From a virus: a DNA stretch of 64,000 bases. This document shows, in pieces, positions 1 to 64,000 of this stretch (position 1 is the stretch's first letter; every line of letters starts with the position of its first letter). Under the pieces are notes generated by a model that had not been told where the DNA came from, ran no database searches, and saw only the letters and a program-made list of their open reading frames with translations. Position numbers and translations under genes: made by a program. Location of the stretch: positions 20,395 through 84,394 of IMG/VR virus record IMGVR_UViG_3300019776_000194; one strand, written 5' to 3'.

Positions 1-24
1 GACGCTGATTATGTTGTAAGTGTC

Positions 25-600
25 GTGGAAGCTATATCAAATAAAGGGGAGAAACAGGTACAAAGAGTGGTATGGAAGTGTCCTTATTACCAAAGGTGGA
101 TGAATATGTTAATGAGGTGCTATAGTCCAAAATATCAGGCGAGACAAACCTCTTATGTTGGCTGTTCAGTATGTGACGAATGGCTTTTATTTAGTAATTT
201 TAAAAATTGGATGATGACTCAGCAGTGGGAGGGTAAAGCCCTAGATAAAGATATCCTCTGCAAGGGTAATAGAGTATACTCTCCAGACTTTTGTGTCTTT
301 GTTGATCAAAACGTAAATAGCCTTCTAGCAGATAGTGCAAAGAAACGAGGAGAGTTCCCAATCGGTGTAAGCCTCCACAAAGAGAGCCAAAGATTGTTAG
401 CCACTTGCCTAGATGGACGGAGAAAGAAGGTGCATTTAGGTTTCTTCGATAATGCAGATGACGCACATGAAGCTTGGAGAAAATATAAACACGAATTAGC
501 TTGCAAACTTGCAGAAACTCAAGTTGATGTCAGGGTCAAGAACGCATTAAAAACAAGAGACTTGGCCTCGGAGTATCAGGAGGTGTTGAATGGAAAGTAA
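25..600 (+). CDS. Free-standing HNH-family homing endonuclease (probably 5'-truncated by the window edge)
   Basis: YQRWMNMLMRCY...Y.GCSVCDEW..FSNF...LDKDIL...YSPDFCVFV and a C-terminal AP2-like HLGFF...AHEAW motif; same family as 40509..41306. Confidence 0.75.
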   Translation: MEAISNKGEKQVQRVVWKCPYYQRWMNMLMRCYSPKYQARQTSYVGCSVCDEWLLFSNFKNWMMTQQWEGKALDKDILCKGNRVYSPDFCVFVDQNVNSLLADSAKKRGEFPIGVSLHKESQRLLATCLDGRRKKVHLGFFDNADDAHEAWRKYKHELACKLAETQVDVRVKNALKTRDLASEYQEVLNGK

Positions 601-730
601 CCAGCTATATTATTGTAACTCAGGAGTATTAGTTGCAAATATTATAAAGACACTCCATAATGTGTTAGAGCAATATCCAGAAGCAACATTGCATATTACG
701 CAAGATGGGTATATTGTTGTTTGTAAATAG
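590..730 (+). CDS. Small hypothetical protein (46 aa, MESNQLYY...)
   Basis: ORF read by hand, AGGAGG SD upstream, overlaps the end of the HNH gene. Confidence 0.5.
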   Translation: MESNQLYYCNSGVLVANIIKTLHNVLEQYPEATLHITQDGYIVVCK

Positions 731-733
731 GAG

Positions 734-762
734 TTGAAATACTGAAGAGTGAGTGGTATAAT
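734..762 (+). promoter_or_regulatory. Sigma70-type promoter for nrdJ
   Basis: TTGAAA-17 bp-TATAAT with extended -10 TG. Confidence 0.7.
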
Positions 763-815
763 AGTCGTTCCCTCTTCAGAAAAGAGAATTTAAAAATAAT
801 TATTGAAAGGTTAAC

Positions 816-2669
816 ATGGATAAAAAAGCATTAGCAGATATTACAGTATTTAACAAATATGCAAAATTTGTGCCTGAGCTAAATCGACGCGAATTGTGGG
901 GTGAAATCGTAGATCGTAATGCAGCTATGCATAAAGAAAAATACCCACACATGGCTGAAAAGATTGATGATGTGTACAGTAAATTTGTGAAGACAAAACG
1001 TGTACTACCTTCCATGCGATCACTACAATTCGGAGGTCGTCCCATTCTTTTAAATGAAGCTCGTATTTTTAACTGCGCATACGCTCCAGCAGAAAGTCCA
1101 AAATTCTTCTCTGAGTTGATGTTCTTGTTGCTTGGTGGAACCGGAATGGGGTATAGTGTACAGCAGCGACACGTTGGTAAGCTCCCCAAGATTAAGCAAC
1201 CAGAAAGTGATGGAGAGTATAAGTTTCAGATTCAAGATTCGATTGTAGGCTGGAGTGACGCAATCAAAGTAGTGTGCAAAGCTTTCTTTAATGCTGGAAC
1301 ACTTCCTGTATTTGATTACCGTGATATTCGGGAAAAAGGAGCAGACTTAGTAACAACAGGAGGACAAGCTCCGGGTCATGCGCCTTTGAAGGCATGCGTG
1401 GAACAGTTAGTGGCTTTATTGCGAGGAGCTATCGGGCGTAAGTTGAAGCCTATTGAAGTACATGATATGGCTTGTATTATTGCAGATGCTGTCTTAGCTG
1501 GAGGTATTCGTAGAGCTGCTATGATTTCTTTGTTTGACCGTGACGATGAAGAGATGCTGACAGCGAAAGCTGGTGAATGGTACTTGACTCATCCGTATCG
1601 TGCTCGTTCTAACAATTCTGCAGTGTTGCCTCGTGGTGATGTAACTGAAGAAGAGTTTACAAACTTGATGAAGCGGGTTGAAGAATCTGGCTGCGGTGAG
1701 CCGGGTGTGTATTGGACTAATAACGAAGATTGGGGAACCAATCCATGTTGTGAGATTGCACTACGTCCTTATCAGATGTGTAACTTAACAGAGCTAAATG
1801 CTGGTAAGATTTATACTCAAGAAGAGTTTAATGAAGTAGCAAGTGCAGGAGCTTTCATCGGCACATTACAAGCAGGCTATACAGACTTCCACTACTTGAA
1901 TCCCAAATGGAAGATTGCTTGTGAGAAGGATGCTTTGCTGGGTGTGTCAATGACAGGAATTGCATCTGGTACTGTTGAGAAGCTTGACATGAAAGAAGCT
2001 GTAAAACATGCGAAAGAAACTAATGCTGAAATCTCTAAGATGATTGGCATCAAGAAAGCAGCACGAGTCACCGCAGTAAAACCTGCAGGAACAACTTCTC
2101 TTGTCTTAGGTACATCTTCTGGTATTCACGCATGGCACAACGATTACTACATTCGACGTATGCGGGCAGGTAAAGACGAAGCATTGGCAATGTATATGAT
2201 GACAGTAGCACCTGACTTGGTAGAGCAAGATGTGTTTGTACCACACCAAGTAGTTTTGAGCTTCCCACAGAAGGCTCCTGAAGGTGCAGCATTACGTACA
2301 GAGTCTATGTTGTCTTTACTAGAGCGTGTGAAGAATGTGTCTTTGAATTGGGTTGCACAAGGACATCGTAGTGGTACTAATAAGCACAATGTGTCTTGTA
2401 CTATCTCGGTTAAAGATGGAGAATGGAAAGAGTTGACTTCGTGGATGTGGGATAACCGTGAGCACTATAATGGTATTTCTGTTTTACCTTACTTTGGTGC
2501 AGAAGCTTATCCGCAACTGCCATTCGAGGATATTACAAAAGCGCGTTATGAAGAAATGTTGCCGCTATTAGAAACACTTGACATTAGTCAAGTGTATGAA
2601 ACAAATGGTAAGTCAATTAATTTATCATCTGAAATTGCATGTTCAGGTGGTGGTTGCGATATTATTTAA
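816..2669 (+). CDS. nrdJ: Class II (adenosylcobalamin-dependent) ribonucleotide reductase
   Basis: PSMRSLQFGG, NCAY, GGIRRAAMI, TNPCCEI (radical Cys), CNLTE, VKPAGTTS and C-terminal CSGGGC Cys pair; no beta-subunit gene adjacent. Confidence 0.92.
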   Translation: MDKKALADITVFNKYAKFVPELNRRELWGEIVDRNAAMHKEKYPHMAEKIDDVYSKFVKTKRVLPSMRSLQFGGRPILLNEARIFNCAYAPAESPKFFSELMFLLLGGTGMGYSVQQRHVGKLPKIKQPESDGEYKFQIQDSIVGWSDAIKVVCKAFFNAGTLPVFDYRDIREKGADLVTTGGQAPGHAPLKACVEQLVALLRGAIGRKLKPIEVHDMACIIADAVLAGGIRRAAMISLFDRDDEEMLTAKAGEWYLTHPYRARSNNSAVLPRGDVTEEEFTNLMKRVEESGCGEPGVYWTNNEDWGTNPCCEIALRPYQMCNLTELNAGKIYTQEEFNEVASAGAFIGTLQAGYTDFHYLNPKWKIACEKDALLGVSMTGIASGTVEKLDMKEAVKHAKETNAEISKMIGIKKAARVTAVKPAGTTSLVLGTSSGIHAWHNDYYIRRMRAGKDEALAMYMMTVAPDLVEQDVFVPHQVVLSFPQKAPEGAALRTESMLSLLERVKNVSLNWVAQGHRSGTNKHNVSCTISVKDGEWKELTSWMWDNREHYNGISVLPYFGAEAYPQLPFEDITKARYEEMLPLLETLDISQVYETNGKSINLSSEIACSGGGCDII

Positions 2670-2678
2670 GGAGAATAA

Positions 2679-2930
2679 ATGTTAACAGTGTACTCAAAAA
2701 CAAACTGCCCTGCGTGTATCAATGTTAAAGTTCTTTTAGATAAATACGGCATTAGTTACGAAGAAATTAATATGGATGAAAATAAGGAAGCTAAAGAGTT
2801 TATTATCTCTGAAGGACACAGACAAGCTCCTCAGATTTATAAAGGTAAAGATGTGTTTGTACAAGGTGGTTATCTTGGGCTTATTAAGATGACTGAAACA
2901 GAAGTTAAGAAGTTACTTTATGGTACATGA
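2679..2930 (+). CDS. Glutaredoxin / NrdH-like redoxin
   Basis: VYSKTNCPAC active site and QAPQI cis-Pro motif, directly after the RNR gene. Confidence 0.9.
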   Translation: MLTVYSKTNCPACINVKVLLDKYGISYEEINMDENKEAKEFIISEGHRQAPQIYKGKDVFVQGGYLGLIKMTETEVKKLLYGT

Positions 2931-2993
2931 ATACAATGGGAGGATTTAAAACTTCCTCCTATAAATTTGTGGAATGCTCCTAGAAAATAGTTC

Positions 2994-3022
2994 TTGACAA
3001 AGGAAAGCTCTTAATCCATAAT
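2994..3022 (+). promoter_or_regulatory. Sigma70-type promoter
   Basis: TTGACA-17 bp-CATAAT upstream of the small-gene cluster. Confidence 0.7.
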
Positions 3023-3053
3023 AGAGCTTTCCAAACAAACTAAGGAGAATAAT

Positions 3054-5601
3054 ATGTGGACATTGATATTTGTTTATAGCTTGTATGGAAGTTATATTCC
3101 GCACACAACAGGCAATAAAGCAGAGATATCGCACCCTGTCACTGTCACCAAAGACTTCAAGACAAAGCAAGGCTGTGAGTTTGTGCAGAAGTGGCTTGAA
3201 CAGAATACTGTAAATAATCGTAAACGTATTGATGTATCTATTTGCATTAAAGGAGAATAACATGAGTAAATGGAAATTTACAGACTTTGGTGGTGAACTG
3301 TACGAGGCAGAATATTTAGAAAAGTTTGATTTCTTTGTTATCCAAAGAATTGATCGAGTTACAGACGTAACTTTTGAATTTGATGTTGAAGAAGTTGAAG
3401 ATTACCTCAACAGAGGCATTTGGAGACGACTTTCATGAGCCTCAAAGAATTATGGCAACAACCTGAATACAAGGAAAGACTGAAAGAATCTCACAGGCTT
3501 GCAAGAGAACGTATTGCTAAAGTGTTTGATTCAGAATACGACTCCTTAGAGTCGTTAATTCTTGAGATGGCTGATAATCCTCACTATCCGCATAAATTTA
3601 AGTTCAAAGTGCTTAATGAGAGACGCGCTAAGAGTAAGAACAATAGGATTGGGAGTGGAAAGTATTACACCAAGTTTTGTGCGGAAGTGTCTCACTGTGG
3701 GAAGTATTTTCTAATATCTCCTGAGAGTAGTGAACACGCTAAGGTTGTAATGTCTATGTCAGAGTTAAAGCGTTTGGAAGTTGTAAAGCGGGTGGTAGTC
3801 TTTATCAAGAACACCTATCGTAAATTCAAGAAGGAGGAATGAAATGGATTTTATTAAAGTATGGTGTGAATATGATATGTCTGGACAGTTTGGGGGCAAC
3901 AGTAATGAGGAAGTATTTATTGTGTCGGATTCACTGACAGATGCTGAAATTGATAGTCTAGTGTGTAAAGAACTCCAGTGGATTTGGAAGGATGTAATGG
4001 AGGAAGATGCACAAGCTGAGAATATCATTGAAGCAAGGTTAGCTGGATGGGAATATATCACAATACAAAATTTGGGGAGTTAGTGATGAGTTTTATTGAG
4101 ATGGTCTTTGCCGTAATGGTAGGTGGATTACTTGTAGTAAGCACAGTAGGTTATTGTCTGTACATTGGCTGGAAATGGGTTTGGAAAGACGTTATGAAGG
4201 ATTTGACTATAGCTTATGACGTATATTTGAAACGTAGTTATGAGACATTTGAGGAGAATAGATAATGGCAATCAAAAAGGAAACACTCACATCACTTCGT
4301 AAGGATGTTAAAGAGTTGAAAGAGCAGTTGGAGAAAACTAATAAAGAACTTGAGTCTGTGAAGTCAAGTAAGGAGTATTACAATAAACGTGCTGAGAAAG
4401 CAGAAGCTGAGACGGAGAGCATCCACAGTTTATTAGATGTCTTACCAAATGCATTAGCTCGTAAAACTGTACCAGACCCTGAACAAACTTGGAAAGTGAT
4501 TGAACATAATTTGATGACTCGATTTGCATCATATTTAGCTTTGCGTTAGGAGAAGAAATGAATATTACAAAAGATACAGTCGTGACATTGACAGTAGGAC
4601 AAATTCAAGCAGCATTCACAGAATGGGATAGACGTTATCGTGAAGACCCTGATGAGTTTATGAATGAAGCCTATCGTTTATTGTTTGAAGATGAGAATGA
4701 CTATGGTGCAGAAGCTACTCCATATTTCTTGTCTGTTGTCGAAGATTTGAAAGGAGAATAAAGTGAATGACAAAGATTTTATCAAGGAATTGATATCAAG
4801 AGGAGCCAATGCATATGACGGGTACTTTCATTATGCACATTTGGTCGCGGTATTGCTTCCGAAGAACTTACATGGCTCGTTAGAACAGTTATTAACTAAT
4901 CCTACTTGGGACGGAGATGTAATTAGTAAGACGTATAGAGATGGGTTATTGCAGTACGGTCTAGCAGTAAGAGTATGTGTAAATAATCAGCAAGGATTTA
5001 CAGCAGCAACATACTTTGCGTACACAGTTATGAAAATAATTAACGATATTAAAATGGGCAAGATTGGTGCTTAACTAAGGAGAATAGATGACTAACAATA
5101 AAGGTAAATATCCTGTAGATGATTCAGGGGATATGATTGACTACCCTTGTAATTGGAATAAACCTGATAACTGGTTTGAAATGAAACCATTCTTTGCTAC
5201 ATTAGAATACAAAGGATTTCAACAAGGACGCAGCAGTGTACGATTTATTTTACAAGACGTACAAACTGGTGTAACATACTCCTTAATGCGAAATAGCTTT
5301 GACACATTCATTACAAAAGCTAAGAACGGCATTCTTGGAGCAGAGTATATTGTAGTAAAACGTGGAGCCAATTATGGCTTGGTATTAACAGAGGATTTAT
5401 AAGGAGAATATAATGACAAAGTATTACAAAATCGAGGAACAAGAGTTGTTAAGTTTATTATCAGATAGTCGTGAACTAACAGCACTACAAGGAGCTGGTG
5501 TGGACAATTGGTGTGGTTATGATGATCGTTGGGAAGGTATGGATGAGTGGGAAGAAACCACAGCAGAAGATTTACCAAGTATGTATGAAGAAGCTAACTA
5601 G
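3054..5601 (+). CDS. Cluster of tightly packed small hypothetical proteins (3054-3260, 3262-3438, 3435-3842, 3844-4083, 4086-4265, 4265-4549, 4558-4761, 4763-5074, 5088-5402, 5413-5601)
   Basis: Abutting or overlapping ORFs, most with an AGGAGAA SD; 5413-5601 carries the GVDNWxGY motif common in phage proteins. Confidence 0.7.
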
Positions 5602-5625
5602 AAATAATGGACAAAGGAGAACGAA

Positions 5626-5898
5626 GTGAAAGATCAACACAAACAAATTAAAGGCTATCGAGACTTATCACAAGAGGAAATCGACTTGATGAATAAGATT
5701 AAAGCTTTAGCAGAGCAAGTTGGAGAGCTTGTGTCGGAAGTAGCTTCTAAGAATGATTGGCTTAATCAGAAGGATGTCTCAATTGCAGATAAACAAGTCT
5801 ATGATGATGCAGTAGATTGGGCAAACAATGCAAAGACAAACTTGCAAGTCGGATTCATGCAGCTCACTCGTGCAGTAGCTAAACCAACAACATTTTAA
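5626..5898 (+). CDS. acb2: Acb2-family anti-CBASS cyclic oligonucleotide sponge
   Basis: QHKQIKGYRDLSQEEIDLMNKIK N-terminus and KTNLQVGFMQLTRAVAKPTTF C-terminus match the Acb2 pattern; 90 aa. Confidence 0.88.
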   Translation: MKDQHKQIKGYRDLSQEEIDLMNKIKALAEQVGELVSEVASKNDWLNQKDVSIADKQVYDDAVDWANNAKTNLQVGFMQLTRAVAKPTTF

Positions 5899-5911
5899 GG
5901 AGAACTAAACA

Positions 5912-6274
5912 ATGAGTAACGTATTTGATGATTTAAAACAACGAGCATTAGAAATTAACAAGAAGCAAGAATTACTGAAAGATTACATTGCGCAATTAGA
6001 AGCTGTACAAGCAATTGATGCAGAGATTAAAGAATTGCAAGAGAAGCGTAAAGCTGTCATTGCTGCTGATACAGAAATCTTTGCTTTGACAAATGAGATT
6101 AAAGAGTTGTCTAAAGAGTTTGGTAAGGCTGCTAAAACTGTGTCTAAAGGTTTCTCATTTAAACCTGCTGTCACGAAACAGTATGTTAAGGCTGCAATCA
6201 AGAGTGATGCTGCTGTCGCAGTAGTAAAAGAGAAGGGGAATGCTTTTGCTTTCCTTGATAGTAAATTCAACTAA
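5912..6274 (+). CDS. Hypothetical coiled-coil protein
   Basis: Heptad-rich helical sequence, AGGAGAA SD. Confidence 0.7.
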   Translation: MSNVFDDLKQRALEINKKQELLKDYIAQLEAVQAIDAEIKELQEKRKAVIAADTEIFALTNEIKELSKEFGKAAKTVSKGFSFKPAVTKQYVKAAIKSDAAVAVVKEKGNAFAFLDSKFN

Positions 6275-6283
6275 GGAGAAAAT

Positions 6284-6454
6284 ATGAAGACAGCTTGGTT
6301 TTTAATCCTCTTATGGATTACAGTGATTGTAGGTTGGTGCATGAATATTTATCAACTTACTCAAATGGGCGGAGAGGTTACAAGTAAATTTATATTGAAA
6401 GTTGTAGGTATATTTGTAGTACCTCTTGGCAGTATTTTAGGTTTATTTAATTAA
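6284..6454 (+). CDS. Small membrane protein (56 aa, MKTAWFLILLW...)
   Basis: ORF read by hand, two hydrophobic segments, AAGGAGAA SD. Confidence 0.65.
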   Translation: MKTAWFLILLWITVIVGWCMNIYQLTQMGGEVTSKFILKVVGIFVVPLGSILGLFN

Positions 6455-6466
6455 AGGAGAATTATT

Positions 6467-6718
6467 ATGGGTTTCTTGCAAATATTAAAATTAGTACTAC
6501 AATTGCTTCCATTAATTTTAGAAGCAATTAAGACAGTAGAAGCAGCTTCCAATGTTTCTGGTAATGGTTCTGCCAAACTTGAGTTGGTTAAAGGATTGCT
6601 GACAAGCACAGTTGACATTGGCAACGATGTTGATAAGAGTCAGTATGGTGCAGCAATCGAGAAAGCCATTGCATTGAGTGTTAGCTTCTTCAATACTGTA
6701 GGTGTGTTTAAGAAGTAA
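6467..6718 (+). CDS. Hypothetical protein with amphipathic/hydrophobic N-terminus
   Basis: ORF with AAGGAGAA SD; last gene before a convergent terminator. Confidence 0.65.
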   Translation: MGFLQILKLVLQLLPLILEAIKTVEAASNVSGNGSAKLELVKGLLTSTVDIGNDVDKSQYGAAIEKAIALSVSFFNTVGVFKK

Positions 6719-6725
6719 TAGACGT

Positions 6726-6758
6726 AAAAAGAGGCGGTGTCCCTTTCAGGAGCCGCCT
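6726..6758 (-). terminator. Intrinsic terminator at the convergence of the + strand genes and the late operon
   Basis: AGGCGG...CCGCCT stem with an A-run on the left (U-run on the - strand). Confidence 0.6.
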
Positions 6759-6913
6759 AAGTAGTCCTCTCAGACTAGTAAACACATTGTATTGTAAAGC
6801 GGATTCCTTCGACAGACTCGCTTAACACTACTGTAACATCTTCTACCCTCTTTTGCTCATAGGCTTCTAACAAAGGCTTTAAAGTAATCGAGGGTATTAT
6901 TTTATATACGCAA

Positions 6914-7273
6914 TTACTTGTTCGGGGAGTGATCTTCAATCGGAGCAAGCTCTCTTGGTACGTTGATGGTGTCTGCTTCTGCCAATTCTGGTAAAGCTTC
7001 ACCTGTTGGTTTGGCTGGTAATACACCTGCTTTCTTTGAGGTGACGATATGCATAACTGTGGCTGCAAGAGTAAGCACAGCACCAGAGAAAGCTTCAACA
7101 GATGCTTCATCCAATGGAACTTCATATTGTGTTCCCTTAGTTAGTTTTACGATTGCATACAAGAAAGCTGAAAGAGCTGATACAGAGATAGTACCTTTCT
7201 TCCAAGCTTCTGCGTTGCTGATTTCTTGACCTTTGCGGAATAAATCCCAAAAAGTTGATAATTTACTAAACAT
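6914..7273 (-). CDS. Putative holin / lysis-associated membrane protein
   Basis: Two hydrophobic helices, directly downstream of the endolysin. Confidence 0.5.
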   Translation of the reverse strand: MFSKLSTFWDLFRKGQEISNAEAWKKGTISVSALSAFLYAIVKLTKGTQYEVPLDEASVEAFSGAVLTLAATVMHIVTSKKAGVLPAKPTGEALPELAEADTINVPRELAPIEDHSPNK

Positions 7274-7274
7274 A

Positions 7275-7712
7275 TTACATTCCTTTTAAAAACAATGCTC
7301 TTTCCATGTGCCTGCGATTGTCAAGCCCTTTAACCACTTTTCCACCAGCCTTATTCCACATTAGGAAGGCTTCTGCAGCTTCCTTCAAGCTTCCCTCACG
7401 AATCTTCCTAGCCACTGTAGACTTAGCAAAAGCTCCAACACCAATGTTGTATGCAAGTGATGTACAAGCTGCTTGTTGATTAGGAGATAGCTCACAGACT
7501 CTAGGACAGGCTCTATAGACGTTATTTAAGAACTCCTGAGCACGTATAGCCAATTCACTATCAGCCTTCTCCTGAGTCCATTTAAGACCTTTAACAACAC
7601 CTTTAGTTTCTCCATATCCTATAGTCCAGATTCCTACAATGTCTTGATAAGCTTCTAGCTTACAACCTTCAAATTGCTTTAGGAGTGGGATTAGTATTTG
7701 TAGTGCTGTCAT
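7275..7712 (-). CDS. Endolysin, GH24 lysozyme
   Basis: E-x8-D-x5-T triad (FEGCKLEAYQDIVGIWTIGYG), AYNIG and GLDNRR motifs. Confidence 0.93.
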   Translation of the reverse strand: MTALQILIPLLKQFEGCKLEAYQDIVGIWTIGYGETKGVVKGLKWTQEKADSELAIRAQEFLNNVYRACPRVCELSPNQQAACTSLAYNIGVGAFAKSTVARKIREGSLKEAAEAFLMWNKAGGKVVKGLDNRRHMERALFLKGM

Positions 7713-8044
7713 GGTCTGTCCTTCTTCAGTATCTCTAGAATCAAATCAATCTTCTCGCCAAGTCTGTTCTCCATTGCAGCAAGCTCTTTCTCAAAACGAT
7801 TTTCTACGCGATCAATAACTTTGTCATGCTCGAAACGAATCCTATCCATTTCCTTATCCCATCGTCTCTCATTATCTTCCACGACAGTTTTATCTGCTTT
7901 AACTTGTTTTACATGTTCAATAGCAGCATCTTGAGCTTCTTTTTCTTTACGTGTCATACTCCATAACGTACCTAGGAGAATACTAACTACACCAAACAAA
8001 CCCCCTAGAATCCAGAAAATTGCACTTATCATATCTTGAGACAT
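7709..8044 (-). CDS. Single-TM plus coiled-coil protein (holin/antiholin candidate)
   Basis: N-terminal TM helix, charged coiled coil, overlaps the endolysin start. Confidence 0.5.
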   Translation of the reverse strand: MSQDMISAIFWILGGLFGVVSILLGTLWSMTRKEKEAQDAAIEHVKQVKADKTVVEDNERRWDKEMDRIRFEHDKVIDRVENRFEKELAAMENRLGEKIDLILEILKKDRP

Positions 8045-8460
8045 CTATATTTCCTTTTTAAATAAATTAATGATGGTACTGAAAACAGAGCGCAAGATAT
8101 GATTTCAAGATGCTCTAAAGCTGGTACGATAATTGTATGGGGTTGCCAGTTGACAGTGGCAAGTAAAGACAAGTGGCATAGTAACATTAGTCCATTGATG
8201 AATATTAGAGGGTAGCTTACTCTAACATTAATGCATATAGCCATAGTAATTTTTATAAGTTCAAACCCCATACAAATAGCAAACCAAATATAGTATTGAG
8301 ATAGTTCATGCCCCATAGAGACACTGAAGTTGTGAATACTCTCTAGTGCTATTTGCATAGGTATTAAACTAGAAAAACCCACTACTAGAGTTAGTAGCAG
8401 GCTTCTCTTGCAATCCATATTTAATGCAATAGCAACAATTAATAAGATTGCATATAACAT
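8029..8460 (-). CDS. Multi-pass membrane protein (start MLYAILL at 8460)
   Basis: About five hydrophobic segments; lies in the lysis region. Confidence 0.6.
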   Translation of the reverse strand: MLYAILLIVAIALNMDCKRSLLLTLVVGFSSLIPMQIALESIHNFSVSMGHELSQYYIWFAICMGFELIKITMAICINVRVSYPLIFINGLMLLCHLSLLATVNWQPHTIIVPALEHLEIISCALFSVPSLIYLKRKYRCLKI

Positions 8461-8464
8461 AATG

Positions 8465-9031
8465 TTATGGGTTCTTAGGAGGTAAGCTTCCCCCTCCGGT
8501 TGAAGGGTCTGGTTCAGGTATTGTGTAGAACACTTCCAACTCAATCTTGTCTAATGACATCTTTTGGGCTGTTGTGTTACCATTACGGAACAGAGCATAC
8601 AAACCAAATGCATCGTCATTAACTTCTGCAGGAGTGATAGAAGTAGCACCCCACAAGTCAGCATCACCACCAACAACTTTAGTTACCAAGGAGTTCAATG
8701 TGAAAGCTGTCATACCCCGCCCAACTGCTCCTGTCACACCGCGCAGTTGTAGTCCACCACTATTACCATTTCCTGCACCTGCTGCCAAGAAGCCTGTGCT
8801 ATATGTAAACTCATTCTTACCTTTGATACGGGCTACTACACCTACTACAGTCGCATCAAGAGGGATGTCAAAGCCAAAAGCACTCAACTTTAAATATGGT
8901 GCATTTGTGTTTTGTGCTGTAGTTTGTGAGACAGCTAACACACCGTCATCTGCCATAACATTAGCTAGGTTAGTCCAGCCAGCCAAAGAGCCTGCTGTAG
9001 ATGTTGCGAGCTTTACTTGTGAATAAATCAT
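8465..9031 (-). CDS. Tail-fibre-associated beta-sandwich protein, paralog A
   Basis: Follows the fibre genes; shares WTN, GKN, LWG, ND..FG and RNGNTT.Q..SL motifs with 9070-9624. Confidence 0.6.
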   Translation of the reverse strand: MIYSQVKLATSTAGSLAGWTNLANVMADDGVLAVSQTTAQNTNAPYLKLSAFGFDIPLDATVVGVVARIKGKNEFTYSTGFLAAGAGNGNSGGLQLRGVTGAVGRGMTAFTLNSLVTKVVGGDADLWGATSITPAEVNDDAFGLYALFRNGNTTAQKMSLDKIELEVFYTIPEPDPSTGGGSLPPKNP

Positions 9032-9069
9032 TAATTGTTTCCTTCATTGTTATATCTCTTGCGAGACGT

Positions 9070-9624
9070 TTAAAATTCATACATAAAAAATTGTTGTTGG
9101 GAGCCTGACACACCTGCAACTGTGTAATACACTGTTATTGATACGTATTTGAGTGAAAATGTTTGTGTTGTTGTATTCCCGTTCCTCATCTGGATATGTA
9201 CACCAAAAGTCGAGTCATTTAAGTCTGCACCCGTTACCCCTGAGAGACCCCATAAAAATGTGCTTCCGTTGGTTGAAGGTATCGTCTTAGTTTGATCGGT
9301 AGTCCCTACAAAATTTGCTGACCCTGTATTTGATGACCCAGTGTACTGTGTACCGCCCTTCCTAAGAGTGCATTGGTAAGCAAAAAAACCCGTGCCACTT
9401 ACACCGTTTTTACCTGTAATTGATATCTCAATACCATCAATAGTTGCGGAGGATGGTAAAGGGTTTGATCCAAATGGGTTAAACCCCCTCCAAGGTGTTG
9501 AAATAGTGTTCTGCGCCACACTTGCGGATACTGCGTAATCAGCATCGTTTGTAAGAGCATTATTAGGGTTAGTCCAACTAACTGTCCCAGTGGTGTTTGC
9601 AAAAGGTTGAGTGGAAGTGGTCAT
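9070..9624 (-). CDS. Tail-fibre-associated beta-sandwich protein, paralog B
   Basis: Paralog of 8465-9031; overlaps the end of the 813-aa fibre gene. Confidence 0.6.
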   Translation of the reverse strand: MTTSTQPFANTTGTVSWTNPNNALTNDADYAVSASVAQNTISTPWRGFNPFGSNPLPSSATIDGIEISITGKNGVSGTGFFAYQCTLRKGGTQYTGSSNTGSANFVGTTDQTKTIPSTNGSTFLWGLSGVTGADLNDSTFGVHIQMRNGNTTTQTFSLKYVSITVYYTVAGVSGSQQQFFMYEF

Positions 9625-12062
9625 TTCTCATCCGTTCCAAATATATGATAATTAGTGCCATCATAGAAAGCATTAATCATAGCCCCTTTATTAGCAGTAG
9701 TAGTAGTGAATGGTGTTGAATACCACTTTACATTAGCTGGGTATGTTATAGTAAATGCACTGCTCGTACCATCGCTGAGAATAAGAATCTGCACCCTAGT
9801 ATTAGCAGGAGGGGCTGTAAAGGTATAGGTAATATTGCCTGTCAACTCATTTTGAATCTTTAAGCTTCCTGTGGAGAAATCTAAAGTAATCGCACCAGTA
9901 GTAGTTGTGATCGTCTCAGGGGTATCCATCACAATGTTCTTCACACCGCTGATTGAATTACTTCCAAAGTTAGCATTAGTAGTAGTAATCACAGTACCAC
10001 TTGTAGGAAACGTAACACTTGTAGTTCCTGTAAATGTGAACGTACTAGCGAAAGCACCAGAGTTAGTGTGATTACCACCCAATGTAAGAGTGCTGCTACC
10101 ATTATTTACTCCAGTACCACCATACGTGCTTCCAATAATACCCGCATTCCAAGTGCCTGTAGTCACTGTGCCAAGAGTTGTGACACTAGCACTACCAGCA
10201 GCAGGAGCATACGATGCGGAAGCTGTGTAAGCTGCTGTACCTAATGTACCACCTGTACCAACATTCAATGTACTGCCATCTGTACCAGACAGTGTTAATG
10301 TATTGCTAGATGTAAATGTCTTTCCATCTGCTATTGTTAATGTGCTACCTGTTGCTGGGGATGTAATAGCCACCTTATTAACACTTGTAGCACTAGCCAC
10401 ACCGAGGACAGGGGTAGTCAATGTTGGAGTGTTACTTAGTACAACACTACCAGAGCCTGTAGAGGTTGTAACCCCCGTACCACCATTTGCTACAGCCACT
10501 GTACCAGTTACGTTAGCAGCAGTTCCTGTTGTGTTTTGGTTTAGAGTAGGAAAGTCTCCTGCCACAGCAATACTCAAAGCACCTGTAGTAGTTGTGCTCT
10601 TCAGAATGCCCGTTGCTAAAGCTGATGTACCTGCGCTATAATCTGTACCAGAAGTAGCTGCACTGATTGCTGTACCATTACCTTTGACTAATCCATTAAC
10701 TGTCGTAGATAGAGTAATAGCTGGAGTTGTTGTTGCTGTAGCTACAGAACCTGCAAATCCATTCGCACTAACAACAGAAGCACTTGTCACAGTACCGCCA
10801 CTGCCCCCACCTCCTGTAATTGTCACAGTGACAGCACCACCTGTATTAGAAGCTGAAACACCAGCTCCTACAAAGTCTAAGCTTGTCAAGCTACTTGTTA
10901 ATGTTGTGCCTTCATCTTTAACAGTGATAGCACTACCACCTGCTGCAGGACTACTAACCCATGTTGTTCCATTGCTTGTAAGAACATTGCCAGATGTACT
11001 AGGAGCTACCAATGTGGGAGAGCTTGTACCATTACCAACCAATACACTACCAGAAGTTAATGTGGTCAGTCCAGTGCCACCTTGAGCTACTGTTACCGCT
11101 GCTGCTGTAGAGAGTAGAGTTCCACTTGTAGGGAATGTGACACTTGTAATTCCTGTGAATGTGAACGTAGAAGTGAATGCACCAGACAACACATGACTAC
11201 CAGCCATTGTCAATGTACTAGAGCCATTATTAACTCCTGTACCTCCATTAGCACTAGCAACTACACCTGTAACATTCCCCGCTGTTGTAGCTGTGGAAGC
11301 ATTCCCTGTCAAAGCTCCTACGAACGTAGTAGATGTTACAGAGGACAGTCCTGCAAATGTTGTCACTGTAGAGCCAAGCGAAATACTTGTACTACCGATT
11401 GTGACAGAGCTATTTGTTAAGGCTCCATTAGGAATACTTGTAAGGGAAGCACCACTACCAGCAAATCCTGTCGCTGTCAATATACCTGTACTTGGAATGA
11501 ATGAAAGCTTTGTGCTAGATGTCTTAACTCCGTTGTTACCGCTGTTAGCACTAGACCATAAGGGATATACAGGGGTTGCTGTAGCTACATCATTTGTAGT
11601 TGTGGCTGTTGTAGCAATGGCTGCTGTACCAGTGGTGTTCTGATTAAGGGTTGGTACATCTGCAGCTTGAATAGCTGACATAACAACATTAGTGCCATTC
11701 CCTCGTAAGTAAGAACCTGTCGTAACAGCAGCAGCTAAAGCATTCATTGCGGCTTGTTGTGTAGTCTGTCCTGTACCACCTTTGTCAAATCCTACAGTTC
11801 CTGTGAGATTAGTAACAGTAATATCAGATATACTGGCCTTACCATTGAATGTATTCCAATTGGTACTAGTTAAATAACCATTGACAGATGTAGTTGCAGC
11901 AGGCATACTAATCACTGGAGTAGTGCCACCAGAGGATACTACAGGAGATGTAGCTGTTACAGAAGTAACTGCACTGCCTCCTCCACCAATCTCATCTACT
12001 GTAAGGTTGAGCTTATCAATGTAGTCTTGTTGTCCTGCATAAAATCTTGTTGATGTTGGCAT
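9621..12062 (-). CDS. Long tail fibre protein (Thr/Gly/Ser-rich, GGTG repeats)
   Basis: Repeated V..GGTG and PTLNQNTTGTAA motifs; position at the end of the tail module. Confidence 0.8.
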   Translation of the reverse strand: MPTSTRFYAGQQDYIDKLNLTVDEIGGGGSAVTSVTATSPVVSSGGTTPVISMPAATTSVNGYLTSTNWNTFNGKASISDITVTNLTGTVGFDKGGTGQTTQQAAMNALAAAVTTGSYLRGNGTNVVMSAIQAADVPTLNQNTTGTAAIATTATTTNDVATATPVYPLWSSANSGNNGVKTSSTKLSFIPSTGILTATGFAGSGASLTSIPNGALTNSSVTIGSTSISLGSTVTTFAGLSSVTSTTFVGALTGNASTATTAGNVTGVVASANGGTGVNNGSSTLTMAGSHVLSGAFTSTFTFTGITSVTFPTSGTLLSTAAAVTVAQGGTGLTTLTSGSVLVGNGTSSPTLVAPSTSGNVLTSNGTTWVSSPAAGGSAITVKDEGTTLTSSLTSLDFVGAGVSASNTGGAVTVTITGGGGSGGTVTSASVVSANGFAGSVATATTTPAITLSTTVNGLVKGNGTAISAATSGTDYSAGTSALATGILKSTTTTGALSIAVAGDFPTLNQNTTGTAANVTGTVAVANGGTGVTTSTGSGSVVLSNTPTLTTPVLGVASATSVNKVAITSPATGSTLTIADGKTFTSSNTLTLSGTDGSTLNVGTGGTLGTAAYTASASYAPAAGSASVTTLGTVTTGTWNAGIIGSTYGGTGVNNGSSTLTLGGNHTNSGAFASTFTFTGTTSVTFPTSGTVITTTNANFGSNSISGVKNIVMDTPETITTTTGAITLDFSTGSLKIQNELTGNITYTFTAPPANTRVQILILSDGTSSAFTITYPANVKWYSTPFTTTTANKGAMINAFYDGTNYHIFGTDEK

Positions 12063-12895
12063 TAAGCCTCCTCTATTTCAATTGTTGTGCTGTACAAATT
12101 CCAATTAGGAAGGGTCAATGCTGGTTGACTTGCAAGCTTTCCATAAATCTGATATGCTTGTTCAGCAGAGCTGTCACTATCTTGTGGGAATAAGCTTAAG
12201 AATATTGGTCTTGACATGCCGTTACCACGTAAGACATTCATCATTGAGTTTCTATCTGATGGAGTCATAACAGGGAGTGTCAATTGAAGCTTCTTGTTCA
12301 ATGTGCCAATATCTGAGACTAAATCACTAGCATCATTGCGAGTGCTTGTAGTGGTTTCTATAGGCTGCCACACAGGAGATAGTTCAGCATCATTCTCAGG
12401 ACTCCAATAAGCTCCCATCACAAGACGAGAAGCTTCTATATATCCTGCAGCATTAGATGTATCTAAGATGATGATTTCAACCTTCTTCACAGACTGTGTT
12501 GCAAACCAAACAACTCCGTATGAAGCCCCCCCATAACTATATGAATTAACTCCAAGAGGAACATTACCCCAATCCCACATACCGAGGGGTGTTGGAGCTG
12601 CTGCTAGAACAGCTCCTGTATCTAAAACAGCACTAACATCACCAGAGTTTGTGTAACACTTGACTTGGATTGTGGCAGAGGGTGTAAAGTTGCAGAAAGG
12701 GAAAGCAACCATAGACACCATTTCACTGCTGGAAAAGATAACAGTAATTGTTGCAGATGTTCCTGTTGCTCTCCATGTATCAGCTTTACTATCAGTCAAC
12801 AAGTTACTTGCAACTAAAGTTCCTGCTGTGCTAGAGGCTGTCAATATACCTCTATTAGCAGCATTATTATATACTACTCGTAACTTATTGCTCAT
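12062..12895 (-). CDS. Minor tail protein (distal-tail-like)
   Basis: Position in the tail module; beta-rich sequence. Confidence 0.6.
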   Translation of the reverse strand: MSNKLRVVYNNAANRGILTASSTAGTLVASNLLTDSKADTWRATGTSATITVIFSSSEMVSMVAFPFCNFTPSATIQVKCYTNSGDVSAVLDTGAVLAAAPTPLGMWDWGNVPLGVNSYSYGGASYGVVWFATQSVKKVEIIILDTSNAAGYIEASRLVMGAYWSPENDAELSPVWQPIETTTSTRNDASDLVSDIGTLNKKLQLTLPVMTPSDRNSMMNVLRGNGMSRPIFLSLFPQDSDSSAEQAYQIYGKLASQPALTLPNWNLYSTTIEIEEA

Positions 12896-12919
12896 AATAC
12901 TCCTTCTTATTTTCGTATG

Positions 12920-12948
12920 ATTATATCATGTTTATAGTGAAATGTCAA
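12920..12948 (-). promoter_or_regulatory. Consensus sigma70 promoter inside the tail module
   Basis: TTGACA-17 bp-TATAAT on the - strand. Confidence 0.8.
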
Positions 12949-12954
12949 TCTAAA

Positions 12955-15648
12955 TTAGCCTATAGCTGTCCATCTAAATCCTACAGTTGCTGCTGCTGCT
13001 CCCGTGCTAGATGTCTGTGATTGTACAACTACGTCATAGTTACTACCACCTGTGTTTGTTACAGATGTAACAGTGATAATCTTTCCTGATGTAGCGCAAG
13101 CACTAAACCCAAAGTTAGAGTTAGGCATAGTTACAGAGATTGTTGCATTACCACTACCATCTGTTGTAGCAGCTCCACCAGCTAATGTCTTACCCCATGT
13201 TGGTGTAGAAGAACTACCTGCACTTGTGAGAACTTGTCCAGTTGTTCCTGTACTACCATTTAGGTTAAAAGGAATAGCAGAACCTGTTTCAAACTTACCT
13301 GTGAATAATTTTAGAGCATACGTAGAAGATGGAGCTGATAGTCCTAATGCACCGCCTGCAGAAGAAGTAAAACCAACTAGTTCAGTACCTGTGAAGCTTG
13401 CTGTATTAGTCACAGAGAACGCCTGAGTTGCTGCAGAGCTGCTGTCATAGACTGCAAATGCAGGTTGAAGTCCACCTCCTGTCGAAGTTCTCTCAACAAT
13501 AGCTACTCTATCATTAGTCGAATTACCTATGGTCATACTACCAACGTTTGAACTAATTACTAGAGTTGTACCGTTGTACAAAAATTTAGTACTAGCATTA
13601 CCAATCGAGAACTTATAAGAGCCTCCGTCATATCCAAGCCAAAAACCTGTGCCTGTGTTATATGCTGTTTGTCCACCTTTTACGTAACCTGCTGAGTCTA
13701 CTTCCAGTCCTCCTGTATAGACTACTAACGTTGAAAGACTTCCAACCTTGAGGTTACTCAGATAAGGAACAACCCACACTGTCTGATTTAATGTAGAATC
13801 AAATAGTGCCGTGGATTGAAACTGTGATTCACCTGTAGCCAGAGTAAACGGAGTTGTCTGCCAGTTAGCAAGCTGTGTTCCCCAATATCCGTTAGTGGGG
13901 AGATTGTCACCACTTACTGTAAGGGATGAATTAGGACTAGGAACAAATCCATTACTCACTTTTACGTAAGCAATTCTCGCCTGAGCACCTGTGGCTCCTG
14001 TTGTGCCTGTGCTACCTGTATTACTCTTAGACAAAGAGAAAATCTTATCCACTGTAAACACAGTACCAAAAGCATTTGTGTATGTTGCTCTGTATGTTAC
14101 ATTAGAGTTAGTAACACTGCTCATACCACTTGTCACACTATACTGACCTGCACTTGCACCACTTCCTACGATAGTTGTAGATAAACTGTCAGGATTAGCT
14201 TGAACAGAAAACGTACAAGATGTTGTAACATTAGCACTGCCATAATAGACGATAAAACTACCTGTTGCACTTGAGTAACTAGAAACAACGCCTGCAGAAC
14301 TAGCAGGAACTGTCACACTATCGTTTGTCAGAATACCTGATAAACTGTCAACACCCTCTCTTACTTTAATCACAGTGATTGTGTCTGCATATGTATTTGT
14401 GTTGTCAGCAACACGAATTGTTGCAGTATCTGTAGTAAGGTTAGCATATGTCAATGTAGCGTTATTACCTGCCACAGATGTAAGAGTTGCTGTACCACTT
14501 GTGACAGTGTAGTTTGCACCTGTAACATTATTAGGTTTAGCAGTGAACGTAATACTACTTGGTGTTACTGTATTGCTCTTACTAATCTGAAACACTTGAC
14601 TACTTGCAGACATTGACATTAGCAATGCATTTGAACCGTTCGTTCCATTAGTGCCATTGGTTCCAGCGTTAGACTTAGCAATAGTAAATGTTTTATCTAT
14701 CGTATATGTATTACCTAGAGGACTTGTGTAAGATGCTCTGTAAGTAACTGTAACCACAGGAGTGCCATTAGGAATACCTGCTGTGACAGAATACACACCT
14801 GTCGTTGAGCCAATTGTTGTTGTGACAGCACTGGCATTCGTCTGAACAGAGAACGTACAAGAAGTTGTTACGTCTGCAGCACCATAATACACTTTAAATG
14901 TGCCACTAGCTCCTGTGTAACTTGACACAACACCAGTGTCAGATGCTGGAAGAGTGTGAGCCTCATTGGTTAGATAACCAACAACAGCATCAATACCTTC
15001 TCTTACCTTAACAACAGTGATGCTATCTGATATACCACTACCACCACTGTCAAGTGCTCTCACTGTCACTGTGTCAGATGTCATGTTAGCAAATGTTAGT
15101 GTGGCACTATCTCCCGCAACTGATGTGAGTGTGCCTGTACCAGAAGTGATAGACCACGTTGGATTGATTGGTAGATTCTCACGTTGAGCTGTGAATGTGA
15201 CACTAGAAGGACTATTCACACCAGCTTTGCTTATCTGGAACAACTGAGATGAAGCTGTCACAACAATACTCTTTGTGGTTGGAACAGCAGTGACACCAGC
15301 ATAAATAGCTGCTTTAGCTGTAGCCACATCTGTAAACTTTTGACGGAATGTAACACCACCATTACTACCTGCTGAGAGAACAGTAATGTTAGTGAGATTA
15401 TTCCAAGCTACAGGTGTTGTCAGTGTCGCTAGATATGTGGTAAGTGCTGTGACAGCATTATCATATGTTGTTTTCTGTGTTGTCAATCCCCACTTAGTTG
15501 CTTCAGCATCAACAGATGCTTGCTCTGAAATGATATTAGCGTATGCTGTAATCCAACTAGGTTTTTCTTCAATTGACAATATGTTGTCAGAGATGAGCCG
15601 TGTTGAGGCTTGAAGAAGTACATCTCTTGCATTTACAATTGTAGCCAT
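12955..15648 (-). CDS. Tail tip / host-specificity fibre protein with internal duplication
   Basis: Two copies of an about 200-aa Ig-like block (SSQ.FQISK...KVREG.D....LTN), short G-x-x linkers, GQTAYNTGTGFWLG motif. Confidence 0.75.
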   Translation of the reverse strand: MATIVNARDVLLQASTRLISDNILSIEEKPSWITAYANIISEQASVDAEATKWGLTTQKTTYDNAVTALTTYLATLTTPVAWNNLTNITVLSAGSNGGVTFRQKFTDVATAKAAIYAGVTAVPTTKSIVVTASSQLFQISKAGVNSPSSVTFTAQRENLPINPTWSITSGTGTLTSVAGDSATLTFANMTSDTVTVRALDSGGSGISDSITVVKVREGIDAVVGYLTNEAHTLPASDTGVVSSYTGASGTFKVYYGAADVTTSCTFSVQTNASAVTTTIGSTTGVYSVTAGIPNGTPVVTVTYRASYTSPLGNTYTIDKTFTIAKSNAGTNGTNGTNGSNALLMSMSASSQVFQISKSNTVTPSSITFTAKPNNVTGANYTVTSGTATLTSVAGNNATLTYANLTTDTATIRVADNTNTYADTITVIKVREGVDSLSGILTNDSVTVPASSAGVVSSYSSATGSFIVYYGSANVTTSCTFSVQANPDSLSTTIVGSGASAGQYSVTSGMSSVTNSNVTYRATYTNAFGTVFTVDKIFSLSKSNTGSTGTTGATGAQARIAYVKVSNGFVPSPNSSLTVSGDNLPTNGYWGTQLANWQTTPFTLATGESQFQSTALFDSTLNQTVWVVPYLSNLKVGSLSTLVVYTGGLEVDSAGYVKGGQTAYNTGTGFWLGYDGGSYKFSIGNASTKFLYNGTTLVISSNVGSMTIGNSTNDRVAIVERTSTGGGLQPAFAVYDSSSAATQAFSVTNTASFTGTELVGFTSSAGGALGLSAPSSTYALKLFTGKFETGSAIPFNLNGSTGTTGQVLTSAGSSSTPTWGKTLAGGAATTDGSGNATISVTMPNSNFGFSACATSGKIITVTSVTNTGGSNYDVVVQSQTSSTGAAAATVGFRWTAIG

Positions 15649-17123
15649 TAAATCATAACCTTTACATTAACTCTCACTTCATTTCCCCACTGAGGCTCTA
15701 ACCCTACAATCACACCAAGCTTGCCTGCACTCAAACCAAATCGACTATGTTTCAATGTGACAGCTTGACCAAGTGTAAGCTCTAGGCTCTTTGCAAAACC
15801 TACAAATTCATACACAGTTCTCTGCGTCTTCACAACACCCAACAAGCGAGTAGCCTCTGCTGTAGCGTCTGCTGCTGTTAGTAGTAGAGTATCTTTCTGA
15901 GTAGGTTCTGTCTGTAATTTATATTTTGTGTTGACAGCACTATCAGTTGATTTGACAGTGAGCCATTCCCTAGCATACAATTCCTTGTGTTCGTCTGGAA
16001 TGATTGTGTCTAAGTTGTCTTGAACTGTGTAATTCTTACAATAACCGATTTGCACTGTCGATTGTACAGGTTCTCTACTAGACACTTTCAAACTTCTCTC
16101 AACCATGTCAGAAGCTGTGATAAGCTTAGGAGTGCCACTAGGAGGAAAGTCAATCCGTAAGAGCTGTAAAAGCCCTGTACGAGACATTGTAATCTGAGCA
16201 CCAACAGAGTTAGCTAATTGCTGACATACTTCTAGGACATTAGCTTTGTTGTCTAAGTAAATACCAACAGGCGCTGTGTTAGCTGCTGCAAATGCTGTGA
16301 AGTTAGCTGAGTCAATATCAGCATCTACTAAACGCTTATCAGCTTGCCCCCAATTCTTGACAATGTTTTTAATAATGTCAGTAATTTGATTAGAATATGT
16401 TGAAGGCTTACTTCCTTGAATAGAAGCTGTGATGTTTCCTTTCGGACTGGCTGTAAGACGAACAACACCTGTACCGAGAGTGGGAGTCACTGTGATAGGA
16501 ACTCCTTCATCTTTAAACTCAATTACACTTTCAATAGCCCCGTTATGAACTTTGTAATCGTGCAATGTCGCATCAATAAGCAATGGTGTGATATTATGTA
16601 CTTCACCAAAAACTAACGGAAGAAGCTTATCTTTGTTGACAGAACTACCTCCAAGTTTAGCATCTGTAATAGGTGTGTTCAAACGTTGCAAGCTATCACG
16701 AATAAAGAGAGTTATTTCATTTCTGCTTTGACTCCCTATTCCTGAAATCATTCCTTTGACAATCAATCTGAAATCACTTCTATCCCACTTCATATCACCA
16801 AAGTAGATTGAAATGTCTCTGCTTTCCCAGACATCATCAAGCCAGCCATCCAACTCGCCATTAGCATTTGTAATAGTCACATCACCTACAGAGATTGTAG
16901 GTTCTGAGTCGATAGATAAACTCTCTGTGAGCTTAACACCTCCTGCAATAACACTCCTATAAGAAGTGTTAGCAGGAGTAGCTGAAGGGCTGGTGACATA
17001 TCCACGATTAGACATATATCTAATAGTTTCTGTGCCACCAACGTTTGCTGTTGCTTCAACTAGAATACACCTCATCGCGGAGGGTGTTGAAAGCCATGTT
17101 GTGTATTCTGCGTCTGAAATCAT
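15648..17123 (-). CDS. Tail tip/hub protein
   Basis: Directly after the tape measure gene; PLVFGEVHNITP motif. Confidence 0.65.
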   Translation of the reverse strand: MISDAEYTTWLSTPSAMRCILVEATANVGGTETIRYMSNRGYVTSPSATPANTSYRSVIAGGVKLTESLSIDSEPTISVGDVTITNANGELDGWLDDVWESRDISIYFGDMKWDRSDFRLIVKGMISGIGSQSRNEITLFIRDSLQRLNTPITDAKLGGSSVNKDKLLPLVFGEVHNITPLLIDATLHDYKVHNGAIESVIEFKDEGVPITVTPTLGTGVVRLTASPKGNITASIQGSKPSTYSNQITDIIKNIVKNWGQADKRLVDADIDSANFTAFAAANTAPVGIYLDNKANVLEVCQQLANSVGAQITMSRTGLLQLLRIDFPPSGTPKLITASDMVERSLKVSSREPVQSTVQIGYCKNYTVQDNLDTIIPDEHKELYAREWLTVKSTDSAVNTKYKLQTEPTQKDTLLLTAADATAEATRLLGVVKTQRTVYEFVGFAKSLELTLGQAVTLKHSRFGLSAGKLGVIVGLEPQWGNEVRVNVKVMI

Positions 17124-20100
17124 TCCATTGTCACCTTATTCCAATTTGGGTTATTTTTATCTAAGCCCTCTTGAGTACCTTCTACAATTGTTTCAGCATT
17201 AGTTCTGCTAGTCTCAATCAAGGTATTCATTAAAGCCACTGTTTGTGCTTGTGCATCTTGACGCATCATTGCAATCTCGTTCTTCAAATCTTCCACTTGT
17301 AGCTTGTACTCGTTAGAAGCTGTAGTAGTAGCTGCAGGAGGTGGAGCCATCGAAGCTGCTTTGGCATTCACTTTCTCTACAGAGTCTTGGAAGGATTTGA
17401 GAACATATTCTCTTCCATAGATTTCAAACTCACGAGTCCAATATGCCATACCTTCAGCATCAATTTGATTGCCAGTTTTATTAGCAAACTTACTGTACAA
17501 TGCTGTGACATAATCTGCACCAGAAGCTCGTCCAAATGTACCGGACAATGCTGCTGCTAATTCAGCAGGAAGTCCTGCTACATCTACAGCAATACCATCA
17601 AACACACCCATCTTAGTGTACAAATTATTCAACACTGTGAGCTGGCTACTCATTGTGTTAACAGTAGTTGTGTAATAACTTTCCGCTACAGACTCAATAG
17701 TGTTCATCTGAATAACGAGCTTGATGAGTTCTTGCTTCTGAGCTTCATTGATTGCTACAAGCTTTTCTTCGGCTGAACGACTATCAATGTTCATCGCATC
17801 TAGAGAATTTGTAATGCTGTTGAAGATTGCTTGATATGCATCACTAGAAGCGTAAGCTGTTCTAGCCAGTTCTAGGTATGTGTTAGCACTACCTGTCAAT
17901 GCACCTTGAGCTATTGTATCACCTGCCTGAGCTTTTGTCAATGTTGCTTCATACTGCTTACGTGCTTCTGCAAGCTTCTGTGTCATTGTTAAAGGAGACA
18001 AGCTACCAAGTTTTAAGCCATCAACATAAGTACGTAATTGTTTCGTAAAGTCAATCATCTTAGTGATAGAATCACGTTCAATTTGGTACTTAGAAATGAT
18101 ACTATCCTTCAACTCACCAGCAATACTCAATTTCTGTTCAACAGTGATGTCACTAGCCATCATCTTCCATAGCTTCTCTGACTTCTTAACAGCAGCTTCA
18201 CGAGTAGCTTCACTACCCCAAAGAACTGTATTGATTTGAGCACGAATGTCACTAGCTTGCTTACTAACACTCAACCACTTCTGAGCTGTCTGAGACAAGT
18301 CATTGATTGTCTCTTTCAAGTTATCTCTTAGAGTAGTCCAATCAGGGAACATTTGGTCAGTGTTTGTGTAGTCCATCTTTTCTACTACTGCTGTCGTAGC
18401 TTCTGCAGCTTTTTCAGCCCATTGCACCACTTCAGCAAATGCACTAGAAACTTTCATCAAGCCAACAAACAATTCATTGTTACCAGCCTTTTGAGCTGTT
18501 TCAACCATAGCTCTGAAAGCCTCTCTAGATGTAGGCATTTCTTTACCTAAATCCTTCATAGCTTTTGCCACAGCATCGACTTTGACTTTAGTTTTCTCTT
18601 CTTCTTTGTAGAAGTTTTCATAGTAACTACCTGCTGTTGCTTGGAATTTATCTAGTCCACCAAACAACGTTACAATAGCGTCAGAAGCTTTGATACCTGC
18701 TGTGTTTAAGTCAAATAGAGTATACCCTAAAGCTTTAAACATACCATTCGTAACTGTGATGTTTGTGGCAAGTCTTCCCATTGTGGCAGCAGAAGATTCG
18801 TTTTGTAACGCTAGTTCTTTCAAATTACCTAACAAGTCTTTTGCAATCGAGTTGGTAATCTCTTCAAATGCTTTAGCTACATTTGCAGATGTTTCTTCTG
18901 CTGTTTTACCAAATGTGAAGTTAATAGCATCTGTACGAGACTTAATACTATCTGCATTCATTCCGAGAGCTTTAGCATATTCACTGGTAGTTACCTTGAT
19001 AGCAGTGTACATGGAGTTAAGCTGATTTAGCAAAGCTTTGTCAGCCTCTAAATTAGGATTATCTACGTATGATTTACCATCAGATGTAGTTGCTGTACTA
19101 TTGCTCAACAGATATTTCCAAGTGTCGGCTCTATCACTTCTCAGTAAACCACCTTCTTGAGTCCAAGCTTGGTTTCTAGTCAAATTATTAGTGCCTAGAT
19201 TACCTGTCACAGTTTGTGGAGCAAACTTCTTATCTTCCATACCAATCAATCTTGGCAATACTCCTAGCAGCGCACCAGCATCTGCAGACAGTCCACCAAT
19301 TCGGAATCCTCCATTAATAGCCTTAACACCTTGGAATGCTGCAACAGCCGCTGCAACGTAAGGAGCCATAGAAGCTACAGATGCCCCCATTGAACCTGCT
19401 GCTGTAAGACCTGTAGTAGCACCAGCTCCTATTGTGCTTCCTGTGAGGGCTGCTGTTTCTGCTGCCATTGCTGCAGCAGATGAGCTTAACCCGATTGCTT
19501 CACCAAAAGCACTTGTTGCAAATGATGTGAAGGCTTCTGCTGAAGCTGCAGATGCTGCTGCAAAACCAGTGGTAATAGAGTTATAAAGCGTAGAACCAAG
19601 CTGTGCTATATTACCAATACCGCCTTGAGCACTTGCTGCATTAGGTGATATGATACTTGCTCCGAAGTTAGAAATAGGGTTGATGATTGGACTCAGTACT
19701 AGACGAGCAAACCAAGACTTGATATCTTGAATTAGTTTCTTGACAGCACTCTCACCACTTTTACCAATTGCATTGTACAATCCGTCAGCAATTTTCTTAT
19801 TAGCAGCTTGATAGTCTGATTCATATTTATCAGCTAAGTCTTTTAAATTTTTCCTAGCACCTAATTCATCCCTAGCCTCTGATTCTCTTTTTAAATTATC
19901 TACAATTTTTTGTTGTTGTGTTAGAAGTTCATCATTCAGACCTCTTTGAGCCATATCAGTTAGTTTGTTCTCTTCCTTGACCATCTTCAATCTAAACAAC
20001 TCACCTTCGGTCTTACCGTATGCTTCAAGTAACATCTCTTGCTGTTCGGCAGATTTCCCTGTGGCATCAGCTTCCTTAGTTAGAGCATCTAAGTTCTCTT

Positions 20101-22600
20101 GAAAGTTTTTCTGCTTCTTGATTTCAGCATTAATCAAATCTTCTTGGATTACTTTATTTTTAGCAATGACAAGTTGTTTTGCTTTTTCTGCCTTCACCAC
20201 ACCATCTACAGCTTGCTTATACTCTAGTTGAAGTTTTGTATACTCTTTTTCGGATTGAGTTCGTTTATCATCAACGCCATATTTTTGAAGTTCCTCATAT
20301 CTTTGCTTTAGTTCTTGTAAAGTGTTTGAGTACGCAACAGTAGAGTCTCTTAAAGATTTATATACATCGTCCCCTTTGTATTTGTCTTTTATTCCAGCAA
20401 TAATTGTATTGTACTCCGATTGCAGTATTATAAGTTTTTTTACTCCGTTTTCTTCCCGATAATACTTTTCATCAATTGCCTTAATTTCTTCCTTCATTTG
20501 ATTAGTTTTATCTAGAGACCACTTCTTTAAATCAAGAGCAAGATTTTTCTGCACTTCTGCATTTTCTACCATCATCTGAGTTCCAACACGTAGTCCATTT
20601 TGCTTAGCAGCTTCCTCTTGGATTTTGTTGTATTCAGAAGTAACTTTGGCTAGTCCAATCAATCCGTTCTTGTAGTTCTCAGACTCAGACCCTTCTCTTT
20701 TTAAAGTAGCTGCAACTTCTTGAGATTTACGAATTAGCGCATCATTAGCTTGTTCGAGTTTTGATAAGTCACTAAAATCACGAACTGTTTTTGGAATAGG
20801 TGATTCTTTAATTAGACCATTCTTCTTAGCTATGAGCATGTATTGTTGCTCTAATTCGGCTGTCTCTTGCTCCATTGACTTGACTAAAGCAGGAATTCCT
20901 TCTTTTTGTCTCTCAGCTAATTTAATAGCTTCTTCCTGTGACTCGTTGTATTTATCGTAAGCCCACTTACCAGCCATAATCACAGCAGCTAGTCCAGTCA
21001 GTACAACTCCGAGAGGTGTTGAAGCTAGAGCAATTGCAGCCTTGGCAATACCGCCTATACCATCAGCTACTTTAATTAATACATTACTTTTTACTACTAA
21101 TGAAATTCCCTCGAATAAATTTGTCAAATATGATATCAAACCACCTGCTACCAGACCTCCAGCAACAATTGAGATAGTGCCTAAATTTTGAGCAACAAAA
21201 TTAAATGCTATACCTAATGTTCTGGCAATTTTTGGAACCATATCTTCTAAGTTCCTAAGAGATTTTACCATTTCTTTAGTAAAACCTTCTTCCTTTGCCA
21301 TTTCCCCAACAGCTTTTTCCCAAGCATTTTTTAGTCGAGTCAAGGCACTGTCAAAGGTGATAGGTAGTGATTCAAAATCTTTTCTCATTTGAGGTAGAGC
21401 ATTAGCTAAAGAACGTTGTAATAATTCTCCTGTAATTTTTCCCTCCGAACCCATCTTCTTCAATGTTTCAGTTGTGTTGGCTCCCCACTGTCCTGTCCTT
21501 CTTAATTCAACTTCAATTGCCCTTAGAATGTTAGGAGAAGCTTCTGCTATAGAATTGAACTCGCCGCCATTCAACCTGCCAGCATTCATAGACTGTGAGA
21601 ATTGCAACATAGCAGAAGCTGCCTCTTGTCCTGTTGCACCAGATAACTTCAATGCAGTTCCTAGGGATTCTACCATATCTTTTGTATCTTTACTACTCTT
21701 ACCCATCATCATTAAAGGATGAGATAATCTTGTGTAAAGTTTAAGAGAATCTTCTAATGGAATTCTAATCTTCTGAGACAAGTCAAATAACTCTGATTGA
21801 GCTTTTACTGCAGATTCCTGAGAGCCTGTAGCAATTTTTAACTTAGCTTCCATCATACTCCAAGCATCTGCTTGTTTTACAATACTGCTTACAAAATTAA
21901 CACCTACATAAGCTAAAGCTGCAGTAGCCATAGAGCGCAGAGTATTAACGTAAACATTTCCTCTGGTATTAACTTCTTCTAACAGTTTTTTCTTCTTGTC
22001 AAAAGCATCATTCATCTTTAAAGCTTGCTCATGTGCTTTTACCATAGCTAACTGTTGATCTGTGACTCCTCTTGCATTTATTTTCAATGCGTTAGAAGAA
22101 CTGTCAAGAGCCTTGATACGTTCTTTTTCAGCAGCTACAGCATCTTTAGTTCTCTGAATATGCATTTCATAATCACGCTTCTCCTGTATAGCTTTTTGTC
22201 TTGACAGCTCATCTGATAGTTTTTTCTCGGCAGAAATCCTAGCATTAACTGCTTCTAAGTAAGCTTCAGTATCTCGTTTCTGTTGCACAAGTTTCCGAGC
22301 ATTTTCAGCCATAGCTAATTGCTTATTTATAGACACAGCTTCTCTGAATGATTCTACATACTGCTTTGTTGCAGCATTGTAGTTCATCATATCTAGTTTT
22401 TGCTCTTGAAGCTTGCGCTTCTTTTCTTCGTCAACAACTGCCTTAGTCGATACAGCGAGCTTCTGTTGGGCAATGACAAAAGCTTTAGTCTCAGCATCCA
22501 CAGAGGAAGCTGCTTTGGCTAAATTGATAAGGTCTGTAGTAGCATCTTTAATACCTTGCGACTTTACTACGATTGATAATTCACTTGTTGTCATTGCCAT
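17120..22600 (-). CDS. Tail tape measure protein (1826 aa)
   Basis: Tape-measure domain (AMLQFSQ...GRLNGGEFNSIAEASP), long Ala-rich helices, follows the tail chaperone. Confidence 0.93.
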   Translation of the reverse strand: MAMTTSELSIVVKSQGIKDATTDLINLAKAASSVDAETKAFVIAQQKLAVSTKAVVDEEKKRKLQEQKLDMMNYNAATKQYVESFREAVSINKQLAMAENARKLVQQKRDTEAYLEAVNARISAEKKLSDELSRQKAIQEKRDYEMHIQRTKDAVAAEKERIKALDSSSNALKINARGVTDQQLAMVKAHEQALKMNDAFDKKKKLLEEVNTRGNVYVNTLRSMATAALAYVGVNFVSSIVKQADAWSMMEAKLKIATGSQESAVKAQSELFDLSQKIRIPLEDSLKLYTRLSHPLMMMGKSSKDTKDMVESLGTALKLSGATGQEAASAMLQFSQSMNAGRLNGGEFNSIAEASPNILRAIEVELRRTGQWGANTTETLKKMGSEGKITGELLQRSLANALPQMRKDFESLPITFDSALTRLKNAWEKAVGEMAKEEGFTKEMVKSLRNLEDMVPKIARTLGIAFNFVAQNLGTISIVAGGLVAGGLISYLTNLFEGISLVVKSNVLIKVADGIGGIAKAAIALASTPLGVVLTGLAAVIMAGKWAYDKYNESQEEAIKLAERQKEGIPALVKSMEQETAELEQQYMLIAKKNGLIKESPIPKTVRDFSDLSKLEQANDALIRKSQEVAATLKREGSESENYKNGLIGLAKVTSEYNKIQEEAAKQNGLRVGTQMMVENAEVQKNLALDLKKWSLDKTNQMKEEIKAIDEKYYREENGVKKLIILQSEYNTIIAGIKDKYKGDDVYKSLRDSTVAYSNTLQELKQRYEELQKYGVDDKRTQSEKEYTKLQLEYKQAVDGVVKAEKAKQLVIAKNKVIQEDLINAEIKKQKNFQENLDALTKEADATGKSAEQQEMLLEAYGKTEGELFRLKMVKEENKLTDMAQRGLNDELLTQQQKIVDNLKRESEARDELGARKNLKDLADKYESDYQAANKKIADGLYNAIGKSGESAVKKLIQDIKSWFARLVLSPIINPISNFGASIISPNAASAQGGIGNIAQLGSTLYNSITTGFAAASAASAEAFTSFATSAFGEAIGLSSSAAAMAAETAALTGSTIGAGATTGLTAAGSMGASVASMAPYVAAAVAAFQGVKAINGGFRIGGLSADAGALLGVLPRLIGMEDKKFAPQTVTGNLGTNNLTRNQAWTQEGGLLRSDRADTWKYLLSNSTATTSDGKSYVDNPNLEADKALLNQLNSMYTAIKVTTSEYAKALGMNADSIKSRTDAINFTFGKTAEETSANVAKAFEEITNSIAKDLLGNLKELALQNESSAATMGRLATNITVTNGMFKALGYTLFDLNTAGIKASDAIVTLFGGLDKFQATAGSYYENFYKEEEKTKVKVDAVAKAMKDLGKEMPTSREAFRAMVETAQKAGNNELFVGLMKVSSAFAEVVQWAEKAAEATTAVVEKMDYTNTDQMFPDWTTLRDNLKETINDLSQTAQKWLSVSKQASDIRAQINTVLWGSEATREAAVKKSEKLWKMMASDITVEQKLSIAGELKDSIISKYQIERDSITKMIDFTKQLRTYVDGLKLGSLSPLTMTQKLAEARKQYEATLTKAQAGDTIAQGALTGSANTYLELARTAYASSDAYQAIFNSITNSLDAMNIDSRSAEEKLVAINEAQKQELIKLVIQMNTIESVAESYYTTTVNTMSSQLTVLNNLYTKMGVFDGIAVDVAGLPAELAAALSGTFGRASGADYVTALYSKFANKTGNQIDAEGMAYWTREFEIYGREYVLKSFQDSVEKVNAKAASMAPPPAATTTASNEYKLQVEDLKNEIAMMRQDAQAQTVALMNTLIETSRTNAETIVEGTQEGLDKNNPNWNKVTME

Positions 22601-22612
22601 ATTAGGCTTCCT

Positions 22613-23454
22613 TTATCTACTTTGTTTTGCAGCCTCAATTGAAGCCCTAAATTTACTTGCTACTGATTTTCTACGTTCTACAGTCATATCTATTTCAGAG
22701 TACGGAGCGGGTCTGCCCATATCTGTTCCTGCATGAACCTCTGAGACGTAAGCACAACTCATCTCGTACAACATATTTGCTTCCCAAGGAGTTAATCGCT
22801 TATCAGCAATCTCATTCCATGAATATAATTCTTGCCACGTTATCGGAGTAGCCCCATTCATACCCTGCCCACAAAGCCCCATCTCATAAAACAAAAGGAC
22901 TAGAAACTCGGCTGTGCATTGCGGCAAAGAGAGTTCTAGTCCTAATTCTTGTTCTAACAGTTTTGCAGCTCTAGTCTTCTTTTCTTTCTCTGGTACGCTG
23001 TGATACCATCCTAATTGTTTTGCAAAGAGTAGAAGCTCTTCAGACAGGGTTAGAAGAAATTTGCGTTATCTTCCAGAGCTGATTCAGCAAATTCTAACAA
23101 CCAATGGTACTCTGGATTGCCGTATAATTCTTCCAGTGCTGCTGTGTTATCATACTTGCTACCATCATCTGCTTCGAGATGTTCAATCTTAGCTGTCATA
23201 GCTGCGATGAACTTTACACGGTCTGCCAACAATTGCTTGCCAGTGGTTTTAGATTTTACTTTTGCTTGCTGTTTTGCAATGAAGCTATCTGTCTGTGCTT
23301 CAGTGAAATCACGATATTGCTTAGAGGCTTTACCGTAGATGTGAAGAGTGACTTTATTACCTTTATCATCTACTAATTCACCTACGGATGGATGCAATAC
23401 AGTAACTGCGACAGCAGATGTTTTAGCTTTGAGGCTTGAGAGTTTAAATGACAT
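22613..23454 (-). CDS. Tail assembly chaperone G (23050-23454, 134 aa) and -1 frameshift product GT (about 280 aa, ending at 22613)
   Basis: Lies between tail tube and tape measure; slippery A-AAT-TTC at 23056-23062 just before the G stop; the -1 frame is open through ...LPQCTAEF... to 22613. Confidence 0.85.
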
Positions 23455-23500
23455 GTTATTTATATCCTTATAGTTTGAGAGAATTTTAATTTATGTTGTA

Positions 23501-23527
23501 AGAGGGGAATCTATGTTCCCCTTCTTG
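23501..23527 (-). terminator. Hairpin/terminator after the major tail gene
   Basis: GGGGAA-loop-TTCCCC stem. Confidence 0.5.
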
Positions 23528-23537
23528 TTGCTAGTTA

Positions 23538-23990
23538 TTAAACAGGTACTTCAACGATCACAGAAGTAATCTCGTAGTTTGCACTACCAGCTACAACGTT
23601 ATCAATCGTACCAATTTTCTTAACGAATGATGTAAACAAGCACATGAAGTATGTTACAGCACCATCTTGTTCTTCTACTTTAACTGCAAATGGCAAGTCT
23701 GATACAGAAGCTGCTTTAACGAGAATCTGACCTGCATCAGAAGCTTTAGAAGCAAACTCGTAAGAGCCTGAACCATTGTTAATACTACCTTTAAATTTCT
23801 TAATAACACGATTGCTCAATGGGCTATGGTTAATAACGTTAACTGTTGCACCAAAGTCACCTACGTTAGTGATTTCACCAACTTCAACGTATGTTTTAGC
23901 TGCAAAACCAGCTTGGTCAAATGTTGCTGGATCACCACCTACTGTTGCAATAGAGAGCTTCGTACCTGCTGCGCTGTGAATTTCTGACAT
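23538..23990 (-). CDS. Major tail tube protein
   Basis: AGTKLSI...VGEITNVGDFG...KFKGSINNG pattern of siphovirus tube proteins; position. Confidence 0.85.
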   Translation of the reverse strand: MSEIHSAAGTKLSIATVGGDPATFDQAGFAAKTYVEVGEITNVGDFGATVNVINHSPLSNRVIKKFKGSINNGSGSYEFASKASDAGQILVKAASVSDLPFAVKVEEQDGAVTYFMCLFTSFVKKIGTIDNVVAGSANYEITSVIVEVPV

Positions 23991-24010
23991 GTTGTTTCCT
24001 TTTAATTATA

Positions 24011-24370
24011 TTAAGCGTATACTGTGATTTTTAATGTTGCTGCGCCTGAAAGGGTAACAACGCCTGTTGTGCCTGCTAAATAAGCTTTAATCTTATCTAA
24101 GTTGATAATTTTCTTTGCACCTGCTGCGATAGTCACGTTGTAGCCTGCTGACAAGTCAATCGTAGTAGAGGTATTCGGTACAGGGTATGTTGCTGATGGA
24201 GACGTACCTTTGATGTTCAATGTCAAACTACCGCCTGTAGTATTATCCATCTCTACCAATTGACCACTACCCGCAACGTATGTTAATGTGTCAGAAGCAG
24301 ATGCTGTATTGACAGTAGCTGTTGCCACACCTGTTGCACTTTGTAACACTGTGCTTGTTAATGCTGCCAT
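24011..24370 (-). CDS. Virion structural protein (tail/neck decoration candidate)
   Basis: Beta-rich Ala/Thr/Gly sequence, strong SD, upstream of the tail tube gene. Confidence 0.55.
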   Translation of the reverse strand: MAALTSTVLQSATGVATATVNTASASDTLTYVAGSGQLVEMDNTTGGSLTLNIKGTSPSATYPVPNTSTTIDLSAGYNVTIAAGAKKIINLDKIKAYLAGTTGVVTLSGAATLKITVYA

Positions 24371-24433
24371 TTTATTTCCTTTATTAAATTTGCCTTACGG
24401 CTAGATAAAGCCCTTGAGGGGCAAATTTTGCTG

Positions 24434-24835
24434 CTAATAATTTTCTTGCCTGTATCTGAAGCGTACAGGTGTTACGAGCCACTGTGCTTCATAAAGTGTG
24501 TTCATAATGCTACCTGTTTGTTCTATAGAGACTGTTCCAGTCTTGGGAACGACAGGGAAGAGGTCTATGAGAGCTTGTGCGAGTTCTTCTGACTTCTTTG
24601 TACCAACACCTTCTTTTGTGTATATGTTAAACTGTATCAATCCTGTCAGAGTTTTTCTTGCTGCGCTTACAGTTTGGTTGACAGTTGTAGCAGGAATGAT
24701 GTATAGTTCTATGAATGTTGTGTCAGGTTTTGTGAAAGCTACATTCTCGTAAGCAATTGGAATTGCAGGAGATTGAGCTGCTGCCCAAGCTTTCACTTTA
24801 GCTTCTACTTCTAAGCGTATTGTTCTTTGTGTCAT
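24434..24835 (-). CDS. Tail terminator protein
   Basis: IAYENVAF.P...G..Q.NIY...G.GT...L...FP pattern; position. Confidence 0.75.
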   Translation of the reverse strand: MTQRTIRLEVEAKVKAWAAAQSPAIPIAYENVAFTKPDTTFIELYIIPATTVNQTVSAARKTLTGLIQFNIYTKEGVGTKKSEELAQALIDLFPVVPKTGTVSIEQTGSIMNTLYEAQWLVTPVRFRYRQENY

Positions 24836-24837
24836 GT

Positions 24838-25335
24838 TTAGCCTATCTTAGCCTTGATCTTAGCAATACTTGTGTCTATCATTGCATATGGCTTGCTGTG
24901 AGAACCGTTCCAATAAGACCAATCACCATAACCCTCAATAACAACAGCCTCACCCTTAGGATACCCTATAGAATCTACACGATAAGCATACGGCACATTA
25001 TTTGTTAGTGATAGATATCCATCTTTGGCAACAAATGTCTTAGCTGATTTCATTGCCTCAATTCTTGTTATGCTGTCACCACCGTTGTCAGATTTATCAG
25101 AAGTCTCTTCTTGAGAGATTTTATTCTCTGCAGGATACCATTGATTTGCTAACAAACCATCTGTGTATTCAGGACTGCTAGGAGAAGCTCCTCTAGTTTG
25201 TCCTTTCCAAGAAGGACTTGGTGTGAGGTGAACAACAGACAATGAAGTTTCTACAAACACATCGACTATCTTATCATTAACTTCCTGTTGAAGCTCTTTG
25301 ATGTTTGCTTTAATGCTGTCTGCAAAGCTTCCCAT
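24838..25335 (-). CDS. Neck / tail completion protein (HK97 gp10-like)
   Basis: TP...G.L.NQW and LTNNVPYA motifs. Confidence 0.7.
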   Translation of the reverse strand: MGSFADSIKANIKELQQEVNDKIVDVFVETSLSVVHLTPSPSWKGQTRGASPSSPEYTDGLLANQWYPAENKISQEETSDKSDNGGDSITRIEAMKSAKTFVAKDGYLSLTNNVPYAYRVDSIGYPKGEAVVIEGYGDWSYWNGSHSKPYAMIDTSIAKIKAKIG

Positions 25336-25349
25336 TTGTTTGTCCTATG

Positions 25350-25378
25350 ATTATACTATGATAGTGGTTAAAAGTCAA
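25350..25378 (-). promoter_or_regulatory. Sigma70-type promoter
   Basis: TTGACT-17 bp-TATAAT on the - strand. Confidence 0.75.
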
Positions 25379-25385
25379 TAGCTGC

Positions 25386-25664
25386 CTATCGTTGCTTGCA
25401 AAATAAAAATATAGTTCTAGAATCTTTTCTTCCAACAGATGTGGTAATTGAATTTATTAGTTTATACCTAGACTTATCAATCCCGCCTTCTACTAAAATA
25501 GAAGTAATTGTCCCTGAGTTCTGAGGAGAGGAAGCTGATAAACTCCCCACATCCCATGTACTCTCTACAATTGTTTCACCGTCCTCAAGCCAACCTTCTA
25601 TCTGCCAGTTAAGCCCATAATCTAGCTTTGCTCCAACAGAATGTTCAAACTCTTTATCCATCAT
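25386..25664 (-). CDS. Fibre/neck adaptor-like small virion protein
   Basis: LDY..NW...L..GETI..S.W...GG.....I.T..GR.D.RT pattern; follows the repeat protein. Confidence 0.55.
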   Translation of the reverse strand: MMDKEFEHSVGAKLDYGLNWQIEGWLEDGETIVESTWDVGSLSASSPQNSGTITSILVEGGIDKSRYKLINSITTSVGRKDSRTIFLFCKQR

Positions 25665-26725
25665 TTCACCCTTAATATTCTAATTTCTTTTTTAACATTA
25701 TCTATCCTGTTTTCAGCAGTTACGTTAGAGAATCTATTTTGTCTCTTAACATTCAATGTTCTTAGAACATCAAGTACATAAGTGATTGGGGTTTCTACAG
25801 TTGCATCAGCTACCAACGTATCAGTATCTTCAGAAGCATTTAAAGATGCACCAATACTAGAAGAAACTTCAGAAATACAAGTGTCTCCATCATCGTACAC
25901 ATTAGCATTAGCAGCTACAACATTCATAGCATATGATGCTAATGTGTCTGCAACTTCTCCAACTGCAAACGATGCTTGAATTAATGTCGCAGCAGAGGAC
26001 GTTACACTGTCACTGCTTTCTGTTATATTTGCACTACCAGATATGGGTGCGAATCCTGCAGTGGCTGAAATAGTGTCAGCAAGCTCTTGAGCATTTGCTG
26101 TGGCAACTATTGCAACAGTACCTCCACTTACAACAGAATCAGAAGCTTCAGTTCTGGATACATTTCCAGAAATAGCCACCGTACCAGCAGACGTTACAGT
26201 TGTAGCAGACTCTGTTATTGATGCTGCACAAGAAACTAAAACTCCACCACTACTTGTTGCGCTTGTTGCGTCTTCTGTCATCGAAGAACTTGCAACAATG
26301 GCTACAGTGGAGCTACTTGAAACATTGTCAGCAGATTCTGTGATGTTAGCGTCTCCAGTTATAGGAGTGCTACCAACCGATCCACTACTTGTAACAGTAT
26401 CTGATCCTTCTGTAGTACTTGAAGTGCCGACAACAGCCACACTAGAAGTAGAAGACAAGCTTGTAGCTGATTCAGTTATTGTAGCTGTTCCAGATATACT
26501 AACAACTGTTGCGTTAGTTAGCGAGTCTGCCGATTCAGAAATACTTGCATTACCTGAGACATTCACACTGGAAGTGTTTACAAGAACATCAGCACTCTCT
26601 GTTATGTTCGCAGAAGAGCTTACAGAAATACCGGAGCTTGATGTCAGATTGTCTGGAGACTCTGGGATATTTGCATTAGCAGATATCCCAGAGCCGCTAT
26701 CTAATAGAGCTAGTAATAACGACAT
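25661..26725 (-). CDS. Virion fibre-like protein with about 14 x 21-aa repeats
   Basis: Repeat A(N/S)ITES.D...S...V.(I/V) with a 21-aa period. Confidence 0.7.
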   Translation of the reverse strand: MSLLLALLDSGSGISANANIPESPDNLTSSSGISVSSSANITESADVLVNTSSVNVSGNASISESADSLTNATVVSISGTATITESATSLSSTSSVAVVGTSSTTEGSDTVTSSGSVGSTPITGDANITESADNVSSSSTVAIVASSSMTEDATSATSSGGVLVSCAASITESATTVTSAGTVAISGNVSRTEASDSVVSGGTVAIVATANAQELADTISATAGFAPISGSANITESSDSVTSSAATLIQASFAVGEVADTLASYAMNVVAANANVYDDGDTCISEVSSSIGASLNASEDTDTLVADATVETPITYVLDVLRTLNVKRQNRFSNVTAENRIDNVKKEIRILRVK

Positions 26726-26742
26726 CTAAAGCTCCTATTAAA

Positions 26743-28215
26743 TTACTCCCAACCGTACACAAACGTTACCGTATGAGCGATTGTTCCCGATGTACCAACT
26801 GTCCCAACGTGCTTTGTTACCAATTGAATAAACTCGCCTGCATTGACAAAGATAGGTGCATCACCTAGGTCACAGAATGTTGTGGCTTGTTGCACTGCTG
26901 TACTGACTGCTTGGTTAGCTGTCACTACTTGAGTGAAAGGAAGTGCAATACGCCTTGGTGCTTTTGCTGCGACACCTTCTACTGTTGCTAAAGAAACGTT
27001 TGTATGCCCCCAAGCTAAAGAGTATTGAGCGATATATGGAGCACCAACAATTACTGTTTGTACATAACTTGTCAGATACAGCCCACGCACTATAAGTCTA
27101 CGAGAAGTACCATTTAGTGTAATAGAAGGAACTTGATACGAACAAATAATACCGTCTGTATTCACTGCAAGAGATACTGTCTCCCAGAATTGTCCTCCTA
27201 AACCAGAACCTAAAGCCGCTGTGGTATTTGTTGGAACTGCTGCTGTTGGGTTGGCACTATTAGCATAGTTTGCCAAGCTACCCATTGTACCACCAGACTG
27301 ACCTTGATAACCACCGTAAATTCTATTGCCTTGTGTGGACAATGTTGTGGAAACATTAGAGCCACCTAGACGTACATTGTAAGACCCTAGTTGTGCTTGT
27401 AATACAGACCCTGCACCACCACCTGTAATTCTGTGCTTAAAGCCAAACTGCACACCAGTTGCCATTACGAGACGACCTTGACCTAAAGGCAGGGGTATGC
27501 TGCCTAATAATTGAGTAGAGATACCGTCATTAACCCAGAAGTATGCTGCCACACCACCTAAGTAACAAATAAACTGATACTTTTTATTATTCGTATAAGT
27601 CCAAGTACCAGCACCATCTGCTAACGGAAACACTCCTGTCAAAGTTTCAGTTCCGCTATTAGACAATACACCCATTAGTCCTGCTGAGGTAAGCCTAAAG
27701 AAGCATCCATCTGTAGGTGCTGCAGTAGTTGAAGATGATTGCATTAACCCAAATTCTACAAAAGTGTTGGCACTAGGTTGAGCACTAAAACCAACAGTCA
27801 TATCAGCACTCAATGTCTGAGTTCCTGTGTTCGGGAACGTAGCATAAGTTAGCAGTTGTACGCCTGTAGTTGTTGTGGTGATACTAGCAGAGTTCGTAGT
27901 AAACTGCCCTGCTGTCCACGTACTAGCCATTGTAGTGACGTTATGAGAATGCTTACCTGTGTTTTGTGCTGTGTAGTTAAATACTTCTTCGTCAAGAATC
28001 AAGTCTTGAGATACTCGAAGACGGAAATCTGTGTCCACTTCAGAAGAATACAACCAAGGAGTACCTGTTATATCTCCAGTGTCATTCTCATTAAACTGCC
28101 TCTGTCCACCCATATACAACGGATCAAGAGATGATGTGGTTTTTAAGTGCCCACCAGCATCTACTTCAGCTCCGTTGTTGCTTGTGCTGCCAAAAATTTT
28201 GCTATCCAGCGCCAT
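26743..28215 (-). CDS. Virion accessory protein (beta-rich, lectin-like)
   Basis: 490-aa ORF within the head-neck module; G/T/S-rich beta sequence. Confidence 0.55.
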   Translation of the reverse strand: MALDSKIFGSTSNNGAEVDAGGHLKTTSSLDPLYMGGQRQFNENDTGDITGTPWLYSSEVDTDFRLRVSQDLILDEEVFNYTAQNTGKHSHNVTTMASTWTAGQFTTNSASITTTTTGVQLLTYATFPNTGTQTLSADMTVGFSAQPSANTFVEFGLMQSSSTTAAPTDGCFFRLTSAGLMGVLSNSGTETLTGVFPLADGAGTWTYTNNKKYQFICYLGGVAAYFWVNDGISTQLLGSIPLPLGQGRLVMATGVQFGFKHRITGGGAGSVLQAQLGSYNVRLGGSNVSTTLSTQGNRIYGGYQGQSGGTMGSLANYANSANPTAAVPTNTTAALGSGLGGQFWETVSLAVNTDGIICSYQVPSITLNGTSRRLIVRGLYLTSYVQTVIVGAPYIAQYSLAWGHTNVSLATVEGVAAKAPRRIALPFTQVVTANQAVSTAVQQATTFCDLGDAPIFVNAGEFIQLVTKHVGTVGTSGTIAHTVTFVYGWE

Positions 28216-28230
28216 ATTTATTCCTTTTAA

Positions 28231-28521
28231 TTAAGCCCACACCCACCGAACTTTTACCTTGCCAGTAATCTTCTCTGTGGACGTACCATATATTGTAAAA
28301 CCAACACCGTCAGTAGGTACTCCACAAGTTATACTCGTAAAGACTGCTATATAGGCTTGATCGTTTGCTGTGTGATTTGTGGAATCTTCTCTCATTATCC
28401 AAGCCTCAGCAGCACTTGTAGAGAGGATGGCAGATTGACCTGTTACAGCAACAGAAGCTTCATTTGCTCCGTTACTACCAAGTACTCCAAAATCCAGTTC
28501 TGCATTTCCAGTAGCTGACAT
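28231..28521 (-). CDS. Small virion protein
   Basis: ORF in the structural operon. Confidence 0.6.
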   Translation of the reverse strand: MSATGNAELDFGVLGSNGANEASVAVTGQSAILSTSAAEAWIMREDSTNHTANDQAYIAVFTSITCGVPTDGVGFTIYGTSTEKITGKVKVRWVWA

Positions 28522-28531
28522 AGTTTACCTA

Positions 28532-28930
28532 TCAGGTGTTGGCTGAGTTCAGTGTAAAGGAATTTACTGTAACTACCTGAGATGTTGCGATTGAACTATT
28601 ATCTAAGATGAGGTCTGTACCAGACATACCTGCAGTACCTTGTAACCCTGTTGTGCTTCCAGCGCTATCTACGATACGGAAGTAGCCTGCGGTTCCGGTT
28701 CCAGACGCAGTTCCCGACCAAGTTCCAGATTTAGCTTTAGAAGCACTAGAAGCTGCTGCCATCCAATCTGAAGGGAGTGCCATTTCTACTAGCAAAGTCC
28801 CTGTAGCCGCTGCTGCACAGTTAGCAGGAGCACTACCAGTATAGATACGAAGCTTTGCAGATGTGCTGATTGTAGTTTCGATTGCGTCAAGACGCGCATT
28901 GTTTACAGCGATAGAATATTGTAAAGCCAT
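28532..28930 (-). CDS. Virion structural protein
   Basis: LRIYTG..P.......GT.L...GTAGYFRI pattern common in phage neck/fibre modules. Confidence 0.65.
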   Translation of the reverse strand: MALQYSIAVNNARLDAIETTISTSAKLRIYTGSAPANCAAAATGTLLVEMALPSDWMAAASSASKAKSGTWSGTASGTGTAGYFRIVDSAGSTTGLQGTAGMSGTDLILDNSSIATSQVVTVNSFTLNSANT

Positions 28931-28932
28931 TA

Positions 28933-29349
28933 TTATTTCCTAAGATGAAATTCAAATAAAAAATCATTCCCATTCACACCACTAGGATTGACTGTCTTTA
29001 GTGCAAAGATTTTCCACTCTACACCGTCTATTGTTATTGTGTCACGGTTAGCTTTAATCACAGGAGGTGTTGCATCAGGGTCTGTTTGATTGACAGGACG
29101 CATCATACAATATTTATCACCGTCACCAATCATCGTATTGAACTTAGAAGATAGGCCAGCATTACTCTGTGGGAAATCGAACATCCCTTGTTCTACTTGG
29201 TACGTAGTTTTTGTTCTTACCACTTCACCGTCAACGTATTCGTCAGTGTCTGAGTAGATATTCAATACACCAACACCACTGAAAGCACCTAGCATATCTC
29301 GTACCACATTATGAAATAAATTTAAGTTTATTCTCATACAGGAATCCAT
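28933..29349 (-). CDS. Head closure / head-tail joining protein
   Basis: GDK...P...D.ITIDG.EW.I...NPSG pattern; position. Confidence 0.7.
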   Translation of the reverse strand: MDSCMRINLNLFHNVVRDMLGAFSGVGVLNIYSDTDEYVDGEVVRTKTTYQVEQGMFDFPQSNAGLSSKFNTMIGDGDKYCMMRPVNQTDPDATPPVIKANRDTITIDGVEWKIFALKTVNPSGVNGNDFLFEFHLRK

Positions 29350-29768
29350 GCATCTGTTTTAGCAGCATTGTCAAGTTCCATCTGTTCACTTTGAGTTCCT
29401 GCAACAAAACCCTCATACCAGTCGTCTTGAAATTGCACAAGAGGGTGCGTTGTGTTATTGCTTGCAGAGTATGGGATTGGACAGGTTTGAGAGATGCTTG
29501 GGTTGAGAACTACTTTCGTTAAGAACGTCATGTAGTTGTTAAAAGCTTCGCTCCCCCAGATTTCTATATTAACAAGGCGTTGATGAGTGTTCTGTGATAG
29601 TAGAGCTAAAATGTACTGAGCACATGTTGCTGTAGCTCGTGATAAGCTGTTGTTGCAGTCTGTATAAGTAGTTTCATATACAGAATCAGAAAGCATTGGC
29701 AAATCAGAGGTGTCACCACAACGCAATCTTAGCTTTCCGACAACTGTGGTTGGATCAATTATTGCCAT
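29334..29768 (-). CDS. Head-tail adaptor
   Basis: VGKLRL.CGDT...LSD pattern, directly after the capsid gene. Confidence 0.7.
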   Translation of the reverse strand: MAIIDPTTVVGKLRLRCGDTSDLPMLSDSVYETTYTDCNNSLSRATATCAQYILALLSQNTHQRLVNIEIWGSEAFNNYMTFLTKVVLNPSISQTCPIPYSASNNTTHPLVQFQDDWYEGFVAGTQSEQMELDNAAKTDAWIPV

Positions 29769-29797
29769 TTGTTTTCCTTTAGATTAGTTTACTAACT

Positions 29798-29830
29798 GAA
29801 ATACCCTCCCATTTCTGAGAAGGTATTTTA
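29798..29830 (-). terminator. Terminator after the major capsid gene
   Basis: AAATACC...GGTATTT inverted repeat. Confidence 0.55.
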
Positions 29831-29846
29831 TTAGTAGACTAAGTTA

Positions 29847-30878
29847 TTAGTTACTTGTGTAAACACGAACTACTGCTTGTGGACGGAGCAATGCTGAAAT
29901 GTGATTTGACTCAGTCTCAATATTGATCTTAGTGCCGTCTTGTGATGCTTGTTGGAATGCATACATCTTTTCACCAGCAGTGTTAACGAGTCCAAAACGT
30001 TCTGCAGGAGCAAAGTAGGTCTTAAACATATCAGAACCAGTTGGAACTGCAACACCTTCAGAAGCTGTCACAATCTTAGTGCCATTGTAACTATCACGAA
30101 CTTCTTTGAAAGTCAAACCACCGAAGAAGAATTCACGACCATTTGGCAATGGGCTACCACCTGCTGCTAAACGGCTACGCATTGGGTCTAAACCAGCTTG
30201 AATAGATGTGAATGAGCGATAAGCATCTTTAACCAGTGGATGAATAATCAAAGCATTGAAGAATGCTGTGTCACATGGTACAACAATACCATTATAATTT
30301 TCACCAGCCATACCGTCATAGATAGCAGCGATTACTAACTCAATTTTTGCCAAGATTTCTGTAGTAGTTGTACCTAATACAAAGTCAACAGCAGTACGAG
30401 AAACACCAAACTCAGTATTCCAGTTTTGAGAGATTGTGCCATTTGGAGCATATGCGGTTGCAGAGAACAACGCCTGAGCACGGGCTTTATTCAATGTCCA
30501 ATCATGATTCTGACGCAAACGTTCCAACTTGCGCATTTGAACTTTTTGCAATTGTTCAACTTCATTGAAGTTGTCGTAAGCAGACTTGTTTTGCAAGTCT
30601 TTTGGTGTAATGTAGTCATCTTGTGGGAAGTGACCTACATTAAAAGAATGCAACTTACGAGTTCCATCTTTACTTACAGTGTTTTTCTCACCACGTACAC
30701 GGTCAACAATTAATGCGCCGTTTTGAGTGGTTTCTTCAAATACAACAACGTCAGAAGCAACACCTTCTTCTGCAAAAATACCCATGGTATTGAAAGTACC
30801 ATACTGGATAGGGAGGTTACGAACAGCAGACGTTAAATCAACTACGTCAAAGTTATTTAATGGGCTACGAATTAGCAT
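29847..30878 (-). CDS. Major capsid protein (lambda gpE-like family)
   Basis: DLT.A..LP, HFPQDD.ITP.DLQ, YFAPA...VNT.G and ETESN...RPQ motifs; follows the decoration protein. Confidence 0.9.
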   Translation of the reverse strand: MLIRSPLNNFDVVDLTSAVRNLPIQYGTFNTMGIFAEEGVASDVVVFEETTQNGALIVDRVRGEKNTVSKDGTRKLHSFNVGHFPQDDYITPKDLQNKSAYDNFNEVEQLQKVQMRKLERLRQNHDWTLNKARAQALFSATAYAPNGTISQNWNTEFGVSRTAVDFVLGTTTTEILAKIELVIAAIYDGMAGENYNGIVVPCDTAFFNALIIHPLVKDAYRSFTSIQAGLDPMRSRLAAGGSPLPNGREFFFGGLTFKEVRDSYNGTKIVTASEGVAVPTGSDMFKTYFAPAERFGLVNTAGEKMYAFQQASQDGTKINIETESNHISALLRPQAVVRVYTSN

Positions 30879-30902
30879 TATATATTTCCTTTATTATTTA
30901 AA

Positions 30903-31598
30903 TTAGTATTGAGCCAAAACGTCAATTCGTTGAGCTTCCAATTGTGCTTTGATATCTGCACGTTCAGCGTCTGTATCAACAGATGCACCATATGTCAGAG
31001 CAGAGTCTGCAACTGCACAATCACGATACAATACGAGAGCTTTAACGTCAGTGTTAGCTGCTGCAACAACAGAAACTGGAGCGCCTGTAGCATCACCTAC
31101 CAAAACAACTTTAGCAACTTCAGTGCCATCTGTAGCAGTAGCTTCTACCAATTTGTACTTAACAGTACCAGTAACTGTAATTGGAATTGAATCACCAGCA
31201 ACGAAATCTGTAGCACCGTCAGCTAATGTAAATGCGAAACCAGCTTGGTTGAATGCTGTAGCAACTTGACCTACACCAACAACTTTACCTTGTGGGTCGA
31301 GCAATGCGAAATCACCTGCATTAGCAACTGTTTTAGTAATTTTTACAGTGTACTTACCTAATTGCATATTAGCATTAGAAGTCAGAGTAATAGTACCCAT
31401 AACACCATTACCAGTACCTACTGTTGCACCTGCTGTACCTACTGGAGATGCGATGAAAGAGCCTAATACAGAGCCAATTGGCAATGTAGCTGCTGCTTGG
31501 TTAATTGTTACAACTTTCTTAGCTTTACCCCAAGAGATACCTTCTTCTTGTTTTACTACGTTTGAGTAGTGTTGTGTTTCCTGTGCTATAATAGCCAT
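30903..31598 (-). CDS. Head decoration protein
   Basis: GSVLG...ATDGTEVA..VL pattern with an inserted Ig-like segment (ADGATDFVAGDSI); just upstream of the capsid gene. Confidence 0.75.
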   Translation of the reverse strand: MAIIAQETQHYSNVVKQEEGISWGKAKKVVTINQAAATLPIGSVLGSFIASPVGTAGATVGTGNGVMGTITLTSNANMQLGKYTVKITKTVANAGDFALLDPQGKVVGVGQVATAFNQAGFAFTLADGATDFVAGDSIPITVTGTVKYKLVEATATDGTEVAKVVLVGDATGAPVSVVAAANTDVKALVLYRDCAVADSALTYGASVDTDAERADIKAQLEAQRIDVLAQY

Positions 31599-31666
31599 AT
31601 TTATTTCCTTTTAATTAGTTGTGGCAGATTGCCATTTTATTGAAGGCTTATATCCAGATGTTCTGG

Positions 31667-32392
31667 TCAAAGCTTACTGCTGAATACAAGCCAATCTTCA
31701 TCCTCAAGAGGATTCCAACCTGCTTTGATATTTTTATAAATCACAGCTAACTTAGAGTAAGTTGTATCAAACTCTTTTGCTAGTTTTCTGCTTCCAATCG
31801 TGTTATCTTGGGTGATTCTGTTAAATACTTTGTCAGCAATCTTCCAAACTTCGATTGATGCATTGGGTTTATTCCAAGGCTTTATTAGTCTATTAGCTTC
31901 TGAAGCTTTTGAAATGTTTATTGAATTATCCCTCTTCTTAGCTAGATTACTCATCAACTTTAAAGTTTCCTCTGAGTGCTTGTAATTTCTAGCAAGGGAT
32001 GCTACACTCATGCGAATCTTTGTCTCTTCAGATGCAACCCTACCTTTTTGAGACTTAGACATTTTCGCCCTAGACTCGGCAGAGAAAACTCTACCTCTGT
32101 TTATCTCAGTCCCACCAATAGATACGTTATATCCAATACTAGGAGTTGGTCTAAGTTTATACTCTAGCTCTAGACAATACTCATAATCAGCTTGAACAAT
32201 AGTGTCACAAACAATGTCGTCACCGTACTTTCTCATTGCATTATGTACTGGAAGATTGCTACCGCTTCTAACTGCATGTAAGTGTTGGGTAAATCGAGTA
32301 CGTGCTCCTTTACAGGAAATACCGATGTACCCTTCATTAAACATATCTGTTTGCGTCTTAGAGTGAATCCAATAAACACAGCTTTTATTCAT
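31667..32392 (-). CDS. Free-standing GIY-YIG homing endonuclease with NUMOD3 repeats
   Basis: VYWIH...GYIG, R..QH, GYN..GG, then SAESRAKMS / SEETK..MS repeats; likely start MNKSCV at 32392. Confidence 0.85.
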   Translation of the reverse strand: MNKSCVYWIHSKTQTDMFNEGYIGISCKGARTRFTQHLHAVRSGSNLPVHNAMRKYGDDIVCDTIVQADYEYCLELEYKLRPTPSIGYNVSIGGTEINRGRVFSAESRAKMSKSQKGRVASEETKIRMSVASLARNYKHSEETLKLMSNLAKKRDNSINISKASEANRLIKPWNKPNASIEVWKIADKVFNRITQDNTIGSRKLAKEFDTTYSKLAVIYKNIKAGWNPLEDEDWLVFSSKL

Positions 32393-32393
32393 A

Positions 32394-32909
32394 TTACTTA
32401 GCAGAGTATTTCTCTGCAAATGCTTTTTCTAAGGACTGAACTTGATCTAACTCAACAACGTTCGCTTCTGCTGCCACGCCAGTTTCTTGAAACAGGGGGC
32501 TAGAAGCCTCTGTCGCTAATGCTGTTGCTTTCGCATCAACAATAAGGTTGAATGTAGCGTCATCTAAAGACTCTGTAGCAGCCATTAAAGCTTCTGCTTT
32601 TTCGTCCCCTACAAATGCTACAATACGTTCTTTACGTGCTGTCATTTTTGCAGTATGAGCATCTACTTCCAATTGTTTCTTAGCTGCGTCTGCTGCTGTT
32701 AAAGCTGCTTGAGCTACTTCTAATTGGGATGTCAGTTCTGCAAAAGAAGCTTCCAAAGAAGCATACTTAGTTGACAGTTCTGAGAATTGAGCTACTTGAG
32801 CTTCAAGAGTTGTTTTGGTAGTAGTGAGTTCAGTAGCAAGCTCTGCTGCAGACATCTCCACATCACCTTCTTTTTCTTTGTTCATGAGTTTTTGAATACC
32901 TTTTAGCAT
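32394..32909 (-). CDS. Capsid scaffolding protein
   Basis: Ala/Glu-rich coiled coil between the protease and decoration/capsid genes. Confidence 0.7.
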   Translation of the reverse strand: MLKGIQKLMNKEKEGDVEMSAAELATELTTTKTTLEAQVAQFSELSTKYASLEASFAELTSQLEVAQAALTAADAAKKQLEVDAHTAKMTARKERIVAFVGDEKAEALMAATESLDDATFNLIVDAKATALATEASSPLFQETGVAAEANVVELDQVQSLEKAFAEKYSAK

Positions 32910-33781
32910 TACATGGTTCCTTTTTGTTTATCTACTACATATTTGACAAATTCTTTATTTGTCATAATTCCTGTTACTAATCCGTTTGATAACGAGTCTT
33001 CTGCATCAAACACCTCTGCTTCAAAACCTTTAATATCAGATATTGAAAGTCCTGTATACTTTGCTACGTGGTCTGTAAACTCATTGTTAAGTTTGTCTAC
33101 TGATTTCTGCAAACTTTCCAAGAAGCTCTTCTTAAATGCCCCTGTCTCATCGAATGGGACTTTGTTTTCGCCAGAAGTAATATAAATACGTTTATATCCT
33201 TCCATCTCCATTGCCTTAGAAGTATCAAGCAGGGAAATTACGCAACCAATTGAACCACTAGAAGCCGAAGGATTAATGTAAAGCTCATCACAAACAGCAG
33301 CAATCGCATACGCAGCAGAACAAGCCATTGTGTCAATGTACCCAAGTAAAGTCACACCTTCTTCGTCACACATCTTGCGAATTTCTTCTACCGTTTCAAA
33401 TACATGTGAAGCTTCCCCACCTCCTGAGGAGAAATTCATGATGATTGTTGTAGCACCATCTTCAATCGCACTTTCAACATCGTCTTGGAGTGATTGATAA
33501 CTTGTACCAACCTCTCCACATATTGTCTCTACTGGTTTGTAAGTTAAAGTCCCACAAACATCAATCACCACAATAGGAAGTGGACTTTCATCAAAATCAT
33601 CCATATCATCAGGTGTATCTTCCTCTTCTGGAGAATCATCTCCCATAGGAATTAGCATCTGTATACCCTTAGAATTACGAGCCTCTAAGTAATCTAAAAT
33701 AACATCAAACGCCTGAGTTGTGATAAGATGGGGTGTATTATGTATTTTTGTCGAGAGCCTTAAGAGGCTATGTTTTGGCAT
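32909..33781 (-). CDS. Prohead protease, peptidase S49 family
   Basis: SSGGG, ACSAAYAIA, GSIG and SGENK motifs. Confidence 0.9.
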   Translation of the reverse strand: MPKHSLLRLSTKIHNTPHLITTQAFDVILDYLEARNSKGIQMLIPMGDDSPEEEDTPDDMDDFDESPLPIVVIDVCGTLTYKPVETICGEVGTSYQSLQDDVESAIEDGATTIIMNFSSGGGEASHVFETVEEIRKMCDEEGVTLLGYIDTMACSAAYAIAAVCDELYINPSASSGSIGCVISLLDTSKAMEMEGYKRIYITSGENKVPFDETGAFKKSFLESLQKSVDKLNNEFTDHVAKYTGLSISDIKGFEAEVFDAEDSLSNGLVTGIMTNKEFVKYVVDKQKGTM

Positions 33782-34464
33782 GAAGCCTCCTTATAATTAT
33801 CTAACCAAACAGAATAACAGTTATCTTCACTAGGATTCCAACCTGATTTTATTTTGTTTACAACTTTCATAGCAGAGTCGGGCGTTATGCCGAATTCTTT
33901 TGCCACTGAGCGTCTTCCAATAACTTCACCCTTTGAAAACTTTGCGTAAATATCTAAAGCCAAAGACCAACAATATTTATTAGAGTGAGGATGCTCCCAA
34001 GGATTCTCAAAAGTCATGACAGCCTTACCAATTACTCTCATTCTGGCTAAGTGTTCCTCAGCTACTTTTCTTCCAGTTCTTTTACTGGCAGATTTTTGAA
34101 TAGCATCTGCTGACATTTTCTTGCCAGTATTTATAACCCTCAACTTTTCAACAGCTTCTTTAGAAAGTTTCCTTCCCTCATTCCTAGACTCACCTCCAGC
34201 ACATATATTCCATGCAATATTAGGTTTACTTCGATAAGCCCATTCTAATAAGTTACAGAATTCTGAGTCATCCTCTGCTAAAATAGTCACTTTAAAGTCG
34301 GGATGTTTTCTCATAGCATTATAAAGCGTATTTTTACAACCTTTTCTAAGCATGTGCATGTGACCGCTCATCCTTTTATTTAAAGACCTAGTAGTAACAC
34401 CTATATAGCCTTGAGTTTTTGGGTTAGTGTGATCTGGACTATGAATCCAATATAAAATTGCCAT
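33760..34464 (-). CDS. Free-standing GIY-YIG homing endonuclease
   Basis: LYWIH...GYIGVTT, R..H, WN..GG; paralog of 31667-32392. Confidence 0.85.
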   Translation of the reverse strand: MAILYWIHSPDHTNPKTQGYIGVTTRSLNKRMSGHMHMLRKGCKNTLYNAMRKHPDFKVTILAEDDSEFCNLLEWAYRSKPNIAWNICAGGESRNEGRKLSKEAVEKLRVINTGKKMSADAIQKSASKRTGRKVAEEHLARMRVIGKAVMTFENPWEHPHSNKYCWSLALDIYAKFSKGEVIGRRSVAKEFGITPDSAMKVVNKIKSGWNPSEDNCYSVWLDNYKEASCQNIAS

Positions 34465-34467
34465 TCA

Positions 34468-35979
34468 TCACCCCTTATTGTTAGCATTTTGTGCCGAATT
34501 GTCTTTTCCACCTTTATTAGATGTACTCGTACCACCATTGACAAGACCTGTCCCAACTGCCATACCCTCTGCGGAACTAGATGATTTACCTGCCAATGTG
34601 GTAGATAGGTTATCAACGTCTACTGGTGCGTTTTCATCTAAAAGTTTGAATCCACCAATTTCACGAATCTTATTCAATACGTCGCGGGTAACTTCTATAC
34701 CACCAACACTGAACACACGTTGCACAAACTTGGAGAACTCTTCTAAACTTGTAGAACTGACATCTTTAAATTTAATTTGTGGAAGCTCTGCTAAGTCCCA
34801 TCCGTTTAATGACCACAACTGCTGTACTAAATCCTTGTTCAATGCATTTGCAATTTCACCTAGTCTGTAACTAACAGCCATTGCTAGTAAATTTGTGTCA
34901 CCATCCTGTAAACTCAACGACCCAGCAGTATCACTACCCATCTTGACAGCATCACATGACAACACAGACAAAATATTTGCTTGCAATGTCTTAATGATTT
35001 CGAGTACATTATAGGCTTTACCGCCTTTGGACTCTAACAGTGATACATTGAATAGTTTGCCTTTAGTATCAGGGTCATAAGCCATTGGGAATACAATTCC
35101 TCGTTGCTGACCACTTGCTAAGTCATCTACTATCTTACGGCAAACCTCGTACATTGCTTTTTGGTCATCGGATGCGTCTGGAGCCATGTACTGCGGAGGA
35201 ATCTCTAATAGCGGGAGTCCTTGTGTATCTTTGGCAACACCTGTCATCATATTATCTGTAAGCAATGTTAGTTGCTTATAAGCTAAATATGCTGCTTTCA
35301 GGATGCTGTTACCTTCTGGATTACCATTCGTAGGGTCTACGTTGAATAGGATGAATTTCTCACGAGGGATTTTAATTAGACCATTCTCGTCCATGAGGTT
35401 AGAGAATCTATACCCATTTTCTAAGTTAGCTAGTGACTGAGATACACCGATAAGTTCTCTACCATCTTCTGAGAAGTTCCACTTTTCAATAGTAGCTTGA
35501 GGTCGTGTGCGTAATGCTTTAATACCTACAAGTCCATCGTTATACTTACTTCCGTTAGAACGTAAACGTCTGCGGTAGATTTTCTCTGAAATATGAAAGC
35601 CATATTCTAATACAGGGAAAGTGTTCTGCAATGTTTGCTGGAAAGTGTCTTCCATATCGTGCAGACAAGAATGTAAGAACTTCGCTCGTTCTCTATGCTT
35701 AGGACTATCATCAAAAGGCTCTACATACATTTCTGCACGATTCATGAGCATTCTGATAGCATTCATCCCGATAGCCACGGGAGGTGACAACCTCATTTCA
35801 TCTACTACTTTGATCCTTGCTGGCATACGAAAAGCTTGATTAGCTTCTTCGTAAATTCTGCCATTAGAAGTTTTTATTACGTTAAATCCTTGCGCACCTA
35901 ACTTAATACGTGGTATAATAGTGCCACTGTCAGGTTGCAGAGCTGTTGAAACGCCATCAGGCGAGTTCGCTTCTGGCAT
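34468..35979 (-). CDS. Portal protein
   Basis: 503 aa between terminase and protease; YGF...EKIY and NPEG.S.L motifs. Confidence 0.85.
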   Translation of the reverse strand: MPEANSPDGVSTALQPDSGTIIPRIKLGAQGFNVIKTSNGRIYEEANQAFRMPARIKVVDEMRLSPPVAIGMNAIRMLMNRAEMYVEPFDDSPKHRERAKFLHSCLHDMEDTFQQTLQNTFPVLEYGFHISEKIYRRRLRSNGSKYNDGLVGIKALRTRPQATIEKWNFSEDGRELIGVSQSLANLENGYRFSNLMDENGLIKIPREKFILFNVDPTNGNPEGNSILKAAYLAYKQLTLLTDNMMTGVAKDTQGLPLLEIPPQYMAPDASDDQKAMYEVCRKIVDDLASGQQRGIVFPMAYDPDTKGKLFNVSLLESKGGKAYNVLEIIKTLQANILSVLSCDAVKMGSDTAGSLSLQDGDTNLLAMAVSYRLGEIANALNKDLVQQLWSLNGWDLAELPQIKFKDVSSTSLEEFSKFVQRVFSVGGIEVTRDVLNKIREIGGFKLLDENAPVDVDNLSTTLAGKSSSSAEGMAVGTGLVNGGTSTSNKGGKDNSAQNANNKG

Positions 35980-36020
35980 GTTTATTGCTCCTTGTAATGC
36001 TTATTATGTTTATGGTCGTA

Positions 36021-36049
36021 ATTATACCACAAAAGTGTCTTGTTGTCAA
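36021..36049 (-). promoter_or_regulatory. Consensus sigma70 promoter for the portal/head operon
   Basis: TTGACA-17 bp-TATAAT with extended -10 TG. Confidence 0.8.
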
Positions 36050-36067
36050 GATGTTTCTGTAGTATGA

Positions 36068-37739
36068 TTATATAGTTGGTATTGGGGATGGTCTAGTAAA
36101 GGACGGTAAACTGAAGGTCGGAAGTGTGTGGGTTCGCATCAACGCCTTACATGCCGTACCAGTTGCGTCCCAATAATCGTCCTTCTGCTGTCGCTTTCCA
36201 TCTACAAAATCTTCTAATTCTGATAACAGTGGCTCAGTATCCCAACTTCCATCATCTAGAATTTTGACAAAACCTGCCTCAGCTAATGTCAAGAATGGCT
36301 GCATTCTGTGTAGTTTACTTTTTGTACCGCCAGACTTATCAATTCTTGCATCGACACCAGCTTCAATTAATGTCTTAACAAAAAACATAGTGGCTGCTTT
36401 AGCTGCTACACCTACGTCTTCAGGTAAGTACACTGCAGGTGAATGTCCTATAGCCTTATCTCTACGGTCTGTTTCTGCAATGTGTTCCATTACACCGTTA
36501 ATTAGAGACCTGTATCGTTCTCCGTGATGGATAATGTAATAGCCCGATTTTGTCTTAGACATCATTACAGATGCAGTCCAGTCAGGGTCTGGATAAGCTT
36601 CAGAAGGTAAACTACCTGCAATATCCATACCACGAACTGTTGCTACAATGTCATCAGGAAGTTCTGTAATTACTTCGCACCAATCTCTTTTAAAAAATCC
36701 TCTTGACTCTTCTTTCGCATGCCACGACCCTAAGTAGAGACGTTCACGTTCAGTGCGCTTCAAGTTCTCCAAACGAGCTACGTAGTTTGGATTCAAGATT
36801 TTCATGATGGGGTTATCTTTAACCGTAGCAGAAATATAAGTATATGTTTGAGCTTGGATTTTATCTCCATACTTCTCAATCAACTCTTCTTTTGTATCTG
36901 CTGTTACTGTCACACCGCCATAAGTAGCGTAGTATCTCTCTTTACCAGACAATTCAGGAATGGGAATACCTGTTTCCATATCTAAATACGGCTGTACGAA
37001 TTGGTAAAGGTAGGAGGCTCTTGATGGGTTAGCTGTACAGATAAGTTGGTGAGGAGCTTGTGCTTTAGAGCGAATACGAGACTCTAGGTATTTGATTTGA
37101 GTTTCACTATGCCATTGAGCTTCATCGAAACAAACTAGTGAGAATTGCCCACCGTCAAAGTTGTTAATATCCCTATCTGCTTGACACACTTTAAACTGCA
37201 CTTGTGCTCCACTTGGGAATGTGGCTGTCATCTGTGGATGTGTCTTAAACTTTGCTCCGTAATCTTTCCACATATCTTGTGCTTCCATGAACAAACCACC
37301 AGCTTGTGAAAGCTGTGTGGATGTCTCACGAATGAATACACCTCTAAAATATGGGTCGTGAATGTATTTTAGAATTAACATTAACGCTTGGTGCGATTTG
37401 CCAGAACCTGCCATCTGACGTATTCAAAAGGGGTCGTTACACCCTTCCCGCTTTATTCAAGCTGCTGAAAGTCGCCTTTCAGATTAGACTATATCTTCTG
37501 ACTCCCCTGTTTCCACTCACTTGAGTGTACGGCTTTCGCCTAGTCGTTGAACCTTCCTGCAAACAGGCTTGGCTGCGGATTGTCTCTGTGAGAGTTTCCC
37601 GCAATTGAAGGGATGTTTTTAACGTGGAGGCACAGGATTATCTACCACCACCGAATATCACGAAATTAGACTTGCAATTCAGAAACTTCCTGTGAGCTTC
37701 TGAAGCAGGTGCTAATACTTTACGTTCTTTTTTGCTCAT
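36068..37739 (-). CDS. terL: Terminase large subunit, spliced (exon 1 37739-37644, exon 2 37411-36068; 479 aa)
   Basis: Exon 1 MSKKERKVLAP...VIFGGG with AAGGAG SD joins in frame to AGSGKS (Walker A); FDEA Walker B, TANP, and RNase H-like GMDIA...DWTA...DDYWD. Confidence 0.92.
37412..37643 (-). ncRNA. Group I self-splicing intron (IA2-like, ORF-less, 232 nt) in terL
   Basis: P AAUUGCGGGAAA (37595-37606), Q AAUCCGCAGC (37572-37581), R GUUCAACGACUA (37541-37552), S AAGAUAUAGUCU (37486-37497); P1 with U.G wobble at the 5' splice site; P10; terminal G; P7.1 and P7.2 hairpins. Confidence 0.93.
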
Positions 37740-37826
37740 TTTACTCCTTTAAATTCTGATAGCACACCACACTAACCTTGCTGCTATCTTAGGAGAACAT
37801 ATCTTCTCCTCTCACCTCAAAACAAA

Positions 37827-37920
37827 ATTGCAAACAGAACGGCTCTACAACGTCACAGGAGAAAGCACGAAGGAGGAGAACGTGCCAAGGAGAATGACGG
37901 AGAGCCGTTGTATTTACAAT
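37827..37920 (-). ncRNA. Structured RNA hairpin displaying three UUCUCCU (anti-Shine-Dalgarno) motifs
   Basis: Nested stems AACGGCUCU/AGAGCCGUU, CGUCA/UGACG and GGCACG/CGUGCU; three G.U pairs favour the - strand; loops UUCUCCUU, UUCUCCUCCUU and UUCUCCUG. Confidence 0.6.
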
Positions 37921-37978
37921 CTAAAGAGGTTTATAAGGAACTCCTCAATCCTACACGATGGCTGCAACCTACGAATAT

Positions 37979-38051
37979 TGGATGCGGTCGCCTGACTTGA
38001 ACAGGACTGAAAGCTTATGAGACTTTCGTGCAACCTTTACACTACCCCGCA
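37979..38051 (-). tRNA. tRNA-Met(CAU), atypical or possibly degenerate
   Basis: D arm GTGT/GCAC, anticodon arm AAAGT-CTCATAA-GCTTT, T loop TTCAAGT, 3' CCA; two mismatches at the base of the acceptor stem and a 4-bp T stem. Confidence 0.7.
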
Positions 38052-38142
38052 ATTGTTCTTGCAGACCTCTCATCTACTCGTATGTTTTAATCTAAACATA
38101 TAAAATCAAGGGTTGGCTGATTCCATCCCATATTCTTTACAA

Positions 38143-38517
38143 TTAATCAACTTCAGCGATATTCTCAAAATCTAAAAGTGGTTGACTTTCATCATCTTCA
38201 TCATTATCATCTACAATAATACCGCCATTACGTTGAATACTTAAAAGCAACTCATGATGTTTTGCTGCAAACTCTTTATTCCTAGCTTTCTCAGCAGACT
38301 CAACTTTAATAGACTCCATGTGCATAGTCATAAGAAACTTTGCTGCTTCCATCCTATCTTTCCTACTTGCTGTAGGGTCATCTCTTACAGATACCAAGTA
38401 TGCCATAGATGGTTTATTTTCCTTGTTTAGCAATCGCTTCTGTATAGTAATCGAGTTCTTCTTGCTCTGAACACCTGTCCTTACTATCTCTCCTACTGAA
38501 TTATCTACATCACTCAT
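38143..38517 (-). CDS. Putative terminase small subunit
   Basis: First gene of the late operon, upstream of terL; helical with an acidic tail. Confidence 0.5.
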   Translation of the reverse strand: MSDVDNSVGEIVRTGVQSKKNSITIQKRLLNKENKPSMAYLVSVRDDPTASRKDRMEAAKFLMTMHMESIKVESAEKARNKEFAAKHHELLLSIQRNGGIIVDDNDEDDESQPLLDFENIAEVD

Positions 38518-38549
38518 ACATCTCCTGCTATTATTGTTCTGTTACGCTC

Positions 38550-38578
38550 ATTATACATACAAGATAGTCGTTTGTCAA
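38550..38578 (-). promoter_or_regulatory. Consensus sigma70 promoter for terS-tRNA-terL
   Basis: TTGACA-17 bp-TATAAT. Confidence 0.8.
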
Positions 38579-38620
38579 GCCCCTTGCAAGAATATTAACA
38601 AATTTCTTAGAAGAAAGCAC

Positions 38621-38649
38621 TTGATTTTATTCACTTTGGGTGCTATAGT
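38621..38649 (+). promoter_or_regulatory. Divergent sigma70-type promoter
   Basis: TTGATT-17 bp-TATAGT with extended -10 TG. Confidence 0.6.
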
Positions 38650-38681
38650 TTAATTTCTAGAAATGCTGACAAGGAAATTTA

Positions 38682-39698
38682 ATGGATAACACTATTGAAA
38701 TTACAAAACATGGAGATTGGGAAGTAGCAACAAAGAAATGTAAACTTGGGTATACTTCATGGGCAAAGAGGGGTAAAATTCAAGGAACAAATGCCGTAAA
38801 TGAAACAGGACAACATGTATGGTTCAATTTTGGTAATACTCGTGAAGAAGCTCGTAAAGCAATAACAAAAGAACTCAATATAGGAGAATAATATGGAAGA
38901 ATACACAGAATTAGAATACCTAGATGTAAACGACTTTGTAGAGCACATGCTCGAAGAAGATGAATTTGATAATTAATAGAAAGGAAACACAATGCAAGAA
39001 AAAACAATCACAGGAATGAACTTTGTACGCTTCATGCACGAAGTAGTATCAGCAGTAGAATCTGGCTATACACTCACACTGGAACCTCAACACGCTCCTG
39101 TAGGATACCCAAATTACAGTGTTACACTCGTACAATTGCAAGAGGATGAAAGCCTGTCAGTACAAGAGAAAGCAATTCTACAGGAGGTGGTAAATGAAAC
39201 TAAAGAGGAAGTTCCTGCTAAAGAAGTTCCAAATACTACTAAAGAATCTCCTGTCGAAGAAGCTCCGAAGAAACAGCAAGGACGACCTGCAAGGAAATAA
39301 AATGAAACGTGTAACGTATCGTCTTGATAACGATGTCTATGACGTTGTAGAAACTACATCAGAATGGCTACTTATCGAATACACAGACGATGATTTTAAT
39401 ACAACTCTGAAACTAGAGTCTCACAAATATAGAAAGGAAGATGACGATGGGGGCGACAGCCGTTAATGAAATCACTGGTAAGATTATTAAAAGTGGTGTA
39501 GACAATTACAAAGACTATTGTGCTAATTTTGATTTGATTGGCAGTGGTGTACAGTATAAGCAACCTGAGACATTGTTTCCAGTAACTGTGCGAATTCCTA
39601 AAGATGTGTATAAAGCTTTCACAGAATTAGCAATTGAAACTGGAACAACTTTAGAGAAGTTGTTAGAGAAACAAGTTCTTAGTAATTTTAATAAATAG
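38682..39698 (+). CDS. Small hypothetical proteins (38682-38891, 38893-38976, 38992-39300, 39302-39466, 39441-39698; the last has a possible ribbon-helix-helix C-terminus)
   Basis: Abutting ORFs with SDs; VTVRIPKDVY...LA..G.TLE.LL resembles RHH proteins. Confidence 0.6.
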
Positions 39699-39766
39699 TA
39701 TTTTGTAGTAATAGCCAAGTATGCATCAAGTGCTTGGCAGTTTAACTTTAATGTGGAGGTATCTAC

Positions 39767-40507
39767 ATGGCTCGCGTAATTAGCAAAAAAACTAAAAAAT
39801 CCCCTGAAACTGCACCTGTAATCAAAGAGAAATTCTTGGAACAGCGTAAACTTGAAATTGAAAGTAAACCAATTGTTCCGATGAACGAACGGCAAGCCGA
39901 ATACTTCAAAGCTATCAAAGACTATGATTTGATTGTTGCAACAGGTTTCGCAGGTTCCTCGAAGACATTTATTGCAACTTGTATGGCTGCAGACGCATGG
40001 CGAACAGGGGTTTGTAATAAGATTGTACTTACTAGACCCTCTGTGTCAGACTCTAAGAGTCTTGGTTATTTTGGTGGTGATAAGGACATGAAAGTGAAGA
40101 ACTGGATTATGCCAATGTTATCTGTGTTGTATCAACGCATGGGTAAAGATGTAGTTGATGAAGCAATTGCAGATGGTAATATTCAACTACAGCCTTTAGA
40201 GACAATCAAAGGGATGAGTTATGGAAGAGGTACATGGGTTATAGCGGATGAAGTCCAAGACTGCAAGATTTCTGAAATTAAGTCTATTATCACTCGTGGT
40301 GGTGGTTGCAAGATGATTTTATGTGGAGATGTTGCACAATCTGCTTTAAACAGTGATAGCGGGCTTGCCATTTTTTCAAGAATTATTGAAAAGAATCCTC
40401 GCTTAAAAGAGTCTGTGGCACGTATTGACTTTGACTCTTACGAGCATATTGTACGCAGTAAGACATGTAAAGATTTGATTATTGCATTTGATAAATCAGG
40501 GTACTAA
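39767..40507 (+). CDS. phoH: PhoH-family ATPase
   Basis: GFAGSSKT Walker A, LTRP, IADEVQD, GDVAQ and IVRS motifs. Confidence 0.9.
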   Translation: MARVISKKTKKSPETAPVIKEKFLEQRKLEIESKPIVPMNERQAEYFKAIKDYDLIVATGFAGSSKTFIATCMAADAWRTGVCNKIVLTRPSVSDSKSLGYFGGDKDMKVKNWIMPMLSVLYQRMGKDVVDEAIADGNIQLQPLETIKGMSYGRGTWVIADEVQDCKISEIKSIITRGGGCKMILCGDVAQSALNSDSGLAIFSRIIEKNPRLKESVARIDFDSYEHIVRSKTCKDLIIAFDKSGY

Positions 40508-40508
40508 C

Positions 40509-41306
40509 ATGAAGATGTCCTCCGCACAACAGAAATCTATCAAAACAAAAGCTACCTTTCTTGGAAAAACTTTTAAAAGTAAAGACTGTGGGGATTTTAC
40601 AGTATTAGACTATTTAAATTCTAAACAGGTACTCATACAATTTAATAAAACAAAGTCTCAAAAATGGTGTGAATTGAAAGCAGTCAGAAGTGGCGGTGTT
40701 AAAGACCCTAATTTCCCATCTATATACGGAGTTGGATTTATAGGAGAGGGTGAATTCTCTTCTAGATTTGTGGGCGGTGCAAATACACCGTGTTATGACT
40801 CATGGAGAGGGATGCTCAGACGTTGCTACTCTGAAGAAAGTCTTATTAAAAGTCCTACTTATGCAGGATGCTCTGTGGCAGAAGAATGGCACAACTTTCA
40901 AAACTTTGCTGCATGGTATTATGAAAACTTAAAAGGTGTATCTGGAAAAGTTCACCTAGATAAAGACATTCTCAAGAAAGGGAACAAGATTTACTGCAAA
41001 GAAAATTGCTGCCTTGTTAACGTCCAAATCAATTCATTATTTACTGGAGCTAGTATAGTAAATAGGGGTAAGTACCCACTAGGGGTGTTTCTAAGGAAAA
41101 GAAATGGAATGTTTGTTGCGCAAGTAACTAAAGGAAATGGTGCGCAGGAATTTTTAGGTGAGTATAATACACCTGAACAAGCTTTTTATGTCTATAAAAA
41201 GCACAAAGAAGATTTTGTAAAGCAAGTCGCAAACAAGTACAAAGACAGTATTAGAGAAGATGTTTATTTAGCTCTAATGAACTACACTGTCTCAATCGAA
41301 GATTAA
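40509..41306 (+). CDS. Free-standing HNH-family homing endonuclease
   Basis: W.GMLRRCY...YAGCSVAEEWHNFQNF...LDKDIL...YCKENCCLV and an AP2-like C-terminus; start chosen just after the phoH stop. Confidence 0.8.
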   Translation: MKMSSAQQKSIKTKATFLGKTFKSKDCGDFTVLDYLNSKQVLIQFNKTKSQKWCELKAVRSGGVKDPNFPSIYGVGFIGEGEFSSRFVGGANTPCYDSWRGMLRRCYSEESLIKSPTYAGCSVAEEWHNFQNFAAWYYENLKGVSGKVHLDKDILKKGNKIYCKENCCLVNVQINSLFTGASIVNRGKYPLGVFLRKRNGMFVAQVTKGNGAQEFLGEYNTPEQAFYVYKKHKEDFVKQVANKYKDSIREDVYLALMNYTVSIED

Positions 41307-41315
41307 GGAGAACCC

Positions 41316-42089
41316 ATGAAAGAAAAATTCAACAAACAATTAGCTAAGAACCCATTCTTTGACGATAACAAAGTCCCTGTTAGCTATTCTCCAAGCAAAT
41401 GTGGGCGTTTCACTGTAGACATCTATGACTATATCGAATCTCCTTCACAGTTCTCCGACATGATAGATGCCCTAGGTATGATGGAGCAAGATGATGAAAT
41501 GGTAGTTAATTTACAATCAGGTGGAGGTTGTCTTAACACTACTGATACACTTCTACATGCTCTACGTAAGACAAAGGGACAAGTTCACTTTATTGCTACA
41601 GGATTCAATGCCTCTGCTGCAACAATTCTCTTGCTGGACGCACCATCCTTTGAACTCAGTGAAGACTTCACAGCTCTGATACACTGTGGGTCGCTTGGAG
41701 ACGCTGGCAACTTAAATGAGATGCGCCAGAGTGCAGCTTTCCACATCTCACGTATGGAGAAATTGTTACGTAATACTTACGCTGGATTTATGTCTGAGAA
41801 AGAAATTGAAGACATGCTGAATGGCAAGGATTTGTTACTTGATAGTGAACAGTGGTGTGAACGACACGAACAGCGCAACAAGTGGATGCAAGAGCAAGTA
41901 GAGAAGTTCGAGAAGGCTGCTCAGAAGGCGTTAAAAGCCCCTAAGAAACCACGTAAGAAGAAAGTTGATAGTGAGGTAGCCAAAACTGATACGAAGGCTT
42001 CTGAGAGCTTTAAAGGCTTGGAAACAGGCTTTGATATGCCAGAAGAAGAGTTGATGTTTTTGGAGAAAGCTGTAAATACTAAGAAGTAA
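41316..42089 (+). CDS. ClpP-like protease
   Basis: LQSGGG, NASAATI (catalytic Ser), LIH and G.D..L motifs. Confidence 0.8.
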   Translation: MKEKFNKQLAKNPFFDDNKVPVSYSPSKCGRFTVDIYDYIESPSQFSDMIDALGMMEQDDEMVVNLQSGGGCLNTTDTLLHALRKTKGQVHFIATGFNASAATILLLDAPSFELSEDFTALIHCGSLGDAGNLNEMRQSAAFHISRMEKLLRNTYAGFMSEKEIEDMLNGKDLLLDSEQWCERHEQRNKWMQEQVEKFEKAAQKALKAPKKPRKKKVDSEVAKTDTKASESFKGLETGFDMPEEELMFLEKAVNTKK

Positions 42090-42094
42090 TTTAG

Positions 42095-42129
42095 AAGCCT
42101 GCTACTTAACTGTAGCGGGCTTTTATTTT
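42095..42129 (+). terminator. Intrinsic terminator
   Basis: AAGCCTGCTAC-loop-GTAGCGGGCTT followed by a T-run. Confidence 0.8.
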
Positions 42130-42142
42130 ATGGAGAATTATG

Positions 42143-42171
42143 TTGACAAGGATAATTGAGTTGTGTAATAT
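42143..42171 (+). promoter_or_regulatory. Sigma70-type promoter
   Basis: TTGACA-17 bp-TAATAT. Confidence 0.7.
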
Positions 42172-42210
42172 ACGTGCTGTCGCTGTGACAAACAGTTTAA
42201 AGGGGGAAAT

Positions 42211-43171
42211 ATGATTTGGATTGTCTTATACTTAGTGTCTAGCTTAATAACATTAATTCTAATTATAAAAGAGGAATATGATAGAGGTATTGATTTGAAA
42301 TTAGGTTGGTTACTGCTGTTTATTATAGTCTGCCTTGTTCCAATTGTAAATTTAGCTTGGTTGAGTAGTGTCAGAGAAATAACTATTTTGAAAGGAAAGA
42401 AACAATGAACGTGTATTACTATTACAGGAAACAAGACGGAACACTAGGTAAATTACTGGATGAATCTCCAGAGGCTATCGAGAATATTGATGATACATTA
42501 GCATTTGCTAAAGAGGAGTGGAAGTCTACTCGTGTGTTGGCTGTTATTGAAGGGGGTAAAGAGTGAGTAAAACATTACAGGAGCGTGCTATAAATAAACT
42601 TAACTCTATGACTTCAGATGAATTAGTAGAATCAATGAGAAAGCACGGATTTAAATTTGAAGGAGATGAAATGACTCGAAAACTAGCGACTGTCAGAGAT
42701 TTACACAAACTCTGTACCTCGTTAATTGAAGATGGATTTATAGAGGCTGAATTATCATTTAATGATGAATATGGAATAGACTTAGGAGATTTTGGTTACA
42801 TAGACTATGAAGTATTCAAATCTGTAAATGGTAAGACATATATTGATATTCAACCTTAAGGAGAGCGTATGAGTTACAAGCACGTAAAACTATTAACAGA
42901 AGCTGTGAAGCTTCCTCGTACAAAAGCTAATAACGACCAGCTCTGCACAAAGATTGAAGAGATCATTGCTTCTGTGCAATACACTACTAAAGAATACACA
43001 TATACACAAGGACGACAGCTCAAGAATATGATATGCTTGTGGATTACTGATAATATGACGACAGTAGGTATGACTTTTGAAGCTACTAAGCAATTTAAAC
43101 AAGGCACGACTCGCGTTAAGTGGGTTGAGAGTGTACTAAAACCGTTAGCATTACAATTGGAGGATTTATGA
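42211..43171 (+). CDS. Small hypothetical proteins (42211-42408 membrane protein, 42563-42859, 42869-43171)
   Basis: Packed ORFs downstream of the promoter; 42869-43171 is a paralog of 46046-46381. Confidence 0.6.
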
Positions 43172-43596
43172 TTAAAGAGTTTCAAGGGGAGTTCCGCTGG
43201 TTGAGTAACTTCACACAAGTTGCTATTGAGCTAGACGGTAGAATGTTTCATTCTGTAGAACATGCCTATATGTCTGCTAAAAGTGATGATGAAGAGTGGA
43301 AAGACTTTTGTGAGAATACTTTCTCAGCAGGGCAAGTGAAGAAAGCCAGTAGAAGCATTACTTTGGTAGATAATTGGGAAGATATTAAAGTAGATATCAT
43401 GCGGGAATGTATAAATCAAAAGTTTAACCAGCCATTCTTTAAAGCCAAACTACTAGCAACTGGAGATACCATCATTCAGGAAGGTAACATGTGGAATGAT
43501 AAATTCTGGGGAGTTTGCCTTAAAACAGGTAAAGGACAGAATATCTTAGGAAAGCTCATAATGGAGAAACGAGAGTCTTTGAAAGGTAATAAATGA
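43168..43596 (+). CDS. NADAR (YbiA-like) family protein
   Basis: LSNF, SVEHAYM.AK, W...K..IM...KF.Q, LLATGD..I.EGN.WND.FWG and G.N.LGKLIM..R motifs. Confidence 0.9.
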   Translation: MIKEFQGEFRWLSNFTQVAIELDGRMFHSVEHAYMSAKSDDEEWKDFCENTFSAGQVKKASRSITLVDNWEDIKVDIMRECINQKFNQPFFKAKLLATGDTIIQEGNMWNDKFWGVCLKTGKGQNILGKLIMEKRESLKGNK

Positions 43597-43811
43597 AACC
43601 AGAATCAGAAACAATTGTAGCAAACCTCTTGCATGAAGTGGCAATGGCACGTAACTTATTTCATAGCTCACTTATCAGAACTATTACTTGTGAGCAACCA
43701 TACACTTTGGATGATGTAATTAGTTTACTAATTGTAGAGAATATTTGGACAGAGTATAAACGAGCTGGAAATGGTAAGTGGATATTGAAAATGGAGTGGT
43801 CGGATTATTAG
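43593..43811 (+). CDS. Hypothetical protein
   Basis: Overlapping ORF in the same operon. Confidence 0.55.
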   Translation: MKPESETIVANLLHEVAMARNLFHSSLIRTITCEQPYTLDDVISLLIVENIWTEYKRAGNGKWILKMEWSDY

Positions 43812-43932
43812 AATATTGAAACAAGCAAAACCTCGGAGAGCTAATACTGGCGCAGCTTTCCAGAGGTTTTACAGAAAAATTTCAGTTATAACCCCATATA
43901 GAGGATTGAGAGGATATTATAAAGGAGCTTAG

Positions 43933-45213
43933 ATGTCAGATGAAGAAGATGTATTACATGAAGTAAATGAGTATGTAGGTGGTAGGTATCTAGACTTAGA
44001 TATTAAGGTAAACAGAGGGATATCATCCATTGTCCAGAGGATATTCAATAAGAATATAAAAGAAATTGGTGTTATTGTTGTCAATCTACTAGCCTATAGA
44101 GATAAGAGAATGTTCTATCGTAGAAATACAAGTAGTACAACAAATAAAGATAAGAAATACAATCCTAATGAAATAACTAACTACTCAATCATTAAGGCTG
44201 TAGAATTATTAGAGAAAGAAGGATATATTATTAACACAATAGCTGAAGTGCAGTATGGAAAAGGAAGTAAAGGAATTCCTAGCAGCTTTACAGCTACTCC
44301 CTTGCTGTATGAAGTATTTGATGTTAAGAAGAACACAGAACATAGCAAGACAACAGTAGTGGAAGATGTGCAGAGAGTTGTGTTAAAGGATAAGGAGAAG
44401 CGTATGGTTGGATATAGAGAGAATGACCTTACTCGTTATAGTAGAGATTGTTTACGGTATTACAACTCTTATATAAGTGGTAAGGATATTGAATACACAG
44501 ACAATGATGGTGTTATTAATAAAGCTCATTGCTGTCTTACTCGTATTTTCAACAAGGAAATAGGCAATACAGGACGACTATACCATAGTGAGCTGCAGAA
44601 TATACACCAACACTACAGACAATCTGTGTTGATTGACGGAATGAAAACGCTAGAGATAGATTTTAGTTCGTTACACCTGCAGATGCTGATTGATATGTAC
44701 TACAAGCGGGATGTGGTGGATAGCTTAGGAGATTTATACCTTTTACCACTAACAGAACAAGAGAAGCTTGTAGAAGCTAACCGATCTGCCGTGAAGCAAG
44801 CATTCAATACCGTCTTGAATTGTACATCTAGGAATAGTGCTTCTGCTGCTGTGCAGCAATACTTGAATAAGGATGGGAAGTTGTGTACTATACGGAGTGG
44901 GTGGGAGCTTGTAAAGCGAATAGAAGAAGCCTATTCATTCCTGCCATTGAATGTCATTCTCTGGCAGACAATACCTATGTCGTATGTACTTCAACGTAAG
45001 GATAGTGATATTGCTATGGACTTGATATGTTGTGGAGCTGAACAAGACATTCCTGTACTCCCTATACATGATAGTTTTATTACAACAATAGAGAATAAGC
45101 TATGGCTACAAGAGAATATGAAATATTTCTACTGTAAGTATGTGAACAATGTTCCTACATTGAATGTTTCTGTCACAATTGAGGGATTAAAGCCTTTTAG
45201 GGAGATTATATGA
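43933..45213 (+). CDS. Family-A DNA/RNA polymerase-like palm-domain protein
   Basis: TGRLYH, EIDFSSLH (motif A), R...K (motif B-like), IHDSF (motif C); no exonuclease domain evident. Confidence 0.6.
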   Translation: MSDEEDVLHEVNEYVGGRYLDLDIKVNRGISSIVQRIFNKNIKEIGVIVVNLLAYRDKRMFYRRNTSSTTNKDKKYNPNEITNYSIIKAVELLEKEGYIINTIAEVQYGKGSKGIPSSFTATPLLYEVFDVKKNTEHSKTTVVEDVQRVVLKDKEKRMVGYRENDLTRYSRDCLRYYNSYISGKDIEYTDNDGVINKAHCCLTRIFNKEIGNTGRLYHSELQNIHQHYRQSVLIDGMKTLEIDFSSLHLQMLIDMYYKRDVVDSLGDLYLLPLTEQEKLVEANRSAVKQAFNTVLNCTSRNSASAAVQQYLNKDGKLCTIRSGWELVKRIEEAYSFLPLNVILWQTIPMSYVLQRKDSDIAMDLICCGAEQDIPVLPIHDSFITTIENKLWLQENMKYFYCKYVNNVPTLNVSVTIEGLKPFREII

Positions 45214-46010
45214 AAATTAGATATTTATCAGACTTACACTTAGATTGGGACAACACATTCCGTGTACCTTCACAACAAGACGACTTACAAACAACCCTTG
45301 TTATAGCAGGTGACTTATGGAAAGATTGTAAGCACTTAACAACCATCCTACAACCTGAGAACAAGAGTTGGATGGCTATCACAGCCTCTCAGTTCAAATA
45401 TGTTGTGTATGTACTCGGCAATCACGACTACTGGAACACACGTCTTGACAGCCTTCCAGAAAAGTGTAACCAACTCCACAAGGAACAAGGATTGGACAAT
45501 GTGTTCCTACTAGAAAATAGTGTTATCACTCTAGATAGTGTAAAATTCGCTGGAGGAACATTGTGGACTGACTACGGCAGACGTGACACTATCAGTATGA
45601 TGGAAGCTACTAACTACATGAATGATTATAGACTTACAAGAGTTGGTAACGAATACAGAAAGATGAAACCTGTTGATTGTTTGCATATCTTTGACGCTAC
45701 AAAGAAAACTATATTTAGTTCTGGAGCTGATGTAGTTGTAACACACATGGCTCCTAGTTATCAATCTGTGAATGCCAAGTATAAAAACTCAAGAGATGAA
45801 CTTTCAAACACTTGGTATTACTCTGAATTGTCTTCGTATATCCTTGACAGTGGTGTTAAGTTGTGGTTACATGGACACATGCATGATGCTGTAGAATATA
45901 ATATAGGAGAAACAACAGTTGTGTGTAATCCTAGAGGATATACAGGAGAAACTACAGGATTTGATGTTAATGCTTATAAAAAGCTTGACACAAGCAATAA
46001 TCTGTCATAA
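45210..46010 (+). CDS. Calcineurin-like metallophosphoesterase
   Basis: SDLH, AGD, GNHD, THMAP, HGHMH and NPRGY motifs. Confidence 0.92.
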   Translation: MKIRYLSDLHLDWDNTFRVPSQQDDLQTTLVIAGDLWKDCKHLTTILQPENKSWMAITASQFKYVVYVLGNHDYWNTRLDSLPEKCNQLHKEQGLDNVFLLENSVITLDSVKFAGGTLWTDYGRRDTISMMEATNYMNDYRLTRVGNEYRKMKPVDCLHIFDATKKTIFSSGADVVVTHMAPSYQSVNAKYKNSRDELSNTWYYSELSSYILDSGVKLWLHGHMHDAVEYNIGETTVVCNPRGYTGETTGFDVNAYKKLDTSNNLS

Positions 46011-46013
46011 CAT
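45985..46013 (+). promoter_or_regulatory. Sigma70-type promoter
   Basis: TTGACA-17 bp-TAACAT. Confidence 0.6.
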
Positions 46014-46045
46014 ACGCTTGTCTTAACAAATTAAAGGAGAAAACA

Positions 46046-48386
46046 ATGAGCAAGAAACACGTAGAGCTGTTAATGGAGGCTGTAAACATTCCAGAATCTG
46101 AGAGTGAATATTTATGCGACAGAATTAGGTTTATTACAGGGTTCTTTAATTGTGGTGCTTACGATGAATATCTGAATAGTAATTACACAGTGAAGCAAGG
46201 AGAAGCCTTAGTACGAATGATTCAAGACTGGCTTGATGCTAATGATGGCTATGAACATGATTTAGACAGTTGGGTAGGTTATTCCTTTGAGTTGACGCCT
46301 TTGTATAAGGACGGATGCACACGTAAAGAATGGGCTGAGACAATTTTAGCTCCGTTGGCTTTAGAGCTGCCTGATGAGTAATGTAAAGCAAACTTGCTCT
46401 TATGCCGTTTAAGGTAAATTATAATTAACAAGGAGAAATAACATGGAACAAAAGTTTTTATCAGATGGACGTAAAGTGGTTGTTGTAGGGCAACTCAATA
46501 ATACAGAATGGATTGTGCAAGAAGTGTTCGTTAGCTCCGCAGGAGATGAGCTTCCTAGTGGTGAACGTTTTGTCACAAAAAGCTTACACGATGCTCCTGT
46601 AGAGACATGGAAGAACAAGGAAGAGAAGAAACTAGAAGAAAGCTTAAAATCTCTCAAACAAAAACAAGAAGAAATTCAAAACTCTATCGGTAGACTAGGA
46701 CGTGAACGTGAAGCCTATGAGAAAGCTTTCAAGTCTACAAAGCGATTGTACGATACATTGTCTACACAAATGGATGAAGGAGCTTTTGAGCTTATGTGTG
46801 ATGTCATGTCTGGTAATATCAAGTATGTGGTAGATGCTAGTGATTACAGTATTCCTGAACCTAAATTATTTATGGAACAGTTAAAATACCCAGATGGTTA
46901 CAATATGGAAATTAAACTCATTTCATTGTTTGGTAGAAGTGATGGTAGTTTAACATATAAACTAGGACAGGATTATGATGGCTCTGGAGGCAATCGAGAT
47001 GTTATATTTATTAAGACAGATGAAGAGCTTGCCAAATACTACACAGATAAAGTGAAAGCTATCTATGAGAAAAATCCCCAATATATGCACTACCATTACA
47101 TTGAAACAGCTTTGCGTTGGGGAGCCACAATTGATGACAGCATTATTGAAGCTGCTCGTAAAGTGAAGGCTGATAATATTAAAGAACAAATTGAGAAACA
47201 AAAGAAAGACTTAGAAGCTAAGATGAAAGAACTTGACAATTTTGTGGGAGGGAAATAAACATGGCAATAACCGTTATTATATTAGCAATTATGATTTGGA
47301 TAGGATATATGATGATACATACACAAGGAAGGGAGATAGCTACCTTGCAGCGTCAGCTTAGTGACTTACAACAATCTTCACTAAGGTCTAACACAAACAT
47401 TAAGGAATATATGAAGAATCAAAACTATATTAACGATATAGTTATATGTCGTCTCTCGAAAGGAGAATAACATGATAGAAATCATCACAGGACTACTTAT
47501 CCTAATTTGCCTAGTTTTGATAGGTATACAAGGGCAGCAGCTCATAAAGCAACAAGACCAAATAGACCAGCTACGAGCCACTATCACAGAATACATGTAT
47601 AACATGAACAGGTTTGTACAAGCACAAGATGAAGCTAATAGAGCTATGATGGCATATATAATATCCATAGAAGATAGTAATAATGAGAAACTATAGCGCT
47701 ATCTCCAGAAGCCCTCTCCCAATATTGGTAGTGTGTCTTGTCTTAGTGTTCTTTCCACAAATAGCTATTGCTGTATTTGCTATATACATTCTCTCACTAA
47801 TACCCTTCTGGGTGGCTATGTTGAGTGCTCTCTTGTTAGCCTCTTATTGTATTTGCAAGCTGTATGATATGTTGTACATACAAGAAATGAAATGGGAGAA
47901 AGCTTATAAGCACATTGGGAAGTCTGTCATTGTGAATATGTCTCATGGAGAAGAGGAAGGAACATTAATAGCTGTTGACAGGAAGGCTGTGTTCTGCTAT
48001 TCTGTGCAAATGGCTGATGGGAGTGTGTTTTTGTTTAGCTGTGTTAAATATGAGGAGGATGTATGAGCAATATAGTACTTTTTATTTCCATAATTATTTT
48101 TGTTGTGTTACTAAGGTTGTACGCATACAAACAAGATATTGATGGGTATATCCCTGAAGATGAAGAAGATGTTGCACAGTCAATTATGCAAGAATTTACA
48201 TACCCAGATTCTTGGGGCATTAGTCCCAGTAATTTATATCACAAAGAGAAGCCTATTGTAATAAATAGAGATTCATATTACGTAGCAAACACTAACATTA
48301 GAATCCCTAAGAAGAAAGTAGAGCAACTCGAACATTTAGTGTTGGCTAGTTCAAGAGTTAAAATTAAGGAGGAAATACTGAAATGA
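46046..48386 (+). CDS. Hypothetical proteins (46046-46381, 46443-47258, and membrane-anchored 47261-47470, 47472-47696, 47683-48066, 48063-48386)
   Basis: Packed ORFs with SDs; the last four have N-terminal hydrophobic helices. Confidence 0.65.
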
Positions 48387-48524
48387 CAAACATAAGTAAA
48401 TTAACAATTCAGATTAAAGTCAAATGGTGGCTGAAGTGGTACATTATGTTGTGCTATGCTCTAAGGTTTGAGCCTTCTAAGAAAGTTGTAGAGAAGGGAT
48501 TTATTTTTAAGGGAGGGAAGGTGG

Positions 48525-49535
48525 ATGGCTAGAAAGGAAACACCAAAGATTCAGGAAGTAGTTCTTGAAGTAGGAAATAGGTATAAGACAAATCTTGATG
48601 GAGATGTAGAAATAATAGACTTCAAGAACAGTAAGAAAATCATTATTCGGTTTTTGAACTCTGGAAATGTCACATCAGTACAGAAAGATGCTTTAGCAAA
48701 AGGTTTAGTCAAAGATACAGAGTACAGAAAAACAACTTCAGATGCTTTAAAGCAGGAGGAAGCTCTACGTAAGCAACGAGAGTTAGAATCTTATAAGAAA
48801 CAGAGGGAGTTAGAACAATCAGCGAAACTTAAAGAACGACTCGCAGAGAAAGCTAAAATAGAAGCTATGGCACTTGCCTTAGAGAAAGCCAAAGTTGAAA
48901 GAGCTACCAAAGAGAAGCTAAAGTTTTTACACAAGTCATTCAATCATCCTGTATATGGAGAATATGTTGTAATTGATTCATGTACAGAAGAGCCTCTTAA
49001 ATATAGACTCAGAATTAAATTTACTAAGACAGGGTATGAAACAGGGTCTGACATGTCCTCTGTAAAGTCTGGTAGAGTTGCTGATAAGTCTGAGGAAGGG
49101 AAGTTAGCTTTACAAGCTCATAAGAGTATTTCTAAGGCAGAGCGGTATCAACAGAATAGAGAGCATTTATTAGCAAGAGCTAAAGAGTGGCAGAAGAACA
49201 ATCCTGAGAAATCTCAGGCTAGGAATAAGAAGAGACGTGCAAGGAAGAGTGCTCTTGAGGGTAAAGCCACTTATGAGGAAGTACAACAGTTGTTAATATC
49301 ACAAGACTGTAAGTGTGCTGTATGTAAAGACCCTCTCGATGATACAAAACATCTAGATCACATTATCCCGATCACTCTTAAAGGTGGTACTGGGTACATC
49401 TCAAATCTCCAATGGTTGTGCCAATACTGTAGTATCTCTAAGAATGCTAAGACACCTGAGTTATGGGCTGCAGTATTAGCCAACGATAAGTGGTGGGAAG
49501 TTAAAGCTTCAAGAGCCAATAAAACGTCTTTATAG
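48525..49535 (+). CDS. HNH endonuclease with zinc finger
   Basis: CAVC...HLDHIIP..KGG....NLQWLCQYC; repeated N-terminal DNA-binding-type modules. Confidence 0.85.
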   Translation: MARKETPKIQEVVLEVGNRYKTNLDGDVEIIDFKNSKKIIIRFLNSGNVTSVQKDALAKGLVKDTEYRKTTSDALKQEEALRKQRELESYKKQRELEQSAKLKERLAEKAKIEAMALALEKAKVERATKEKLKFLHKSFNHPVYGEYVVIDSCTEEPLKYRLRIKFTKTGYETGSDMSSVKSGRVADKSEEGKLALQAHKSISKAERYQQNREHLLARAKEWQKNNPEKSQARNKKRRARKSALEGKATYEEVQQLLISQDCKCAVCKDPLDDTKHLDHIIPITLKGGTGYISNLQWLCQYCSISKNAKTPELWAAVLANDKWWEVKASRANKTSL

Positions 49536-50332
49536 CCTTCGTAAGATATCAGGCTGCTCACATATTACTCTTCAAAATAAATGTCTTATAGGGTGCTTAA
49601 AACGCTCTGTAAGACATTCCCGTTTGTGCATAATATTCATGTATTATCACACCTCATATTTCCTGATAAATTCCCCTATTTGATAAAATCTAAAAATTTA
49701 ATTTTATATGTTGTTTCAATACACATATTGTTGTTATTTTATACAGTAAATATCTGGAACGGCTAAATTTAATAAAAATTTTTCTGGAGTGACACTTGTT
49801 TGGCAGGATAACTTTCCCGATTCTTGAAATATATCTAGTAGTTTAACATGGGCGAGAGTGCATGTTGGAAATTGCTCAGAGGCACAAGTCCCATTAAGCA
49901 GGGGGTGGAACCCTCTCCGTGGAACATGCCGTGGAACATAAAATATCTACACATCCCTCGAAACCCGCGCCACGTGTAGTAACCACCTGTTTACTTCCTT
50001 CAATACAAGCGATTAGGGACGCTTAAATCATCGGATACAGTAAGACATAGGACAGCTATAGAACGTGCCTTGTGAGTGCTTCTAATGCCTTGTAATGAGT
50101 ATTGTAAGCTATGCTAGGATAGGTTAGCTCATGAGGATATAGGAAGGGAATAGGTAGGACGACTGGTACATGATAGCATTTCGCTATGTTATGCACCAAT
50201 TGGTGCATGTGTTGTGGTATTAGTAATACGTCGATCTAGTACCTTAGTACAGTGTCTTTCGGTGAAATGTGAGTGGTCACTCACTTCTATACTGGAAAGC
50301 TTGCATTTGACCATCAATAGTGTATCAGTCCA

Positions 50333-50378
50333 CTACTACATATAGATAGAATGCAAGAAAGGACACTAGATATAGTGC
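50333..50378. promoter_or_regulatory. Tandem NrdR-box-like sites
   Basis: ctaCtAcATaTaGata (50333-50348) and acaCtAgATaTaGtgc (50363-50378) versus the NrdR consensus acaCwAtATaTwGtg; 30 bp apart. Confidence 0.45.
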
Positions 50379-50402
50379 TTTACAGGTGTATTGCCAGCAC
50401 AT

Positions 50403-50428
50403 AAAAGAAAGCCGCTGAGAAGCGGCTT
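50403..50428 (-). terminator. Intrinsic terminator ending the leftward early genes
   Basis: AAGCCGCT-loop-AGCGGCTT stem with an A-run on the left. Confidence 0.75.
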
Positions 50429-50460
50429 AAATGGTCTTACTGCATCAATCTACCAACATG

Positions 50461-53400
50461 CTATCGAATACCTCGTAATACCCCATACAAGCATATGCCG
50501 AATACAGTAAGCACTAACAATAAGAACGTACACAATAGAAAGCCTCGCACAATAGGATACTTATACGCTATACCAGACCGACCATTAGCATACTTAAAAT
50601 CAACAGTAAGCATAGTAAATGGTATCAACAATAAAGCTACCATCGTAGCAACAACTAACAGGAATACACCTAAGTCCAAAATACTTACTTCTAACATGAT
50701 ATGCACCTTATGAAATGAATTGGTAATACAGCCCGCTCTGCGCGGGCTTCTCTTTAATTATACTACTGTCAAATGACTACTATGGAAAGCCTTAGATACC
50801 TCTTTGCGCTTGCCTTTAGGTACCCAGTTGATATAGATCAAACCTTCCACACCTAATGTCGGTGCACATTGAAAGTCTACTGTACCTACTACACCGACGA
50901 ATTTATCTTCATAATGTGATGTAACTTGAACTTTTGTACCGGATGTGAATGTAGTCATTTTATTTCCCCTTACTAGGCTTTGCGGAATTGCTTGCCCGAT
51001 GTAGTTATTATAGACTACTGAAAAAGAATTGCAAGCACTTTGTGAAAATAAACGACAAAAAGCGCAATAACTTAATATTGCGCTGGAATGTCTAAAAAGT
51101 AGTTTAGTTATATAAGTTTATAAACAAGCCTTGTATAGCCTAAACTATTGCACGTTTCAGAGAGCTTATACCGCTTTCCTGTCATTTTCTTAAACTTTGC
51201 TGATATTGATCTAAACTTTCTCTTGCTTGTACCATGATAATGCTTCAAACTTTCTGAAAGAATGCCAAAATCAGCATGCAAATTCGTATAAATGGAATAG
51301 CTTTCTTGGAGTGTTTTGTCGTTTATAATGTGATAACAATACACTTCCAAAGCATTACTATTCTTTTTAATTAATTCGTCATATGTGCTCACGATACTCG
51401 CCTAATCTCTATTGATCTGTGTTTATACTTGATTGCACTAATACACTTCGGTCTTACAATAAGCGCTTCCTTGAATGTCATAGGGTCAAAGCTTGATCGT
51501 GTCACTCTGTCCTTAGTCTTGTAGTAGATTGTATATAGTCTATTGTCCATGTTATAACCTAGTCATATTAAGTTTAACCATCAAAGCCAAGTTAGCCTTA
51601 GTCAAATCCACTTGCTTACACTTCATTTCCTTGAAGCCTGTTGAATAGTCTCCAGTCTGGAAACAATAGAATCCATTATCAAAGCCTGTATAAGACCAGC
51701 CAATAGGGGCAATTGCTTTGCAAATTTCTTTATGGTTAGTAATTGGTGTTTTCATAATCCTACCATCTCAACTGTACCAGCAACGATTTAATAAACAACT
51801 TCTTAGTATTCCCACTAAATGACACACCTTGCCGTGTAGCATATTGTTTTGCCTCTGCTAGTGTAATGTGATTTAAGTCAAGCTTTTCCACTATTGACAA
51901 AATACTCTGTCTTTTCCATGTGTCCATTATTTAAACCCCTTCATAGCTTCCATGTTTTCCATCATGTCTCTTTCAAACATAATCAATTTCTTTCTAATAA
52001 AGTTAATAACTCATCAACTGAATATTGCCAAGTATTGCCCCGAATTAAGCTTTGCATTGTAACATAACTCCCGCAATCAGACAATGATACAGGTTTTGAA
52101 TTGCAGTATTTTCTTCTGGAAAGCTTAACAGCGTACTTCCAAGCAATTGACTTTGATTTTAACATAATTTAAGCCTCGCAAATAACTAGTAAATCAGATT
52201 GAAATCGTAAATCGACTTGTTTAATTGCATTCTTTAAACTATCCATTTTATGCAATGACCAGACAGAAAACCAACGTTCTATGCCATCTTTAAAAACTAA
52301 TTGCCAGTCTGTCCCGTGGTAATAAATTTTAATCATACCAACTGATGAATTATAGAAAGCATACATTATAAAACCTCTTCAAAAGTAAATAGTCACCCAT
52401 TAATTGTAAGAATTTCCCCACTATCTAAGCACAATGCCTTGAATGTAGAATCAAAATCAACTTCAGTAAAAACATGAATAAACAAATCGTATTGTGGACA
52501 GCTTGCAATGTATTTTTTCATAGAATAAGCCTATAAAGAAAATTAAGAGAATAGCCCGCTTGAGCGGGCGTTAAATGTTAGCAATAAGTTTCAATTGCAA
52601 ATGAATTACCAGTCTGAATAAAGTTTGTCAACATGTTGTGACGTTCCCAAAATGCAGCGTATTCGATAGCTTCATTTTTATCGTTGAACCAAACTGTATT
52701 GATTAAAGTCATGATATTTCTTCCTATTTAATTATGCGCAAATTTGCGACAAACAAATCATCTCATGAATTACTTTTAGCTGTCAACCACTTATTTCAAA
52801 ATACTTTTAAATTCATTTTCGCAGTATTTAGACCATTTAGGAATTTTACCCTGAGTTATCAAATTATGCTGAACATCGAAAAATTCTCTTAACTCCTCGA
52901 AGTTATTGAACACGTCTATAAAACCATTGTTTGATATTGTGACGGTCTTCGATACCTTGCAAACATCTAGTTTCAGATTGTAATATTGTGCAAATCTCTT
53001 GCAATAGGTTTTGTTCAGTAAATTCATTTTAACGCCCCTTGTAAAGCATAATTGTACATTTCTCGCTTATCCGTTCCCCGCTTCCATTGTTTGCCTTTGT
53101 AAGCCGTTTTAACGTGCTTCTCGCTTGTTTCTTGTTGCTTAGGCTTATTCGTACTTGTACGAATTATTTTATTAGTGTAAATGTTGCTTTGCATTTTAGT
53201 CTTTCAGTAAGTTGGTAATGTTCTCTTTTGCTTCTCTAATTACGTGATCTATCATATCCGAACAATAATCCTCTTTGATATTCCAAAATTCTTCAAAAGT
53301 ATTATAAATGCAACTACCAAGATAATAGTCAGCTAGTTCTATACCGTTTTTACTTGCTGTGATTTTAGCAAGAAAATGTACGTATTCACCAGAATTAATT

Positions 53401-54900
53401 TTATCTTGTGTTTCTTTCGCATCTTCATATTCGCTGAAACTGTCAAAAATGTTATCATCAGCGGGGAGAGCATAAAACGATATTAAAAAGCCTTGAATAG
53501 TTTGTTGTTTAATTAACATTTTATTCACCTTATAAATAATTTAAATTAATCTTGCTTTGTTGGAGCTGTACCACATTGCGCAGATATCCAGTCGATAATA
53601 CCACGTTTATAAATGTGACTTTTCCACACTTTGCCTGAGCTGTCTACAGCTTGCCATTTTGCAAGGCTACAAGGGCTATATTGAATTGTGAATTGTAATT
53701 TAGGTAAATGCATCATGTGGTTAGTCTTTCGAGTATTTTAAAATCAATTCATCGAGCTTGCTTTGATGTTCTGCTATAAGCTTTTCACATTGTGAGATTC
53801 GTTCTGGTTGCTCATTTTTAGCCTTATATCGTGCAATCGCATCTTGATAAAGCTTTATATTCCTATCGTGCTTTTCTCGCAACTGTATCAATATTTCTTT
53901 ATTAGTCATAGGTATATCATAGATAAGCCTAGATACTATATCACAGCCGTGTGTATCACCGTCAATGTAACAATCTAGGCGCTTATCTTGATCTAGGGTT
54001 TTAAGATATTCGATAGCATTAGTAACTGTCAAGCCATCAATTTTATCTATCCAATTGATATTAACCGCTTTTAATTTAGTGTAAGACATAGTTAGCCTTA
54101 GAATGAAGAACAATAAACAAAATAAGTTACACCGTCATTTTCGTACTCACCACAAACAATCGTATTATCTTGCAAGTAATCCCTCACGGCATCGACAATT
54201 TCCTCGTCTGTCATGCTGTCATCAATATCTATACGATAATCTGAAGCGATATCTGCTACACGAGATTCTGAGTAGTCACAAGCGATTGCAACTAGATCAA
54301 ATTCCAATTCCGTCTCGCAACCGCTTTCCATTTCTTCCAAGTAGTCGAAAAGAATTTCTAGGCCGTCATAACTGAAATTGTCGCGGTATGACGAAGTTAA
54401 GAATGCATCAATAAAATGTTGTTTAGATACTGTAGTTTTCATAATCAAATTCTTTCAATAAAATTTAAGAGGGGTAATACAACAAAGAAAACGACAAACA
54501 AAATAATGCTAGCTTGACGTGTTGAAAGGTTTTTCATAATGAGTTTAATTCTTTCGCTTTTGCTTCGCAGAATTTGAAGCCTGTACCAATAAAATAGTAT
54601 ACATACGTTTTTGTGTCTAATACTGCCCACTTGTTTTTATACTTACATGCACGATAAACATTCATTTTATAAGATGGTAGCATAATAAAATCCTTAAAAA
54701 TTCAATATAAAATAAGACAATTTGAAGCAATTCCATGATTCACCTGTAATTATAAAACGTAAACAGTAAAATCATTTACAACAGTTTTATGCTTTCCACA
54801 GTAATGTGTTGAATAATCGTTAGAATAATATTTTGTATACCATTCACCCATAAAGTAAAATCTTGAGTGTGGTGCAAGCTCTGAGAATAAAATAGGCTTC
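50461..54900 (-). CDS. Leftward cluster of small early-type hypothetical proteins (50461-50706, 50758-50958, 51108-51392, 51552-51755, 51983-52165, 52169-52366, 52791-53027, 53196-53528, 53721-54113, 54098-54448, plus several under 60 aa)
   Basis: Co-oriented short ORFs separated by promoters (51007-51034, 55065-55093) and GC hairpins (50730-50749, 51061-51083, 52553-52569). Confidence 0.65.
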
Positions 54901-55064
54901 ATAATATACCTTTAACTAATTGATTAAATTCCTACATTCTAGCACATAACATCATAATAAAATAAATGGGATTTTTAACGTGTTTTTACCAGTTCCCCAC
55001 ATGCTGCATTTATTCTATTACTTTGTCCAAAGTTTCGTAAAACTTGTTTAGTGCCAGTGGTTGA

Positions 55065-55093
55065 ACTATAGCGAAACAAAAAGAATCTGTCAA
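55065..55093 (-). promoter_or_regulatory. Sigma70-type promoter (leftward)
   Basis: TTGACA-17 bp-TATAGT. Confidence 0.7.
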
Positions 55094-55139
55094 GCTAATT
55101 CTTAAAATAAATTTGAAATAGTTCTTTTGTTGAAATAGC

Positions 55140-55168
55140 TTGCATTCTGATTTTAGATGGTCTACATT
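55140..55168 (+). promoter_or_regulatory. Sigma70-type promoter (rightward, divergent)
   Basis: TTGCAT-17 bp-TACATT upstream of 55204-55407. Confidence 0.55.
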
Positions 55169-55203
55169 ATCACTTGTGCGATTTGCACTAATAACAAACG
55201 AAG

Positions 55204-55407
55204 GTGGAAATTATGAAAGCATGGAATATCAAACAACTATATGAAGCACTTCAAAACGACTTACTTACATGCAATACTGATTTCGAGAAAAGCATGTGCA
55301 AAGCAATTGGCGGCAAACAAATAAGAGAATCAGCAATTGAATTTGCTAAAACTCGCAAGTTGACCCCGATTGAAGTTGCAATTGCTCAAGAATTCGGTTA
55401 TAAATAA
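55204..55407 (+). CDS. Hypothetical protein (isolated + strand gene)
   Basis: ORF behind its own promoter; likely start MKAWN at 55213. Confidence 0.6.
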   Translation: MEIMKAWNIKQLYEALQNDLLTCNTDFEKSMCKAIGGKQIRESAIEFAKTRKLTPIEVAIAQEFGYK

Positions 55408-55985
55408 TTTCAAACACGGGCTAAAGTTTCCTCTCTTTAGTCCGTTATAGTTGTTCCCTTCGCTGTCCGTCTCATTGACAGCACACAATAATCTATCATC
55501 GTATTCCGAAGCCGATTATTGCCTCGTTTCGCCTTCCTTTGGAATAGCGCTATTAATCCGGTTTTGCACGATTACTTTATAACGTGATTTAAGCCGCTCT
55601 GAGCCGTTTAAATGATTTAGGCTAGTAAGTATCCAACCTAATGTTTTAAATTGATTCTGAGCGGTTTAAACCAAGCTATAACGGTATTCTATAACATCCT
55701 TTGAGCTGTCCGAGCTTGCCAGAGCAATTCCTTGCAAGAAACATTGCAGCCAGGGAATGTTACATCCTAGTAATATTACTTGCAGGAAATGTTGCAAATC
55801 AGAAAGTTTCCCACAAGAAACATGACATTTCAACAAGATTGGCACGGAAAACGAGGAATTCATGGGGAGGGGAAATGATTATATAACTGCAAAGGTTGGC
55901 TTTAAAATTTTTAAATTTTATAAATTTATTTTATAGAATATTCCACAGATATTTCCAAGCCTTGAGTGGCAACTCCACATACAAC

Positions 55986-56020
55986 AAAACCCTGCTTCCA
56001 GTAAAGGAGTGACAGGGTTA
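55986..56020 (-). terminator. Intrinsic terminator
   Basis: AACCCTG...CAGGGTT stem with an A-run on the left. Confidence 0.65.
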
Positions 56021-56027
56021 TAAATCT

Positions 56028-57441
56028 TTACAAATAGTATTTCAAACAAAAATTAACATTGCTAAAGCCAGCAATTAAGCTATCCAAGTTGCGCATATTG
56101 ATATGTTTGCTGCCTGTTATCATATCTGAGTAATGTCCGTTAGCAAGAAAATGTCTGATAGCAGCATTTAAGAACTCCACTTCACATTTCTCAGTGAGCT
56201 TTATAACCACAGGAGAATTTTCATCCAACCTGTTAACTGAAATACTCATAATGTCTCCTTGACTTTATTGTGAAACTTATTCAGTTCCTGATGTACATAG
56301 TTATAGTCAATAGCAGGATTATAAAGATAACCAACTCCTAAATGTTCCATACCATCTCTTACCCTTTTGCTTGTAGACTCTCCCAATACACCTAACAAAC
56401 TGAAATACTCCTCTGCTGTCTCCAATGTAATTGTAATAGGGACATACTTAGGCTTCTCTACTCCTTGTTGTGTCACTTTCATTATACTACCTCCTTATTA
56501 AGCTCGTCTTGAGCAAATTTAAACACATAAAACTTCCCACTATCCTTTGGGCAACAAACTCTGTTGTTCTGTCTAGGTGTGATAGCTCTAATACAACTAG
56601 CCTCAACATCTAGTACACAGCCTCTGCAAAGGAAGTTGTCAAGCTTGTTCTCATAATTATTCTCTACAAGAACAATCTCCCTACCCTTGTAATACATTCT
56701 TTCCATGTTCCCTCCTATATTCGTGCAGATAAATGTGTAGCATGCCACTAATTAAGCGCAGAAAACTGTATAAAACGCTATATACTACACATTTTGTGTT
56801 ATTCAAATTACATTTTCCAAGGCAAATCGTATTTTCCTAGGTCAAATGATTTTGAAAAAGTTCGATGAATTCCTATTCAATCGGTTTTCCTATACCACAG
56901 GCTTCAATCCTCGCAAAGCATCTTCCAATTCCTTCTTAGAGTACTTCTGTCCCATTAGCTCTACGGTTTCATCATATTCAACATTAATAACTACTTGTTC
57001 TACGACAGGAATGAGTTCATACGACTTTGTAGTTTTGATGGTGTATTCTTCTGATGACTTTACTCTACTGTAGCCATCCTGACCAATCCGTACAAAACCG
57101 TCCTCTGTTGTGTATATCCAAGGCATCAAGCTCGCATCCTCAGTAAACATAACAACGCTTCCATAACTCTTCCATCCATACCCAATAGAAAACAAAGCTT
57201 CCTGAACCTCTTTAGACTGCTCTGGAGATGTCACTTTAAACTTCATGGCTTTGAATGTTGGCTTTACAAGTTCAAAGTAACTTCCAGAATAATATCTATC
57301 TCCTCCCTCTAACGCAACAGTACCGTCCTTAAATATGTTCTGTATCACATAAGTGTTACCTTCTTGCATAAACCCACTATCATAGGTTGCTACGTAAGGT
57401 GTTGTACGCACCACTTTATCACCTGCTTTAAATTTATTCAT
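56028..57441 (-). CDS. Hypothetical proteins (56028-56249, 56246-56482, 56482-56748, 56890-57441)
   Basis: Overlapping leftward ORFs with SDs. Confidence 0.65.
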
Positions 57442-57452
57442 ATATGTTCTCC

Positions 57453-57839
57453 TCAAGCATAAACGTCATAGAACGAAGCATATTCATTATGCTGTCCTAC
57501 AAGCTTCACACTCATGTCATACAGCAGCTCATAGCTAGGCACAGCAGATAATGCCAAGCTTCCCCAATGGTTTTGCACATCCTGAGAGGCGTCTTTGTTA
57601 TATCCATTGTTGCTGAACATGTCAATAACAAGCTCTGTATTAGCCATATTGCCAAACACAGGAATGTAGCTCTGCCAAATTTTAGCAATGTCATGGCTAG
57701 TCTTGCCATTAGCCATTTCATTCATCCAATATTGAAAGCCTTCTGCGTCTGGTACTTTGTTGAATGCTACGTCATACATTGCTGTAAGAATGGCTGCATT
57801 CTTGGCTGTAATATCATTGATTGTTTGTGTGTTGTTCAT
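57453..57839 (-). CDS. DUF4214-like (S-layer-associated) domain protein
   Basis: AMYDVAFNKVPDAEGFQYWMNEM..G motif typical of DUF4214; AAGGAGAA SD; promoter TTGACA-17-TACACT at 57924-57952. Confidence 0.7.
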   Translation of the reverse strand: MNNTQTINDITAKNAAILTAMYDVAFNKVPDAEGFQYWMNEMANGKTSHDIAKIWQSYIPVFGNMANTELVIDMFSNNGYNKDASQDVQNHWGSLALSAVPSYELLYDMSVKLVGQHNEYASFYDVYA

Positions 57840-58012
57840 TGTAATTCTCCTTTAATTAAATTGTTAAAACAAAGCTTCTTCACATAAGTCTGTGTCAAAT
57901 ACCACTTCTTTGACAACATCGTAAGTGTAGCTATTATCACTAGGCTTGTCAAGAGAAATTTTGAGTAATTCTCCGAAGTCATCATATATTTTGTATGTGG
58001 TCTTAAATATCT

Positions 58013-58252
58013 TCACGATATTTCTCCTGTGTTTTGTAGAGCTTCATACTTCAGGTTGTTATATTTATCAAATGCTTCTTGTTGAGATATGGTGATTAAC
58101 ACTTGCTTACCGTTGTACTTCACCGTATATACATCTGAATATGGATTGTACCATAAAACTATACTGTTTGGTAAATCTATTGGCGAGCATCTAATGTTAA
58201 TCTCCTTATCTAAAGATAGAATAAAATCTCTTTCTGTAACAACATCTTTCAC
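58013..58252 (-). CDS. Hypothetical protein
   Basis: ORF with AGGAGG SD, downstream of promoter TTGACA-17-TAATAT (58286-58314). Confidence 0.6.
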   Translation of the reverse strand: MKDVVTERDFILSLDKEINIRCSPIDLPNSIVLWYNPYSDVYTVKYNGKQVLITISQQEAFDKYNNLKYEALQNTGEIS

Positions 58253-58346
58253 ACATCCTCCTTGTATTTGTTAGCGAATGTGAGCATATTAGCTCATCTA
58301 ATTTTGTATGTCAACATTTATGTTATGTTACGTTTCCATTCCCCAT

Positions 58347-58386
58347 AAAGCAAAAGAGCCATAATCCAACTAAGGACTACAGCTCT
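58347..58386 (-). terminator. Intrinsic terminator
   Basis: AGAGCUGUAGUCC/GGAUUAUGGCUCU stem with G.U pairs, followed by a U-run on the - strand. Confidence 0.7.
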
Positions 58387-58481
58387 ATATTCTTTATTTA
58401 TCATTTTGTTCTGGTATAACGTACTTGAAGTAAACTAGAAGAAACTGAATGTACTTTATAATAGCACTTTACAGTAGAATA

Positions 58482-58650
58482 CTATCAACCTTGTTCAAAC
58501 TTTTTACTCGCTACTCATAAGCCCCCAAACCCCCATTACACAATTGATGTATAATAGAAGTTTTAGCATTATGGTAGTTTGTAAAGAGAAACAACATAAG
58601 TTGCTATCAACCTCATCCCAAACTATTCCACTCTACTACTCACAAGCCCC
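58482..58650. repeat. Imperfect direct repeat, about 45 bp x 2 (58482-58525 and 58604-58650)
   Basis: CTATCAACCT...CAAACT...ACTC..CTACTCA(T/C)AAGCCCC in both copies. Confidence 0.75.
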
Positions 58651-58659
58651 GTATGTAAA

Positions 58660-58688
58660 ATTATAGCAAGAAGTGTTCCAAAATACAA
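58660..58688 (-). promoter_or_regulatory. Sigma70-type promoter facing the non-coding repeat unit
   Basis: TTGTAT-17 bp-TATAAT with extended -10 TG. Confidence 0.65.
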
Positions 58689-58767
58689 GTAGCTCTTATA
58701 TACTCAATAGTTATATAGAACAGAATAATTAGATTTAAGTAATATAAAGTGATTCTCAACAAATCTC

Positions 58768-58796
58768 TTGACAAGCAAATTTAAATACGTAATAAT
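58768..58796 (+). promoter_or_regulatory. Sigma70-type promoter
   Basis: TTGACA-17 bp-AATAAT. Confidence 0.65.
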
Positions 58797-58850
58797 GGCT
58801 CCACTGTTCAAGCAATGGCTTGGACGACATTAACCAGACAGGAGAATTAA

Positions 58851-59072
58851 ATGAAAGCCATAGACTTCCTACTTAGCATAAAAGATGCTCTGCCAATGTC
58901 CAACGAAAAGCCTTGCACAAAAGCTTCTAACAGTGAATTAAGACGTTGGATTCAACAAGGCGTAGTGTTATTTAACACAGAACGAGTGGAGATTAACGAA
59001 GAGATAGACTTCCCAATATTTTCGTTAGTTATATTTCCAAATAGCAAGAAAAAACGTTGTACATTAGTTTAA
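58851..59072 (+). CDS. Stand-alone S4-like RNA-binding domain protein
   Basis: SNSELRRWIQQGVVLFN resembles the S4/TyrRS C-terminal motif S.SEARRLI.QG.V.IN. Confidence 0.55.
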   Translation: MKAIDFLLSIKDALPMSNEKPCTKASNSELRRWIQQGVVLFNTERVEINEEIDFPIFSLVIFPNSKKKRCTLV

Positions 59073-59087
59073 ATTAAGGAGAACAAA

Positions 59088-60496
59088 ATGAAAGATATGA
59101 GCTACTACACAACAATGACAACCATATACCCTAACAAACATGACTACCAAACAACATATTATTACAAAGCAGGAGTATGTGTTGGAAACTCAAATGATAA
59201 GAGTGTTCCTTCAGACTACTCTATAAAAGAAACTATTGTTGATGAGAAGAATTATAAAGAGCATCTGGCACAATACAATAATGAGAAAGCAAAGCTTCAT
59301 AACGAGTTCAAACTAGATTTATTTGAAGAGCTTGGCATTACAGATCATCCTAAGCGTGAGAAATTGTTTGAGAAAGCTTGGGAGAATTCTCGCAGCGATG
59401 GACTCTATGCTGTACTGAATGAAGCTGAAGAGCTTGTTGATTTGATTAACTGAGGAGAATGTAATGAATACAAACATGCCAGAACTAAAAGCTAATCTAG
59501 GAGAACATATCTCAGACTTCCTAAAACGAGCACTAAAAGAGGTGAGAGAATCTAACTGGAATGGCTTTGTTGCAAAGCATAATGACATTGAAGTTGTTGT
59601 ATATCGAAACAGCAGTTATCTAGATGTTTGTGATAAGTATGATATGCAAGTGAAGATTGTACGTTTAGAACATAAATTGAATAGGGAGAAATAACATGAC
59701 ACGAAAAGATGAATTCCTAGAGAAACTTAAAGCTCTATTACGAGAGTATAATGCTGAGATTTCTATTGAGACAGTTACAAGAGGTTGGTCAGACGATCAC
59801 AACATACAAATTTACGCTGATTCTATTTATAAAGATTATGAGTGCGTTGCAGAGGGATTTGAAATCAATCTAGGTTGTTGGGAGAATGGAAAATGACACT
59901 ACAAGAATTCCTATCCTTATGCCCTCCAGAAATGAGGTTAGGGCAGCATTTTGTTTGTAGCTATTGGAAAGGTTGTGATGAAGACTCACAGAGGTTATTT
60001 CAATTAGACGGGGATGATGCTGAACGATTCATACTAGAGCTAATGGAAGATTTTCAGTGGACAACATTACCAGAACCTAGACGATATTGGGAGGAATGAT
60101 GACAGAAGAGACAATCTACATAGAAATACCAGACTACATAGTTTCTTGGAGGGATTTAATGGATTTTACAGGTCAGTGTTGGTGTGTTCAAACTAAGCAC
60201 TACTTTGATGGCAGAGAAGAAGTTAGCATTGAGAAGAACACACTGAAAATTAATCTAGAGGACTTTTTATGAACGAAGAAGACAAGCTAGACACAGAGCT
60301 AAAAGCTCTATACAATGCATATTGGCAAGGACTACAGATAAGGAACAACTCAGAATACTTAGAGTTTGAAGCTGAAGAAGACATAGCTGTATGGGAAGGC
60401 ATGATGGCTAACAGGGAGAAAATTGCTGAGAAGGCTTTTGCGTTAGAGATTGCTGAGAGTAGGTTGTTTTATTTGGAGAAAGGGAAGAAGCTATGA
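59088..60496 (+). CDS. Small hypothetical proteins (59088-59453, 59464-59694, 59696-59896, 59893-60099, 60096-60272, 60269-60496)
   Basis: Abutting ORFs with SDs. Confidence 0.65.
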
Positions 60497-61206
60497 ATAA
60501 TATCAAAATGAATCAAGCACTATCCAATAAAGATTTTTCATCTTTTAAGAGTGTCGGGTACAAAGTTACAAATGCCAAAGATAAATTTCCAGAATTCTCT
60601 GGAATCAGAGTTATGATGATGCCATTCTATATCTATAATTTAGATAGTGTTCCTGAGAGTTTAAATAAATACAAACCTCTTATTAAGAAAATGCTAGATA
60701 ACAAGCCAGAGCATGTCAAGAGTTGGGATGAAAATACTGCATATCTCTCAATAGATGAGGGATTTGTGAAAGCGGGAGTTATTCAGCGTAAGTCTGGGCT
60801 ACATGTGGATGGTATGTATAACAATACATTAGCTGGTGCTTGGGGTGGTGGAGGAGGTGACGGTGGTGGATGGGGTAGCTGTACCAATGGGATGCTTCTA
60901 TGTTCAAACACAGATGATTTGTGCGTTATGTACACAGGGCATGTAGAAGGAGTTCCTATCAATGATGGAGATTGTGAGCACTTAAAAGACCAATTAAGTA
61001 ATTTGCAAGCATACTCACTACAAGCAGGTGATGTTGTGTGGGCAGATGGGCTTATGATGCATGAAAGCCTTCCTGCAAAAGAGGATGTTTATCGCCAATT
61101 CATCAGAATTTCCTTGCCAAATAATTCTCCTTGGTTTGAGGGATATACTGAGAATCCTCTAGGAGTGAAGCCCAGTGGTAAGATTTTGAAACAGCGCAGA
61201 ATTTGA
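60493..61206 (+). CDS. 2OG-Fe(II) oxygenase-like (double-stranded beta-helix) protein
   Basis: LHVDG (HxD) ... HESLP ... RQFIRI facial triad plus distal Arg; Gly-rich insert. Confidence 0.6.
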   Translation: MNNIKMNQALSNKDFSSFKSVGYKVTNAKDKFPEFSGIRVMMMPFYIYNLDSVPESLNKYKPLIKKMLDNKPEHVKSWDENTAYLSIDEGFVKAGVIQRKSGLHVDGMYNNTLAGAWGGGGGDGGGWGSCTNGMLLCSNTDDLCVMYTGHVEGVPINDGDCEHLKDQLSNLQAYSLQAGDVVWADGLMMHESLPAKEDVYRQFIRISLPNNSPWFEGYTENPLGVKPSGKILKQRRI

Positions 61207-61222
61207 ATAAGGAGATGAAATT

Positions 61223-61456
61223 ATGAACCATACTGTAAAATTCTCAGATATTGTCAACTTAGTAGCAGACTACAACAGTGCAATGTACGCACCACATAAC
61301 ATGTGTGTTCACTTGGGATGTGACTGCGGGTGTGGAGGCGATAGTTATACACCGGAAAGTTGGGATGATGAGTGTAAAGATGCTGACGAAGCTGTGCAGA
61401 GGGCTATTGATTGGTGTAATCTATATGGTGTTGAATATGATGGGATGGATGTATGA
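61223..61456 (+). CDS. Small Cys-rich hypothetical protein
   Basis: HNMCVHLGCDCGCGG cluster. Confidence 0.6.
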   Translation: MNHTVKFSDIVNLVADYNSAMYAPHNMCVHLGCDCGCGGDSYTPESWDDECKDADEAVQRAIDWCNLYGVEYDGMDV

Positions 61457-61628
61457 AACCATACATAGAATTTCCTGTTCACTACAAACCTCCTTCACAA
61501 GAAATGTTTGACGAAGCTAAGGCTTATGGAGAAGTGGTTACAACAGAGTCTGAAGGGTGGTCTGTTACAATTAGCTTCTATAAAGGAGTTTTCTATGTTC
61601 TTGATGTGGGAGTGACTGAAAATAATTC

Positions 61629-61657
61629 TTGACAGCTCAAAACATCTCTGCAATAAT
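61629..61657 (+). promoter_or_regulatory. Sigma70-type promoter for the recombinase gene
   Basis: TTGACA-17 bp-AATAAT. Confidence 0.65.
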
Positions 61658-61689
61658 GAGCACATATTAACGAATTAGGAGAAATTCAA

Positions 61690-62337
61690 ATGTCAAAACG
61701 TGTACTTTATGCTCGTGTCTCTCGTTCAGATCAATGCCCAGAAAATCAGATTTTTGAGCTTGAGGAATTCATTGGTGGTAAATTTGATGCTTATTATATC
61801 GACCACGGAATTTCAGGAGCTAAGAGCGTGTATGAACGTGCAGGGTTCTCTCGCATGATTCAAGAAGTAGATTCTAACACAACTATTTATAGCACTCGTG
61901 TAGACCGTTGGGGTCGTGGTTCTGGTAATACTATCTCGATTGCTGAAACACTCCTGAAACGTGGAGTAAAGATTAACATCCTCCAAATTGGTAAAGTCTT
62001 ACAAGGAGAAGATGATAAGATTGAGTTTGATATTCATGCTGTGTTAGCAGCTAATGAACTCAAGAGTATTAAGAAGCGTGTAATATCGGGATTGGCACGT
62101 CGAAAAGCTGAAGGGGTTATACTTGGCAAAAGACAAACAAACTCTCCAGACAAAATCAAAGCAATCCTATCAGACTTACAAGCTGGTGTTTCTCGTATGA
62201 ATGTAGCACATCGTCACCAAGTTTCTGAGAAAACTGTCAGCACATACAAGAAGCAATATTCTTGTGCAGAGGCTTTCATGGAGCTTGAAGCTAAGTGGGA
62301 GAAGCTACAACAACAAATCTCTTCTAAAACAATTTAA
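61690..62337 (+). CDS. Small serine recombinase (resolvase/invertase family) with C-terminal HTH
   Basis: YARVS (catalytic Ser), D.GISG...R, DRWGR, E...I..R..GL..R..G..LG.R, and HTH (SRMNVAHRHQVSEKTV). Confidence 0.9.
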   Translation: MSKRVLYARVSRSDQCPENQIFELEEFIGGKFDAYYIDHGISGAKSVYERAGFSRMIQEVDSNTTIYSTRVDRWGRGSGNTISIAETLLKRGVKINILQIGKVLQGEDDKIEFDIHAVLAANELKSIKKRVISGLARRKAEGVILGKRQTNSPDKIKAILSDLQAGVSRMNVAHRHQVSEKTVSTYKKQYSCAEAFMELEAKWEKLQQQISSKTI

Positions 62338-62352
62338 TATGAAAGGAAACAT

Positions 62353-62760
62353 TATGAACATTTACAACCCATTCAAAGAAAAGAACTTGTGCATGGATGA
62401 TATGAAGCACAATATCACAGGTCGTATGCAGGATTTAACACCTTTGGCAGCTCTGCAGCAAGCTAACGCTGAGAAGCTTGAGAAAGCTAAGGAGATACTA
62501 GGTGTTAAGTATATTCTTCACCCTGTTCATTCTGTTACACGTAAGGAGAATACATGTCAATAGTTCTATATGAGAAATGTCTAGCTGCTCATGATTGGGA
62601 ATTTGACAGAAGTGACGATTTCAGAGTGTATCGCAAAGGACGTGAAGAACTAGTACAACTACAACGTATGCAGAAGCTATATGACGCAGATTACACATTA
62701 TGGAACTATTATGCTCCAGAGGAGTTTAAAAAGAATATTGAGAAAGGGCTTGACACATGA
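62353..62760 (+). CDS. Two small hypothetical proteins (62353-62563, 62554-62760)
   Basis: ORFs with SDs; the second has an HDW...SDD motif. Confidence 0.6.
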
Positions 62761-62778
62761 TTTTAGATGCTCTATTAT
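62750..62778 (+). promoter_or_regulatory. Sigma70-type promoter
   Basis: TTGACA-17 bp-TATTAT. Confidence 0.65.
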
Positions 62779-63006
62779 TCGTTGCATACTTATTGCAATG
62801 TTATGCTGTGACAGCAATTAGTGTTGTATTATTTGTGGCTGTGCAGACAGCTTATACATATTTGAAGGGGAAGATATGAGTGACGTAGCCTTAAGAATAA
62901 TACCTGAATTAGCGAATGAGATATTAGAACTTCGTGAACGGGTAAAAGAATTAGAAGCAACTCTTGAAGCAATGAGTAAATTACTTAGCGTTAAGGAGCA
63001 CAAAGA

Positions 63007-63510
63007 ATGAACAGTGAATATGAAATGTCTGAAGAGGTTAGGAGCTTAGAGCAACAACTTGATTGTGCTACAGAGTTTTGTAGACAATATCAAATTGAGA
63101 ATAAGCAATTGAAAGAACGTGTTAAAGAATTAGAGAGCCAACCAGCACAAGAGCCAGTGAGTTCTAACGAACGTGTGAAGCAAGAGAGCTGGATTAGCGT
63201 TGAGGAACGATTGCCAGAAGTAAAGCACGAAGATTATGAGTTTGTGCTTGTAGCTGTTGATTCTGCGCACACTGGTAAAACGCATGTCTTTGAGGCCGCA
63301 TATTTAAATCAAGTTGAGGTCATGACAGAGGACGGCAACTACATATCTTTCACTGGATGGCATACAAGAACAGAGCATCCAGATTATGACGGATGGTATG
63401 AGTCGATTGGCAAAAATGGCGATGACCGAGTTGTCACGCATTGGATGGTTAAACCGCTGCCACCAGTGAGTCGTTCTGACGAACAACCAGTTAAAGGGGT
63501 GACGGAATGA
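63007..63510 (+). CDS. DUF551-domain protein
   Basis: WISVEERLP...VTHWM.KP.PP. Confidence 0.8.
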   Translation: MNSEYEMSEEVRSLEQQLDCATEFCRQYQIENKQLKERVKELESQPAQEPVSSNERVKQESWISVEERLPEVKHEDYEFVLVAVDSAHTGKTHVFEAAYLNQVEVMTEDGNYISFTGWHTRTEHPDYDGWYESIGKNGDDRVVTHWMVKPLPPVSRSDEQPVKGVTE

Positions 63511-63770
63511 ACCAAATGAAATATGTCGTACTAAAGCCAAATGACAAAGAATTGATTTTTATATTTCCAAAATCAATCGACCATGACAGATTTGTTGAAA
63601 CGATGGAATCAATGCGCTACGGATCAAGAAGCAATTGGGAAAGGCTGTATCCAAATCCAATATCAGCAGGATTCACGGACGGTAAAACATGCTTTGGTCG
63701 TAGCGAAACATTGAACCTAGATAGCCGAAAAGATGTTGATACGGCCTTGCTTAATGGTGCGCAACCATGA
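63507..63770 (+). CDS. Hypothetical protein
   Basis: MKYV...IFP..I.H...SAGF...C.GRSETL pattern; overlaps the DUF551 gene. Confidence 0.65.
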   Translation: MNQMKYVVLKPNDKELIFIFPKSIDHDRFVETMESMRYGSRSNWERLYPNPISAGFTDGKTCFGRSETLNLDSRKDVDTALLNGAQP

Positions 63771-64000
63771 CAGACAACAGTAAAGAGGGAGGCGACAAGT
63801 GAAAGAATTTAAATGTTGGTATTGCAGGCGCGTAATTCACCCGCTAGACGAGTTTCATCATCTTTGGTGCAACAGGTCTTGGGGTGCGTATAAAGAGGTC
63901 AATCATGACTAACACACGCACACTAAAGAGCCGCAATCAGCGCGAGGGATGGTATGCAGGGAAACACAGGGAAATTAACCCAGATAAAAACTGGTGGGAA

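Follow-up and report, generated by a model that had tools for sequence, protein, structure and literature searches.

An RNA hairpin encoded on the terL-sense strand of an uncultured freshwater-type phage was found to be a conserved RNA and not a chance structure. It constitutes an uncatalogued phage RNA element; the kind of regulator that it suggests is already known in bacteria. We tentatively favour, at rather less than an even chance, the explanation that it is a processed riboregulator with three anti-Shine-Dalgarno (anti-SD) seeds, working like the cuckoo and NfeR1 sRNAs but not belonging to their family. The window (the whole 64,000-nt stretch of DNA that was analysed) is part of an 84.4-kb IMG/VR phage record, whose terminase, portal and capsid proteins are approximately 40-44% identical to those of Pseudomonas PAK_P3-like phages, Limnohabitans phage DC31 and Curvibacter phage P26059A; by capsid, the nearest cultured relatives are Limnohabitans phage DC31 (44%) and Curvibacter phage P26059A (41%). 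A search of species genomes with terL yielded only two MAG contigs (51% identity, one of them binned as Pedobacter), which is too weak an identity for naming the host, and a ribonucleotide reductase atlas look-up returned viral clusters only. Only six public sequencing runs were listed, all of DNA and with small shares, and none of RNA.

In silico folding of the - strand RNA from 37920 to 37827 gave one long hairpin (MFE -38.6 kcal/mol, RNAfold), as proposed in the preliminary description of this segment, whose sequence, coordinates and three AGGAGAA words on the + strand (37857-37863, 37874-37880 and 37888-37894) also hold. Shuffled versions of the - strand RNA reached -14.4 +/- 2.7 kcal/mol (z -9.06; 0 of 200 as good). 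Folding of both strands, suggested there as a check, came out in favour of the - strand, since the + strand of the same segment gave -27.5 kcal/mol (z -4.8 against its own shuffles). With two extra base pairs the hairpin spans 37825-37922 and contains five G.U pairs, where three had been counted. The hairpin and its parts are:

37825 to 37922, - strand: long hairpin RNA of about 98 nt, with 33 base pairs, 5 of them G.U
37827 to 37920, - strand: core of the hairpin as first described (the covariance-model match covers 37812 to 37925)
37888 to 37894, - strand: 5' side of the internal loop, UUCUCCU(U), which together with the next U is the exact complement of AAGGAGAA
37870 to 37880, - strand: apical loop of 11 nt, UUCUCCUCCUU, containing the CCUCC core
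37857 to 37863, - strand: 3' side of the internal loop, UUCUCCU(G)
37837, - strand: 3' partner of a C.C 1x1 mismatch, 12 bp above the stem base
37910, - strand: 5' partner of the C.C 1x1 mismatch, which is kept in 10 of 11 homologs
37819 to 37826, - strand: U-rich tail UUUGUUUU, located at the stem's 3' foot or overlapping it

From base to top, the structure is composed of a 12-bp AU-rich stem, the C.C mismatch, a second stem of some 15 bp that contains a small bulge, an internal loop with UUCUCCU on both sides, a 6-bp stem and the apical loop. The internal loop is symmetric and carries the word on each side, as had been reported, but measures 7x7 and not 8x8, RNAfold closing an additional U.G pair. 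All unpaired segments are pure pyrimidine and therefore do not pair among themselves. The hairpin is single-copy in the 84-kb genome: of 27 pyrimidine-run candidates, its own two fold at -47.1 and -35.5 kcal/mol, and the rest at -23.4 kcal/mol or weaker.

The region of the - strand that holds the hairpin has the order promoter, ORF124, tRNA-like element, 60-nt spacer, hairpin, structured 87-nt leader and terL, the last being split after 33 codons by a group I intron (37465-37666; Rfam, 74.3 bits). The elements upstream of the hairpin are:

38550 to 38578, - strand: consensus sigma-70-type promoter, TTGACA-17-TATAAT, matching 12 of 12 positions (promoter scan)
38143 to 38517, - strand: ORF124 (124 aa), placed by position only in the slot of the relatives' small-terminase-like gene
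37983 to 38050, - strand: tRNA-like element with anticodon CAU, recognised by Rfam only (35.6 bits), with two mismatched acceptor pairs
37923 to 37982, - strand: spacer between the tRNA-like element and the hairpin, with a small GAGG...CCUC hairpin conserved in L002, L003 and L004

The consensus promoter of the preliminary description was thus recovered in full, and a TTGACA promoter is kept before ORF124 homologs in six relatives; the promoter scan detected no promoter-like site on the - strand from 38550 to 37922. As the driving promoter is of the host-type consensus, a "late" timing of this transcript is only an assumption. The tRNA described earlier stands as an Rfam match, and ARAGORN made no tRNA calls in the window. 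ORF124 has no Pfam or PHROG family, and 8 of 10 relatives encode a homolog of it upstream of their hairpin.

For comparative analysis, 21 loci were collected from IMG/VR through relatives of terL. BLAST and a covariance model (R1), built on five sequences and run over 128 sources, then located the hairpin; the model matched seven related IMG/VR phage contigs, with scores of 102-122 bits in L002, L003, L004, L006, L023 and L028, and 43 bits in L008 (L064, the same contig as L004, was omitted from the model search); on the antisense strand the scores were 29-31 bits, compared with 102-122 bits in the sense orientation. A loose pattern scan of IMG/VR gave at least 107 stretches, nearly all of them chance matches, and among the loose-pattern matches listed the model search confirmed only L023 and L028 as new true hits. 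A tight pattern returned five IMG/VR stretches, all on known contigs, and one in the JGI metagenomes, which is the L023 contig.

In an alignment of eight sequences, standard pairs occupied 99% of the pair cells and 13 of 25 pairs had changed on both sides. The observed covariation score was reached by 0 of 500 shuffles, and sliding the partner by 1-3 columns as a control left 34-48% of the positions paired. The apical stem, which lies outside the model, covaries as well (GGCACG/CGUGCU, CCAUG/CAUGG and UGUG/CACA). Conserved G.U positions (for example GU in 7 of 8 sequences, UG in 6 of 8 and UG in 5 of 8) become A.C mismatches on the + strand.

Three further loci, L005, L007 and L022 (terL 62-76% identical), carry hairpins with unrelated stem sequences and the same design and position; their loops are UUUUUCUCCUCCUCUCCUUA in L005 and UUUCUCCUCCCUUCUCUCCUG in L007, and the apical region of L022 contains UCCUCCUCUCC. 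These hairpins were initially chosen by eye. When a rebuilt model (R2) was applied, with its filters off, to 12 distant loci totalling 78 kb, the same three ranked at the top, although with weak scores of 24.3, 23.1 and 17.0 bits (E-values 0.004, 0.008 and 0.24). Across all 11 hairpins the terL-sense strand is the more stable one, by 3.5-14.7 kcal/mol, with 3-7 G.U pairs in each, which indicates that the functional form is an RNA of the terL-sense strand, the strand to which function had previously been assigned. The CCUCC core is exposed in 11 of 11 and is the sole loop word common to all; the C.C mismatch occurs 9-14 bp above the base in 10 of them. The UUCUCCU words of the internal loop are kept in close relatives, drift in L023 (AUCUCCU and UUUUCCU) and L006 (UUCAUUUC), and are absent in L008, L005, L007 and L022. 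Compensatory stem changes around conserved loops, named at the outset as a test in homologs, were accordingly found, but the invariant word is the apical CCUCC core and not UUCUCCU. A run of U4-5 at the 3' foot was read from the sequences of 9 of 11 homologs, L005 and L007 having none.

The hairpin is invariably located on the terL strand, upstream of terL. In L028 and L023, terL is a different allele (32% identical), ORF124 and portal are 68-92% and 80% identical, respectively, and the position of the hairpin is unchanged. Hairpin and terL are separated by 87 nt to more than 1 kb, depending on the homolog, and a homing-endonuclease-like ORF is inserted between the two in L005, L006 and L008. 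In relatives further removed, with terL about 50% identical, this slot is occupied by canonical GC-rich terminators. A tRNA occurs within 200 nt of the hairpin in 7 of 11 homologs and within approximately 6 nt in four relatives (L002, L006, L022 and L007): in the first three the hairpin starts only a few nt past the tRNA 3' end, whereas in L007 four tRNAs follow, the first of them 5 nt beyond the end of the hairpin. Where a hairpin abuts a tRNA in this way, tRNA-processing enzymes would define one end of the RNA and cut the hairpin free, and in L007, with four tRNAs between hairpin and terL, processing would separate it from terL. Judging from this gene arrangement, cleavage is likely at the tRNA-abutting hairpins of the four relatives. 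The possible release by tRNA processing put forward in the preliminary description thus gains support from the observed adjacency.

The use of ribosome-binding sites differs between gene classes, as the preliminary description had stated for non-structural and morphogenesis genes. AGGAGAA occurs 45 times in the window (9.2 expected). With a simple gene caller that treats both SD types alike, the word was found before 0 of 28 late-module starts compared with 22 of 69 other starts in the window, and also before 12 of 41 other starts in the rest of the genome. The same split is present in the complete records of four relatives, in which the word precedes 0/23, 0/28, 0/26 and 2/21 late genes and 32/120, 27/112, 27/103 and 16/122 other genes; their late genes use AAAGGAA. 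The complementarity claimed earlier is exact, UUCUCCU(U) being the full complement of the non-structural SD. Predicted pairing of the loops with non-late start regions averaged -10.35 kcal/mol, 79 of 110 regions reaching -9 or lower, compared with -6.95 kcal/mol for late start regions (6 of 28 at that level; p 3e-8). Letter-shuffled loops reached the late/non-late difference in 4 of 200 cases, with weaker non-late binding (-8.21 +/- 0.15 kcal/mol). A generic anti-SD word separated late from other genes almost as well as the loops in three of the four relatives, and in the fourth (G004) neither the loops nor the generic word discriminated (p 0.21); since the generic word performs nearly as well, the loops may be a mere copy of the ribosomal anti-SD without class selectivity. 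In Pseudomonas phage ventosus there is no such split, GGAG preceding 21 of 36 late genes and 79 of the 120 others, and as this phage has an analogous hairpin (described below), the SD split is no general companion of such hairpins.

A conserved purine box downstream of the hairpin (UUGUGGAGAR / GAGGUGAGAGGAGAAG) was considered as a conserved partner of the loops and was rejected, the match being poor in L003 and L006 and the box itself absent in L002. Pairing of this box with the loops is possible in the window, L005 and L022. The box was likewise rejected as a recurrent late promoter, as it is not repeated before other late operons, and a pyrimidine triplex with the AGGAGAA/UUCUCCU leader hairpin was dismissed, by reasoning only, for its wrong orientation.

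The literature search, whose scope left aside the supplement of PMC10914365 (Table S7 and Figures S5-S7, which could hold related candidates), returned no published phage anti-SD RNA. An Rfam cmscan (E <= 1) of window positions 34000-42000 and the loci of six relatives gave no match to the hairpin, its output there comprising only tRNA, the group I intron and two chance-level hits. The regulator kind, which had been regarded as unfamiliar as a phage timing mechanism, has nevertheless been described in bacteria as multi-seed anti-SD sRNAs. According to PMC4615179, the cuckoo / alpha-r14 RNAs (RF02344; RSs0680 = CcsR1-4, NfeR1) are encoded on alphaproteobacterial chromosomes and comprise 2-4 adjacent hairpins, each 24-50 nt long, with CCUCCUCCC in every hairpin loop and stems that vary freely with compensatory changes. 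For NfeR1, reporter assays in PMC10746234 describe three redundant aSD seeds that silence mRNAs at translation start regions. The phage hairpin is alike in presenting several anti-SD copies in unpaired loops and in combining variable, compensating stems with fixed loops. It differs from them in (i) its architecture, a single hairpin of about 98 nt whose symmetric internal loop holds two seeds and whose apical loop holds the third, (ii) its words, UUCUCCU and CCUCCU, the loops UUCUCCU, UUCUCCUCCUU and UUCUCCU sharing only the CUCCUCC / CCUCC core with the cuckoo word, and (iii) its phage-borne, tRNA-linked location inside a packaging operon. No RF02344 match was obtained at E <= 1 in window positions 34000-42000 and the six relatives, and together with the other architecture, word and genome type this indicates that the hairpin is not a member of the cuckoo family.

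The c4 RNA of phages P1 and P7 is processed by RNase P. PMC12197685 describes c4 as cut from its own operon transcript, with loops that pair around a ribosome-binding site (RBS) and block translation. By that account c4 is complementary to one target (ant) beyond the SD, whereas the hairpin presents a generic SD word: its loops could form 6 bp with the RBS of terL and 7 bp with that of ORF124, pairings that are generic for any SD. The Rfam C4 model had no match in the window region or the loci of the six relatives. A parallel in position is offered by PAK_P3, a distantly related myophage of about 88 kb, for which PMC10914365 reports two RNAs, ncRNA1 and ncRNA2, that are processed, have no start site of their own and are abundant late in infection. 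On that description they are processed RNAs in the same genomic slot as the hairpin, between a small-terminase-like gene, tRNAs and terL, ncRNA2 beginning just past tRNA-Tyr and upstream of terL. They differ in that their folds contain no pyrimidine-loop hairpin, and R2 finds nothing in the region. In the leuZ 3' external transcribed spacer, an RNA from a tRNA precursor keeps a terminal hairpin and sponges other sRNAs, without anti-SD loops. By analogy, the phage hairpin may also be a regulatory RNA released from a tRNA precursor; it lies downstream of ORF124 and the tRNA-like element in one unit, without a promoter of its own, as do RNAs derived from tRNA precursors and 3' UTRs.

Four cultured Pseudomonas phages (ventosus, UAVern, Y1-MI and Bitten) have a promoter and then a hairpin directly before a terS-like gene. 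Its 12-nt loop, UUCUCCUCCUUU, is invariant among them apart from one deletion in Y1-MI, and both stems show compensatory changes. R2 gave no match in the stretches of PAK_P3, ventosus, UAVern, Y1-MI, Bitten, Curvibacter and Limnohabitans phages, so the Pseudomonas-phage hairpin is an analogue of the design and not a demonstrable homolog.

Under the explanation that we favour, the host-type promoter at 38578 would drive transcription of the hairpin of about 98 nt in the terL sense, together with ORF124 and the tRNA-like element, and the hairpin's stem would keep three pyrimidine-only segments single-stranded, each with an anti-SD word (UCUCC or CCUCC). tRNA-processing enzymes and/or RNase III/E would excise it from the precursor or, alternatively, the U-rich tail would leave it at the precursor's 3' end, and the freed hairpin would build up as a stable, abundant RNA. 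Its three redundant seeds would then pair in vivo with GGAG-type ribosome-binding sites and occlude them, the targets being the AAGGAGAA sites of the phage's non-structural genes and possibly those of the host, while morphogenesis genes with AAAGGAA-type sites would pair poorly and be spared in their translation. Support for this riboregulator comes from the fold, the strand preference, the stem covariation, the tRNA adjacency, the pairing energies and the SD split set out above, from the retention of the loops where the stems change completely (L005, L007 and L022), from the NfeR1 precedent of three redundant aSD loop motifs, and from PAK_P3 ncRNA1 and ncRNA2 as processed, late-abundant RNAs of the same slot. 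It is weakened by the similar discrimination that a generic anti-SD word achieves, by the missing SD split in ventosus, by the loss of the UUCUCCU words in more distant homologs, by the host-type promoter, from which transcription would begin as soon as infection starts, and by the great abundance that a single-copy RNA would need to titrate many mRNAs. A related reading, which we consider unlikely, makes the RNA a timer: a phage copy of the ribosome's anti-SD word, cut from the tRNA precursor and accumulating in the course of infection, would with its three seeds per molecule block host and phage early/middle GGAG sites, and the AAAGGAA sites of morphogenesis genes would have evolved as an escape. 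In T4, the phage endoribonuclease RegB inactivates GGAG-type RBSs of early mRNAs and late genes escape; RegB is a protein nuclease and the hairpin an RNA, but the logic would be the same.

As the hairpin always lies inside the packaging operon, a local role fits too, and a cis-acting element, although somewhat unlikely in our estimate, is the most probable of the rival explanations. The hairpin would be a processing and stability signal on or near its own transcript, and its loops would pair locally with the RBS of ORF124 or terL, keeping the packaging proteins low and balanced in a manner that resembles the c4 RNA of P1/P7, which is described as acting through loop sequences on the RBS of the downstream gene. 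Such a role accords with the constant position on the terL-sense strand between an ORF124 homolog and terL, even where terL has been swapped (L028 and L023), and with the analogous hairpin in the leader right before the terS-like gene of the four Pseudomonas phages. CAGGAGA, the ORF124 site that five relatives retain, is complementary over 7 bp to the 3' internal loop and the G that closes it, and the AAGGAG of terL can pair with CUCCUU in two loops (6 bp), but pairings of 6-7 bp are generic for any SD, and in L003 the ORF124 site is CAGGGGA without a matching change in the loop. The start of terL can be more than 1 kb away, with a homing-endonuclease-like ORF between in three homologs, the four tRNAs of L007 would lead to its separation from the hairpin on processing, and a single local target needs fewer than three loops. 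Quite unlikely, in turn, is a decoy or protein-binding RNA, whose pyrimidine loops would imitate either the 16S rRNA 3' end or a pyrimidine tract, so as to attract a protein of the host or the phage (for example ribosomal protein S1 or a factor handling the anti-SD tail), with the conserved C.C mismatch as part of the recognition surface. This mismatch, at 9-14 bp from the base in nearly all homologs and unexplained by mRNA pairing, is the best hint in that direction; the apical CCUCC core as the only invariant word and the presence of several loop copies, which sponge RNAs typically offer of a protein's motif, also count for it. However, ORF124 and its neighbours have no match to an RNA-binding family, no candidate protein was identified, and the loop words outside the CCUCC/UCUCC core vary more than a usual protein site.

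It is very unlikely, in our view, that the ORF124-tRNA unit simply ends in an ordinary terminator or RNase III processing hairpin with incidental loops, for example relics of the SD-rich opposite strand. The U4-5 run in most homologs and the GC-rich terminators that occupy the slot in more distant relatives would suit a terminator, and at about 26 bp the coaxial stem has the length that RNase III requires. Intrinsic terminators have a short GC-rich stem, a small loop and a U tract; here the stem has an AU-rich foot, the loops are of a large size that weakens terminators, and a terminator consensus scan left the hairpin and its U-rich tail uncalled. Moreover, L005 and L007 have no U run, tRNA genes follow in L007, and the keeping of loop words while stems turn over is the opposite of what incidental loops would be expected to show. 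Extremely improbable is a function of the + strand or of the DNA itself, either as a CsrA/RsmA sponge with three GGA loops, an alternative raised in the preliminary description and rejected here, or as a packaging signal or cruciform. The + strand does fold better than its shuffles, AGGAGAA is placed in its loops and the site is in the packaging region; against this, the strand with the GGA loops has the lower stability in 11 of 11 homologs, the conserved G.U pairs turn into A.C mismatches on it, and the R1 scores are far lower in antisense. With a sense-strand RNA as the functional form, both the CsrA sponge and the DNA-level site are disposed of.

Multi-seed anti-SD regulators are known in few bacterial lineages, and phage-encoded trans-acting RNAs with a broad effect on translation are, to our knowledge, almost unknown. 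Small stable RNAs in the tRNA clusters of T4 are old observations. RNAs of this type in tRNA clusters have recently been confirmed in PAK_P3, as reported in PMC10914365, and the hairpin gives a concrete candidate function for the unexplained small stable RNAs of phage tRNA clusters. The idea lends itself to bench experiments, as hairpins of analogous design occur in four Pseudomonas phages that are in culture. If the riboregulator is real, it would represent a new route by which lytic phages reallocate ribosomes, and it would explain why the morphogenesis genes of this clade shun GGAG, the word of most other genes; if it is in addition a timer, it would be the RNA counterpart of T4 RegB, with one small RNA enforcing a genome-wide SD partition.

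The split in ribosome-binding words is genome-wide: the morphogenesis genes (window 6900-37740 (-)) carry AAAGGAA, and most genes outside this module are preceded by AAGGAGAA or GGAGG. It is conserved in the complete records of four relatives (G001-G004) and absent in Pseudomonas phage ventosus.

In two close relatives, the terL genes (L028:2065-3483 and L023:2839-4242) are merely 32% identical to that of the window, while the surrounding ORF124 (68-92% identity), portal gene (80%) and the hairpin with anti-Shine-Dalgarno loops are all kept; the two loci thus differ from the window by a clean terL allele swap. The window terL is interrupted after a first exon of 33 codons (37739-37641) by a group I intron (37465-37666 (-); Rfam, 74.3 bits), and the unrelated allele of L028 contains a group I intron-like match (positions 1821-2016; 44.9 bits, below the gathering score). 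In three other relatives an ORF is inserted between the hairpin and terL (L005:2030-2650, L006:1981-2912 and L008:1948-2900); its repeated modules (...KYDYS...C..HG.F.Q...H..G.GC..C) give it the look of a homing endonuclease, and the window lacks it.

A purine box that reads UUGUGGAGAR or GAGGUGAGAGG is conserved in the terL leader, in the following regions:
window 37745-37822 (-), terL leader with purine box
L003:1150-1200, the same
L006:1820-1880, the same
L022:2680-2740, the same
L028:1650-1730, the same

Located 3' of this box is a small hairpin, AGGAGAA-GAUAUG-UUCUCCU in the window and, with compensated stem, AGGAAGA-GACAUG-UCUUCCU in L003, in both cases containing an AUG, two codons and a stop; a second hairpin with a conserved loop, AAGGUAGUGUGG, follows.

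In more distant relatives the hairpin slot is taken by canonical GC-rich terminators instead, followed in L012 and L013 by a UUGGAGAAGG box:
L012:269-313, GC-rich terminator
L013:2549-2593, GC-rich terminator
L011:233-278, GC-rich terminator
L009:1818-1864, GC-rich terminator

A promoter-proximal hairpin whose stems covary around an invariant loop, UUCUCCUCCUUU, is common to four Pseudomonas phages in culture, ventosus, UAVern, vB_PF_Y1-MI and Bitten, and is located in the leader of their terS-like gene:
L161:7900-8010 (-), corresponding to MG018930.1 ~12900-13010, UUCUCCUCCUUU-loop hairpin
L162, L163 and L164, the same hairpin

A perfect TTGACA-17-TATAAT promoter occurs a second time at window 36021-36049 (-), where it has a TG extension and lies within the 3' end of terL, immediately ahead of the portal gene; host-type promoters are therefore also present within the 'late' module.
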